Positions 1 through 64,000 of a stretch of 64,000 nt of DNA are shown piece after piece. Origin of the DNA: a virus; IMG/VR virus record IMGVR_UViG_3300009130_000016, positions 1 to 64,000 of that record, one strand, 5' to 3'. Position numbers and translations under genes: made by a program. The notes under the pieces are model-generated. The model was not told the DNA's origin, did not search any database, and saw only the letters and a list, made by a program, of their open reading frames with translations. Positions within the stretch are counted from its first letter, which is position 1; every line of letters starts with the position of its first letter.

Positions 1-316
1 TGTCAATCATTGCAAATTCAGTGCATGTAGGATTCCATACTATATAATAATCTGATTGATTATTCTTTTTTCTAATTGGGATATGAATTGTCGGGAAACG
101 GTTTTTAATTGCATCGAAAGGTTTCCTCATCTCATTCTCAAATGAAATACTTTCACCATCCTTCTCAAACATCAAGTCGTACTTTTTGTACTCCTCTTTA
201 TCTATGTCTCCTACTAAATGGTAACCCTTTGGCTCCATCATTTTAACTAAAGCTTCACGGCAAGGCTTATCCATTGTATCATAAGCCTCTTTGTTAAATT
301 TACGCTTTGTCTCCAT
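1..316 (-). CDS. hypothetical protein, possible PD-(D/E)XK nuclease-like; partial, runs off left edge
   Basis: Not in the ORF track. Open frame from ATG at 316: METKRKFNKEAYDTMDKPCRE...YDLMFEKDGESISFENEMRK...FPTIHIPIRK; D...ExExR-like core. Confidence 0.55.
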   Translation of the reverse strand, partial: METKRKFNKEAYDTMDKPCREALVKMMEPKGYHLVGDIDKEEYKKYDLMFEKDGESISFENEMRKPFDAIKNRFPTIHIPIRKKNNQSDYYIVWNPTCTEFAMID

Positions 317-1265
317 TGATTATTTTAATTTTAGTTTCATCAAAAAATTCATTAACAACTGGGGGCTTTGAATCAACGAATCTCATAACTTCATTGAAAT
401 TATCATTAATGTATTCATCTGTCTTTTCACCTTTTTTATACATTATTTTATCTGTGACAACTGATTTACAGTTACCTTTTCTTGAGTCATATATATTACC
501 AAACTCAGGATTGTCAACAAAAGCTATTCCGTTTGATAAAAGAACAACGTTTGATTTTATAGTCAAATTTTGATTTATAGCAGCTGAATCAGATATGTGA
601 AAAACACAATTTGCACATTGAAAAATAGCTACCATCTCACTATAATCATTTGTGCAATCTATTTCTTCATAGTTTTCTCTAAACTTAAGTCCATAAGGAT
701 TTAAAGTAGTGTTAATAACATACATTCCGTTATTTACTAGCTTTTCTATAATCTTATAGTAACTCCTATTGTAATGGCTTGTTCCATTTGTTTTATTATA
801 ATTTCTGGAATTTATCACTACATAAGGCTTTTTGTTTTTATATTTTTCATAATATTCCTCTGAAGATAAACACCAATTAAAATCATCTTTCTGAATTTTA
901 AACTGATTTTCAGTATATGAAAAAGATTCTTTGTATTGGTTTACGATGCTTTTATAACTACTAAGATTTTTTATTATTTTTTTGTCCCTATTATTTTTTG
1001 AAATTAACTCTATTGAATTCAATCTGTTTTGCAATATAGAGGAACTCTCATTATTTATGTTTTCTGAGTTTTTTGTATTTAACTCATCTCCTTCTATTAC
1101 CCATATTTCATCTGCATCAGGAAAACAAGATCTAAACTTGTATTCAGTTTGAATTATTGACTTATTACCTAGATCTTTCTCTTTTTTACAAAGATTATTA
1201 AAATGAGTTATATTGTTAAACTCCTTTTTAATATCAAAAATAAGTGATTGATTGTTATTTTTCAT
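300..1265 (-). CDS. hypothetical protein, possibly GT-B glycosyltransferase-like
   Basis: 321-aa ORF overlapping its neighbours in the sugar operon; weak GT9-like C-terminal pattern. Confidence 0.45.
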   Translation of the reverse strand: MKNNNQSLIFDIKKEFNNITHFNNLCKKEKDLGNKSIIQTEYKFRSCFPDADEIWVIEGDELNTKNSENINNESSSILQNRLNSIELISKNNRDKKIIKNLSSYKSIVNQYKESFSYTENQFKIQKDDFNWCLSSEEYYEKYKNKKPYVVINSRNYNKTNGTSHYNRSYYKIIEKLVNNGMYVINTTLNPYGLKFRENYEEIDCTNDYSEMVAIFQCANCVFHISDSAAINQNLTIKSNVVLLSNGIAFVDNPEFGNIYDSRKGNCKSVVTDKIMYKKGEKTDEYINDNFNEVMRFVDSKPPVVNEFFDETKIKIINGDKA

Positions 1266-2415
1266 ACATAACTTTTTCTATTCTGTAATTGCCGTAACCG
1301 TTTTTAGACCAAAGTATCTTTTTGCCTTTAATTCCATTTGATAATATATCTTGATAAAGACCGTCAACCTCAGAAACTTTATCCCAAAAATCCCCTTTCT
1401 TACAAGAAACTTCCCAGGTTCCAGAAATAGCATCAAACCCTCCTTCTTTAGTCCAAAATTCAGCCCACTTTCCTGATATATTCATTTTGGTAATTGTGGA
1501 CATAACTAAGTTTTCGGAAACAGTATTGTAGGTTTTCAATAACCCTTCCTCTAAATCTGTAAATTTAAAGTAAGGCATTATTTCCATCATCTTTTTATTT
1601 GATACATCTTTTCTAAATTGCCCATCTGGCTTTGATGTATCGAAATCTAACTTAAGATGTTCTGATTTAGTAGCTACCAATGCTTTCTCTGCAATTTCTT
1701 TGATTGATAAGTTTTCAGAAACTGCAACGTTAAAACTATCGTAAATGTCTTTATCCAAACATTCAAATATAACTCTAGCTAAATCATTTGCATGCATAAA
1801 TTGTCTAAGTGGAGTACCTGTACCAAACAAAGGAATAACATCTTCACCGTAAATGTTTGCATTGTGAATCTTTTTTAGAAGAGCTGTTACAAAATGAGCC
1901 TTCTTATCATTTTCAAAGTTATCATGCTCTCCGTATAAATTCGAGGGAGTTAAGTATTGGTATTTGGTTCCATACTGTTGGTTGCAAGCATCAATTTGAA
2001 CTGCCAACGATCTCTTTGAATAACCGTAAGAGAAGTTTGTTTTAGTCGGAGGGCCTAGATGCATATCCTCTTCTTTCATTGGGTAGTTTTCAACTACATC
2101 TGGAAAGATACAAGTGGATAAGATTCCTATAAACCTTTTAACACCATTTTTTCTAGCATAATCCAACAACAACGTATTCATTAAAACATTATCATTGTAA
2201 TAATCGTAAGGTCTTTCTATATTGTCAATTATCCCACCTACCCTAGCTGCTAAGTGAATTATAACATCTGGCTCTAAGTCATAGAACATATTTTTAACAC
2301 CTTGATTTGTCGTTAGATCATAATCAGATGATGATAAATACACAGCATTTGGCAAAATTTTTTTTAGATATTTCCCAACCAAACCTGACCCACCAGTAAC
2401 TACAATATTATTCAT
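1255..2415 (-). CDS. fcl: GDP-L-fucose synthase with about 80-aa C-terminal extension
   Basis: VTGGSGLVG Rossmann motif, HLAARVGGI, STCIFP, YGYSKR (YxxxK), GTGTPLRQFMH, FDTSKPDGQ. Confidence 0.9.
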   Translation of the reverse strand: MNNIVVTGGSGLVGKYLKKILPNAVYLSSSDYDLTTNQGVKNMFYDLEPDVIIHLAARVGGIIDNIERPYDYYNDNVLMNTLLLDYARKNGVKRFIGILSTCIFPDVVENYPMKEEDMHLGPPTKTNFSYGYSKRSLAVQIDACNQQYGTKYQYLTPSNLYGEHDNFENDKKAHFVTALLKKIHNANIYGEDVIPLFGTGTPLRQFMHANDLARVIFECLDKDIYDSFNVAVSENLSIKEIAEKALVATKSEHLKLDFDTSKPDGQFRKDVSNKKMMEIMPYFKFTDLEEGLLKTYNTVSENLVMSTITKMNISGKWAEFWTKEGGFDAISGTWEVSCKKGDFWDKVSEVDGLYQDILSNGIKGKKILWSKNGYGNYRIEKVMYEK

Positions 2416-3068
2416 TATTCTATATTAAATTCATAAGTATCAAATTTTCCGACAACTTCACAAGAATCGAAAATAGATTTAAAAAAATCTTCTTCACTAG
2501 ACAAGGCTTTTTCAATTTGCGTTTTGATAGGAGATATAAGTGTAAAAGATTTAAAGTAGTCTTCGCCAGTATCAACCTGCTCTATCCCATAGACACTATC
2601 GTCAATATCCCCTGGTTTAACATCACCTTTTATAAGACCTATAGTTAATTCAAAGTTACATAAAAATTTGCGACTAGAAAAAAACAAATTTTCTGACTGC
2701 AAGTGCCCTTCTAACAATTTAAAAGAATCTTTATAATAAAAACCTCTGGTATTTAAAATGCAATATCTATCAGCAGATATTTTTGAACCAACAGCCTCTT
2801 TGATACATTCTTTTTGATTGAACTCATCGTCTTCATCTACAGAAATATAAATGTAGTCAATATTGTTTTTCTTACAAAATCTTGAATGTTCTGGGTTTCT
2901 TGACATCTCTACAACAAGATAACCAACGTTTAAACTAGTTTCTTTTGATGCTGCCTCAAAAACGTCAAGCATTAAAGGTGCTAAGTTATAGTCACCACAA
3001 ACAGGTGAAATTAAAACTAGATCATATTCTAAATTCTTAGAATTGTTTTTAAATATAGTTTCATTCAT
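2415..3068 (-). CDS. hypothetical protein, degenerate GT-A-like
   Basis: 217-aa ORF within the operon; loose resemblance to the N-terminal part of 6215..7111. Confidence 0.45.
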   Translation of the reverse strand: MNETIFKNNSKNLEYDLVLISPVCGDYNLAPLMLDVFEAASKETSLNVGYLVVEMSRNPEHSRFCKKNNIDYIYISVDEDDEFNQKECIKEAVGSKISADRYCILNTRGFYYKDSFKLLEGHLQSENLFFSSRKFLCNFELTIGLIKGDVKPGDIDDSVYGIEQVDTGEDYFKSFTLISPIKTQIEKALSSEEDFFKSIFDSCEVVGKFDTYEFNIE

Positions 3069-3072
3069 ATGA

Positions 3073-3876
3073 TTAAATTTTTATCCAACCTTCACAGTAG
3101 ATATCTTTTGTATCGTGGTTTGAAAAAGCTGGACCGAACCAATTAGAAGGTGCTATAACAGTCTTATAAGGATTGTTATTAAGATAAGCAGCCCACCAAG
3201 AAAATGTACTATTACAAATGATATTGTGATCACAAAAGCTCATTGTGTATAAATCTTCAATGTCTGTTTGGTTTTCTACAAAGAAAAACTTTTCTGGCAA
3301 ATCAGGAAAGTTTTGCTTACACCATTCTATATCATCTGAAAATATCATAAAATAACAATCTTTGGGCATTTTTTTAACACCCTTAAGAAAGTATCCCATA
3401 CTCTGAACAGGATGATGATCTTGTATTTTAACATAATCCCCTCTCCTAACATGAATAGAACAAGTTGTATATTCTTTAGTTTTTAGAAAAGGAAACTTAG
3501 CGTATATTCGTTCTCTTGTTTTTTCATCACAAGAAAAAAGTTCAGATATTTCTTTGTCAAATCCTTCGAAATATTTATCCGACTGATAATACCCATGTAA
3601 ATAAACGTCTCCTTCTATTTTAGGTATTTCTGTATAATGAAATCCTGGCTCTACATAGCTTTGTGACTTTAAAACACTAGAGTCTATGTTTATGTTTCTT
3701 AGTATGTTATCTAAATAAACATCAATGCTTCTGTGTATCTGAGTAGAAGTTTGTGGATTAAAAATAGGGCTGTGTCCATTTTTTAAACCATAGGAATAAG
3801 CAGCTGCAATTTGAAACAAATAGTTTCCAAGTCCGCCCATTAAATTAGATGTTATATTATTTACTTTATTTACCAT
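3073..3876 (-). CDS. alpha-1,2-fucosyltransferase (GT11)
   Basis: GGLGNYLFQ, HVRRGDY, FSDDIEWC, NSTFSWWAAYL hallmark motifs. Confidence 0.9.
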   Translation of the reverse strand: MVNKVNNITSNLMGGLGNYLFQIAAAYSYGLKNGHSPIFNPQTSTQIHRSIDVYLDNILRNINIDSSVLKSQSYVEPGFHYTEIPKIEGDVYLHGYYQSDKYFEGFDKEISELFSCDEKTRERIYAKFPFLKTKEYTTCSIHVRRGDYVKIQDHHPVQSMGYFLKGVKKMPKDCYFMIFSDDIEWCKQNFPDLPEKFFFVENQTDIEDLYTMSFCDHNIICNSTFSWWAAYLNNNPYKTVIAPSNWFGPAFSNHDTKDIYCEGWIKI

Positions 3877-4558
3877 TCTTTTTAATTAAAAAGTTGTCCC
3901 AAGGTTTATTTCTCAGTATAGAAGCACGTTTATTATCAACCTCTATTAATTCACCATTATCTTCATCAAATAATTTATAATCATAATCATTGATGAATTC
4001 CATTATGTCAAAAATATCTTTGCCTATTTCAGTAATACAGTCTCCATATTCTATCTGAATATAATCAACAATACCTCTCTCAAGAGATTTTTTCATTCCT
4101 TTTAACACATTAAGCTCAAATCCTTCTGTGTCTATTTTTACAAATTTTACATTGCTAATGTTATTATCATCAATAAAATTGTCGAAAGTTATACAGTCAA
4201 CTTTTTTTTCATTTGTTTTATATTGACTAAAAACTTCACGTTTATTTAAACTGCTCATCCCTTCTACGTCATTGTTAGAATCTTCTAGTTCAAAAAAACT
4301 AACAGTTCCGACCTCATCAGAAACAGCTTTGTTTATAACAGATAAACTTTCAGAACTGTTAAATTTATCTTTCAATAATCCTGTAAATCGATCAGAAGCT
4401 TCAAATAGATAAACTTTGTGATCAGAGCCAAAATGTTCAATTAGAAAATCTGTATAAAAACCTTTATTAGCACCTATATCAAAGAAAGTATAGCTTTCTT
4501 CTTTTATTTGATTTTTTATGTAATTTGCAAAAAATCGTTCTTTTTTAGATATTTCCAT
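3866..4558 (-). CDS. FkbM family SAM-dependent methyltransferase
   Basis: FDIGANKG, KIDTEGFELNVLKG motifs. Confidence 0.9.
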   Translation of the reverse strand: MEISKKERFFANYIKNQIKEESYTFFDIGANKGFYTDFLIEHFGSDHKVYLFEASDRFTGLLKDKFNSSESLSVINKAVSDEVGTVSFFELEDSNNDVEGMSSLNKREVFSQYKTNEKKVDCITFDNFIDDNNISNVKFVKIDTEGFELNVLKGMKKSLERGIVDYIQIEYGDCITEIGKDIFDIMEFINDYDYKLFDEDNGELIEVDNKRASILRNKPWDNFLIKKNGK

Positions 4559-5354
4559 TTTTAAGTATTTTATTCACTACGTAACTTAATCTGTCGTTTA
4601 ATGTAATGTATTTCTGAGCCAATTCAAAATTTCTATCAACCATTTCCTTTTTAGACGAATAGAACTCAGGGGTAATGCTATTACAAGCTTCTAGTATGTC
4701 TTTATGATTGTTTACTAGCAACATACCGTCTGTTTCAAAGAAATCTCCAATGTTTTCACAACCATAGTATATAGGTATCGTTTTTGTAATAAAGCAGTCT
4801 ATTAGTTTCTCTGTAAAGTAATTTCTCTGCCTAGAGTTTTCTATACAGATATGAAATTGAGAATCAAAAACTGGAGTCTTTGTTTCACTTAACACTTTAT
4901 TGTCAAAAGCATTTTCTACACCGCCAAATTTACTTATATAAAAGTCTTTTGGAATTTTAATCTTATTCTGCTTGTAGTGAACTTTTTTTCTAAGCCTATG
5001 ACCTTCCGTAACCTCTTTGTGCCCAGTTATGTTTGACACTTGATAAGTTTTATCTTTTGTTAAATCATAATCAAAAACCCAAGCGGTGCCAAAAGCTAAA
5101 AAGTATGAATTATCACAGTTATCTAAAACCTCTTGATCATAAGTTATTATAGCATCAAAAACTTCTTTATTTTCAATAACATGTTTTTTAAAGTGGATTA
5201 TCTCTTCGGCCTCTTTTAACCACATAATTTTAAAAGAATTAGATTCAGGATTTAATCCAGAGAAGCTGTCAATAAAAAGCTCTACCTTTTTATAAAAATT
5301 TATTTCCAAAGAAGGCCAACTTGAATCGGTGTTACTGTTAAGTATTTGTTTCAT
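4545..5354 (-). CDS. GT10-like alpha-1,3/4-fucosyltransferase
   Basis: ICIENS...NYFTEKLIDCF...IPIYYG GT10 signature. Confidence 0.8.
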   Translation of the reverse strand: MKQILNSNTDSSWPSLEINFYKKVELFIDSFSGLNPESNSFKIMWLKEAEEIIHFKKHVIENKEVFDAIITYDQEVLDNCDNSYFLAFGTAWVFDYDLTKDKTYQVSNITGHKEVTEGHRLRKKVHYKQNKIKIPKDFYISKFGGVENAFDNKVLSETKTPVFDSQFHICIENSRQRNYFTEKLIDCFITKTIPIYYGCENIGDFFETDGMLLVNNHKDILEACNSITPEFYSSKKEMVDRNFELAQKYITLNDRLSYVVNKILKNGNI

Positions 5355-6222
5355 TAAAATAAGTTTTCAATAATTCATATTGACTATTGTCATAATCTAA
5401 CCCATGATCAGTTCCGTAGAAAAGTTTGCAATATAAAGAATATCTCTTTAAAGCCCATTCTACATAACCCCTTGGAGTTTGACCAGGACCTTTTATATGA
5501 AACTTCATACCAGACCCTATGCCTGCAAAGTGAGATAGGTTATCTCCAAAATCCAAGTCTTTACATATATCTCCATAGGAATTAATTCTGTTTCCATTAG
5601 AATCTTGTGCTCCTACTTTTTGAAAATCCAGAAAGAAAGGCTTACCTCCGTTTTTTAGAATATCAAAAGAAACAGGGTCAAAGAAATCCAATATAGGATG
5701 TTTAAGAGGGTTATAAAACCCTACAATCATACTCCTAAGAGTAGGTAAATCATATTTGCTAATTTTGTTTTTATTAAAAGCATAAAAGTAAGTTTGGGAA
5801 ACGTCTTCCAAATCACCAAGGTCACTTCTATTGTTTAAGTTGTGCTTATAACATCTCCTTGGCCCTATTAAATCATATCCCTCTTTTATCTTGCTATCGA
5901 TAAGTGACAAGGATTCTTTTTTAAATATCACATCGCTATCAAAATGTAAAACATAATCAAAACCTTTAGAGTGTTCTAATATTACTTTTGAAAAAATGTG
6001 AGCAGTACCTAAGTGTCCACGTTCAAAGCATGCTTTAAGTTCTAAGTCTTCACTTGAATCTATGTATACTGCATTTTCAAAATCTCCTAAATCTTCAAAA
6101 TCTTTAACAGTTCCAAAAACATGAATTTTAGTGTCTGGATGGTATTTGAAAAAAGTTTCAAGGCACTTTTTTAGTATTAAACCGCAATTGTATGCTTCCG
6201 TAAAAATAAATGTATTATTCAT
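5338..6222 (-). CDS. putative GT-A glycosyltransferase; start probably 6222 (MNNTFIF)
   Basis: HFDSDV DxD motif; ATG at 6222 overlaps the stop of the upstream gene. Confidence 0.6.
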   Translation of the reverse strand: MNNTFIFTEAYNCGLILKKCLETFFKYHPDTKIHVFGTVKDFEDLGDFENAVYIDSSEDLELKACFERGHLGTAHIFSKVILEHSKGFDYVLHFDSDVIFKKESLSLIDSKIKEGYDLIGPRRCYKHNLNNRSDLGDLEDVSQTYFYAFNKNKISKYDLPTLRSMIVGFYNPLKHPILDFFDPVSFDILKNGGKPFFLDFQKVGAQDSNGNRINSYGDICKDLDFGDNLSHFAGIGSGMKFHIKGPGQTPRGYVEWALKRYSLYCKLFYGTDHGLDYDNSQYELLKTYFNETNT

Positions 6223-7111
6223 TAATTCCTTGTTTTTGAATTTCGATGTATTGCTTTCTTCCTTTTTTTCCAAAGTTTCTAAATTGAAGCATGTAGCTCT
6301 CCATTTCCATTAACAAAGGATTTGTTCCAACTGAAGGAGGATGCCACATATGAAACATATCAATTAAAGGACTATCAGCATATGTAACTTCACCTAGTTT
6401 TGTTAAGCACTTATCCCAGAAAATCTGATCTTCAGCAGCATATCCCCAAAATAACTCTGGATCAAACCCACCTATGCTATAGTAAAATTCTCTCTCTACA
6501 AAAATAGAACCACCCTTAGAACCTAAGGCTGGAACTCCGTTATACATAGGCAAGCTAACTTCTTCTGTTTTTTCGCTAAACGAGTCTATGCTAACTTCTT
6601 TGTTTATAACTTTTTTAGTTAAGTTATCTGACATATACAAAACTCTTCTGCCTCCATATGTTTGCATGCACTTAGATTCTCCAAGATTTTCAAAAACTTC
6701 TTCAAAAAAATTTTCTTTTACCAAAATATCTAAATCATGAAGAAGGTAATATTTTGATTTGTTTGAGTATTTAACTCCGAAGTTATATGCAAAACTTCTG
6801 CTATATTGATCGGAAACGTTTCCAGGTGTCCAAATGTAATTGCAATCTATTTTATCTTGGTTTTTTGACTCTATATCATGCTCCACAAATGTTAAGCATA
6901 TTTTTATTTCTGGCCTAACGTTTTTGTAATAATCAATAGCTTTATTGAAAGAGTCTGCTACTGGCTTTATAAATTCAGGCCTACCTCTAAAACCAATTAT
7001 AACATTCACATCATATTCCTCATTTTTATTAATAAGTGATACAATTGAGTTTTTCCTAATATCATTATAAGAGAATCTGTTTAACTCTAAGTTTTCTATA
7101 ATGTCTTTCAT
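6215..7111 (-). CDS. GT2/GT7C galactosyltransferase-like glycosyltransferase
   Basis: RSFAYNFG, HDLD, GGFDPELFWGYAAED, HMWH motifs. Confidence 0.8.
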   Translation of the reverse strand: MKDIIENLELNRFSYNDIRKNSIVSLINKNEEYDVNVIIGFRGRPEFIKPVADSFNKAIDYYKNVRPEIKICLTFVEHDIESKNQDKIDCNYIWTPGNVSDQYSRSFAYNFGVKYSNKSKYYLLHDLDILVKENFFEEVFENLGESKCMQTYGGRRVLYMSDNLTKKVINKEVSIDSFSEKTEEVSLPMYNGVPALGSKGGSIFVEREFYYSIGGFDPELFWGYAAEDQIFWDKCLTKLGEVTYADSPLIDMFHMWHPPSVGTNPLLMEMESYMLQFRNFGKKGRKQYIEIQKQGINE

Positions 7112-7869
7112 CTGTCAAGTTGTTTAAAAGGTTTTTTTTGAAGTATATCTCTATGTATCCTTTCTTGGTGTCTTAAATCCAATCTAAAATCTTGTATTGG
7201 ATTTGAATCGTTGTAGATATAAAGAACTTTTTCGTTATACTTAATTTTGTCGTATCCACATATTTCCATTATAGGGTACATCATAGCTACATCACAAGTC
7301 ATAGAATACCAGGTTCCATCTTCTTCTTTAAAACAAGAAAGATCTGGGTCTTGGTTTAATATCTCATGAAAAGTGAAAGCTTTAAATGTTCTTATGTGAG
7401 AAACATAAAATCTTGCTCCAGGGTTTCTTTTTTTGTTAAACTCTAACTCAGATTCATACTCTTTAGCGTTACCTTCTCTTCCTGACAAATACTTAGCCTG
7501 ACCATACATCATCCAGCAATCATTGTCTTCATAAAAACTATCAATAAAAGTTAAAACTTTTTTGTTTACTAACCAGTCATCTCCGTCTAATTGTACTACA
7601 ATATCATCTGGATCGCAGTGATTAAAAACAGCCCATTGCTGATTATACATTGCTCCCATTCTATTTTCGTTTACAATGTATTCATACTCACAGGTAATTG
7701 TAAAAGTTTGTATTAAGTCGCTTATTACCTTATCGCTATTATCGGTAGATGCGTCATTTACAATAACAACTTTATAATCACTATACCTTTGAGTAAAAGC
7801 TGACATTAAACATTTTTCTATGTATTTCTCAGCATTATAGAACGGTATGACAATTACAAATTTATTCAT
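7108..7869 (-). CDS. glycosyltransferase family 2
   Basis: VIPFYNAEKYI, NDASTD, LDGDD; paralog of 7862..8626. Confidence 0.9.
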   Translation of the reverse strand: MNKFVIVIPFYNAEKYIEKCLMSAFTQRYSDYKVVIVNDASTDNSDKVISDLIQTFTITCEYEYIVNENRMGAMYNQQWAVFNHCDPDDIVVQLDGDDWLVNKKVLTFIDSFYEDNDCWMMYGQAKYLSGREGNAKEYESELEFNKKRNPGARFYVSHIRTFKAFTFHEILNQDPDLSCFKEEDGTWYSMTCDVAMMYPIMEICGYDKIKYNEKVLYIYNDSNPIQDFRLDLRHQERIHRDILQKKPFKQLDR

Positions 7870-8626
7870 TTATCTTGTCAATTTTATTAAATGCTTTCTT
7901 TTGTAATATTTCTGCATGAATATCCCACTGCATTTTTTGCCTAACTCTGTCATCGCTGATAGGGTTTTCTCTATTGTATATGTATAAAGACTTGTCGTTA
8001 TACTTAACTTTATCAAAACCTGCCATTTCCATAATAGGATACATTATAGCAACATCATAAGTGCATCTATAAAACTTTCCATCATTATCTTTCATGCAAG
8101 AAAAACCAGGATCTTGATCTTGAATGTTTTGGTAAAGACCTGCAATGTAAGTTCTGATATGAGACACTCTAAATCCTGTCTCTCTAAGTCTATTAAATTC
8201 CTCTGGACTGTAAGCAGAAGCAACCCCCCTGGTTCCATTAGGGTTTTTGTCAGAGTTCGTCCAAGTAGATTGTCCATACATTATCCAACAATCGTTTTCG
8301 TTATAAAAATCATTGATATATGATAGGACTTTTTTGCTTTGTAGCTTATCGTCACCGTCTACAAGAACAACAATATCGTCAGGTTCACAGTGATCCATTG
8401 TAGCATTGTGAATATTTTCAAGTGCAGTAAGATTAACCCTGTTCTTTATGCATATCACCCTTTCATCACCATGTGGTAATTTATCCCAAGAGTCATCTGT
8501 TGATGCGTCATCAATAAAAATAACTTTAAAGTTATCATATTTTTGTGTCATAATACTATTGACACAACCCTCAATGAATTCACTTGCATTATAGAATGGT
8601 ACTATTATTTTAAAACTGTTGTTCAT
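7862..8626 (-). CDS. glycosyltransferase family 2
   Basis: IVPFYNA, DDASTD, VDGDD; shares SHIRT and DVAxMYPIME with 7108..7869. Confidence 0.9.
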   Translation of the reverse strand: MNNSFKIIVPFYNASEFIEGCVNSIMTQKYDNFKVIFIDDASTDDSWDKLPHGDERVICIKNRVNLTALENIHNATMDHCEPDDIVVLVDGDDKLQSKKVLSYINDFYNENDCWIMYGQSTWTNSDKNPNGTRGVASAYSPEEFNRLRETGFRVSHIRTYIAGLYQNIQDQDPGFSCMKDNDGKFYRCTYDVAIMYPIMEMAGFDKVKYNDKSLYIYNRENPISDDRVRQKMQWDIHAEILQKKAFNKIDKINE

Positions 8627-8707
8627 TTTTGTTTCAGGTTTTAGAATAAGTTATGAAATTTTCATATTACATTCAAGTGCAGTCATGTCTTTTTAAATTT
8701 TTCATTC

Positions 8708-8714
8708 TATTTAT
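8708..8714 (+). promoter_or_regulatory. putative late promoter TATTTAT (representative copy)
   Basis: The same heptamer lies about 10-70 nt upstream of about 25 late/structural genes (see findings). Confidence 0.7.
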
Positions 8715-8743
8715 TAGAAAATCATTAAATCTGACATAAAATT

Positions 8744-9136
8744 ATGGCAACTAATAAGAAAACTATCACAGAAGGAGCGGTTATCAAAATGATCGAAGAA
8801 ACTGCTAAATTCAAAACAGCTAAGAAAGAGATCTGGAAAAAAGCAATTGCTCTTAATGAGGAGTTAAAAACTTTACAAGAAGGTCATCAAGGATTTGCTG
8901 CATCTTTCGGATTCGATACTGCAGGAGATACTTCAAATGTATCTAAAACTGGATTTGTTCAAGACATTGGGCCAATTTCTAGCCTTACCTCTCTTGGTGC
9001 TGAAATTCAAGCTGCAAATGAAGCTGCTATTGCTGCAGAAGCTAAAGCTGCTGAAGATGCTGCTATCAACGAAAACATGGTAGACGTAATCAAAGAATTA
9101 CAAAAAGAAATCGCTAGTCTTAAAGCTGGTAAATAA
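8744..9136 (+). CDS. putative head-associated protein
   Basis: Late promoter; N-terminal ITExxVxKMIEE helix; LNE, LQE and INE candidate cleavage sites; codon usage like the capsid gene. Confidence 0.55.
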   Translation: MATNKKTITEGAVIKMIEETAKFKTAKKEIWKKAIALNEELKTLQEGHQGFAASFGFDTAGDTSNVSKTGFVQDIGPISSLTSLGAEIQAANEAAIAAEAKAAEDAAINENMVDVIKELQKEIASLKAGK

Positions 9137-9158
9137 TAACAACAATAAATAACTCGAA

Positions 9159-10226
9159 ATGGCAAAGTTTACACTAGAGGATATTACAAAGTTGGTTAAC
9201 GAAGAACTTGAAAAATATTCTAAAAAACAAGCATTAATTTCTGAGAAAGCAAAATTAGAGTCTGAGCTTAAAACTCTTTCTGAAGTTGTTGCTGGAAAAG
9301 AAATGCAAAGTGATAAAGATTATCACCAAGGTCAAAAAGAACCTGAATTTGAAAAGAAAGGATCTCACATTCTTGAAGACACTATTGAAGAAGGTGTTGA
9401 GATGATGGTTCAATTCGATGGCAACGATGTTACTTTGGCTGGTACTAAGGTTGGTGAAATGAAAGGTGATGAGTTTTTCCCTGTGGGAGACGAAGACACT
9501 GTTAAAGTGTTTAGTTCACCAAACGTTAAAGCTGTAATCGAAAAAAGATTTATTGGTGGAGAAGAGTCTTCATTCGGTAGAGAAAATGTTGCAGAAATGG
9601 AGCATGATTTTAATGATGCAACAATGGAAGGTAATCAGTTCACTGGTGATGAGATAATCCCAGACATGGCTGACGATGCTTTTGTTGAAGAGCCTAGAAT
9701 GGCAAATGAAACTGAAGATTCAAGAATGAAAAGATTTGACACTGACTTCGAAGGTTTAGGTGACGGTCCAGAATTCGATGCTGAAGAATACAAAGATCCA
9801 ATTCCAGACATGGCTGATCCAATTTCTGTTCCAGAAACAGGGGTTAGTGATGAAGAGTCAGTTAAAGCTGAACTTCCAACTTGGATGATGGGAGAAAATG
9901 AAATGGAAGAAGAGGTGGATTTAGATGCACAAATCAAAGAGGATCTTGAAGAAATGATGGAGCCTGAAATGGCCGAAGAAATCTCTGAAACAATTTCTGA
10001 AATGGACGGAGAAAAAGATGATAACGAAATCAACCCTGCTGATTACTCTGGATTAGGTGAAGGAGAGGTTAACGAAGAAGTTAATGAAAATGAGGAAGAA
10101 GGAGAATTCGAAGAAACTTTTTACGAGTCTGTAATTGACAAAAGAAGAAAAAGTATCATGTCTGAATCTATGTTAAAAAGAATGAAAGTTCTTTCTGGAC
10201 AAAGTAAAAGATGGGATAGAGAATAA
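9159..10226 (+). CDS. acidic putative internal head/core protein
   Basis: Very E/D-rich; N-terminal LEDITKLVNEE; C-terminal SESMLKRMKVLSG resembles the scaffold C-terminus. Confidence 0.6.
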   Translation: MAKFTLEDITKLVNEELEKYSKKQALISEKAKLESELKTLSEVVAGKEMQSDKDYHQGQKEPEFEKKGSHILEDTIEEGVEMMVQFDGNDVTLAGTKVGEMKGDEFFPVGDEDTVKVFSSPNVKAVIEKRFIGGEESSFGRENVAEMEHDFNDATMEGNQFTGDEIIPDMADDAFVEEPRMANETEDSRMKRFDTDFEGLGDGPEFDAEEYKDPIPDMADPISVPETGVSDEESVKAELPTWMMGENEMEEEVDLDAQIKEDLEEMMEPEMAEEISETISEMDGEKDDNEINPADYSGLGEGEVNEEVNENEEEGEFEETFYESVIDKRRKSIMSESMLKRMKVLSGQSKRWDRE

Positions 10227-10241
10227 TCATATTTTTAGATC

Positions 10242-10279
10242 ACAAAAAAGGCATCAATTTTAAAATTGATGCCTTTTTG
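10242..10279. terminator. bidirectional rho-independent terminator
   Basis: AAAAAGGCATCAATTT / AAATTGATGCCTTTTT inverted repeat between convergent genes. Confidence 0.85.
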
Positions 10280-10297
10280 TTTTAATGTAGTCTCAGA

Positions 10298-10465
10298 TTA
10301 CTTCCTCTCTTTAAGAAGCTCTCTACCGTCTTTTGTCAATACTTGACTTTCCTCTCTTTCCATAAGCCCATCTTGTTTAATATCGATTTGCTTAACTTGA
10401 GGTCTAGCTACTGGTCTCTGATTTGGATTGATTAATCCGCTACCTTTTCTGTTTGGGTTGTTCAT
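10298..10465 (-). CDS. small late protein (55 aa)
   Basis: Below the ORF-track cutoff: MNNPNRKGSG...KQDGLMEREESQVLTKDGRELLKERK; TATTTAT on the minus strand at 10491-10497. Confidence 0.7.
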   Translation of the reverse strand: MNNPNRKGSGLINPNQRPVARPQVKQIDIKQDGLMEREESQVLTKDGRELLKERK

Positions 10466-10520
10466 AATATTTAAGTTAAATACTTTAATTATAAATAGGG
10501 CTTTTTTTTGAAATCATGTT

Positions 10521-10646
10521 TTAGTACCACATTACATCGAAACACAGGAATGTAAATCCACTGTTATCCGCATGCATGAATGGTATTAAATGCCATTCTA
10601 AAATATGTATCTCGACTAATAATCTAGGTGATCTAGGTAACTTCAT
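10521..10646 (-). CDS. small hypothetical protein (41 aa)
   Basis: MKLPRSPRLLVEIHILEWHLIPFMHADNSGFTFLCFDVMWY; starts 1 nt after the phoH stop. Confidence 0.45.
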   Translation of the reverse strand: MKLPRSPRLLVEIHILEWHLIPFMHADNSGFTFLCFDVMWY

Positions 10647-10647
10647 T

Positions 10648-11421
10648 TTATTTATAACGTTTCATGATTGACTTAAGAATCTCTGAACGAACGATGTCAT
10701 CTTCCGAGAACTCGTGAAAATCAATTTCCTTGATACCTTCAAATCTAGTAAAAGCATCATCCAATCCAGATTTGGCACCATTTTTTAACTTAATGTCAAC
10801 CTGCTCAACATCTCCCATAATTATCATCTTTGCGTTTTCACCAAGTCTTGATATAAACAACTTTAAGCCGTTTACTGTTAGATTCTGAGCTTCATCTAAG
10901 ATGGCAACACAGTTATCAAAAGTAGCACCTCTTTCATATGCAATTATTTTTTCCTCTATAAAGCTTGTTTTAAGCATTTTTGTTGTTGCTCTACCAACAA
11001 GCTTTTCCATATTTGAATAAAATGAAGCATAGTAAGGTGAAGTTTTTTGATCTTTATCTCCAGGTAAAAAACCTAATTCTTCGTCTCCTGCTTCTGCAAT
11101 TGGTTTAGATAAAAATAACCTGTTTGTTTCATTGTTGGGCTCTTTTTTATCTCTTAAAACCTCTAATGCACATTTTAATGCACAATAAGTTTTGCCACAA
11201 CCTGCAGGACCTTTTATAAAAACAACTTTGTTGTCCATTATTTTTTTAGCCAATTTTTTTTGACTTGTTGATCTAAGACCAGAGTTGGCCCTAAATTCAA
11301 TATCGCCTAGTTGTTGTAAAGAATGAGCTGTCAACTCTTTTGATGAGTCGTACGAATCAATTTCATACTGTTCATCTTTACTAAACTTTTTTGATCCTCT
11401 TTTTCCGCTTCTTGAAGGCAT
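10648..11421 (-). CDS. phoH: PhoH-like ATPase
   Basis: GPAGCGKT Walker A, LGFLPGD, RGATF, ILDEAQN, GDVEQVD, DIVRS. Confidence 0.93.
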   Translation of the reverse strand: MPSRSGKRGSKKFSKDEQYEIDSYDSSKELTAHSLQQLGDIEFRANSGLRSTSQKKLAKKIMDNKVVFIKGPAGCGKTYCALKCALEVLRDKKEPNNETNRLFLSKPIAEAGDEELGFLPGDKDQKTSPYYASFYSNMEKLVGRATTKMLKTSFIEEKIIAYERGATFDNCVAILDEAQNLTVNGLKLFISRLGENAKMIIMGDVEQVDIKLKNGAKSGLDDAFTRFEGIKEIDFHEFSEDDIVRSEILKSIMKRYK

Positions 11422-11512
11422 ATGTTTGTTAATTATAGTTAATTAATACATGTTATTTAAAAAACACAAAAAAATCAATATTTATAAGAAAAGTGTACCA
11501 AACTATTTTCAA

Positions 11513-12601
11513 ATGAAAAATATAACAAAAGAAGAAATTTCAACATTGATTGCGAAAGAAATAAGAGAATTAGATATGAGCGGTGTGTTCAATGAAGATA
11601 CTCTAAGTAAAATGCAAGAAAAAGTTTCTAGTAGAATCGGTGAAAATGATAAAGTTCTTGAGGAAGAAGTTTTGCCAGAGCAAGAGACAGGTGTAGAAAT
11701 TGCTCCGTCAGAAAACCCTGTGGCAGATTTACCAACAGCGGAAGATAAACCAGTTGTTACACCGAGTGAATACGAGCCAGAACTACCTAACTTCATGGAC
11801 AAGATTGAACCTGCAAAGTTCATTGTTTTTGATATGAATGAAGTTGCATTAGGTGGAGAACAGTTATCGAACAAGCCTTTCAGATTATTTAGTGATCCTG
11901 ACACAAAAAAGTCTATTCATGACGCATGGAAAGAAGAAGGTAAGAAAACTGGTGAGATTTATATTGCAAAATTCGAAAAAATTGGTAACGTGGAGTTTGA
12001 CTACAAAAACGGTACAAGTCATTTCACTGAAAAGAGATTTGAAAACCCTGAGGATTTAACTACTGCACCATCTTTCCAAGATAACCCTTATGCATCAGAA
12101 TCAACTCCGCAAGAAATTTCTCCTGAAGATAAGAGCGTAGAAGCTGCTGTGACAAATGCAGTAGACGTTGAAGGTCAGGTGAAAAGTTACATCGAAGATA
12201 TTTTGAAACAGCACTTTGCTCAATTGCCTGCGGAAGAAGCTCCAGCACATACAACAGGTACTGTTGAGCCTGAAGAGATTGCTCCTTTAACTGGAGACCC
12301 AGACGCTTATAACACAGTACAAGATGACGTAGAGAACACAGAAGAAGTTCCTGTTCTTCCTACTGCAATACAAGAGTCTGATATAAAATATAAAGACATT
12401 GTTATGAATGACAATGACTATATGAAGGTTGACACACCAAAGACCTTGAAAGAATCGATTAAAAATGGAAGTGGTGAAGCAAAACTTTTATCTAAAAACG
12501 ATCAAGTGCAAACCTGGATGTTTGAAGGTGTTGAGTATTACTTGCCAGCTCAAATCATGTCTGACAAAAAGTGTCACACTAAAATTCCTAAAACACTTTA
12601 A
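11513..12601 (+). CDS. acidic putative head-associated protein; start probably 11513
   Basis: TATTTATA at 11479; MKNITKEEISTLIAKEIRE N-terminal helix; IQE and LKE sites. Confidence 0.6.
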   Translation: MKNITKEEISTLIAKEIRELDMSGVFNEDTLSKMQEKVSSRIGENDKVLEEEVLPEQETGVEIAPSENPVADLPTAEDKPVVTPSEYEPELPNFMDKIEPAKFIVFDMNEVALGGEQLSNKPFRLFSDPDTKKSIHDAWKEEGKKTGEIYIAKFEKIGNVEFDYKNGTSHFTEKRFENPEDLTTAPSFQDNPYASESTPQEISPEDKSVEAAVTNAVDVEGQVKSYIEDILKQHFAQLPAEEAPAHTTGTVEPEEIAPLTGDPDAYNTVQDDVENTEEVPVLPTAIQESDIKYKDIVMNDNDYMKVDTPKTLKESIKNGSGEAKLLSKNDQVQTWMFEGVEYYLPAQIMSDKKCHTKIPKTL

Positions 12602-12641
12602 TTTAAGTGTTGTTAGGACTATGTTTAACAAAAAAACTATT

Positions 12642-12914
12642 ATGAGTAAAATTTGGAAAATAACAAATACAGAAAAAATTGATGGTCCTATCAAAACAAC
12701 AGTGAGAGTTGAAAACACGAAAACTGTTGCAGTTGCAATTGCTCCAGGAGAATTTGTATTGGCCATGCCTTACAAAACTGCTCAATTAGAGGCACAGTCT
12801 TTTAAAAGGAAATTCCTTTCAGTTGATCAGGATTATGACAATTCTTATTTAAACTTGGAATTAGGTAAGATTTACAAGGAAAACAGCATTGACGAGCTGA
12901 AGAAAAACGTTTAA
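12642..12914 (+). CDS. hypothetical protein; start probably 12642
   Basis: In-frame ATG after the upstream stop; followed by a terminator. Confidence 0.55.
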   Translation: MSKIWKITNTEKIDGPIKTTVRVENTKTVAVAIAPGEFVLAMPYKTAQLEAQSFKRKFLSVDQDYDNSYLNLELGKIYKENSIDELKKNV

Positions 12915-12934
12915 AATAACCTACAGTTGGAACA

Positions 12935-12965
12935 AGGGGTCTTTTAGAAATAAAAGGCCTTTTTT
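12935..12965 (+). terminator. rho-independent terminator
   Basis: GGGGTCTTTTA...TAAAAGGCCTT stem plus T-run. Confidence 0.65.
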
Positions 12966-13010
12966 GTTTTATGCACTTTACTAATTCTTAAATATTTATA
13001 TATAAAAAAA

Positions 13011-13511
13011 ATGAGCAAAGAGATAAGAGAAATGATTGACAAGGTCAAGAATTTTAAAAATATATTAAACGAAAATCTAACAACGGCATACAGATGCATT
13101 GATGGTGAATATAATAAGAAACACGACAAAATTGAGTTTTTATCTACAAATCTAGATTACTCTAAACCATTTGGAGAAAATTGTTATAAAATAACATTGG
13201 ATACAAATAACGCAAAAATACTTAACCTACAAAAATACAACGAATTGTATACTCAAAAAACGGGTAAAAATGGTAATAGATTTAACAGACATCAAGGGTT
13301 GTTTGTAATTGGATCAATGGCTATTGATTCCAACTATAATGAAGAATTAAAATTATTTTCTTCAGCACTTGGAGAAGAATTGAAAAACAAATTTTTAGAT
13401 GAACTAAAAAACTCTGATGCCATATACGGTGAAGATGCTGGATATGTAGATGAATTTGTATTTGCTGTAAAAAATAAAAACATAATAGTTAACATCGAAA
13501 AAATCCCATAA
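13011..13511 (+). CDS. putative head-packaged ADP-ribosyltransferase-like protein
   Basis: Leader ending in ILNE, then AYRC...FLSTNLDYSKPFG...Y...L...DAIYG...E: R-S-E ART-like spacing; own late promoter and terminator. Confidence 0.5.
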   Translation: MSKEIREMIDKVKNFKNILNENLTTAYRCIDGEYNKKHDKIEFLSTNLDYSKPFGENCYKITLDTNNAKILNLQKYNELYTQKTGKNGNRFNRHQGLFVIGSMAIDSNYNEELKLFSSALGEELKNKFLDELKNSDAIYGEDAGYVDEFVFAVKNKNIIVNIEKIP

Positions 13512-13516
13512 ACATT

Positions 13517-13546
13517 AACCCTCTTTTTTACATAGAGGGTTTTTTT
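13517..13546 (+). terminator. rho-independent terminator
   Basis: AACCCTCT...AGAGGGTT plus T-run. Confidence 0.75.
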
Positions 13547-13628
13547 ATTTCTAATTATGTACCATAAGATCATTGTGAACTTGGACAATGGTAATTTTTT
13601 GACTATTTATAACCAAAAAAATAACTAC

Positions 13629-14549
13629 ATGAGAAATTGGTCACAAAAAGAAATAGATTTTTTAAAAGAACATTATCCAACTAAAGGAAATAAGTTTTGT
13701 GCAGAATCACTAGGCAAGTCCTCAAAGCAAATAAGAACATGCACTAAAAAACTAGAATTAAAATCAACTTTAAGAAAAACGAAAGAACAAACATTAAAAG
13801 AACTAAAAAAATACAATTATCATAAAAATGGAGAAGAACACTTTGGTGTAAGATTGTGTCCAAAATGTAATAATAAAATTAAACATAAAGCTCAAAATGA
13901 GTCATATCTATTAAGAAACATTAAAAGATTAGAGTTAAGAAACGCTTTTTGTTTAAGTTGTTCAAAAACTGGAGAAAGCAATCCTTTTCATGGAAAACAA
14001 CATACACAAAAAAGTAAAGAACAAGTTTCTAGAAATAGATCTGGTAAGGCTTGTGGAAAAGACAACTCAATGAGCAATCCAGTTCACAGAAAAAAAGTAT
14101 CTGATATACTCAAAGTAAAATATGCCAGTGGTGATCTAGATTTTCAAAAAGAGATACAAAGAAAAACAATGATCAAAAATATCAAAAATGGAAAGTTGAA
14201 ATGTACTCTAATCTCTAAAGCAGAAACTGAGTTAAAAAAAGAACTTGAAGATAAAGGGTTAAAAATAAATCAACAATTTTCCATTGGCACTTTAAAATAT
14301 GATTTACTTTTATTAGATTCTAATATTCTTATAGAATACAATGGTGATTACTGGCATTGCAACCCAGAGAAGTATGATAAAGATTACTTTAATCAAAAAA
14401 AGAACATGTATGCACATGAGCTTTGGAAAAAAGATGCAGATAAAAAGAAATTGGCAGAAGACAATGGATACAAAGTAATCACAATTTGGGAACAAGATTA
14501 CAAAAATAATAAGGAAGAACAAATAAAGAAAATACTTAAAGAGATATGA
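13629..14549 (+). CDS. free-standing homing-endonuclease-like protein (NUMOD3 plus Vsr/DUF559 nuclease)
   Basis: NPFHGKQHT NUMOD3, CPKC/CLSC Zn motifs, YDL...IEYNGDYWH...IWE; late promoter at 13604. Confidence 0.8.
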   Translation: MRNWSQKEIDFLKEHYPTKGNKFCAESLGKSSKQIRTCTKKLELKSTLRKTKEQTLKELKKYNYHKNGEEHFGVRLCPKCNNKIKHKAQNESYLLRNIKRLELRNAFCLSCSKTGESNPFHGKQHTQKSKEQVSRNRSGKACGKDNSMSNPVHRKKVSDILKVKYASGDLDFQKEIQRKTMIKNIKNGKLKCTLISKAETELKKELEDKGLKINQQFSIGTLKYDLLLLDSNILIEYNGDYWHCNPEKYDKDYFNQKKNMYAHELWKKDADKKKLAEDNGYKVITIWEQDYKNNKEEQIKKILKEI

Positions 14550-15856
14550 GTGAAAATAAAAAAATAAGAGTTCTTATGTGTCCGAGTGACGGACAGGGAG
14601 TTGGTCATTTCCGCTCTATTTGGCCTGCACAAGCAATCCAAAAATTTCATAGTGAAGATTTTGAAGTAGAAGTAAACCCAAACCCAAATGTTGATAACTT
14701 AGAATATTTTAAGAGATTCGACATTGTTCATTTCCATAGACACTTGGGTCCAAAAGAAAAAGAAGACGAAACCTTCAGGGGTTTAAAAGGTCTTGGAATT
14801 TCAGTAATCATGGATATTGATGACTATTGGGAGCCATTCTATGCACACCCTCTTTATCAAATAATTAAACAAGAAGGTTTAGCACAGAAGATTTCAACAA
14901 CAATACCAAAAGTAGATTATGTCACAACAACGACATCTGTTTTTGCTGATGAAATCAAAAAGTTAAACCATAATGTCCAAGTAATACCTAACGCTGTTGA
15001 TCCTAATGCAAAAATGTGGAGACACAATGAGACGAGATTAGAAGGGGACGAAAGATGCCGTATCGCTTGGATAGGTGGTTCATCTCATCTTGATGATTTG
15101 ATGTTAATGAACAACTCAATGGGTAAGTTATATAACAACAAAGAGTTGTCTGATAAATTCCAAATGATTCTTTGTGGATTTGACACAAGAGGAACAATTA
15201 CAGAGATTGATAAATTAGGTAGACAAAAAACCAGACCTATTCTTCCTCATGAAACTGTTTGGAATAAATTTGAGCATATCTTCACTGGTGGATTAACCCC
15301 AAGTGCAGATAACTCATATTCAGGCTTGTTAGACGATCCAGACTATGTTAAATGGCTAAGAAAAATTGAGAAAAAAGAAGATCACAATGTATTGGAGAAA
15401 AAATACATGAGAAGATGGACGCTACCATTGACTCAATATGCTAAACACTACGATTATTGTGATGTTTGCTTGGCACCTCTAAATCACATCGATGAGATTA
15501 TAACACCAAAAGGGCAGGTTATCAAAAACGAGAATGTTTTCAATAAAGTTAAATCTGAATTGAAGATCATTGAGTCTGGTATGAAAAAGAAAACCTTGAT
15601 TGCTCAAGACTTCGGTATTTATAGTAAACTCATTGAGGACGGAAAGAATGGTATTCTTATCCCGACAAACAAAAACGATAAAGAGTGGTATAAAGCTATG
15701 AGAAAAGTGATTCTTGATAAAGATTATAGGGACGATCTTGCCAATAACTTACACGAGTTTGTTGTAGACAAATATAGTTTAGAAAATGTAACCAAAGACA
15801 GGGTTGCTTTCTATAAGCAAATTGTTAAAGAAAAGAAAAAAGCTGTTACTATTTAG
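14546..15856 (+). CDS. GT-B (GT4-like) glycosyltransferase
   Basis: DIDDYW, IPNAVD, RIAWIGGSSH, FNKVKSELKIIE motifs. Confidence 0.85.
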   Translation: MSENKKIRVLMCPSDGQGVGHFRSIWPAQAIQKFHSEDFEVEVNPNPNVDNLEYFKRFDIVHFHRHLGPKEKEDETFRGLKGLGISVIMDIDDYWEPFYAHPLYQIIKQEGLAQKISTTIPKVDYVTTTTSVFADEIKKLNHNVQVIPNAVDPNAKMWRHNETRLEGDERCRIAWIGGSSHLDDLMLMNNSMGKLYNNKELSDKFQMILCGFDTRGTITEIDKLGRQKTRPILPHETVWNKFEHIFTGGLTPSADNSYSGLLDDPDYVKWLRKIEKKEDHNVLEKKYMRRWTLPLTQYAKHYDYCDVCLAPLNHIDEIITPKGQVIKNENVFNKVKSELKIIESGMKKKTLIAQDFGIYSKLIEDGKNGILIPTNKNDKEWYKAMRKVILDKDYRDDLANNLHEFVVDKYSLENVTKDRVAFYKQIVKEKKKAVTI

Positions 15857-15870
15857 TAACAGCTTTTTTC
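15835..15870 (+). terminator. rho-independent terminator
   Basis: AAAAAGCTGTTACT / AGTAACAGCTTTTT inverted repeat. Confidence 0.8.
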
Positions 15871-15902
15871 TTTTTATGAGATATTTATGAATAAAAATTA
15901 AC

Positions 15903-16718
15903 ATGAAAGATACAAGTTTAAATTTTGGTGCTTTAAAAGAGTCGATAATGAGATTGTCATCAAGAAACTTTTTGACAGGAGAAAGAAATGGAGTTGACGA
16001 ATTCGCAAAAGAGTTAAAAGAAAACTCATTGTTAATGAAACAATATTTAGCTTTCAAGTCATTGAACACGGATAAGAATTTCAAAAAAGAAAGGTTGGCT
16101 GAAAGATTTATTAATCAAACACTAGAGTTGTTTAACGATGTTTCATGGGAAAGTGTAATTGAAGAGAACAAGAAGTTGAGATTAGAGTTTCTTGATAATT
16201 CTGATGTTTCATCTACAACAGATAAAAACGAACTATATAATTCAATTCAAACTTTAATCGAGGCGAAGTGTAAAGGTTCTTCATTCAAGAACCTTGAGGA
16301 AGAACAAAATGCATATGAGTTTGTTGTTAATAACTTGATGTCTGAGAAGAAAGAAAGGGAAACTATCGAGGAAAGTGATTATCCATCTGTTGATAACACT
16401 TGGGAGTATGCTACCAAATTAGCAGTTAGCAATTTCAACAAAAGATACTCTCATTTATCCGAGTCTGAAAACAACATGATCAAAATCCTTCTTTCTCCGT
16501 CTGATAAGAAAATAAATTACTTAAAAGACTTGAAAAATGAGAATACTGAATTAATCGAAAAATTAATTAAGGAAGGTGAAGAAGACGGTAAAGAATTGTT
16601 AGAATCATTTAAAAGTAAATTATCTACAATTGATACAGAGAAACTTACAACAATCAACGATTCAATTATTTCTTGTATGCAGTTAAAAGAGAGCTTAGAA
16701 AGCCTATCTATCAAATAA
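15903..16718 (+). CDS. late helical protein, putative head assembly protein
   Basis: Late promoter at 15882; lies upstream of the protease and scaffold genes. Confidence 0.5.
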   Translation: MKDTSLNFGALKESIMRLSSRNFLTGERNGVDEFAKELKENSLLMKQYLAFKSLNTDKNFKKERLAERFINQTLELFNDVSWESVIEENKKLRLEFLDNSDVSSTTDKNELYNSIQTLIEAKCKGSSFKNLEEEQNAYEFVVNNLMSEKKERETIEESDYPSVDNTWEYATKLAVSNFNKRYSHLSESENNMIKILLSPSDKKINYLKDLKNENTELIEKLIKEGEEDGKELLESFKSKLSTIDTEKLTTINDSIISCMQLKESLESLSIK

Positions 16719-16824
16719 CAAAAAAATTGTAATATAACACAAAAGAAAGATTCAACAAAAGGATCTTTCTTTTTTTTGTCATTTTTTTTACTTACATTAT
16801 TTTGTTATTAAGTAAAAAAGTTGC

Positions 16825-17331
16825 ATGGAGAATAAAATTAGAACAGCAAGAGAAATCAAGATGGATGATAATTTTTTGAAAGATGTGAATCTTAATGTAA
16901 AGATCGGGGCTGCAGAAAAAAGAAATAGGCCAGAGACAATTTACATAGAGATTTCTTTCTGGATAAAAAACACATCAGAATTAACAGATAACAATTACCT
17001 AAGAAAAAAGTTAAGGAGAGATTTAAAATCGATCTATACAGAGATATTGCATGACAAATTGGTGGATAATTTTTATTTCCCAAATCATGATGAAAATCTC
17101 TTTATCATCAACATACCTGACAATATCAATTACAATGATAAGAAAAACTTCGTTTCAATAGAGTTGTATTTGCATACCATAAACAATAAAGTTAAAGATA
17201 GCATTTCCTACCCTCTTAGTAAAAAGAAAAACACAGAGTTATATTCCGAGGCACTTATGATCGCAGAGAAGATGTGTAGCTCAAATGTGTTAAATGGTGA
17301 GTACGAGTTTTCGATTTCTAAAAAGAAATAA
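16825..17331 (+). CDS. hypothetical protein
   Basis: 168-aa ORF. Confidence 0.6.
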   Translation: MENKIRTAREIKMDDNFLKDVNLNVKIGAAEKRNRPETIYIEISFWIKNTSELTDNNYLRKKLRRDLKSIYTEILHDKLVDNFYFPNHDENLFIINIPDNINYNDKKNFVSIELYLHTINNKVKDSISYPLSKKKNTELYSEALMIAEKMCSSNVLNGEYEFSISKKK

Positions 17332-17372
17332 CATTTTTCAAATAATGTTCTATTTATTATTAAACCTAGAAC

Positions 17373-17744
17373 ATGAAGATTACAAAAAAGGAACTTGCTA
17401 AAATAGTTCAGGAGGAATTTGGACTTGAGAAAAACAAACGACTGAAGAAGAGGGGGGTGATTAAAGAGAGTTTTTTAGGAACTGACAATAGTGGATTAAC
17501 CGTAGACAGTTACGACTTGTCAAACGATGGAAATGATATCATAGTTCAACTTAATAATTATGAGCCAGTTAGGGTTGACGGTGAAAGATTCATTGATTCA
17601 TATGAGAAAGATGTAGAAAAGAAATTCCCTTCAATAATGACAAGCAATGAGATATTAATGTCATTTAAAAATACGAAAAAAGATATTTCTGAATACCTAA
17701 AGTCATATATAAAACAATATCTAAAATTAAAACCTACCAGGTAA
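17373..17744 (+). CDS. putative head-targeted small protein
   Basis: MKITKKELAKIVQEE leader and VIKE site; own late promoter (17351) and terminator (17729-17762). Confidence 0.55.
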   Translation: MKITKKELAKIVQEEFGLEKNKRLKKRGVIKESFLGTDNSGLTVDSYDLSNDGNDIIVQLNNYEPVRVDGERFIDSYEKDVEKKFPSIMTSNEILMSFKNTKKDISEYLKSYIKQYLKLKPTR

Positions 17745-17815
17745 TATGTGGTAGGTTTTTTCATTTAGAGTGTTTTTAGAAAAAACCCAATATTTATTAG
17801 TAAAACAATAAAGCA

Positions 17816-18493
17816 ATGTCAAACAACAATCAGAAGTATATCATATCGGAATTCCACGAATTCTCTGCAGACAGAAAGATGATTCTTGAAGCTGAGAAGA
17901 AAGGTGGACTTATTACTCTTTCGGGTATTTTACAAAAAGCAGATACACTAAACAGAAACGGTAGAGTGTACCCTTTTGATATCCTTAAAAGAGAAGCAAC
18001 AAACTACATGGAGCAAGTAGATCAAAGAACTGCTTATGGTGAATTAGATCATCCAGATTCTGCAGTTATTTCTTTAGTTAACGTTTCGCACATGGTTGTT
18101 GATATGTGGTGGGAAGGAACCACTCTTTACGGTAAGGTTGTAATTTTTGATGAACACCCATCTGGAGCAAAGTTAAAAGCTATCCTTAAAGGTGGAGGGG
18201 TTTTAGGAATTTCTTCAAGAGGTGTTGGTTCAGTTAAATCAATAAATGGTAATGATGTAGTACAAGAAGATTTCGAATTAATAGGGTTTGACTTTGTGTC
18301 ATCACCATCTACACCTGGAGCATATATGTTCAAAGAAGGTAGAGAAATTGGTATGCGTGGAATGGTTAAACTAGACAACGGACAAGTTGATTTAGTTGCA
18401 GAAACAAATGTTGAGAAAGCAATTAAAGAAAACTTAGACAAATACAAAGAGTTGTATTCTCAGTTAAACGATGGTTACTGGGGTAATTTGTAA
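17816..18493 (+). CDS. prohead core protease (T4 gp21-like)
   Basis: NRNGRVY, GELDHP, GISSRGVGS, FDFVSSPS. Confidence 0.93.
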   Translation: MSNNNQKYIISEFHEFSADRKMILEAEKKGGLITLSGILQKADTLNRNGRVYPFDILKREATNYMEQVDQRTAYGELDHPDSAVISLVNVSHMVVDMWWEGTTLYGKVVIFDEHPSGAKLKAILKGGGVLGISSRGVGSVKSINGNDVVQEDFELIGFDFVSSPSTPGAYMFKEGREIGMRGMVKLDNGQVDLVAETNVEKAIKENLDKYKELYSQLNDGYWGNL

Positions 18494-18568
18494 AAAAATT
18501 AAGGATTTTAACTTACAAAAAAGGAATTTCCTTTTTTTAATAATATTTATTGAAAAACATCGAAAACA

Positions 18569-20002
18569 ATGTCAAATAAAAAGTCAATCATAAAAGAAGC
18601 AGTTGCTGATATTAAGGCGATCAAACAATACGCTAAAGAGGAAGCTGTGAAACAATTGGAAGAAAAAATTCAACCTAAAATAGAAGAGATGCTAGATAAG
18701 AAAATTAACGAATCTGTAAACATTGAAACTGAAGATGCTTCTATTGAAGTTACTGACACTGGTGTTACAGTAGAGAAAGACGGAACAACAGTTTCTGTTG
18801 ACAATGCTGAAGGATCAGAAATGGACAGCGAATTTATAGACACTCCAGTTGCTGGCGTAATGGATGCAATTGTTGGAGATGAAGAGCCATCATTCGAAAC
18901 TGAAGAAGAAACTGAAGAAGAACCTGTTGAAGATTTTTCTGACGAAGGAGAAACTGAAGATGAAATTGAAGCTGAAGAAGAAACGGAAGACGAAGCATCT
19001 GAAGAAGAAGATGAGGAAGAAACTGAAGAAGAAACTTTATTTGAAGTTGTTCAGTTCGAAGAAGAAGAAATTGAATTAGAAGAGCCTGCTGCTGCTGCTG
19101 AAGAACCTGCTATTGAGGAACCTGCATTAGAGGAACCTGCAATGGAAGAGCCAGCTGTTGAAACTCCAGAAGCAAATGTTACTTTAGATTTATCTCCATT
19201 AGTTGACATGATGCAAAAAGTATTAGACAAATTGGAAGGTGGATCTCCAGAAGGAGAAGAAGGTGAAGTTGAAGTGATTGATGACACTACTGCTGAGGAG
19301 CCTGCATTAGAGGAGCCTGCAATGGAAGAGCCAGCTGTTGAAGAGGAGCCAGAAGCTATCCAAGAATTTGAACTTTCTGAATTCGAAGAAACTTTCTCTG
19401 AAGGGGACTTGGTTGACGAAGGAGAAATTGTTGGTGAAACAGAAGAATTAGAGGAAGAAGACTCAGTTGAAGAACAAATGGGAGTTGGACACCTTGCAAA
19501 AAATGACGGAAGATCTGCTGGTAAATTACCAAGAGAAGTAAGTCATAAACTAAAAGAAAACACAGCTCAAAATGAGTCCGATGCGGATGAGCTTATTAAG
19601 GAAAACAAAGGTTTAAAGAAAGACATCAGTGAATTTCAAGAAGCATTTATCATGCTTAGAGATCAACTTGATGAGATGCAAAATTTCAATGCGAAATTAG
19701 CATTAGCTAACAAGGTCTTTTTAAATGGTGGTCTTACTACTGATGAGAAGCATGCAATCAGCGAAGAGTTTGATGCTGCTACAACAGTAAAAGAGGCAAC
19801 AGAAGTGTACCATAGAATTATCAAGGAACATAAGATCTCTTTAAAAGAATCTACAGTTAGCAAAATCAAATCTAAGAACATTAATGTTGGTAAATCTAAA
19901 GAAACTGCTAAGCCACTTTACGAAAGTGCTCAAGCAAAAGTTCTTAAAGAATCCACTTTAAGACAACAAAGATTAGCTGGTATTATAAAAAACGAAGATT
20001 AA
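18569..20002 (+). CDS. prohead scaffolding/core protein
   Basis: Between protease and capsid genes; acidic, coiled coil, many LxE sites, duplicated EEPALEEPAMEEPAVE block, C-terminal RQQRLAGI. Confidence 0.8.
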   Translation: MSNKKSIIKEAVADIKAIKQYAKEEAVKQLEEKIQPKIEEMLDKKINESVNIETEDASIEVTDTGVTVEKDGTTVSVDNAEGSEMDSEFIDTPVAGVMDAIVGDEEPSFETEEETEEEPVEDFSDEGETEDEIEAEEETEDEASEEEDEEETEEETLFEVVQFEEEEIELEEPAAAAEEPAIEEPALEEPAMEEPAVETPEANVTLDLSPLVDMMQKVLDKLEGGSPEGEEGEVEVIDDTTAEEPALEEPAMEEPAVEEEPEAIQEFELSEFEETFSEGDLVDEGEIVGETEELEEEDSVEEQMGVGHLAKNDGRSAGKLPREVSHKLKENTAQNESDADELIKENKGLKKDISEFQEAFIMLRDQLDEMQNFNAKLALANKVFLNGGLTTDEKHAISEEFDAATTVKEATEVYHRIIKEHKISLKESTVSKIKSKNINVGKSKETAKPLYESAQAKVLKESTLRQQRLAGIIKNED

Positions 20003-20083
20003 TTCATAAAAAAAAGAACGAATTAATCAGTTTTTGAAAAACTTAGACTATTTAAATTAAACAAAACTTTAAACTTAAAAAAA

Positions 20084-21739
20084 ATGAGCGGAATTTTAAA
20101 CTCAGGTAACGTAGGTTTGACTAACATCAAAACTCTTGCCGAACAAAGAAAAGCTATCGTTTCTAACTGGGATAACTCAGGATTGTTAGAAGGATTGAAA
20201 GGTATGAAAAAGTCCAACATTGCTCAGTTGCTTGAAAACCAAGCTGCTAACATGTTGAACGAGGTTACTTTAGATTCATCTGCTGGTAGATTCGACACAG
20301 TAGCGTTCCCAATCGTGAGAAGAGTATTCTCTAGATTATTGGCTAACGAATTAGTTTCAGTACAACCATTAGCACTTCCTTCAGGATTGTTATTCTATTT
20401 AGATGCGAAAGTTTCTTTCAATGGAGCTGACAACACTTTTGATAACCAAATTGGAAGAGCTGCTGAACTTGCTGGACAACAAAAAGTATCTCCAAAAAAT
20501 GATGCAAACGGACAAGCTGGTCCTCAATTCGCAGACACTACTGCATACGAAAGATTCTACAACAACAAAGGATTTGACCTTTCTTTTGGACAAGGTACAA
20601 CAAACTTAGCTGGTGTTGTTAACAATACAGCTACTGCTGCTGATGCTGCAAACGGACTTCTTCCATTGACTATGGATTTAGGTGCTGGATATGACGTTTC
20701 TAAATCTCAGTCTTCTTCTACTTTAAGATTTACTGCTTCTACGGATCTTTATTATTCTTCAGGATCAGAAAACATCTTATTAGTTGCTGCTGGTGAAGAG
20801 CTTCCTTTCTATCACGGAATCCAAGATTACTCTTTAGATTTATTTGATTCTCAAATGGCTAAAGTTGTTTTTGATCTTAGACCTGCGTCTGTAGAAGGAT
20901 CTAACTTTAACTCATCAATGGTTAATGATGAAACAAACTTCGGTGCTGCTTTAACATTGGAAATTAAGCCTTTATACGAGGTATTTAATGACCTTGAAGC
21001 GAGTTCTGAAATGGCTGAATTGACTATTCAATTCTCATCTGTTACTGTATTTACTGTAACTAGAAAATTAAGAGCTCACTGGACTCCAGAATTAGCTCAA
21101 GATTTAGAGGCTTACCACTCTATCGATGCTGAAGCAGAATTAACTGCACTTCTTTCTGAGCACATTGCTGCTGAGGTTGACAGAGAAATCATCATCGACT
21201 TGATTAACGAAGCTCCATTCAGAGCTAGATGGGATTATAACGGTTTACAAAACAATGCTAACTTCTTCGGAACGCAAAAGGATTGGAACCAAACTTTAAT
21301 CACAAGAATCAACGAAATATCTGCACAAATTCACAAAGCAACATTGAGAGGTGGAGCTAACTGGGTAGTTTGTTCTGCAGAAGCTGGTGCGATTTTTGAT
21401 GATTTAGAATACTTCCACGTTGCTGGTTCTGCATCTCCAGAGCAAGAAAAATACAACTTGGGTGTTGAGAAAATCGGAAATTTAGGAAACAGATACACAA
21501 TCTTCAAAGATCCTTATTTACCTGCTGAGATCGTATTAATCGGTCACAAAGGAAATACTTTCTTAGAAGCTGGTTACATCTACGCTCCTTACATTCCTTT
21601 ACAATTAACGCAAACTATTTATGATCCAAACGACTTCACACCTCGTAAAGGTATCATGACTAGATACGCTAAGAAAATGGTTAATAACAGATTCTATGGT
21701 GTAATTGTAGTTGATAATATCAGAACTTACGCTGTATAA
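20084..21739 (+). CDS. major capsid protein (T4 gp23-like)
   Basis: LLENQ, PIVRRVF, VSVQP, ELAQDL..HSIDAEAEL, YAPYIPL, FTPRKGIMTRY. Confidence 0.96.
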   Translation: MSGILNSGNVGLTNIKTLAEQRKAIVSNWDNSGLLEGLKGMKKSNIAQLLENQAANMLNEVTLDSSAGRFDTVAFPIVRRVFSRLLANELVSVQPLALPSGLLFYLDAKVSFNGADNTFDNQIGRAAELAGQQKVSPKNDANGQAGPQFADTTAYERFYNNKGFDLSFGQGTTNLAGVVNNTATAADAANGLLPLTMDLGAGYDVSKSQSSSTLRFTASTDLYYSSGSENILLVAAGEELPFYHGIQDYSLDLFDSQMAKVVFDLRPASVEGSNFNSSMVNDETNFGAALTLEIKPLYEVFNDLEASSEMAELTIQFSSVTVFTVTRKLRAHWTPELAQDLEAYHSIDAEAELTALLSEHIAAEVDREIIIDLINEAPFRARWDYNGLQNNANFFGTQKDWNQTLITRINEISAQIHKATLRGGANWVVCSAEAGAIFDDLEYFHVAGSASPEQEKYNLGVEKIGNLGNRYTIFKDPYLPAEIVLIGHKGNTFLEAGYIYAPYIPLQLTQTIYDPNDFTPRKGIMTRYAKKMVNNRFYGVIVVDNIRTYAV

Positions 21740-21765
21740 TCTTAGGATTAACGGTTAAGGCATAT

Positions 21766-21798
21766 AAAAGGAAGAAACTTAGTTTCTTCCTTTTTTTT
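21766..21798. terminator. bidirectional terminator after the capsid gene
   Basis: AAAAGGAAGAAAC / GTTTCTTCCTTTT inverted repeat. Confidence 0.8.
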
Positions 21799-22318
21799 GT
21801 TTAACACTTTTTTTAGGGTCTGTCAATTGATTAAACCTATCTAAAAACGCAGACTCAGCTTCTTTTGGAGTTAATGTTGCAACATTGCCGTCCTCTCCTT
21901 TATAGTTCTCGAATTCAGTAATAAGCATCTGTTTATCAGCTTTTTTTACCTCAAGACTCATAGGAAACTCCAAATCGAAAAACTTATAAATAAATTCCAT
22001 TAAAGCATCCTCTTTCTCCATGTAAACAGGAAGCCTGTTTTTAATTGGTGTAGGCATATCGACCATGTAAGCTTCAGTTGCATCATGCAACAAGGCAGAT
22101 AGTGCATGTTCTTCTGGTACCAATTTAGAACATGCAACAGAGTGTTCTGCAACCGAGTAAAAATTGTTGCAATGTCCTGCAAATCTACATAAATTAGACA
22201 ATGCATGTGCAATATCTTCGATCTTTATTTGACCTTCTTTTGGGTCAAAAGGATCAATTAAAACACCTGTAAAAGTTTCAATTACACCATTTTTTTCACC
22301 TTCTGTTCTGTGTTCCAT
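21779..22318 (-). CDS. HD-domain phosphohydrolase (YfbR/YfdR-like 5'-deoxynucleotidase)
   Basis: DIAHALSNLCRFAGH, YSVAEHS, LLHDATEAY..D; TAACTTTG host-type element at 22335-22342. Confidence 0.85.
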   Translation of the reverse strand: MEHRTEGEKNGVIETFTGVLIDPFDPKEGQIKIEDIAHALSNLCRFAGHCNNFYSVAEHSVACSKLVPEEHALSALLHDATEAYMVDMPTPIKNRLPVYMEKEDALMEFIYKFFDLEFPMSLEVKKADKQMLITEFENYKGEDGNVATLTPKEAESAFLDRFNQLTDPKKSVKQKKGRN

Positions 22319-22393
22319 AATTAAGTTTATTTATCAAAGTTAACAATAAACATGTAAACAAAGAAATATTTGAACTATTTATAAGTAAAAGAT

Positions 22394-22654
22394 ATGAATT
22401 TTAAAGCAAATTACGAAATTGTAAACCTTGTATCTGGATTAAATGAGTTTCCTACGTCTGGAAACACATCAGAAATACACCAAGTTTATTGCATTGCACC
22501 AGGAAGTGTTACAATTAAAGCTGTTGGTGGAGGTGAAGCAGATTTTGCACTTACAGCAAACGATAAAGTTGATGTTCTTACAAGAAGCGTAGATGTATCA
22601 AGTGGTACATTTATAGGTTTTAGGACAAAAAACGACTCTCAAAGATATTTATAA
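22394..22654 (+). CDS. small beta-rich virion protein
   Basis: Late promoter at 22376; precedes the neck gene. Confidence 0.55.
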   Translation: MNFKANYEIVNLVSGLNEFPTSGNTSEIHQVYCIAPGSVTIKAVGGGEADFALTANDKVDVLTRSVDVSSGTFIGFRTKNDSQRYL

Positions 22655-22670
22655 TATAAATTAACTAATT

Positions 22671-23846
22671 ATGTCATTTTGTACAGATGGATGTCTTACA
22701 GGTGTAACATCAGTTGATAAAACTAGGATGTTTAACCGTATTAGACGAAAACTTGGTGCACCAGTTATGGGTGTTGAACTTGTTGACGAACAAATAGAGG
22801 AATGTATTTGTGAGGCAATAGAAGAATACTCTTACCAAATTAACACTTGGGCAATGGAAAACAAAATGGCAGAAATGCTAGGTCTTCCAACTACTGTTGA
22901 TTTTACCTTAAAATATGTTACACACTCATTATATTTCGAAAAGTCTTTTGCTAAAAGTGCATCAGAGATGATAGGTGGTGGTGTAAACACTACAAGAGAA
23001 TTGAAAACAGCCTCAATACCATTAACTTCTGGAACTCAAAATTATGAAATTTCGGATAAACATGAGATTGAAGAATTGATGTGGTATACGCCTTCTTATA
23101 TTAACATGTTTGGGCTTGACCCGTTTGCAAACTCAAATATTGCATTTTCAGAATTTGGTGCCAGTTTTGCTGGACAAACACTTTACCATGTAATGCCTGT
23201 TTTTGATACAATTTTAACTGCTCAGGCAGCTGAATTAAGAAATAAAGTAAGAGGGTCGGAATATTCGTTTTCTATACACAAGGGGCCTGCAGATAAGAGG
23301 GTCATAAGGTTATATCCAATACCAAATGCTAATAATGGAGGCTCTAGTGGATCTATGGGTATAGGCGGTGGTGCTGGTACACCAGGGACAGTTTTTTATC
23401 AATACTATGATAAGATTAGTGATTTTGGTAATCCAGAATATTCTGGAAACACATCAGGTGGGTACACGGCTCAAACTGGCGACCAAGGAAACGGTGTTGT
23501 ATCAGGTCCTGCAGATGCACCTCTTTACAATCTAAATTGGAGTCAACTAAATGACTTGGCTAAATCTTGGATTAAAAAATATGCACAAGCATTGGCGAAA
23601 GAATTATTGGGTATCGGTATTAGAGGGAAATTCAGCGGAGAACTTCCAATACCAGATGCATCACTAACATTGAATAGTGGCGATTTAATTTCAACAGGTA
23701 GAGCCGATCAAGAAAGGTATCTTGAACAACTTAGAACCGATCTTGAAAAACTAAACCTTAAAAAACTATTGGAAGAAAGGGCTGAAATGTCCGAATCAAT
23801 TAATAAAGCATTACAGGCTATTCCTTTGGGAATATACTGGGGATAA
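22671..23846 (+). CDS. neck/head-tail adaptor protein (T4 gp13-like)
   Basis: RRKLGAPVMGVEL..EQI, WIKKY..AL.KE.LG..RGKF, C-terminal PLGIYWG. Confidence 0.85.
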   Translation: MSFCTDGCLTGVTSVDKTRMFNRIRRKLGAPVMGVELVDEQIEECICEAIEEYSYQINTWAMENKMAEMLGLPTTVDFTLKYVTHSLYFEKSFAKSASEMIGGGVNTTRELKTASIPLTSGTQNYEISDKHEIEELMWYTPSYINMFGLDPFANSNIAFSEFGASFAGQTLYHVMPVFDTILTAQAAELRNKVRGSEYSFSIHKGPADKRVIRLYPIPNANNGGSSGSMGIGGGAGTPGTVFYQYYDKISDFGNPEYSGNTSGGYTAQTGDQGNGVVSGPADAPLYNLNWSQLNDLAKSWIKKYAQALAKELLGIGIRGKFSGELPIPDASLTLNSGDLISTGRADQERYLEQLRTDLEKLNLKKLLEERAEMSESINKALQAIPLGIYWG

Positions 23847-23857
23847 ATTAAACACGT

Positions 23858-24427
23858 ATGTCAAACCACAAAGACTTATATGGGTCTCAAAGACCAGATG
23901 AAGCAGAAAAGAATTTATCAGAAAACAAAGGTATCGATCTTTTTTTCGGAGACCTAGAAGCCTCTTTTTTTGACCAAGTAGGTAAAGAGATGACAATCAA
24001 TATCTTAAAAGAGAGTTTTATCCTTTATAGAGTTGATTTGAACAAGACTTCTTCTCATGCTTTATACGGGGAATCCATTCAAAAAGAATATAGAGATCCA
24101 GTTGAAGTTTTTGGAAGAATAAATGTCGAGGTTGATGATCCGACAATGAGGACCAAAAATGGTATAACCAAACAAGGTATGGGTCAACTTACAGCCAGCT
24201 TACATCTTTCTCACTTAGAGGAAATTGGAATACTGGAAATGGATGAAAATGATCCTGTAATCGATATGAAGAAAGGTGACTTTATCGGATATAAAGGCCA
24301 GTTCTATGAAGTGTGGGATGATGGTTATGCACAAATTGCTAACCAATTCTCTTATGCAGGAGATAGAAGAGCTTTCTTAAGAGTTCGTGCAAAAGAAGTT
24401 GATAGAGACGTATTTAACGGAATATAA
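23858..24427 (+). CDS. head closure/neck protein (gp14-like)
   Basis: Follows the gp13-like gene; LYGES and KGDFI..KGQFYEV pattern. Confidence 0.65.
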   Translation: MSNHKDLYGSQRPDEAEKNLSENKGIDLFFGDLEASFFDQVGKEMTINILKESFILYRVDLNKTSSHALYGESIQKEYRDPVEVFGRINVEVDDPTMRTKNGITKQGMGQLTASLHLSHLEEIGILEMDENDPVIDMKKGDFIGYKGQFYEVWDDGYAQIANQFSYAGDRRAFLRVRAKEVDRDVFNGI

Positions 24428-24588
24428 ATAGAAAAGATGACTCTTAGGTCATCTTGTTTTGTATAAACTTTTCTCTTCGAAATACCATAAAACTCTGTAT
24501 AGAATATACTTAGAAGGTAATAGTGCAATTGTGAATATTTTAAAAACAACAACATAACTAATAATTGCGTTTTCTGTGTATTGGGTTT

Positions 24589-24843
24589 TTACAATTCCCT
24601 TTGTGATCCAACATTCCCTTTAATACTTTTTATAAAAGACTTAAATCTTGTCTTCAGTTTTCTCTCGTGAATAGCAACTCGATAGGCACCATTCATTTGC
24701 TTCACAAGTAAATCGGCAAACTTATTTCTTTCGACTTGACTCATGTCACTACAATAAATTCTAATCATTGTTTTGAATCCACGGTGCATTTTATCACTTA
24801 GCATTCTGTTTACTATCTTGTCACTAACTTTGAGGTTATCCAT
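24589..24843 (-). CDS. hypothetical protein
   Basis: Member of the tightly packed minus-strand small-gene cluster. Confidence 0.55.
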   Translation of the reverse strand: MDNLKVSDKIVNRMLSDKMHRGFKTMIRIYCSDMSQVERNKFADLLVKQMNGAYRVAIHERKLKTRFKSFIKSIKGNVGSQREL

Positions 24844-24890
24844 ATGATCTAATTATTGTTTCAATAGTTCTAACGAGAAAACTACTCAGT

Positions 24891-25223
24891 TTATTCCTCA
24901 CCTAAAGCTCTTTTTACAGCTTTTCTTGCTTTATCTACGTTGAAGTCTAGTAACTGCCCTTTTTCATCATAGGTATTAAGAAGATCAGTTAAAGCCTCTA
25001 GCATATCTGGAGCAGATTGAATAAGCTTTGCATTTGCCTGTCTTTCTCGAACAGTAACAGTTTCACACATAGATTCATAATTTCCAGTTTCATCATCAGG
25101 GTCATTTGAATTCATTGCACAAACTGTGGCATATCCAGAGCCAGCAAAAACGTAATGAGATTTCTTTCCCTCACTTGTACAACAGGCTTCCCAAGGCCCT
25201 TTCGTTCCTCCAAAATCTTTCAT
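24891..25223 (-). CDS. hypothetical phage protein (TKGPW...ANAKLI..APDMLEAL family)
   Basis: Common early phage protein motif pattern. Confidence 0.7.
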   Translation of the reverse strand: MKDFGGTKGPWEACCTSEGKKSHYVFAGSGYATVCAMNSNDPDDETGNYESMCETVTVRERQANAKLIQSAPDMLEALTDLLNTYDEKGQLLDFNVDKARKAVKRALGEE

Positions 25224-25501
25224 TTTTTCACAATTTCTAATTTACAGTTGACTCCACATCCTTGACAAAATGGATGTGAGACACCTTTTGAATGTGCTAT
25301 TCCGTATGCGTAACCAACATGTCCACATGCACCGCATTTACAAAACTCTCCACTTCGTATAACTTCTTCGCCTTTCTTACTAACGATTTTATGAGCATCG
25401 TGATTGAAGATTGACATAATATAATTTAAGACGAAAGTTCCTCTAAAAAACTCAATGAGCTTCTTAATCTTCGTGTCCAAGATATTTTTCAAACCTTTCA
25501 A
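25220..25501 (-). CDS. small Zn-ribbon protein
   Basis: CGAC...CQGC. Confidence 0.55.
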   Translation of the reverse strand: MKGLKNILDTKIKKLIEFFRGTFVLNYIMSIFNHDAHKIVSKKGEEVIRSGEFCKCGACGHVGYAYGIAHSKGVSHPFCQGCGVNCKLEIVKK

Positions 25502-25685
25502 TTAAAGTGCTAAATGCCTGTGCTTTATTAACCTTCTCTTTCATCGCAAAAAAAGTGGTTTCATCATCTTTTTTCATTTGCTCGATGTGATTAAGAAGAA
25601 TGTCTCTCTCTTTCTTAACTATCGCCAGGCACTCACCGTTATTCAGTGATAGTCCTAAGTCACTTATTGTTTTGTGTGCATCCAT
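25464..25685 (-). CDS. hypothetical protein
   Basis: Packed ORF in the small-gene cluster. Confidence 0.55.
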   Translation of the reverse strand: MDAHKTISDLGLSLNNGECLAIVKKERDILLNHIEQMKKDDETTFFAMKEKVNKAQAFSTLIERFEKYLGHED

Positions 25686-25707
25686 ATTACTTTAGATTTT
25701 TTATAAA

Positions 25708-25884
25708 CTAAAATCCTAACCACTCTTTAAACTCTTTGTCATTATTGACAGTTTCTTTAAAAAACTTTTTACGTTCTTTCTTGAACTTCTTGTAACAGCT
25801 TTTGTGAAAAGCATCTCCATCAGGAGACGTTATTTTGTGAGGCTTACTTTCGTCAATCTTTTTTTTACAGTAAAAACATTTCAT
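25708..25884 (-). CDS. small CxxC...HxxC Zn-finger protein (58 aa)
   Basis: Below track cutoff: MKCFYCKKKIDESKPHKITSPDGDAFHKSCYKKF...; overlaps the upstream stop (ATGA). Confidence 0.6.
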   Translation of the reverse strand: MKCFYCKKKIDESKPHKITSPDGDAFHKSCYKKFKKERKKFFKETVNNDKEFKEWLGF

Positions 25885-26090
25885 ACAAATTCTTCAAATG
25901 TAACCATTTCTTCATTAGTGTCAGTAAGACAACTTGTGAATTTACTTTTCGGGTACTTGGAATCAAGGCGATCCCATTCCATATTCTTCCCTTTCTTGTT
26001 GAAATGACTAACGTCTACAACAGCAACAGATTTCCCCCTATTATAAGGTGTTTCCCTTACTATTATGTAACTAAATTTGTATTTCGCCAT
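25881..26090 (-). CDS. hypothetical protein
   Basis: First gene after the ECF-like promoter at 26112-26137. Confidence 0.6.
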   Translation of the reverse strand: MAKYKFSYIIVRETPYNRGKSVAVVDVSHFNKKGKNMEWDRLDSKYPKSKFTSCLTDTNEEMVTFEEFV

Positions 26091-26111
26091 ATTAAATCTT
26101 TTTTATAAATG

Positions 26112-26137
26112 TAACGAGTTTTGTCGTAATTAAGTTC
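26112..26137 (-). promoter_or_regulatory. ECF-sigma-like promoter GAAC-N17-CGTTA
   Basis: Same motif and spacing at 40060, 50511, 52281 (plus) and 26721-26748 (minus, N18). Confidence 0.6.
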
Positions 26138-26392
26138 TATCTAAATTGAAATTTTCTGACCAATACTACAATTCTTGCTTAAGCCTATGTTTGATCAAGG
26201 TTTCATTTCTGTACTTCTTATAGGTTCTAAACTCATGTTCCTGCCTTTATCATGGTTGTAAGGTGGAATTTTCCACAATACTCACATTTGTAGCCTCTCA
26301 TCATACACTTTTTGTAATCCTTTTTGACACCAGATGCGTTGATCTCCTTTTCAGTTTTAAATGTAGTTTTTACAAATTACCTTTCCAGCCAT
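26130..26392 (-). pseudogene. possible degraded small CxxC-HLT protein gene
   Basis: Fragments MAGKVICK / TTFKTEKE...RGYKCEYCGKFHLTTM / RQEHEFRTYKKYRNE...EL*YW lie in shifting frames. Confidence 0.35.
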
Positions 26393-26619
26393 TTCTTGAA
26401 TATTTTGCCTAAAATAGGCAGACAAACATAAGACATTAATAAAACTAGAGCAGTTGTCACAATAAGCTCCTTGAGTACATAACCAACTCCGAGTGATATT
26501 AGTGTCTCACTCAAATACGGAAGAACAGTGAACACTAGGGGTACAATAGACACCCAAACAAGAATTGTTGTCTTCCATATTTTTGGTTGTTGATTATCCA
26601 TATTAAAAATCAGAAACAA
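26377..26619 (-). CDS. small two-helix membrane protein
   Basis: Two hydrophobic stretches; PKIWKTTILVW...KKWL. Confidence 0.65.
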   Translation of the reverse strand: MFLIFNMDNQQPKIWKTTILVWVSIVPLVFTVLPYLSETLISLGVGYVLKELIVTTALVLLMSYVCLPILGKIFKKWLER

Positions 26620-26759
26620 GATTGTTAAATAAACAAGTTTTTAAAACTCTATTCCTATTTAATATTTTTTTCAATTTATTCATATACTTTTTGTTTTAAG
26701 AATTTATCATTCTGAGGTTATAACGAATTTTTAAGAATCAAATGTTTCATTATTTATTT

Positions 26760-27017
26760 TTAACTCTTAGGGATGATCTTAGAACCCTTATTATATATTA
26801 TACTATATAATATTCTGTTTTTAGGGTAAACGGTAATAAATCAACCCCCTCCCCTTACCCCAGTTAATAAAAACTGAAGCCCTCTAAAAAGAGGAAAAAG
26901 AAAAGAAAATAGGTAATTTATTACCGAGTAAAGAGTGTAATTCATTCTCCCTCCAGTGCCAAACAGTCCGTTGTCAAAATTACAACCCCTAGAAGAAAAG
27001 ACATTGCGGACCTAAAA
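26760..27017 (-). ncRNA. candidate structured non-coding RNA or origin-primer RNA
   Basis: ORF-free; TTTG-N21-TATATTTG promoter at 27056-27024; nested inverted repeats with an extension that pairs only via G-U on the minus strand. Confidence 0.5.
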
Positions 27018-27023
27018 CCAAGG

Positions 27024-27056
27024 CAAATATAAGAAACAAAAAACCCATTTTCCAAA
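27024..27056 (-). promoter_or_regulatory. Bacteroidota sigma-A type promoter (-33 TTTG, -7 TAnnTTTG)
   Basis: Minus strand TTTG at 27056-27053, 21-nt spacer, TATATTTG at 27031-27024. Confidence 0.7.
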
Positions 27057-27088
27057 TAAACTTAGATATTTATTTTAAAAAGAGTCTT

Positions 27089-27832
27089 ATGGGAACTATA
27101 AAAAATCAATCAGATGGTTTAGATAAAAGCTTCGAAAACCACAACTACTTGCCACAAAAGCTACTTTTGGAAGATATTGACATGGGACTTTTTAATTATA
27201 TAAAAAGTCAAGGAATTTCTATGACCAATGAAAAAAAAGAGAATAGAAGAGTTCCAGTAATTTGGGCAACTCAAGAACTTTGGGCTGAAAGAAAGCAAAA
27301 CTTTCAATTCATGGAAAATGAAAATGGCGAAGAAATCGGAAGGCCATTTATTGCAATTTATAAAACAGGTGTAAGCGAAGGTACATCACCATTGAAATAT
27401 AGCATTCCAGCTTTTAATAGATCGACTTTATCTGCAGGAGTTCATAAATTTAAATATGTAAAAGTGCCTGTTTTTGATGGAACGCTAAAGGGTTATACAC
27501 TTTGGAAAGTTCCGCAGCCAGTTTACGTAGATGTTGACTATGAAATGATATTCGAAACAAGGTATCAAACACAAGTTAACCAGTTCATTGAAATGCTTAA
27601 CATTGAGGCGTTTCCGTCTAGACAAGGTTACATGAGAGTGAATGGATATAGCATTCCTTCTATGATGGAGAATCCTAGTGAAACTAGTACGTTTGGAGAC
27701 ATAAGTTCAGAGCAAATTTTTCAAATAACAGTACCATTAAAGGTATACGGAAAATTGGTTGATCCAAGTAAGTTTGAGGAAGTTCAAACAATAAATAAAA
27801 TTTCAATTAACATTTGTGAGAAAAAGGATTAG
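27089..27832 (+). CDS. tail terminator/sheath stabilizer (T4 gp15-like)
   Basis: VPVIW..QE.W, P.YVDVDYE pattern; upstream of the sheath; late promoter at 27067. Confidence 0.65.
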   Translation: MGTIKNQSDGLDKSFENHNYLPQKLLLEDIDMGLFNYIKSQGISMTNEKKENRRVPVIWATQELWAERKQNFQFMENENGEEIGRPFIAIYKTGVSEGTSPLKYSIPAFNRSTLSAGVHKFKYVKVPVFDGTLKGYTLWKVPQPVYVDVDYEMIFETRYQTQVNQFIEMLNIEAFPSRQGYMRVNGYSIPSMMENPSETSTFGDISSEQIFQITVPLKVYGKLVDPSKFEEVQTINKISINICEKKD

Positions 27833-27873
27833 TTTTCAAAAAATTTATCTATTTATTAGAAAACAAGCAAGAA

Positions 27874-28257
27874 ATGAAGATAAAGAATAACAGAAACAAC
27901 TTTGTTGTATTGCAAATAAAAGATGGAAGTAGAAAGATGATCCAAAAGTTTAATCCTTTGGAAGTTATCGAAATACCTTATTTATTTGACATGAAGCAAG
28001 TTGCTAATAAATTTCTTTTTAGTATTGGGAATTTATCTGTTGTAAAATCAAATGATGTTGCTTTAGAAAAAAAGGAATCAAAGACAAAAAAAACGACTGC
28101 AAAGAAAACTACTTCTAAGAAGAAAGTTGCTAAAAAGTCAAAAGTTGAGAAGGCTATTGAGAAAGCGGATGATTTTATGAATGGAGACGTTGAAGAGTCA
28201 GAAAAAGTTCAAAAAGCTAAATCAAACAAAAACAAAACAAAAAAAGAGGAAAAGTAA
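27874..28257 (+). CDS. lysine-rich late protein
   Basis: KTKKTTAKKTTSKKKVAKK tail; late promoter at 27850. Confidence 0.6.
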   Translation: MKIKNNRNNFVVLQIKDGSRKMIQKFNPLEVIEIPYLFDMKQVANKFLFSIGNLSVVKSNDVALEKKESKTKKTTAKKTTSKKKVAKKSKVEKAIEKADDFMNGDVEESEKVQKAKSNKNKTKKEEK

Positions 28258-28270
28258 AAATTATTAAACT

Positions 28271-39100: not shown

Positions 39101-39669
39101 TCGGGGGAGATCTCGGAGGAGGAGGAGGCCTTGGCGGTGGTCTAGGCGGAGACTTAGGTGGTCTCGGTGGTGATCTTGAAGGAGACCTTGATGATGAAGA
39201 ACTTGGTGGTGAAGAATTAGGTGATGAAGAAGGGTTGGAAGGAACTGAAGAAGCACCAGAAGAAGAGTCAGAGGCATTATCGGAGTCTAAGAAGGCTAAA
39301 TATATCAAAAGAGAGCTTAAAGAGTCTGACAAAAGGTATGGTGAGTATTTTAATGAACTATTTCAAGAAGAGAAAAAGCCTGCAAACAGTCTTTTAAATA
39401 ACTATGAAAAATCTAACACAAAATCATTGAAACTTAAATCTTCGATGAAAAGTGTTGAGAAGATTATTAAGGAAAGAGGCGAAGAGAGAAGAAGGGAGTC
39501 TGAGTTATTGATTAATGAAATAGCTGAGAACGAAATGGAAACTCTTCAAGAATCTGTTGAGTTTAAATCAAATAAGTTGCATGAATCAAATGATGAATTA
39601 AACAAAAGAGCAAGGGAGGCAATAGAAAGAGTTAATGAAAGGATGAAAAAACCTGGAAATGAGCAATAA
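36124..39669 (+). CDS. portal protein (T4 gp20-like) with intein
   Basis: LPYGRSML, EDAMLVYRLARAPERRVFYIDVGN, EDFFIPIRG, IETLPGA|intein|SNMGDIADIEY, ALKVPK. Confidence 0.95.
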   Translation: MAENNKGTIFQRALHAFRKDPRSGINQAPMGHTPMASTQNMDGYPTRVNPSSPVNSLEHQQQQYLDWQMDAIAQDIYTRTVYYDTDRVGAYQDYNAMDHSPEIAAALDIIRDECLVRNERGNILEIYSENDRVKEVLKDLFNNKLNVEYNMRLWIRELVKKGDFFLHLHIDGEGRKGVYDVMALPAEEIHREDGVDGMIDNTRFRWDSKNMYFEEWQIAHFRLIEDTKRLPYGRSMLDPARKLWKQLQLSEDAMLVYRLARAPERRVFYIDVGNIDDADVKQYIDQVKLSVKGQPVVNSKTGDISRKFNPAHVEEDFFIPIRGDKSSKIETLPGACLALDTEICLLDGRNLELNEIIEEFKVNKNLWSYSINPETGEIVPGKITWAGVTRKDTEVVKITLDNGETITTTPDHKFPTRFNGIKEAKDLQPNESLWSFNKKLAPVSKDTRKKRNDYEMVFDHSSNDWVYTHRLVANYFKSLGEHNELVFNESSSDKSKQTIHHQDYDRFNNNPSNLHFMNNKDHRDLHADNIYEWSKLGVEAWMKKFDNDEEFKQEVLLRLEKSRTEYYANRDGETTQKHNESISKGIKEYFNNISKEEAERRKGINIKNISGANARLKELMQDECFKQEMYEKSSKNLKIVKNTPEYKEIQSGISKNLWKDESYRNAIAEKQTIKYADSMLQFVVNLYKKGFSAKDIVIAINEEGSTFMEAFNSLNEGNKQLKKMENGFTHNNLVKLMSHFGYDNWRDFKNKAELFNHRIVSIEFLEEKVDTGTITIDGGEKYHDHHNFALASGVFTQNSNMGDIADIEYLENKLFAALKVPKPYLNYAESMPGGSMLSQADLRFARTINSIQESVLMELRRIANIHLMFTGFEDDIDNFTLTLTNPSSQQELLNLETWRTRLEIFKEMFNTEPGSPTSYTWAMENILGFSQAEIKLMFKQKKVEKKLFTEIEAAAETYKKIGLFKDLDKRYEDPEKAAAAEGGGAEGGGEDEFGGDLGGGGGLGGGLGGDLGGLGGDLEGDLDDEELGGEELGDEEGLEGTEEAPEEESEALSESKKAKYIKRELKESDKRYGEYFNELFQEEKKPANSLLNNYEKSNTKSLKLKSSMKSVEKIIKERGEERRRESELLINEIAENEMETLQESVEFKSNKLHESNDELNKRAREAIERVNERMKKPGNEQ
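37129..38517 (+). mobile_element. intein (463 aa) with HNH homing endonuclease, in portal
   Basis: N-terminal CLALDT, block B TPDHKF, HNH YTHRLVA...IHH.D.DRFNNNPSNL...H, C-terminal HNFALASGVFTQN followed by Ser. Confidence 0.92.
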
Positions 39670-40051
39670 AACAAAAAAGGCCTTAAGAAAGATAGAGATA
39701 CAAAAAAAGAGAAATCTTGCTGAAATAAGGTCTGCAATTCTCCAACTCCACAAAATGAGAGATGAAATCGGAAATGGTGAAGAATGGGATATACAAATCG
39801 TAGAGGTGGATGATGAAGAGGAATCTGGAGAGGAATTTGTCGATTACGATAATCATGACATTCGACAAGATTGGAATGATATAAAAGAAATGATGGAAGA
39901 AATCGAGCCTGACATAGAAAAGGTTCTTACCAAGAAAGGGGTGAGGGCCAGTGTTAGAGCAAGGAATGGTTTGAGTAGCATCAGGCATTTGTGCATAAGG
40001 CTAAGAGAAGGGATTTTATTCCAAAGGCAAGACAATCGAAGTGGATATTAG
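39659..40051 (+). CDS. histone H1-like (Hc1-type) DNA-binding protein
   Basis: DIEKVLTKKGVRASVRARNGL..IR.LC..LR resembles the Hc1-family D.EKF..KGNKAAG.RARK.L pattern. Confidence 0.55.
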   Translation: MSNKTKKALRKIEIQKKRNLAEIRSAILQLHKMRDEIGNGEEWDIQIVEVDDEEESGEEFVDYDNHDIRQDWNDIKEMMEEIEPDIEKVLTKKGVRASVRARNGLSSIRHLCIRLREGILFQRQDNRSGY

Positions 40052-40059
40052 AAATATTT

Positions 40060-40086
40060 GAAACTTTTTTATAAGCTCATCCGTTA
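40060..40086 (+). promoter_or_regulatory. ECF-sigma-like promoter GAAAC-N17-CGTTA
   Basis: 27 nt upstream of the 40114 ATG. Confidence 0.6.
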
Positions 40087-40113
40087 ATAGTGTAGGAACT
40101 AAATTATACTATT

Positions 40114-40377
40114 ATGATGAGCTTATTTTATTTTATTACACTATTTTCTTCATTTTGCGGTTTGTTTGCTTTTTTAACATCGTTTCTTGAGGTTTATCAG
40201 AATGGTTTAACGAAAGTTGTTTTTGATCGATTAATTCTTGGGAGCAGTGCGTTTGTATTATCAGGTGCTTTGTTGCTTGTTGTTTTCCAAAAAGGAGTAG
40301 GTCTACACATATCAATACCAATGGTGGTTATCACTGCCTGTTTCATTTATTTTAAAGCTAAATTAACACATGAATAA
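40114..40377 (+). CDS. small three-helix membrane protein
   Basis: Three hydrophobic segments. Confidence 0.6.
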   Translation: MMSLFYFITLFSSFCGLFAFLTSFLEVYQNGLTKVVFDRLILGSSAFVLSGALLLVVFQKGVGLHISIPMVVITACFIYFKAKLTHE

Positions 40378-40696
40378 AAAGTACATTATTTACGACAATG
40401 AACTGAGAATGGGTCATGTCGATTATCACAAAGAATTATTCTCTAAACTAAGAGGTGACGAGTCTAAAGTTAAAGGTGGAGGATGGTGGCACATGAATAG
40501 GGAGAAAGGTGTTATCTATTTGTATTCAAGTAGCGAAGATTTTGGTAAGGCTCAATTAGAAGATGTCAAGAGAGCTATTGAGACAGGGTATTTAAAAGGG
40601 TTTGATAAGCTTTTTAAGTATGCTTATAGCACAAGTGATAGCTTGGGTGAAGCGATGGAAAATCACATTCTTTTAGAAAGAATTGAAGAATCGTAA
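40370..40696 (+). CDS. hypothetical phage protein
   Basis: GHV.YH..L...V.GGG.W...LY..S.DFG pattern. Confidence 0.65.
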   Translation: MNKKYIIYDNELRMGHVDYHKELFSKLRGDESKVKGGGWWHMNREKGVIYLYSSSEDFGKAQLEDVKRAIETGYLKGFDKLFKYAYSTSDSLGEAMENHILLERIEES

Positions 40697-40717
40697 TAGG
40701 TAATAATAAAAAATGTG

Positions 40718-40725
40718 TATATTTG
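40718..40725 (+). promoter_or_regulatory. Bacteroidota-type -7 element TATATTTG upstream of dnaE
   Basis: Exact TAnnTTTG 24 nt before the ATG; no clear -33 box; overlaps a TTTGTCG/CGACAAA inverted repeat. Confidence 0.5.
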
Positions 40726-40749
40726 TCGATACACGACAAAATAGGTTAG

Positions 40750-43700
40750 ATGTATATTATATTTGATACGGAGACTACAGGTCTTCCAAAAAATTATAAC
40801 GCACCATACACTGATGTTCGTAACTGGCCTAGAATGGTTCAGTTAGCATGGCAAGTGTATGATAGGGATGGGAAGTTGTTAGATGAGAAGGATCTTATAA
40901 TCAAACCTGATGGATTTATTATTCCGCCAGAATCTACAAAGATTCACAGGATCGGAAACGAAAGAGCAAATAGAGAAGGTATTCCTTTAGAAGATGCTTT
41001 GGAGCAGTTTGATAAAGCTATTGCTGAAAACAAGGTTCTTGTTGCACACAACATTAAATTCGATGAGAAGATAATCGCTTGTGAGCAATACAGAGGTAGT
41101 AGAAAGATAACTATCTACGACTGTCAGCATATTGATACCATGAAAGGTACGATTAACTTTTGTGCCGTTCCTGCAAAGAGAGGTAAAGGTTTTAAGTTCC
41201 CCTCCCTTGCCGAGTTACATTATAAATTGTTTAAGCAATATTTCGAAGATGCCCATGATGCATTAATTGATGTTCAGGCGTTAGCGAAGTGCTTTTTCGA
41301 ATTACAAAAGGTCGGTGTAGTAGGTAAAGCTCCAGAAGAATCTCAGCAAAGTGCTGCAGAGATGCTTAGTGGACTTTCAGTTTCTTATTCTGCAAACACA
41401 AGTAATGGTGATGAAGAAAAGCCGTTTGTGAATTTATCAATTCACACGTATCACTCCATACTTGAAGGTGCTGGTTCTGTAAAGGAGTATTTGGAGTTAG
41501 CAAAAGCTAATAACCAACCTGCGTTAGCAATAACGGATATCTCAACAATGTCTGGGACATTTGAATTGTTTCAGAAAGCAGATGGGATTAAGCCTGTTTA
41601 CGGCATCGAATTCTATGTTAATGACAAACTGCTAAAGTTCGATGAATTAAGAGCTCAAGGGGGTTGTTATAAGCTTAGAATGTATGCTAAGAATGAAACT
41701 GGGTATCACAATCTTTCTAGGTTATTGTATTTAGCCAACACGGAAGGGTTTGGTGACTTTGGGCGTATTTGTCCAGAGTGGATTCAAGAAAATTCAGAAG
41801 GAATCATTGTAACAACAACTTCAATAGAAGGTAAGGTTGCCGAGTTGTTACAAATGGGTAAGATTACAAAAGCAGAAGAGCATATTCAATGGCTATTGAC
41901 TACTTTCGGAAAGGAAAATGTGTATGCTGAATTTCAGTTGACGAAAGACGCAGATCAAAGAACATATAATACGTTTATGGTAAAGGCTGCTACCACTTAT
42001 GGTATCAAAAGTATTTTATCAAACAACACATATTTTCCAAGACCAGAAGACTGGGAGTTGCAACATGTTGTTTCAGCAATGAAGCAAAAGGCTCCTATTG
42101 AAACTGCAAGGTTGAAAGAGAATTCTGAGATGTTTTTCTTTAACAGAGGTGATTTCTACAGAGCAAACAAAGAGAATGGCTACAACTACCCAGAGTGGTT
42201 TATTGACAAGTGTCTTGATAGAACATTGGAGATTGCAGAACGTTGTAACTTTGAGTTTGAGACAGGTGTTGAGAAATACCCAGAGTATGAGCCTACACAA
42301 GAAGTTCTTGATTGGTGTAAGAGTGATGATGTTGAACACATTGTTGCTAAGATTGCACATGCAAAGCTTAAGGTGAAACTTAAAAAGAATGCAGACCTTG
42401 GTTATATTGAATTAGATGATGAAAAATATCAAGCTTATGTTGATAGATTAAATTATGAAATCGGTGTAATTCGAGATAAGAAAATGCTTGATTACTTTTT
42501 GGTGTGTTGGGAACTTGTTCGTGATTATGAGAAGACAGAGTATGAAGGCAAACCTTTATCTGTAGGGCCAGGTCGTGGAAGTGCTGGAGGAAGTTTATTG
42601 TCTTGGTGCCTTGACTTAATTAAGGTTGACCCTGTAAGATTTGATCTTTGTTTTGAGAGATTCTTGAATCCAACAAGGAATTCCCCTCCCGATCTCGACA
42701 TTGACTTTGAGACAGGTACTGACCACATCTCAAATGAGTTTCTTTACAATAAGTATGGGAGAGATAGGGTTGTTAGTGTTGGTACGTTCTACACATTTAA
42801 CGAAAAAGGTTGTCTTAAAGATGTTGCTAGATCAATCATTGGTAGAGAGGCCACTTCAAGTGGATCTCCTGTGTGGAAAGTTACCGATGAAATGCCAATT
42901 AACAAAGCTGGTAAGTGGACAAATAAAGAGATGCCATTCGAAAAGTGGCTTATTGAATATCCAAAAGATCCAGAATGTTCTCAAATAACTCGTGAGTTCT
43001 TACAAGACCCTGCTAACGCAAGAGTTTTAAAGTACACAGTTAGATTACAAGGTGAGATTAGGGGTATTGGACAACACGCAGCAGGTGTGGCTATTACTCC
43101 AGATAAGTGTTGGAAATATTTCCCAACAAACGTTATCCCAAAGAAAGGTGAAGCTCCTGCGTTGGTAACAGCATTCCAAGAGGCCGATGGTTCTGGTAAG
43201 GATTTGTCTGCTCTTGGTATTCTTAAATTGGATAGGTTGAAATTGGAGACAATTAATGTTGTTGAAGATTGTGTACACTTGATTAAGGAGACACAAGGTA
43301 TTGACATTAGAGATACTTTGTATCATTTAGATCTTAGTGATCCTAATTTGTACGAAGAAGTTAGGTTGGGTCTTAATCATGGTGTATTCCAGTTTGAATC
43401 TGCAGGGATGGGGTCTTTGATTAAGTCTATGAAAGTAGATAACTTCATGGAGTTGGTTGCATGTAACGCATTGTATCGTCCAGGTCCGATGGGTATTGGA
43501 GCCCATGATGAATTTGTTCGTAATAAGTTCAACCCAGAGGGTATTCAGTACATTCACCCATCTTTGGAGCCAATATTGTCTAAAACAAATGGTGTATTGG
43601 TTTTCCAAGAGCAGTTAATGTTTATTGCCGAGTCAATTGGTGGTATGACATTGGGGGATGGTGATTACTTGCGTAGGTTTATGGGTAACTCTGGAGATCT

Positions 43701-44859
43701 TATTCAAAAAGAATTAGATGGTATTCCTTTAACAAAAGAAGAGGTTGAAAGTTATAATTTTCAAAGTTTTAAGAAGTACTGGGGAATGTTTATTGATGGT
43801 GCAAAGAGGCAAGGTTTCTCTGAAGTAGATGTTGAGCGTTTGAAAAAGTACTTGATGAAATATTTAGGTTACTCATTTAACTTATCTCACTCACTTTGTT
43901 ATTCATACGTTGCTTGTCAAACATTATATTTGAAGCATTATTATCCAACAGAGTATTATACTTGTTTGTTGAATCACCCTAAAACTTCTGGTAAGCCAGA
44001 GGAAATTCAAGCATGGATTTCAGCAGCTATATCTAGTGCAATATCAAAAGGTATTAAGGTTAATTCTCCAACTAGAGAATCAAACTGGGATTGGAAAGCT
44101 ACAGGTAAAGGTGAAATCACAATGGGTTACTCTGGTATCAAAGGATTCGGAGATGTTGCTTATGAAGAGTTGAAATCTAACTTAGCAGCAAAGGAAACAA
44201 CTTTTGACCAAGTGGATAAGTTTACATTCTTCGATACAGTGTATTCTAAGTTTAACAAGTCTGCATTTACATCTTTATTGAAAGCAGGGGTTTTTGATGA
44301 TTGGTCACATTCAAGAGAAGAATTAACTGATTTGTTCTTGAAGGCTACTAAGACTAAGAAGAAGAGAAAGGCAGATCCTAAGCAATTAGGGTTGTTTGGT
44401 GCAACATTTAAACCTCAGCTTAAGCCTAATGAAGATTTGTATAAGCCAACAACAGATTTGCACAAGTCAGTTGACTTTGTTGATGTTTGTAACTGTGACC
44501 TTCAATACATTGAGCAAGCAACTAAGGTTAAGAGTAGGATTTCAGAAAAAGCAGGTAGAGATATCGAAAGTATAAGTGATTATGTTAACGAGGATTTCTA
44601 TTACTTCATCATGGAGAAAAAAGAGATCAGAAAAAACATTAGAGGTAACGATTACTTAATATTAACGGTAAGTAACGGATTCTCTCAAAGTAAGCTTAGA
44701 ATATTCGGTGGAGATGTTAAGAAAGTTGATCCATTGATGGAAGAGAAAGGAGTTTATGTTGGAAGGTTTGTAAAGAATGATAAAGGGTTTATCAACTTTG
44801 CTAAGATGAGCATAAAAGGTAAAAAACAAATTTATTTAAAGAAAGTTGATCAAATTTAA
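40750..44859 (+). CDS. dnaE: DNA polymerase III alpha with N-terminal DEDDh 3'-5' exonuclease
   Basis: FDTETTG, AHNIKFD, HDALID exonuclease; PHP domain; GPGRGSAGGS, FERFLNPTR.SPPDLDIDF, HAAGV, GVFQFES, YSFN.SH. Confidence 0.96.
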   Translation: MYIIFDTETTGLPKNYNAPYTDVRNWPRMVQLAWQVYDRDGKLLDEKDLIIKPDGFIIPPESTKIHRIGNERANREGIPLEDALEQFDKAIAENKVLVAHNIKFDEKIIACEQYRGSRKITIYDCQHIDTMKGTINFCAVPAKRGKGFKFPSLAELHYKLFKQYFEDAHDALIDVQALAKCFFELQKVGVVGKAPEESQQSAAEMLSGLSVSYSANTSNGDEEKPFVNLSIHTYHSILEGAGSVKEYLELAKANNQPALAITDISTMSGTFELFQKADGIKPVYGIEFYVNDKLLKFDELRAQGGCYKLRMYAKNETGYHNLSRLLYLANTEGFGDFGRICPEWIQENSEGIIVTTTSIEGKVAELLQMGKITKAEEHIQWLLTTFGKENVYAEFQLTKDADQRTYNTFMVKAATTYGIKSILSNNTYFPRPEDWELQHVVSAMKQKAPIETARLKENSEMFFFNRGDFYRANKENGYNYPEWFIDKCLDRTLEIAERCNFEFETGVEKYPEYEPTQEVLDWCKSDDVEHIVAKIAHAKLKVKLKKNADLGYIELDDEKYQAYVDRLNYEIGVIRDKKMLDYFLVCWELVRDYEKTEYEGKPLSVGPGRGSAGGSLLSWCLDLIKVDPVRFDLCFERFLNPTRNSPPDLDIDFETGTDHISNEFLYNKYGRDRVVSVGTFYTFNEKGCLKDVARSIIGREATSSGSPVWKVTDEMPINKAGKWTNKEMPFEKWLIEYPKDPECSQITREFLQDPANARVLKYTVRLQGEIRGIGQHAAGVAITPDKCWKYFPTNVIPKKGEAPALVTAFQEADGSGKDLSALGILKLDRLKLETINVVEDCVHLIKETQGIDIRDTLYHLDLSDPNLYEEVRLGLNHGVFQFESAGMGSLIKSMKVDNFMELVACNALYRPGPMGIGAHDEFVRNKFNPEGIQYIHPSLEPILSKTNGVLVFQEQLMFIAESIGGMTLGDGDYLRRFMGNSGDLIQKELDGIPLTKEEVESYNFQSFKKYWGMFIDGAKRQGFSEVDVERLKKYLMKYLGYSFNLSHSLCYSYVACQTLYLKHYYPTEYYTCLLNHPKTSGKPEEIQAWISAAISSAISKGIKVNSPTRESNWDWKATGKGEITMGYSGIKGFGDVAYEELKSNLAAKETTFDQVDKFTFFDTVYSKFNKSAFTSLLKAGVFDDWSHSREELTDLFLKATKTKKKRKADPKQLGLFGATFKPQLKPNEDLYKPTTDLHKSVDFVDVCNCDLQYIEQATKVKSRISEKAGRDIESISDYVNEDFYYFIMEKKEIRKNIRGNDYLILTVSNGFSQSKLRIFGGDVKKVDPLMEEKGVYVGRFVKNDKGFINFAKMSIKGKKQIYLKKVDQI

Positions 44860-44870
44860 TAACAATTAAT

Positions 44871-45320
44871 ATGAAAAAGATTTACACAGATGGAGCATGT
44901 AAAGGAAACCCTGGAAAGGGTGCATGGGCATTTCTTATCTTGGAAAATGGTGAAAAGATAGAAGATGGTTTTGGGCCTGATAAGATGACAACGAATAACC
45001 AAATGGAAATGAAGGCTGTCATCGAAGGTTTAAAGAAAACGGAAAAAGGTGAAATTTTGGAAGTGTATTCTGATAGTGCTTATGTTGTAAACTGCTTTAA
45101 GCAAAATTGGATTGCTGGATGGAAAAAGAAAGGTTGGAAAAATAGCCAAAGAAAGCCAGTAAAGAATAAAGAACTTTGGGAAGAAATGGATGCATTAGTA
45201 TCTGCAAGAACTGTTGATTTCTTTAAGGTTGTTGCCCACTTACCAAAAGGGCATAAAGACTATGATGAACATAATGATTACGTTGATGAATTGGCTAGTA
45301 ATACAGCTTACAACGCTTAA
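44871..45320 (+). CDS. rnhA: ribonuclease HI
   Basis: YTDGACKGNPG, TTNNQME, SDSAYV, VKNKELW, N..VD.LA. Confidence 0.95.
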   Translation: MKKIYTDGACKGNPGKGAWAFLILENGEKIEDGFGPDKMTTNNQMEMKAVIEGLKKTEKGEILEVYSDSAYVVNCFKQNWIAGWKKKGWKNSQRKPVKNKELWEEMDALVSARTVDFFKVVAHLPKGHKDYDEHNDYVDELASNTAYNA

Positions 45321-45437
45321 ATTTTTGTAACTGTTTTAAAGGTATTGGTGATGTTGGTTTTATTTTTGTTATCTAAAAGTTTATCAACATCACCACATTT
45401 CTTAGAAAGCTTACTTCTAACCTCTTTGAGTTTGCTT

Positions 45438-45902
45438 TTATTTTCCATCGATCTTACTAGTTATGTTATCAATTTTAACCTCAATTAACTCTTTGAGGTT
45501 TCTAACTTCTTGACCTAAGGACTCTGTGTTATTTTTTTGATTGTCAATAGTCTTGTCGCTCAGTGTTTTTTGAGTTTCAATAAGCTTGTCAATTGTTTGG
45601 TTAAGATCAGATAATACTTGAAGGTTTTCTTTATCGTTTTCACGAATATATTCATTTAACTCTTCTAGTTTTTCATCTTTTTGTTTAATTGCTTTTTCTA
45701 AAAACACATCTTTTTCTTTAATTGTTTTCTCAATTAAAATGTCTTTAGCTTTAATTATCTTATCTTTCAGTTTCAGTTGTTTCACTAACCAAACTATAGA
45801 CATACCCATTAGTACAGCTGTTATCCCAAGCTTTGCTAATTCTCCCCAAACATCAACTGATGAAGGTGTGGATGTGACTTCTAATAAAAGGATTGATAAC
45901 AT
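45438..45902 (-). CDS. membrane-anchored coiled-coil protein, holin-like
   Basis: One N-terminal hydrophobic helix followed by a long coiled coil. Confidence 0.45.
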   Translation of the reverse strand: MLSILLLEVTSTPSSVDVWGELAKLGITAVLMGMSIVWLVKQLKLKDKIIKAKDILIEKTIKEKDVFLEKAIKQKDEKLEELNEYIRENDKENLQVLSDLNQTIDKLIETQKTLSDKTIDNQKNNTESLGQEVRNLKELIEVKIDNITSKIDGK

Positions 45903-46015
45903 TTTTTAAGTGTTTAATTATATTTATTCGCAAATATTGTAAAACTTGCTAAGAAACAGAAAAAATAGATATTTATAATTAAAATAGGTGGAACTACCTA
46001 CAAACAAAAAAATAT

Positions 46016-47575
46016 ATGGGTTTACTTAATGAGAATCAAGTTAAAATGCAATTAATGGCAGGTGTCATTAGTGAAAACCGTTTTGACGAATTAATGAAGC
46101 AAATTAAATCAGAAAAAGAAGCTTCTGATCAATACGAAGAAGATAAAGAAGAGCTTTATGGTCTTAATGAAAATGAAATAGATCCAATAGCAAGAGCTAA
46201 GACGGATGCAGCAGAATCTTACAATTGGTTAGAAGATGCTATTGAGTATGTTGGTGGAAAAAAAGAATGGGAGGCATTAAGTGTTTCAGACAAAGAAGAG
46301 GTAAAATCATTTATGAAAAATGGTCAACGTTCTGATTTGAACGAATCGGTTAATCCAGAGGTCATGAAAAACCTTGTGACTCATTTAAGTACAGAGAAAA
46401 ATGCTGCTGATGAGTATGAAAGAGAAAAGGAAGAGATATACGGTCTTCATGAAGGGGTTGACATAAGTGCTATGAACAAGCTTATGAGTCAGATTAAAAA
46501 CGAGAAAGAAGCTTTTGATGAGTACGAGAAAGAGAGAGATGATATGTACCTGCAAGAAGGTCATGTTTTCAAATCAACTATTTTGAGAGAAAGTGTAGAA
46601 GAACAAGTTGTAGAAGGTGATAAGTTTTCTGATTTTCTTAGAACAGAATATGGTGATACACCAGCTCCACAAGAAGTTGCCGAGGCAATTGTTAATTGGG
46701 CTAATAACTATATGACAAGTGATCAAGACGCAGATTTCGAAGGTGTTTCTGAATATATGAATGATGATATCTGGGCTCTTATGAAAGATGATGTTTCTGA
46801 AAACTATATGTCTGAGCTTAGAGCTTTTGTTAGTCAACAACAAAATGGTGTTGATGAGCAAATAGGAATTAAGCCAAAAGATGACATTGACACAGAAATG
46901 GGTGGAATCGAACCTTCTTTAAAAGAAGATGAGGTAAACGAGAGTCAAGGTGACCAAATTTTAAAAAAAAAATTAGACAACGTTTTTGCAGCAGCAATTC
47001 AAAGTCTTCCAGGAATGCTTAAAAAAGCTGACAAGGATAGAGACGGTAAATTAGAATTAACAGGAGAGCCACAATTAAATGAGCAATATCTTAATGAGGT
47101 GTTGGGCCTTGGGTTGGTGGCTGCTAACTTAGCATTATCGGCTCCTGGAATTGTAGGTCTTGCAGGTAAGTTGATTAAAGGAATGGGTAGTATACCAGGA
47201 ATGAATATCAATGCATTAAAAACTGCTGGTGATGCTGTTTCTAAATTCGGAAAGGATTGGCAAGCGAAACACATGAAGGCTATTGAGGTTATTCTTAGAA
47301 AGTTCATGCCAAACGCTGACGAGAAAACAATTGAAAGAGGATCAAAAGCTGTTTTTATTGTTATTATGGCTTCATTGGCTATATCAGGAGGTGTTGTAGC
47401 AGGGACAGGTTCTGAAGCTGAAGCGGTTAATTCTGCTGTTGGTGTTGGTAAAACTGCAGGAGGCATAAACAAGACTAAAGATTTAGGTCTTCAATTAGCT
47501 AAAGCAGATACTTCTGATTGGAAAAGTAAACTTTCAGGATTGTTACCTTTCGCAATAGGTAAAGTTTTCGGTTAA
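46016..47575 (+). CDS. putative internal head/ejection protein with repeats and hydrophobic C-terminus
   Basis: Late promoter at 45970; three EK.A.D.YE.....YGLxE repeats; about 10 LxE sites; two hydrophobic segments. Confidence 0.55.
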   Translation: MGLLNENQVKMQLMAGVISENRFDELMKQIKSEKEASDQYEEDKEELYGLNENEIDPIARAKTDAAESYNWLEDAIEYVGGKKEWEALSVSDKEEVKSFMKNGQRSDLNESVNPEVMKNLVTHLSTEKNAADEYEREKEEIYGLHEGVDISAMNKLMSQIKNEKEAFDEYEKERDDMYLQEGHVFKSTILRESVEEQVVEGDKFSDFLRTEYGDTPAPQEVAEAIVNWANNYMTSDQDADFEGVSEYMNDDIWALMKDDVSENYMSELRAFVSQQQNGVDEQIGIKPKDDIDTEMGGIEPSLKEDEVNESQGDQILKKKLDNVFAAAIQSLPGMLKKADKDRDGKLELTGEPQLNEQYLNEVLGLGLVAANLALSAPGIVGLAGKLIKGMGSIPGMNINALKTAGDAVSKFGKDWQAKHMKAIEVILRKFMPNADEKTIERGSKAVFIVIMASLAISGGVVAGTGSEAEAVNSAVGVGKTAGGINKTKDLGLQLAKADTSDWKSKLSGLLPFAIGKVFG

Positions 47576-48021
47576 TGGCAAAAAGAAGAGTAAGGAAATA
47601 TAAACCTAGAGCTCCAAGGAAAAGAAGAACACCTGAAGAGAAAGAAGCTTTTTTAAAAGCCAAAGCTCTTGAGATGTCCGAGAAAAAGACTTGGCCAGAA
47701 TTGGAGTTTGAAAAAATGTTGAATGAATTAGGAGTTGAGTTTAGGACTCAAGAGATAGTTGGAGGGAAGATATTTGATTTTTATATTCCCTCTGAAAATT
47801 TGCTTGTTGAAATAGATGGAGATTATTGGCATGGGAATCCTAGTGTTTACAAGAGGCCAAATAAGATGCAGAATACCAACAGGAAGAACGATAGAAGGAA
47901 AACTCTTATCGCAGAAAATGAAGGGTACAAAATATCAAGAGTTTGGGAATCTGATTTAAAAGATAATTACGGAGTACAAAAAGGAAGGTTTAAGAGAATA
48001 TTAAAATGGAAGAAAGATTAG
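47575..48021 (+). CDS. Vsr/DUF559-like endonuclease
   Basis: T.PE..F, FDFY, VEIDGDYWHGNP, ND..K, RVWE. Confidence 0.8.
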   Translation: MAKRRVRKYKPRAPRKRRTPEEKEAFLKAKALEMSEKKTWPELEFEKMLNELGVEFRTQEIVGGKIFDFYIPSENLLVEIDGDYWHGNPSVYKRPNKMQNTNRKNDRRKTLIAENEGYKISRVWESDLKDNYGVQKGRFKRILKWKKD

Positions 48022-48359
48022 TTCAAATAATTAGGGAAGAAGTTGCCGATTTTATTAACACATTGGATTCTCACTTGGAAGACTCTGAGGAAAGGCTTAA
48101 CAACAAAATTGATTTCATCAAGAAAACTTATGGTTCTATTCCAAAGGATAGGCCAGAAGAGAAAAAGATGAGAGATGCTGAAAGAAAGGATGCAGAAGCA
48201 GAATTGAAAGACGTTAAGGATATGGAGAAAGAGATGGAAGATAAAGCTGCTGAGTTGGAGAAAGCTGAAAAAGAAGCTGGATCTGAAATAACAAATTCTA
48301 ACATTCTAAATTCTCCGAGCACACAAACTACAACAACTGCAATAACAGGCAGTATATAA
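48006..48359 (+). CDS. small coiled-coil head-targeted protein
   Basis: N-terminal LVQIIREEV. Confidence 0.5.
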   Translation: MEERLVQIIREEVADFINTLDSHLEDSEERLNNKIDFIKKTYGSIPKDRPEEKKMRDAERKDAEAELKDVKDMEKEMEDKAAELEKAEKEAGSEITNSNILNSPSTQTTTTAITGSI

Positions 48360-48433
48360 TAATTACTTTTGTTTACTTTAATTTTTTTTGTAAGTATATT
48401 TATTTACGAACAGAAATTATTAAAGTATAAATT

Positions 48434-49474
48434 ATGAACGACAGAAAAATCGTTGTGGGTGGTAATAAAGACATTAACACACACGAACCTAAAGCACCGA
48501 TGTTTTCAGCTGAAGAAATTGCAGCAATGAAAGCAGCAGCTTCAGCATCTGGACAAGACACATCAGGTCTTGATAACATGGCGGTTGCACCTACAGTTAA
48601 TACTGCTGATCCAATTGTTCAGCAACCAGCACCACAGCCTGTGCAACAAATACAACAGCCAATTCAGCAACAAATTCAGCAAGAGGCTAAAAGTGCACAA
48701 GTTCCAAATGAATTCTTAGAAACTGAATTTGAAATTCCAACAGAAACTGTTGTTTTACCATCAGGAGGTATTTTCTACCCAGGTGGACAAACACAGGTTG
48801 TTATCAAGTATCTTACTGCAGAAGCAGAGGATATTATCTTTTCTCCAGAGTTAATTAACTCAGGAAAAGTATTGGATGTTCTTCTTAGTGAGGGAATTGT
48901 TAATAGCTATGGGCTTAAGACAGAAGACATGTTGGTTGCAGACAGGAATGCGATTATACTTGAACTTCGTAAAACTGGTTTTGGTTCTGACTATGAAGTC
49001 GGAGATCAATCTTGTCCAAGTTGTAGTAAAAAATTTACTCCAACAATTGATTTAGATGAGGTTCAGTACAAAGCTGCATCAGAGGCACCAGATTCAATGG
49101 GAGAGTACACAGTTGTATTGCCTGTTTTGAAAAAAACTATCAAATTCAGATTACTTAATGGAGCAGATGAGAAATTGCTATCTAAAACTGTTTCTACAAC
49201 TGGTAAGAGTAAATTGAAGTACAACAAAATGGTTACGCAAAGATATTTACGTCAAATCATGGAAGTTGAGGGGAATCGAGACAAGACTTACATCAATAAA
49301 CTTATCGGTTTTATGCCTCTTAAAGACTCTGCATTCCTTAGAGAATATATCAAGAGGGTTGAGCCAGGTTTTGATTTAAACGTAACTCTAGAATGTCCTC
49401 ACTGTGGACACATTCACGATGAAGAGATTGTATTAAATCCAGTAAAATTGTTTTATCCAGATGCTAATTTTTAA
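48434..49474 (+). CDS. baseplate hub assembly/tail chaperone (T4 gp26-like)
   Basis: LPSGG..Y, YLTA..EDI, DRNAI...LR...FG, CPSC and CPHC motifs. Confidence 0.75.
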   Translation: MNDRKIVVGGNKDINTHEPKAPMFSAEEIAAMKAAASASGQDTSGLDNMAVAPTVNTADPIVQQPAPQPVQQIQQPIQQQIQQEAKSAQVPNEFLETEFEIPTETVVLPSGGIFYPGGQTQVVIKYLTAEAEDIIFSPELINSGKVLDVLLSEGIVNSYGLKTEDMLVADRNAIILELRKTGFGSDYEVGDQSCPSCSKKFTPTIDLDEVQYKAASEAPDSMGEYTVVLPVLKKTIKFRLLNGADEKLLSKTVSTTGKSKLKYNKMVTQRYLRQIMEVEGNRDKTYINKLIGFMPLKDSAFLREYIKRVEPGFDLNVTLECPHCGHIHDEEIVLNPVKLFYPDANF

Positions 49475-49524
49475 TTGGCCAATAAATTAAATAGAAAGCA
49501 GGCTTAGGTCTGCTTTTTTTCGTT

Positions 49525-50511
49525 ATGGGGAAATTAGATTTAAATGAAATATTTAGTAGGACTTTTGATAAAATCAACCTACCGTCTAAGGGTGAGTTTT
49601 ACAAAGATAATTTGTCCTCTTTTAAAATAAGGTATTTAAGTGGTATCGAGGAAAAGGTTCTAACAAGTGATTTTTTAACCAAGAGTGGAGAGGCGTTAGA
49701 AATGGTTCTTAGTAATGTTATCTTGGATGATTTTGATGTTAGAGATTTGGTTATATCCGATATGCAGGGTATAATGATATTCCTTTATTCAACAGCGTAT
49801 GGCGATATCATCCCTTATCAAATGAAATGCCCAAGCTGTAGCTATGAAGATGAATTAAGTGTTAGGTTGTCTGACATAGACTTTAAGAAGTCGGAGTACA
49901 AGCCTATGAGTGGGAAGTTTATGTATTATGCTCCAATGAAGCAAAATTTCCTGTCTAGCGTTCACACTCCAAAAGTGTTGACTCAAGAGAATGGTGAAAA
50001 GTTTGTTGAGTTTGTTCTGTCACCGATCACTTTCGGTAAAGAACTAGACATGAAAAAGAAAGGTGTTGACAATAAAGGGATTAACAAAATAATAAGTTCA
50101 ATAAAGAGTATCGGAGGTGTGACAGATGTTGAGTATATTGAAAATTCTGTAAAAAGAATGAATATGCAAGACTTTAAGAGGCTTCGTGAGTTCTCTGATA
50201 GAAATGAAATGGCATTGGAAGATAAAATTTCTGTTGTTTGCCCTGCTTGTGGACATGAACATAAATTTCAAGTAAACTTTGGATATGACTTTTTGAAATT
50301 GCCAGAGAAACACAGGGAGAACATTATGGAAGAATGTTTTCTGATCTCTCATTATTCAGAATCAGGTATGGACTTCCAACAAGCAATGAACCTCCCTATC
50401 ACAGAGAGAAGGTGGTATTTGCAAAGGATAAGTGAAGAACTTGAGAAGAAAAGAGAAGCTGAGAAAAAGGCTGCAGATGCAGCGAAATCAGGAGGCGGTG
50501 GTAGAAGATAG
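49525..50511 (+). CDS. second gp26-like paralog with C-terminal chaperone extension
   Basis: LPSKG.FY, CPSC, CPAC, then EECFLISHY...MNLPITERRWYL. Confidence 0.7.
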   Translation: MGKLDLNEIFSRTFDKINLPSKGEFYKDNLSSFKIRYLSGIEEKVLTSDFLTKSGEALEMVLSNVILDDFDVRDLVISDMQGIMIFLYSTAYGDIIPYQMKCPSCSYEDELSVRLSDIDFKKSEYKPMSGKFMYYAPMKQNFLSSVHTPKVLTQENGEKFVEFVLSPITFGKELDMKKKGVDNKGINKIISSIKSIGGVTDVEYIENSVKRMNMQDFKRLREFSDRNEMALEDKISVVCPACGHEHKFQVNFGYDFLKLPEKHRENIMEECFLISHYSESGMDFQQAMNLPITERRWYLQRISEELEKKREAEKKAADAAKSGGGGRR

Positions 50512-50582
50512 AACTTTTAATTGGACTTTCTCGTTATAACACTAGAATCAAAATTGCCAACTATTTATCTAAAATAAATATT

Positions 50583-52301
50583 ATGTCAGATAAAATAGAA
50601 AAATCAGAGGAATTAAGAAATAAAATCAATGAGTCTTTGAAGAGGATTGAGGAAGTTAGTTTCATTAAGAAAATAAAAAATGGCATCAAAGATATTGTAT
50701 CTTCTTTTGATAGCCATGAGAAGATAGTTTTCGATAAATTGAAGAATAAGGATTCTGCTGCTACTAAGAAGTATCTTGACTTTAACAGGGGTGGGATGGA
50801 TGACAAAACCATTAAGGTGGTTGAGAAGGTTATTAAGTTGAAACAGCAAGAAGAAAAGGTTAATAAAGCTGAAAAACAATCAAGGGGAGACACTAGCAAA
50901 TCAAATAAATCTAGTGTAATGGTTTATCTGGGTGGAGATTCATGGAAACTAAACGGAAACCACATTGAAAACCTTATTATTTATAAACCTGGAGTAAATC
51001 CGAAAGAGACTCTTGAAAACTATGATTGGTCAAATGGTGCAATGTCTTGGTTGGCAAAAGCTAAATTTAGTGCAAAGTATTTGTCAATTGATTTATCACA
51101 AGAAATGGTTGACGTGTTTGTAGGAGAGTGGAATGGTGGTGCATTTAGAGGAAATATATTCACTGATTACGGAATCGGTAGAATACAAGCCAAAGAAGGT
51201 GATTCTAAATTTAGAGCAGGAATTTTTAGTGGGAAGACTCTTAGAATTAATTACACTAATTGGATGACAAGTCCATATAATTTTGCTGGTAGAAAAATAG
51301 ATCACACAGAAGAAGGGATTCTTGGTTTACCAAATACAACAAGTACTCAAGAAGTTGATCACAATGGTATTCATTTAATACAAGTTCCAAACGGTTATAC
51401 AATCGAATTCAAAACAGAAGATGATGAGTTCATAAATGCTGTGAGGGTTGTTAAGAGAATGGATGCAAGAAACACGGACTTTGTGTTTTCTGATGTGAAC
51501 ACTGGAAATCAAGTCACTGTTCTTTGGGATGACATGAGAAAGAGTTTTAATAAATTTTATCTTAAGCCAGGGAAGGTGTTTAACATTCCTGGGTTGTTTG
51601 AAACTAGAGAGCCGATAGGTACAATAGAAATAAAGAAATCATCTGCTGTAAGCAGAAAGTCAATTGGTCAAGCATATCAAAAACAAAAAGGCGGAGGATT
51701 AACTAAAATTAAGTTTGGTAGTAAATTCCCCGTTTTAGGAAAAGTGGGATTAAAAGGAGAGTTTAATATTTTGAACTTCAACAAGATTCTATCTAAAGAT
51801 CCTGAGGCATTACATTTCATTAAGATGTTTCAAAAAGACCTTGAAGGTGGTGGTGGTATTTTCACTTCTCATATGAACAAGGTGAAAGATGCAATTGTTA
51901 ATCGAGATAAATACAAAAGAGAAGTTGGTTACGGTAAATATCCATATCTTAAAAGGTTAACCGATAAACAAGGGAGTAAGATAACGGATCCTGATTTAGA
52001 TAAGTCATTAAAATTTATTAGTGACTTCATAGAAAATATTGTTGGAAACGTTGGGAAGGTGAGTAGGAAAACTGGGAATTTTGCAAAAGATGACAAGTCT
52101 CAAGGCGTTTTGTTAAATGCAATGAAAAAGGCATTACACATCACTAAGGAGAAAGAAACTAAAGCTTCTGCTACATCTAAAAGTGCTCCAAAAAGAAATA
52201 CGGTGAGTAACATCATGAAAAATTTAGAGGAATCAGATGTTAGGAGATCTGTCCGTAAAATAATCCAAGAAGAGGATGATGAAACTTTTTTCGGTAAATA
52301 G
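50583..52301 (+). CDS. large basic putative head-associated protein
   Basis: Late promoter at 50562; N-terminal KINESLKRIEE; C-terminal LEESDVRRSVRKIIQE. Confidence 0.5.
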   Translation: MSDKIEKSEELRNKINESLKRIEEVSFIKKIKNGIKDIVSSFDSHEKIVFDKLKNKDSAATKKYLDFNRGGMDDKTIKVVEKVIKLKQQEEKVNKAEKQSRGDTSKSNKSSVMVYLGGDSWKLNGNHIENLIIYKPGVNPKETLENYDWSNGAMSWLAKAKFSAKYLSIDLSQEMVDVFVGEWNGGAFRGNIFTDYGIGRIQAKEGDSKFRAGIFSGKTLRINYTNWMTSPYNFAGRKIDHTEEGILGLPNTTSTQEVDHNGIHLIQVPNGYTIEFKTEDDEFINAVRVVKRMDARNTDFVFSDVNTGNQVTVLWDDMRKSFNKFYLKPGKVFNIPGLFETREPIGTIEIKKSSAVSRKSIGQAYQKQKGGGLTKIKFGSKFPVLGKVGLKGEFNILNFNKILSKDPEALHFIKMFQKDLEGGGGIFTSHMNKVKDAIVNRDKYKREVGYGKYPYLKRLTDKQGSKITDPDLDKSLKFISDFIENIVGNVGKVSRKTGNFAKDDKSQGVLLNAMKKALHITKEKETKASATSKSAPKRNTVSNIMKNLEESDVRRSVRKIIQEEDDETFFGK

Positions 52302-52335
52302 TCGTTAGATATAATAAGGACCAAAATTTACTGAT

Positions 52336-52953
52336 ATGAAAAAGTTATATAGGAAAATGTTATACATACCAATAACTAGAATATTGATTGGTTTATGTCA
52401 GATATCTTGGTTTTTTTTCATATTGATTAAAGGTAAATCTTTGGTAGATATTTCACAACATTTGTTCGGTTTACCTTGGGCAACAGGATCTTTAGAATTT
52501 GATGGAACTTTACATTTGGTTGACAAGAGTTTGCTATATGATGAAACAGGCCATTTGACAGCAGCTGCAACCCTTGGGTTCTTTTTATATGTAGCAATAT
52601 TGTTTGTTTCTTTGATTTATATGGTTAGGGGTGGATACAAAGTGTTAACATGGCAAACAGGTCCAATTGCGAAATTTAATTCAGATCATGCATGGGAAGA
52701 AATTAAGGATGGAAGCGTATTTGAATATGTTGCATCTGGAGAGAAATCGTCCGATTATAAAAACATTGATTCCACTCTTAAATATATTAAGAATAAAAAT
52801 GTGGGATTGACAAGAGAGAAAGCCACAGATAACCTGATTTCAATAACAGGGGGTTTATCTTTAGCTTCCCATAGTGAGTTGTCTTACATTGATGGAAAGT
52901 TGTCAAGAATGTCTATATCAAATGGTTCAAAATATTTGATGAACAGGAAATAA
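52336..52953 (+). CDS. two-helix membrane protein (moron-like)
   Basis: Two hydrophobic segments; own ECF-like promoter (52281-52307) and terminator (52979-53010). Confidence 0.6.
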   Translation: MKKLYRKMLYIPITRILIGLCQISWFFFILIKGKSLVDISQHLFGLPWATGSLEFDGTLHLVDKSLLYDETGHLTAAATLGFFLYVAILFVSLIYMVRGGYKVLTWQTGPIAKFNSDHAWEEIKDGSVFEYVASGEKSSDYKNIDSTLKYIKNKNVGLTREKATDNLISITGGLSLASHSELSYIDGKLSRMSISNGSKYLMNRK

Positions 52954-53041
52954 AATAAACTTAAAAATTAATACAGATAAAGCTCCTTTAGATTAGAGGG
53001 GCTTTTTTTTATGATCTATTTATAAGTAAAACTGTAGATAG

Positions 53042-56000
53042 ATGGCTGACGATTTCAGTAAACAGAATAAAAATTACCAAGAGGCTTTAAAAGCAGCTGA
53101 AAAACTGGTACAAACACATGAATCAATGGAAAAAAGTTCCCAAAAGGTTAATGAGGTTTTGGGTAGTATTTCTAGTTCTCTTTTAGGTTTGTCGGAATCC
53201 GTTTTTTTTAAGAAGATACCAAAGAGTAATGAAGATCTTGCGGAATCAGCAAGGCAAATACAACAAATAAAAGATAAGGTCGGAACTGCAGGAGATGCTC
53301 TTAATCAAGGTTTTGATAAAAGACTAGAGAGTATTAAGAAAAAATTTAAAGGTCTAGAGAACACAAGTCTTTCAATGAACGTTAAATTCAACGAAGAGGA
53401 TGTGAAAAAATTCCATGAATATAATAGAGGTCAGTTAACGGATCTTTCTGCTGACGAAAAAATTAGGATGAAAGAAATTTCTGAGTTTAACAAAGAATTG
53501 TTAAAGAATCAGGAAGACATCAATGAATTAATGGTAGAAGAGTATGGGAAAGAATGGGATTCTATTATAGATGGTCACAGCGATTTCCTTGTTGGTAAAT
53601 TTAAGGAAGCAGCCGTCCAAGGAGATATAGCCAAATTTGTAAAAGAAGAAGGTCAAGATGCGAGGGATTTACTTATGTCTCTCGAAGGTCACACATCTGA
53701 ACTTAGTAAACAAGTGCAATCATATGATCAGTTAACAAAAAATAGTAAAGAGCTTATTGGTAATCTGAAAAATTCTAATAAAGAAGTGTTTACTATGAGG
53801 AAGGCTATTGAAGAAATTGGGGATAGGTTTGCTAAAAAAATAATAGGCACATTGATGAAGTTTGATCAAGCTTTATCTACCGCACAAAAAAACACTGGTG
53901 TAATGTTCAAAGAGAACTCTGTTCAAATGAGTCATTTAACTAGTGAGACTGCAGCTTTTGGTATGAGTATTGAAGATACTACTGCTATGATGGGAGATCT
54001 TGGTGATGAGCTAAGAACAACTGATTTTGGCGTATTGTCTCAAGCTGCAAAGGATTTCGCAGCAATACAATTGGCAACAGGTGTGTCTTCAAAAGAAATT
54101 ACAACGATTGCTGGTGAACTTATGAGGGCAGGTGTTTCATCTGGAGACATGAGTGAAGCAATTCAAAATACTGTTAAGGATTCTAAGATGCTTGGAGTTA
54201 ACAGTAAAAGAGTTATCCAACAGATGGAGAAGAACATTGACAAAATGCGTAAGTTTGGATTCACTGGTGGTATTGAATCTCTTAGAAAAATGGCTGTTGA
54301 GGCAGAGAGGTTGAGAATAAATGTTGACTCTATATTTAATGTTGCAGAGAGAGCTCGTAGTATTGAGGGTGCAATGGAAATGGCAGCTGAATTACAGTTG
54401 GCAGGTGGTTCATTTGCAGCAATCAATCCAATGGATTTATTATCTGCTGCAAGGAAAGGTCCAAAAGAGATGCAAAACATCTTAAAGACAATGGGTAAAG
54501 ACATCGGTTCGTTCAACAAGAAAGGTGAATTTATTATTGATCCAGTTGATTCCGATAGATTAAGAATGGTTGCAGAGTCAACAGGAATGGCTTATGAAGA
54601 CCTTTCTAATATGATTCAGAAAACTGCAGATGATGCAAGGAAGATGGAAAAATTTCAAGGTGGAAGTTTTATGAGTTTTTCTGATGAAGATAAGGCTTTT
54701 GTTACAGAAATGACTAAAATCGGGGAAGGTGGTACACTTAAGGTGAAGACAGAGTCAAAAGATCTTCTTAAAGACGCTGGTATAGATGATATTACGATGA
54801 TCACACCAGATCAGCTTAAGAAGTTAAAAGATTTGAGAGAGAAGCAGGCAGGTGATTTGAAATCACAAGCAGCAGCAAATGCTTCATTTCAAGAAGCAAT
54901 GACAGGGCTTGCCAATTCGTTTATGCATATGTTTACAATGTTTGAGCCAGCAATTATTTTATTATCAGAAGCAATAGGTAGTATAGCTCAATTTATTGGT
55001 GAGTTGCCAGATTGGGGCAAAAACTCTATTGTAGCAGGTAGTTTGTTCCTTCTTGCAGTTACCAAGATGGGTGGAATGATAGGTTTGTTCCAAAAAACTG
55101 TTGGTTTATTTACTGGTGGCATTAAGGATATGGCTAAAAATGTTGTAAGTAAAGTTATGGGTAGCAAAGGCGGTGGAGCTAAAGATATGGCAAGTAAAGT
55201 TTTATCAAATGATGAATCTGGTGCTATGGATAAGGCTAATAAGGTGAAAAGCGGTGGAGGAATAGCAGGTTTTGTTAAATCTCTTAAGCAAGCATCTAAA
55301 GAAGCTGCGAAGATAAGTATGAAAGGTGTCCTTAAGTTTGCTAGTTCTATGGCAATAATAGGAAGTGTTCTCGTTGGATTTGGTGCTGCTATGGCAGCTT
55401 TTGGTGGAGAAGCATCAATGGATCAATTAATCACTATGGGTGCTTCCCTTGTGTTACTAGGAGGGTCAATGATATTGTTCTCTAAATTAGCAGGAGCTAT
55501 TGATATTAAAAACCTTGTTAAGTTCTCATTAGCCATGGCGTTAGTCGGTGGTGGTCTGTTGTTGTTTGGAATGGCAGCTGACACATTAACAAATGTTGAC
55601 TTGGTTAAAGTGCTTGCATCTATTGGGTTGTTAACACTTGTTATTGTTGGTCTTGCCTTATTGGGTGCAATGATGACGGGTCCACAAATACTTGGTTTAC
55701 TTGTTGGTGTTGGTATACTTGTTTCAGTTTCTGCAGGTTTGTTGCTATTTGCATCATCCTTGCTTGTTGCTGGGATTGCATTTGATAAAATGGCAGGAAT
55801 TAATTGGAGTGGATTCGCAGAGATGGGTCCAGCACTTATGAGTGTTATTCCAGGATTGCTTGGATTCTCGGTGGCAGCAATGTCTTTCTTAAATCCTCTT
55901 ACATTACTAGGGTTTATTACAATGACTGCAACACTTGGTACATTCGCAGCTATTATGATACCACTTGCTGATGCTTTGGCAAAAGGTGCTGATGGTTTTG

Positions 56001-56275
56001 ATAGATTTGCTGAGGGGGTTAATTCTCTTAAAGAAGCAACTGCAGACTTAGATTTTGAGAAATTAGAAAAGCTGTCTGAGCTATCACAAGGGCTTGCAGG
56101 AGCGTCTGTTATGGCAAACATAGCATCATCGTTATCTGACATGGTTAAAGGCTCTGGAGGAAGCGGAAGTAGCGGAGGCGGAGGAAGCCAAACGGTTAAG
56201 CATGAGGTTACACTTAAGCTTAACGGTAGGGATCTCCAAAGGTTTATTATTGAAGATACAGATTTACAATCATAA
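53042..56275 (+). CDS. tape measure protein
   Basis: Long helical A/G-rich protein with an extended hydrophobic C-terminal third; lies between chaperones and baseplate genes. Confidence 0.8.
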   Translation: MADDFSKQNKNYQEALKAAEKLVQTHESMEKSSQKVNEVLGSISSSLLGLSESVFFKKIPKSNEDLAESARQIQQIKDKVGTAGDALNQGFDKRLESIKKKFKGLENTSLSMNVKFNEEDVKKFHEYNRGQLTDLSADEKIRMKEISEFNKELLKNQEDINELMVEEYGKEWDSIIDGHSDFLVGKFKEAAVQGDIAKFVKEEGQDARDLLMSLEGHTSELSKQVQSYDQLTKNSKELIGNLKNSNKEVFTMRKAIEEIGDRFAKKIIGTLMKFDQALSTAQKNTGVMFKENSVQMSHLTSETAAFGMSIEDTTAMMGDLGDELRTTDFGVLSQAAKDFAAIQLATGVSSKEITTIAGELMRAGVSSGDMSEAIQNTVKDSKMLGVNSKRVIQQMEKNIDKMRKFGFTGGIESLRKMAVEAERLRINVDSIFNVAERARSIEGAMEMAAELQLAGGSFAAINPMDLLSAARKGPKEMQNILKTMGKDIGSFNKKGEFIIDPVDSDRLRMVAESTGMAYEDLSNMIQKTADDARKMEKFQGGSFMSFSDEDKAFVTEMTKIGEGGTLKVKTESKDLLKDAGIDDITMITPDQLKKLKDLREKQAGDLKSQAAANASFQEAMTGLANSFMHMFTMFEPAIILLSEAIGSIAQFIGELPDWGKNSIVAGSLFLLAVTKMGGMIGLFQKTVGLFTGGIKDMAKNVVSKVMGSKGGGAKDMASKVLSNDESGAMDKANKVKSGGGIAGFVKSLKQASKEAAKISMKGVLKFASSMAIIGSVLVGFGAAMAAFGGEASMDQLITMGASLVLLGGSMILFSKLAGAIDIKNLVKFSLAMALVGGGLLLFGMAADTLTNVDLVKVLASIGLLTLVIVGLALLGAMMTGPQILGLLVGVGILVSVSAGLLLFASSLLVAGIAFDKMAGINWSGFAEMGPALMSVIPGLLGFSVAAMSFLNPLTLLGFITMTATLGTFAAIMIPLADALAKGADGFDRFAEGVNSLKEATADLDFEKLEKLSELSQGLAGASVMANIASSLSDMVKGSGGSGSSGGGGSQTVKHEVTLKLNGRDLQRFIIEDTDLQS

Positions 56276-56277
56276 TG

Positions 56278-56311
56278 AAAAATCCCCTTTAAAAACAAAG
56301 GGGATTTTTTT
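56278..56311 (+). terminator. rho-independent terminator
   Basis: AAAAATCCCCTT / AAGGGGATTTTT. Confidence 0.8.
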
Positions 56312-56340
56312 ATCTTATTATTTATAAGAAAAACTAATTT

Positions 56341-64000: not shown

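Follow-up and report, generated by a model that had tools for sequence, protein, structure and literature searches.

A conserved structured RNA predicted antisense to a tail gene in uncultured, mostly very large myophages

The prohead RNA (pRNA) of phi29 is a phage-encoded, structured, non-coding RNA that is made from an early host-type promoter and occurs once per genome. GOLLD, ROOL and the like are large orphan RNAs, often associated with phages, whose function is unknown, and the 6S RNA, a non-coding RNA made by the host polymerase, folds into a rod whose central bubble imitates an open promoter. To our knowledge, branched non-coding RNAs of 200–300 nt with many covarying helices are rare, and those of established function have mostly turned out to be enzymes, ribonucleoprotein cores or key regulators. 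Folded RNAs also prime replication. For ColE1, PMC4412123 describes a stretch of rG in the RNA and a stretch of dC in the template as essential for a persistent hybrid. PMC10690425 presents 8495 candidate structured RNAs from intergenic regions of IMG/VR, with models of 29–151 nt.

Here we describe a putative RNA gene in the window, by which we mean the whole 64,000-nt stretch of viral DNA that was analysed (IMG/VR record IMGVR_UViG_3300009130_000016, positions 1 to 64,000). An ORF-free gap of 469 nt (26620–27088), which contains the part at 26760–27056 considered here, holds no ORF of at least 60 aa; the two shorter ones that it does hold, of 34 and 37 aa, are on the minus strand. Members of the RNA family are required to lie upstream of and antisense to a tail gene, and the window's gap satisfies this by adjoining the start (27089) of the gene for a 247-aa tail protein. 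The label gp15-like, which an earlier note on this DNA had attached to this gene, could not be upheld, as the protein has no match in Pfam or PHROGs. Among GenBank phages, the protein has a single match, of 24% identity, in a Microcystis phage; the sheath is at most 32% identical over its full length to those of an uncultured 484-kb phage and of the same Microcystis phage, the sheath DNA has one 200-nt match to a Pelagibacter phage, and the gap DNA has no similarity. No cultured relative was found in these GenBank phage comparisons of gap DNA, sheath and 247-aa protein. Proteins 68–93% identical to the 247-aa protein do exist (P0001–P0006); the metagenome scan gave only relatives of at most 54% identity, and the nearest locus compared (L002) shows 57% protein identity. 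The loci compared thus include no close relatives, and the window's own fold variant therefore lacks a close comparative test.

Many uncultured phages, including some of 290–519 kb, have an equivalent gap ahead of their homologue of the tail gene, and the clade that carries the RNA is one of uncultured, mostly very large myophages. Thirty of 59 related viral loci share one arrangement, namely a plus-strand gene of 179–196 aa, a gap of 287–588 nt with about the same G+C content as the surrounding locus, and then the tail gene. The window's counterpart of the first gene encodes a 189-aa protein (23858–24427) with 49% identity to the corresponding neighbour protein of the relatives; it is possibly a neck gene, judging by position only. 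In these 30 loci, the gene that comes next downstream of the RNA is convergent, which indicates that the RNA is independent of any downstream gene. Of 100 related loci, 58 were recognised as carrying the element by profile HMMs of the two end domains (E ≤ 1e-3), 48 of them through both ends, and in all 58 it is antisense to the tail gene. The 42 loci without a match include some that are incomplete and some with diverged sequence behind the same promoter. The size of the family RNA ranges from 190 to 313 nt.

The promoter proposed for this RNA is present on the minus strand as a TTTG-N21-TATATTTG match (27024–27056), with the -33 element TTTG at 27053–27056 and the -7 element TATATTTG at 27024–27031, and conforms to the Bacteroidota consensus as given in PMC6847099. 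Taken within the window alone, it stays within chance, with one match to the pattern against 2.36 expected and at least one match in 89 of 100 shuffles, so its weight rests on conservation in the relatives. There, the proposal holds: among 31 aligned gaps, the exact -7 box TANNTTTG is found at the aligned place in 26 and a TTG 18–21 nt upstream in 28, with both in 23. According to the spacing rule in PMC6847099, the G of the -7 box lies at -5 relative to the start, which places the inferred, not observed, start near 27019 on the minus strand; the earlier guess had been 27017. The promoter type points to Bacteroidota hosts, a reading made from sequence. On the plus strand, a late-promoter-like box of the tail gene, GATATTTATT (27065–27074), stands 15 nt before the ATG, outside the RNA and back to back with its promoter, and in the 31 aligned gaps, the conservation of CTATTTAT here reaches 80% or more.

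Downstream of the promoter, the 5' domain (26943–27023, minus strand) comprises a leader, the hairpin P1 (26966–27011), its loop L1 and the junction UGUUUGGCACUGG (26953–26965). It was delimited by a covariance model, R1, built from 39 relatives with the window left out, whose best match on both strands of the 64 kb falls exactly here, at full length (23.7 bits, E 0.006). The stems of P1 join 27007–27011 with 26966–26970 and 27000–27002 with 26973–26975, and the 24-nt loop L1 (26976–26999) bears a G-rich motif. In the relatives, all eight pairs of P1 have changed on both sides, 87% of cells are paired, and the covariation score of 0.70 compares with 0.29 in shuffles, none of 500 reaching it. 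When run on five large records, R1 gave a significant match at the expected place in one (G005, which carries locus L061; E 6.4e-6) and failed to recognise the diverged subgroups in the other four (G001–G004). The stem TGTAATT (26936–26942)/AATTACA (26978–26984) proposed earlier takes up bases within the family's conserved P1 loop and, beyond one possible parallel in L002 seen by eye, has no comparative support.

The long hairpin at 26831–26926 appears to represent the window's version of a long-range helix, P3. It is closed by a perfect 11-bp repeat (CGGTAATAAAT at 26831–26841, its exact complement at 26916–26926) and pairs a pyrimidine-rich 5' strand with a G-rich 3' strand (26845–26861, a C-rich run on the plus strand), the latter being a second copy of the L1 motif according to the nhmmer match of the 3' domain and to motif covariation. 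P3 encloses two small hairpins, at 26881–26894 (CCTCT 26881–26885, AGAGG 26890–26894) and at 26861–26876 (CAGTT 26861–26865, AACTG 26872–26876), found in the sequence and in the fold; relatives have variable hairpins at this place, which covary within the long subgroup. A consensus scan flagged 26880–26895 as terminator-like. The 3' tail (26817–26830) carries a conserved CCCUAA (26821–26826), aligned to UUUUCCCUAA of the relatives. In the MFE fold, an ACCCU/AGGGU stem (ACCCT 26784–26788, AGGGT 26823–26827) surrounds an all-A/U palindrome (26790–26813), and this stretch (26784–26827) is likely to be the 3' end of the RNA or a terminator region; in relatives, an A/T-rich hairpin separates the RNA from the convergent gene upstream. 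Finally, AAGAGU (ACTCTT on the plus strand, 26763–26768) could close the 3' domain with AAGAGT at 26931–26936, a suggestion resting on base complementarity alone, and this stem is not part of the MFE fold. In relatives, a 5'/3' closing helix occupies a similar position (90% of cells paired), and its equivalence to the AAGAGU stem is not shown. All repeats, hairpins, stems and the promoter string named in the earlier note are where it had placed them. The window copy is nevertheless a divergent member of the family, in which the P3-like helix is recognised by folding and the CCCUAA is present, but the 3' domain HMM matches only weakly (nhmmer, 26817–26863, minus strand, E 0.064) and, in the 3' alignment, the family's 3' CUGGUAG is missing, along with the partner with which it closes the fold; ACUCUU/AAGAGU could conceivably take its place in the window.

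Folding was examined on both strands. On the minus strand, the 108-nt hairpin reaches -38.1 kcal/mol (z -6.10, equalled by none of 200 shuffles), against -22.9 kcal/mol (z -4.52) on the plus strand. Over the whole 261 nt, each strand being compared with its own shuffles, the plus strand (z -3.75) does no worse than the minus strand (z -2.92), and folding energy alone thus cannot fix the strand. The relatives do so: their alignments contain 186 G-U cells against 15 A-C cells, and, read on the opposite strand, only 82% of cells would pair. This excess identifies the window's minus strand as the RNA strand, in line with the argument from G-U pairs made previously.

Among the relatives, the 18 long forms share a structure of 73 pairs in 12 helices, with 95.0% of cells paired. 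Changes on both sides were observed in 34 pairs, compared with 17.9 in shuffles, and the covariation score of 0.352 exceeds both the shuffled value of 0.190 (reached by none of 500 shuffles) and the 0.06–0.12 obtained when partners are slid. Since RNAalifold inferred these structures from the very alignment in which the pairs were counted, the margin over the slid controls is inflated, and, as the sequences are related, the shuffle significance is overstated, no R-scape statistics being available. The helix homologous to P3 shows changes on both sides in 9 of 11 pairs. When all 42 RNAs are folded together, RNAalifold returns only P1 and one 4-bp helix, because the middle cannot be aligned across subgroups. 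A column-pair scan was dominated by G-U matches of G runs with U runs, and in the MAFFT seed of the 3' domain the 5' strands were out of register for several subgroups, which ruled it out as a basis for a structure-aware model there. With these reservations, comparing the regions upstream of the homologous tail genes, which the earlier note had called for, gave a positive answer: gap, promoter and fold are conserved, and helices covary.

The two G-rich modules are linked in their variation. The spacer between the two G runs covaries with its partner (AUAAUA/UAUUAU, ACUACA/UGUAGU, UAA/UUA), and within one RNA, 8.79 of 12 positions agree between the L1 motif and its 3' counterpart, compared with 7.93 for shuffled partners, an agreement reached by none of 5000 shuffles (24 distinct pairs). 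The idea of a switch or folding guide, in which loop and 3' strand would be rivals for one partner, is neither supported nor excluded: the duplex of the loop with its own partner region has an energy of -10.48 kcal/mol against -10.27 kcal/mol for shuffled partners, and 606 of 3000 shuffles were as good. No trans target emerged from a search for the motif complement AACGCCCC in three partial relatives (23–31% of each genome), where the matches consist of two copies inside the RNA gene and one or two others per relative, the latter in coding-like sequence with no common context. No partner protein or target of the RNA is known. In the whole viral collection, the motif has 38 matches, 20 of which are the element beside the tail gene and 18 of which are not the element. 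In 185,579 prokaryote genomes, at least 120 matches to the loop motif were found; none among the matches listed carries the element, and two of these gave weak partial HMM matches that barely exceed the selecting pattern. The window's C-rich 17-mer has two matches in viral contigs, both in unrelated G+C-rich contigs, and these are taken as chance.

We found no conserved small ORF in the gaps: the ORFs of 23 of 31 gaps share no peptide, and the other eight have no ATG ORF of at least 20 aa on either strand. A conserved peptide starting at the conserved AUGGUAG was rejected as a candidate, the ORFs that start there being of 6–50 codons and, by eye, unrelated. Nor did the RNA match any Rfam family, as had been anticipated. 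At the gathering threshold, Rfam 15 has no match in the window or in the loci of 20 relatives; at E ≤ 10, the region yields only chance-level microRNA and snoRNA matches (best E 0.45), and at E ≤ 1, six relatives' loci yield none. ARAGORN detected no tRNA or tmRNA gene in the window or in 50 relatives' loci. The literature searched contains no report of the RNA, although the supplementary lists of the 8495 candidates fell outside that search. Those candidates have the same source, IMG/VR, and the same kind of evidence, covariation, and the words tail, sheath, jumbo and Bacteroid are absent from the main text of PMC10690425. A piece of the family RNA may be among them. The RNA matches none of the 4227 families of Rfam 15, and our claim of novelty is limited to the Rfam and literature checks.

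Considering the window alone, one could hold that the locus has no function and combines a chance palindrome with a chance promoter-like string in an A/T-rich spacer, given that the promoter pattern is expected 2.36 times in the window and that the plus strand likewise folds better than its shuffles. The comparative data already contradict this, as dozens of phages whose flanking protein is only about 50% identical have kept the position, the promoter and the fold, and as R1, derived from relatives, finds the window copy; we see hardly any room for this reading. It is also conceivable that the element acts in cis, either as a structured 5' leader or through insulator or promoter-interference transcription against the late operon, whose tail-gene promoter abuts that of the RNA. 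The window, with eight small minus-strand ORFs (24352–26619) after the RNA, is an exception among the relatives, and a leader role there is not excluded; locus L022 likewise has a 156-aa same-strand ORF downstream, and in L047–L049 the gene of a 227-aa helix-turn-helix protein (weak Pfam matches, of which HTH_24 alone passes the cut-off) follows a promoter-like sequence in the equivalent position, with no RNA found. However, a leader or riboswitch would call for a conserved downstream gene in the same orientation, which is missing, the gene being convergent in the 30 of 59 relatives described above; the first small ORF of the window has, by eye, its own late-promoter-like box about 28 nt ahead of the ATG, and if only the act of transcription mattered, there would be no selection for compensatory changes in 34 base pairs. 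We consider a cis-acting role improbable.

A pre-primer RNA of a replication origin, comparable to ColE1 RNA II or the T4 R-loop origins, is a further possibility. In such a mechanism, the G-rich loop and the 3' segment would hybridise persistently with the C-rich template, followed by processing and by priming in A/T-rich DNA downstream. The conserved promoter leads into conserved G runs on the non-template strand, and the arrangement meets the ColE1-type criterion of an upstream promoter and an rG stretch opposite a template dC stretch, the requirement being that set out in PMC4412123. The loop motif resembles the downstream G-rich segment and changes together with it, so the loop could pair with the template there; several relatives have, by eye, A/T-rich, partly repeated DNA after the RNA, and in most no gene is served downstream. 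Against this, three complete relatives have their cumulative GC-skew minimum at the switch in gene orientation, at distances from the locus of 19.3, 21.6 and 17.2 kb, and in the window the minimum is about 19 kb away. The RNA itself sits inside a block of co-oriented structural genes, the orientation switch in the window being only a local 2.2-kb insertion. Since skew tracks the direction of transcription in these genomes, it is a weak witness either way. In addition, compensatory changes keep the G-rich strand paired within the RNA, which would be needless for a segment that hybridises with DNA, and there are at least six other covarying helices for which priming offers no obvious use. A primer function thus seems as doubtful to us as a role in cis.

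The reading that we prefer is a genuine, conserved structured RNA gene on the minus strand, to which we assign a probability of roughly 90%. Its conservation, covariation, strand and promoter motif are observed. That the product is a stand-alone folded RNA acting in trans we favour only by a little over even odds, its function not having been shown. The gene would extend from about 27019 to about 26810, possibly to 26760, and would be transcribed from the TTG-N20-TANNTTTG promoter by a host RNA polymerase carrying the housekeeping sigma factor of Bacteroidota. In the predicted molecule, P1 would present a conserved loop of 22–24 nt, made up of a U-run, GGGG(C)GUUG and a second U-run; the junction UUUURCACUGG would follow, P3 would offer the second copy of the G-rich motif on its 3' strand while enclosing a variable set of hairpins, and the tail would bear UUUUCCCUAA. 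We infer that such an RNA may be early and stable, that it may act in trans as a protein scaffold or decoy or as an enzyme-like RNA, and that its two co-evolving G-rich modules could be recognition surfaces. No RNA dataset was listed as containing 26300–27900, and no transcript was matched in the contigs of three seawater metatranscriptomes from the same study at 80% likeness, a result that is uninformative on expression. More tentatively still, and with the odds on balance against it, the RNA could be a subunit of an unknown ribonucleoprotein machine or an RNA enzyme common to an entire clade of huge phages that infect Bacteroidota. As an early product of the host polymerase, it would then grip the same partner twice through its twin G-rich modules and might be required for host takeover or for head-tail joining.

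Whatever its role, the RNA keeps a constant position within the module that is best conserved in a widespread clade of very large uncultured phages. Unusually, a G-rich module is duplicated inside it, and the two copies change together. It could give experimental access to the early programme of huge phages, lends itself to structural and biochemical work and can serve as a sequence marker for the clade.

With the ColE1 RNA II, the T4 origin R-loop primers and the mitochondrial OriH, the family RNA shares a promoter-driven folded RNA of a few hundred nucleotides, G runs opposite a C-rich template and the lack of a downstream gene served. It differs from RNA II in having no sequence or Rfam relation to it, and from primer RNAs in general in that covariation holds its G-rich strand in an RNA-RNA helix and that evidence of a hybrid, an RNase H cut or a DNA start is lacking for it. 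With the 6S RNA, it would have in common that it is a non-coding product of the host polymerase that could serve a switch of transcription programmes; its consensus fold, however, is branched, with 12 helices, and there is no Rfam match to 6S. A 6S-like promoter mimic was also tried as a candidate and rejected, a TANNTTTG-like string in the loop occurring, by eye, in the long subgroup only. The family RNA resembles GOLLD and ROOL in its multi-helix fold, its many covarying pairs, its presence in phage genomes and its unknown function, and departs from them in its smaller size, its fixed position in the structural module, its recognisable host promoter and the absence of Rfam similarity. Compared with the pRNA of phi29, it lies between presumed neck and tail genes instead of beside packaging genes, has Bacteroidota-type hosts and lacks an Rfam match to pRNA, but it is likewise phage-encoded, structured, non-coding, preceded by a host-type promoter and present in a single copy per genome. 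Should the ribonucleoprotein or RNA-enzyme reading prove true, it would represent a new functional class of phage RNA, of a standing comparable to that of the phi29 pRNA.

The region before the tail gene, a 247-aa plus-strand gene at 27089–27832, is conserved well beyond the window, whose source record is an 82.9-kb fragment of a viral contig with an estimated completeness of 29%. The 247-aa protein has 177 homologues in a metagenome protein collection, and its alignment was used to gather 61 viral and 39 metagenome loci, in which the tail protein is 40–57% identical to that of the window; closer relatives exist as proteins P0001–P0006. Several of these loci lie on contigs of 290–519 kb, three of them rated complete. 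In 30 of 59 viral loci, a plus-strand gene of 179–196 aa is followed by 287–588 nt without an ORF of 60 aa, and then by the tail gene. The G+C content of these gaps is near that of the locus, not lower, and pairwise alignments of the relatives' gaps extend over 350–420 nt at 67–85% identity. An ATG ORF of at least 20 codons, on either strand, is absent from 8 of the 31 gaps examined, and the short ORFs of the remaining gaps share no common peptide; the gap is therefore not a protein gene.

In the window, the gap with the putative RNA gene covers 469 nt (26620–27088). The tail gene to its right is separated by a 127-aa gene from the tail sheath gene (28271–30652; PHROG 23, E 3e-68). The label 'gp15-like', which the earlier note had given to the 247-aa protein, rests on position only, with no Pfam or PHROGs match; its only match among GenBank phages is a hypothetical protein of Microcystis phage Mel-JY01 (24% identity), and DNA and protein comparison with GenBank phages found no cultured relative. 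To the left, eight minus-strand ORFs of 58–110 aa fill about 2.2 kb (24352–26619); one of them matches PHROG 1273, of unknown function, and none of those scanned has a Pfam match. Beyond them lies the counterpart of the relatives' plus-strand neighbour, a 189-aa gene (23858–24427) whose product is 49% identical to the gap-preceding protein of the related locus L019, so that the window shares the relatives' arrangement. In most relatives this gene and the RNA gene adjoin, unlike in the window, where the small ORFs read like an insertion between the 189-aa gene and the gap, downstream of the RNA promoter. In two other loci (L013 and L061), the RNA gene and the tail gene are separated by an inserted 314-aa plus-strand ORF without a Pfam match (2031–2975), which puts the RNA about 1 kb upstream of its usual place.

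HMMs built from the 5' and 3' ends of 17 gaps matched 58 of the 100 loci at E ≤ 1e-3, with both ends present in 48, and every match was on the strand opposite the tail gene. These matches delimit 42 distinct full-length RNAs of 190–313 nt. Their 5' hairpin, P1, carries a loop of 22–24 nt, L1, consisting of a nearly invariant U-run, GGGG(C)GUUG and a second U-run. Across 39 sequences, the eight main pairs of P1 are 87% paired and all eight show changes on both sides, giving a covariation score of 0.70, compared with 0.29 in shuffled alignments (none of 500 reached it) and 0.14–0.30 with the partners slid; RNAalifold recovered P1 independently. A long-range helix, P3, joins a pyrimidine-rich strand to two G runs located about 70–130 nt downstream. 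The G strand was located by pattern in 39 of the 42 RNAs, the three missed having interrupted G runs, and RNAduplex found an upstream partner in all 39, mostly pyrimidine-rich, at −6.7 to −37.7 kcal/mol. The intervening spacer of the G strand covaries with its pairing partner.

For the long form of the RNA, a structure was derived with RNAalifold from 18 sequences and its pairs then counted. Its 12 helices comprise 73 pairs; 95.0% of cells are paired, and 34 pairs show both-side changes, as against 17.9 in shuffles. The covariation score is 0.352, compared with 0.190 in shuffles (0 of 500 reaching it) and 0.06–0.12 with partners slid. In the best-supported helices, changes on both sides affect 9 of 11 pairs in P3, 5 of 5 in one inner hairpin, 6 of 7 in another, 3 of 5 in an internal stem and 5 of 8 in P1. 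Because the structure was derived from the very alignment on which it was counted, and the sequences share ancestry, these figures flatter it; even so, the compensatory changes are numerous and of several kinds. Covariation among the relatives' regions upstream of the tail gene, which the earlier note had proposed as a check, was thus found in P1, P3 and the inner helices.

The repeats and stems described in the earlier note are all present in the window at the coordinates given there. Both strands fold more stably than shuffled sequences, and energy alone does not decide between them: the 108 nt around 26831–26926 fold at −38.1 kcal/mol on the minus strand (z −6.10) and −22.9 on the plus strand (z −4.52), and the whole 261 nt at −70.7 (z −2.92) and −54.0 kcal/mol (z −3.75), respectively. 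The long-form consensus contains 186 G-U cells against 15 A-C cells, and the opposite strand would be only 82% paired. Together with the promoter, these counts place the RNA on the window's minus strand, as had been claimed. The promoter string itself, TTTG-N21-TATATTTG at 27024–27056 (minus), is the sole full match in 64 kb; it is there as described, but one match against 2.36 expected is no more than chance by itself. Among the relatives, 26 of 31 gaps carry an exact TANNTTTG in the RNA sense at the aligned place, 28 have a TTG 18–21 nt upstream of the box, and 23 have both. These elements are the −33/−7 consensus for the housekeeping sigma factor in Bacteroidota, whose box has its G at −5 (PMC6847099); this rule puts the window's predicted start near 27019, close to the 27017 expected earlier. 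On the plus strand, a CTATTTAT box (GATATTTATT in the window, 27065–27074) is nearly invariant about 15–25 nt before the tail-gene ATG in the window and 30 relatives' gaps, and strings like it (repeat family D16 at 17789 and 18542) also stand ahead of further plus-strand genes in the window. This box probably serves as the clade's late promoter, and the two promoters thus stand back to back.

R1, a covariance model of the 5' domain (82 positions, 39 relatives, window excluded), has its best match on either strand of the window at 26943–27023(−), full length, with 23.7 bits and E 0.006. This match places the P1 stems at 27007–27011 with 26966–26970 and 27000–27002 with 26973–26975, L1 at 26976–26999 and a junction at 26953–26965, all on the minus strand. 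The 3' HMM matches only weakly (26817–26863(−), E 0.064). With that reservation, the flagged hairpin (26831–26926) probably represents P3 in the window, extended by the perfect 11-bp repeat that closes it; CCCUAA follows 3' of it (26821–26826, minus), and the family's 3' CUGGUAG is missing from this copy. The window groups with L002 on a divergent branch. A consensus scan found one terminator-like site in 26300–27200, an inner hairpin UCCUCU...AGAGGG (26880–26895, minus) followed by a U-rich run; if used, it would yield an additional short RNA of about 140 nt without the G-rich strand.

Eleven gaps (L004, L010, L014, L016; L040, L044, L046, L050; L053, L058; L017) are recognised by neither end HMM, nor by R1, which was run only on the L010 and L040 records. 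All except L040 retain the same −7 box, and in several CCCUAA and a G-rich run persist towards the 3' end; these gaps look like subfamilies of the RNA that have diverged and whose 5' domain differs. By eye, short direct repeats were seen in three loci in the A/T-rich spacer before the convergent gene, within the 60–100 nt that follow the conserved 3' end: a 9-mer in three copies (L023), a 24-mer in two (L034) and a 10-mer in two to three (L018).

The L1 motif and the 3' strand of P3 repeat a single module, and the two copies change together. Within the same RNA they agree at 8.79 positions out of 12, compared with 7.93 with shuffled partners (24 distinct pairs; 0 of 5,000 shuffles reach this value). 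Separate examples come from L007, from L045, and from the window together with L002. The copies either encounter a common partner or are both constrained to fit one complementary strand; tested directly, the second possibility showed no specific signal.

On balance, a stand-alone folded RNA acting in trans fits best, as it explains the many covarying helices, the conserved unpaired nucleotides, the host-type promoter and the lack of a served gene, although its function has not been shown. In a search for trans targets, each partial genome contained only one or two complements of the motif besides those in the RNA gene itself, and their contexts were not conserved. If the RNA were instead the leader of a downstream gene, that gene should lie on its strand, but the next gene is convergent in 30 of 59 relatives, so that this cannot hold in general; in the window, read-through into 26619 and beyond might also occur. 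The G runs behind a promoter also resemble ColE1, in which the persistent hybrid requires an rG stretch and a dC stretch in the template (PMC4412123), and would suit an R-loop or primer origin of replication at the RNA locus. Yet in three complete relatives the locus is 19.3, 21.6 and 17.2 kb away from the cumulative GC-skew minimum, which sits at the real gene-orientation switch; in the window the minimum is near position 8 kb, and the switch beside the gap is merely the local insertion. Since skew follows transcription here, an origin at the RNA is weakened but not excluded.

The skew minimum and an orientation switch coincide near 8000 in the window and at about 179, 209 and 111 kb in the large relatives G001, G004 and G002, at a nearly constant 17–22 kb from the RNA locus in every genome examined. 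This region may hold the real origin, or may simply be the point from which transcription diverges.

In three near-identical loci (L047, L048 and L049), where no RNA element was found, a gene for a 227-aa helix-turn-helix protein (2197–2880, minus) lies on the RNA's strand before the tail gene, with a promoter-like CTTG-N19-TAAGATTG at the equivalent place. Its Pfam matches are weak: only HTH_24 (22.6 bits) passes the cut-off, and HTH_Crp_2 (E 1.6e-5) falls below its own. Given this replacement, the place before the tail gene seems to serve as a slot for early functions, which may be regulatory.

A loop-motif scan of the whole viral collection returned 38 contigs, 20 with the element beside the tail gene and 18 without the element, which indicates that it occurs once per genome, in one place; a scan of prokaryote genomes gave no family member among the 120 matches listed. 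The earlier statement that no known RNA family is matched stands against Rfam 15, which at gathering scores has no match in the window or in 20 relatives' loci; at E ≤ 1, nothing was found in six relatives' loci, and the window region gave only chance-level matches (best E 0.45). In the window and in 50 relatives' loci, ARAGORN detected neither tRNA nor tmRNA. No description of the RNA was found in the literature searched, nor by word search of the main texts of PMC10690425 and 2026 preprints, the supplementary lists of the former being excluded. PMC10690425 predicted 8,495 short candidates (29–151 nt) from IMG/VR, and a fragment of the RNA described here may already be among those in its supplementary lists.
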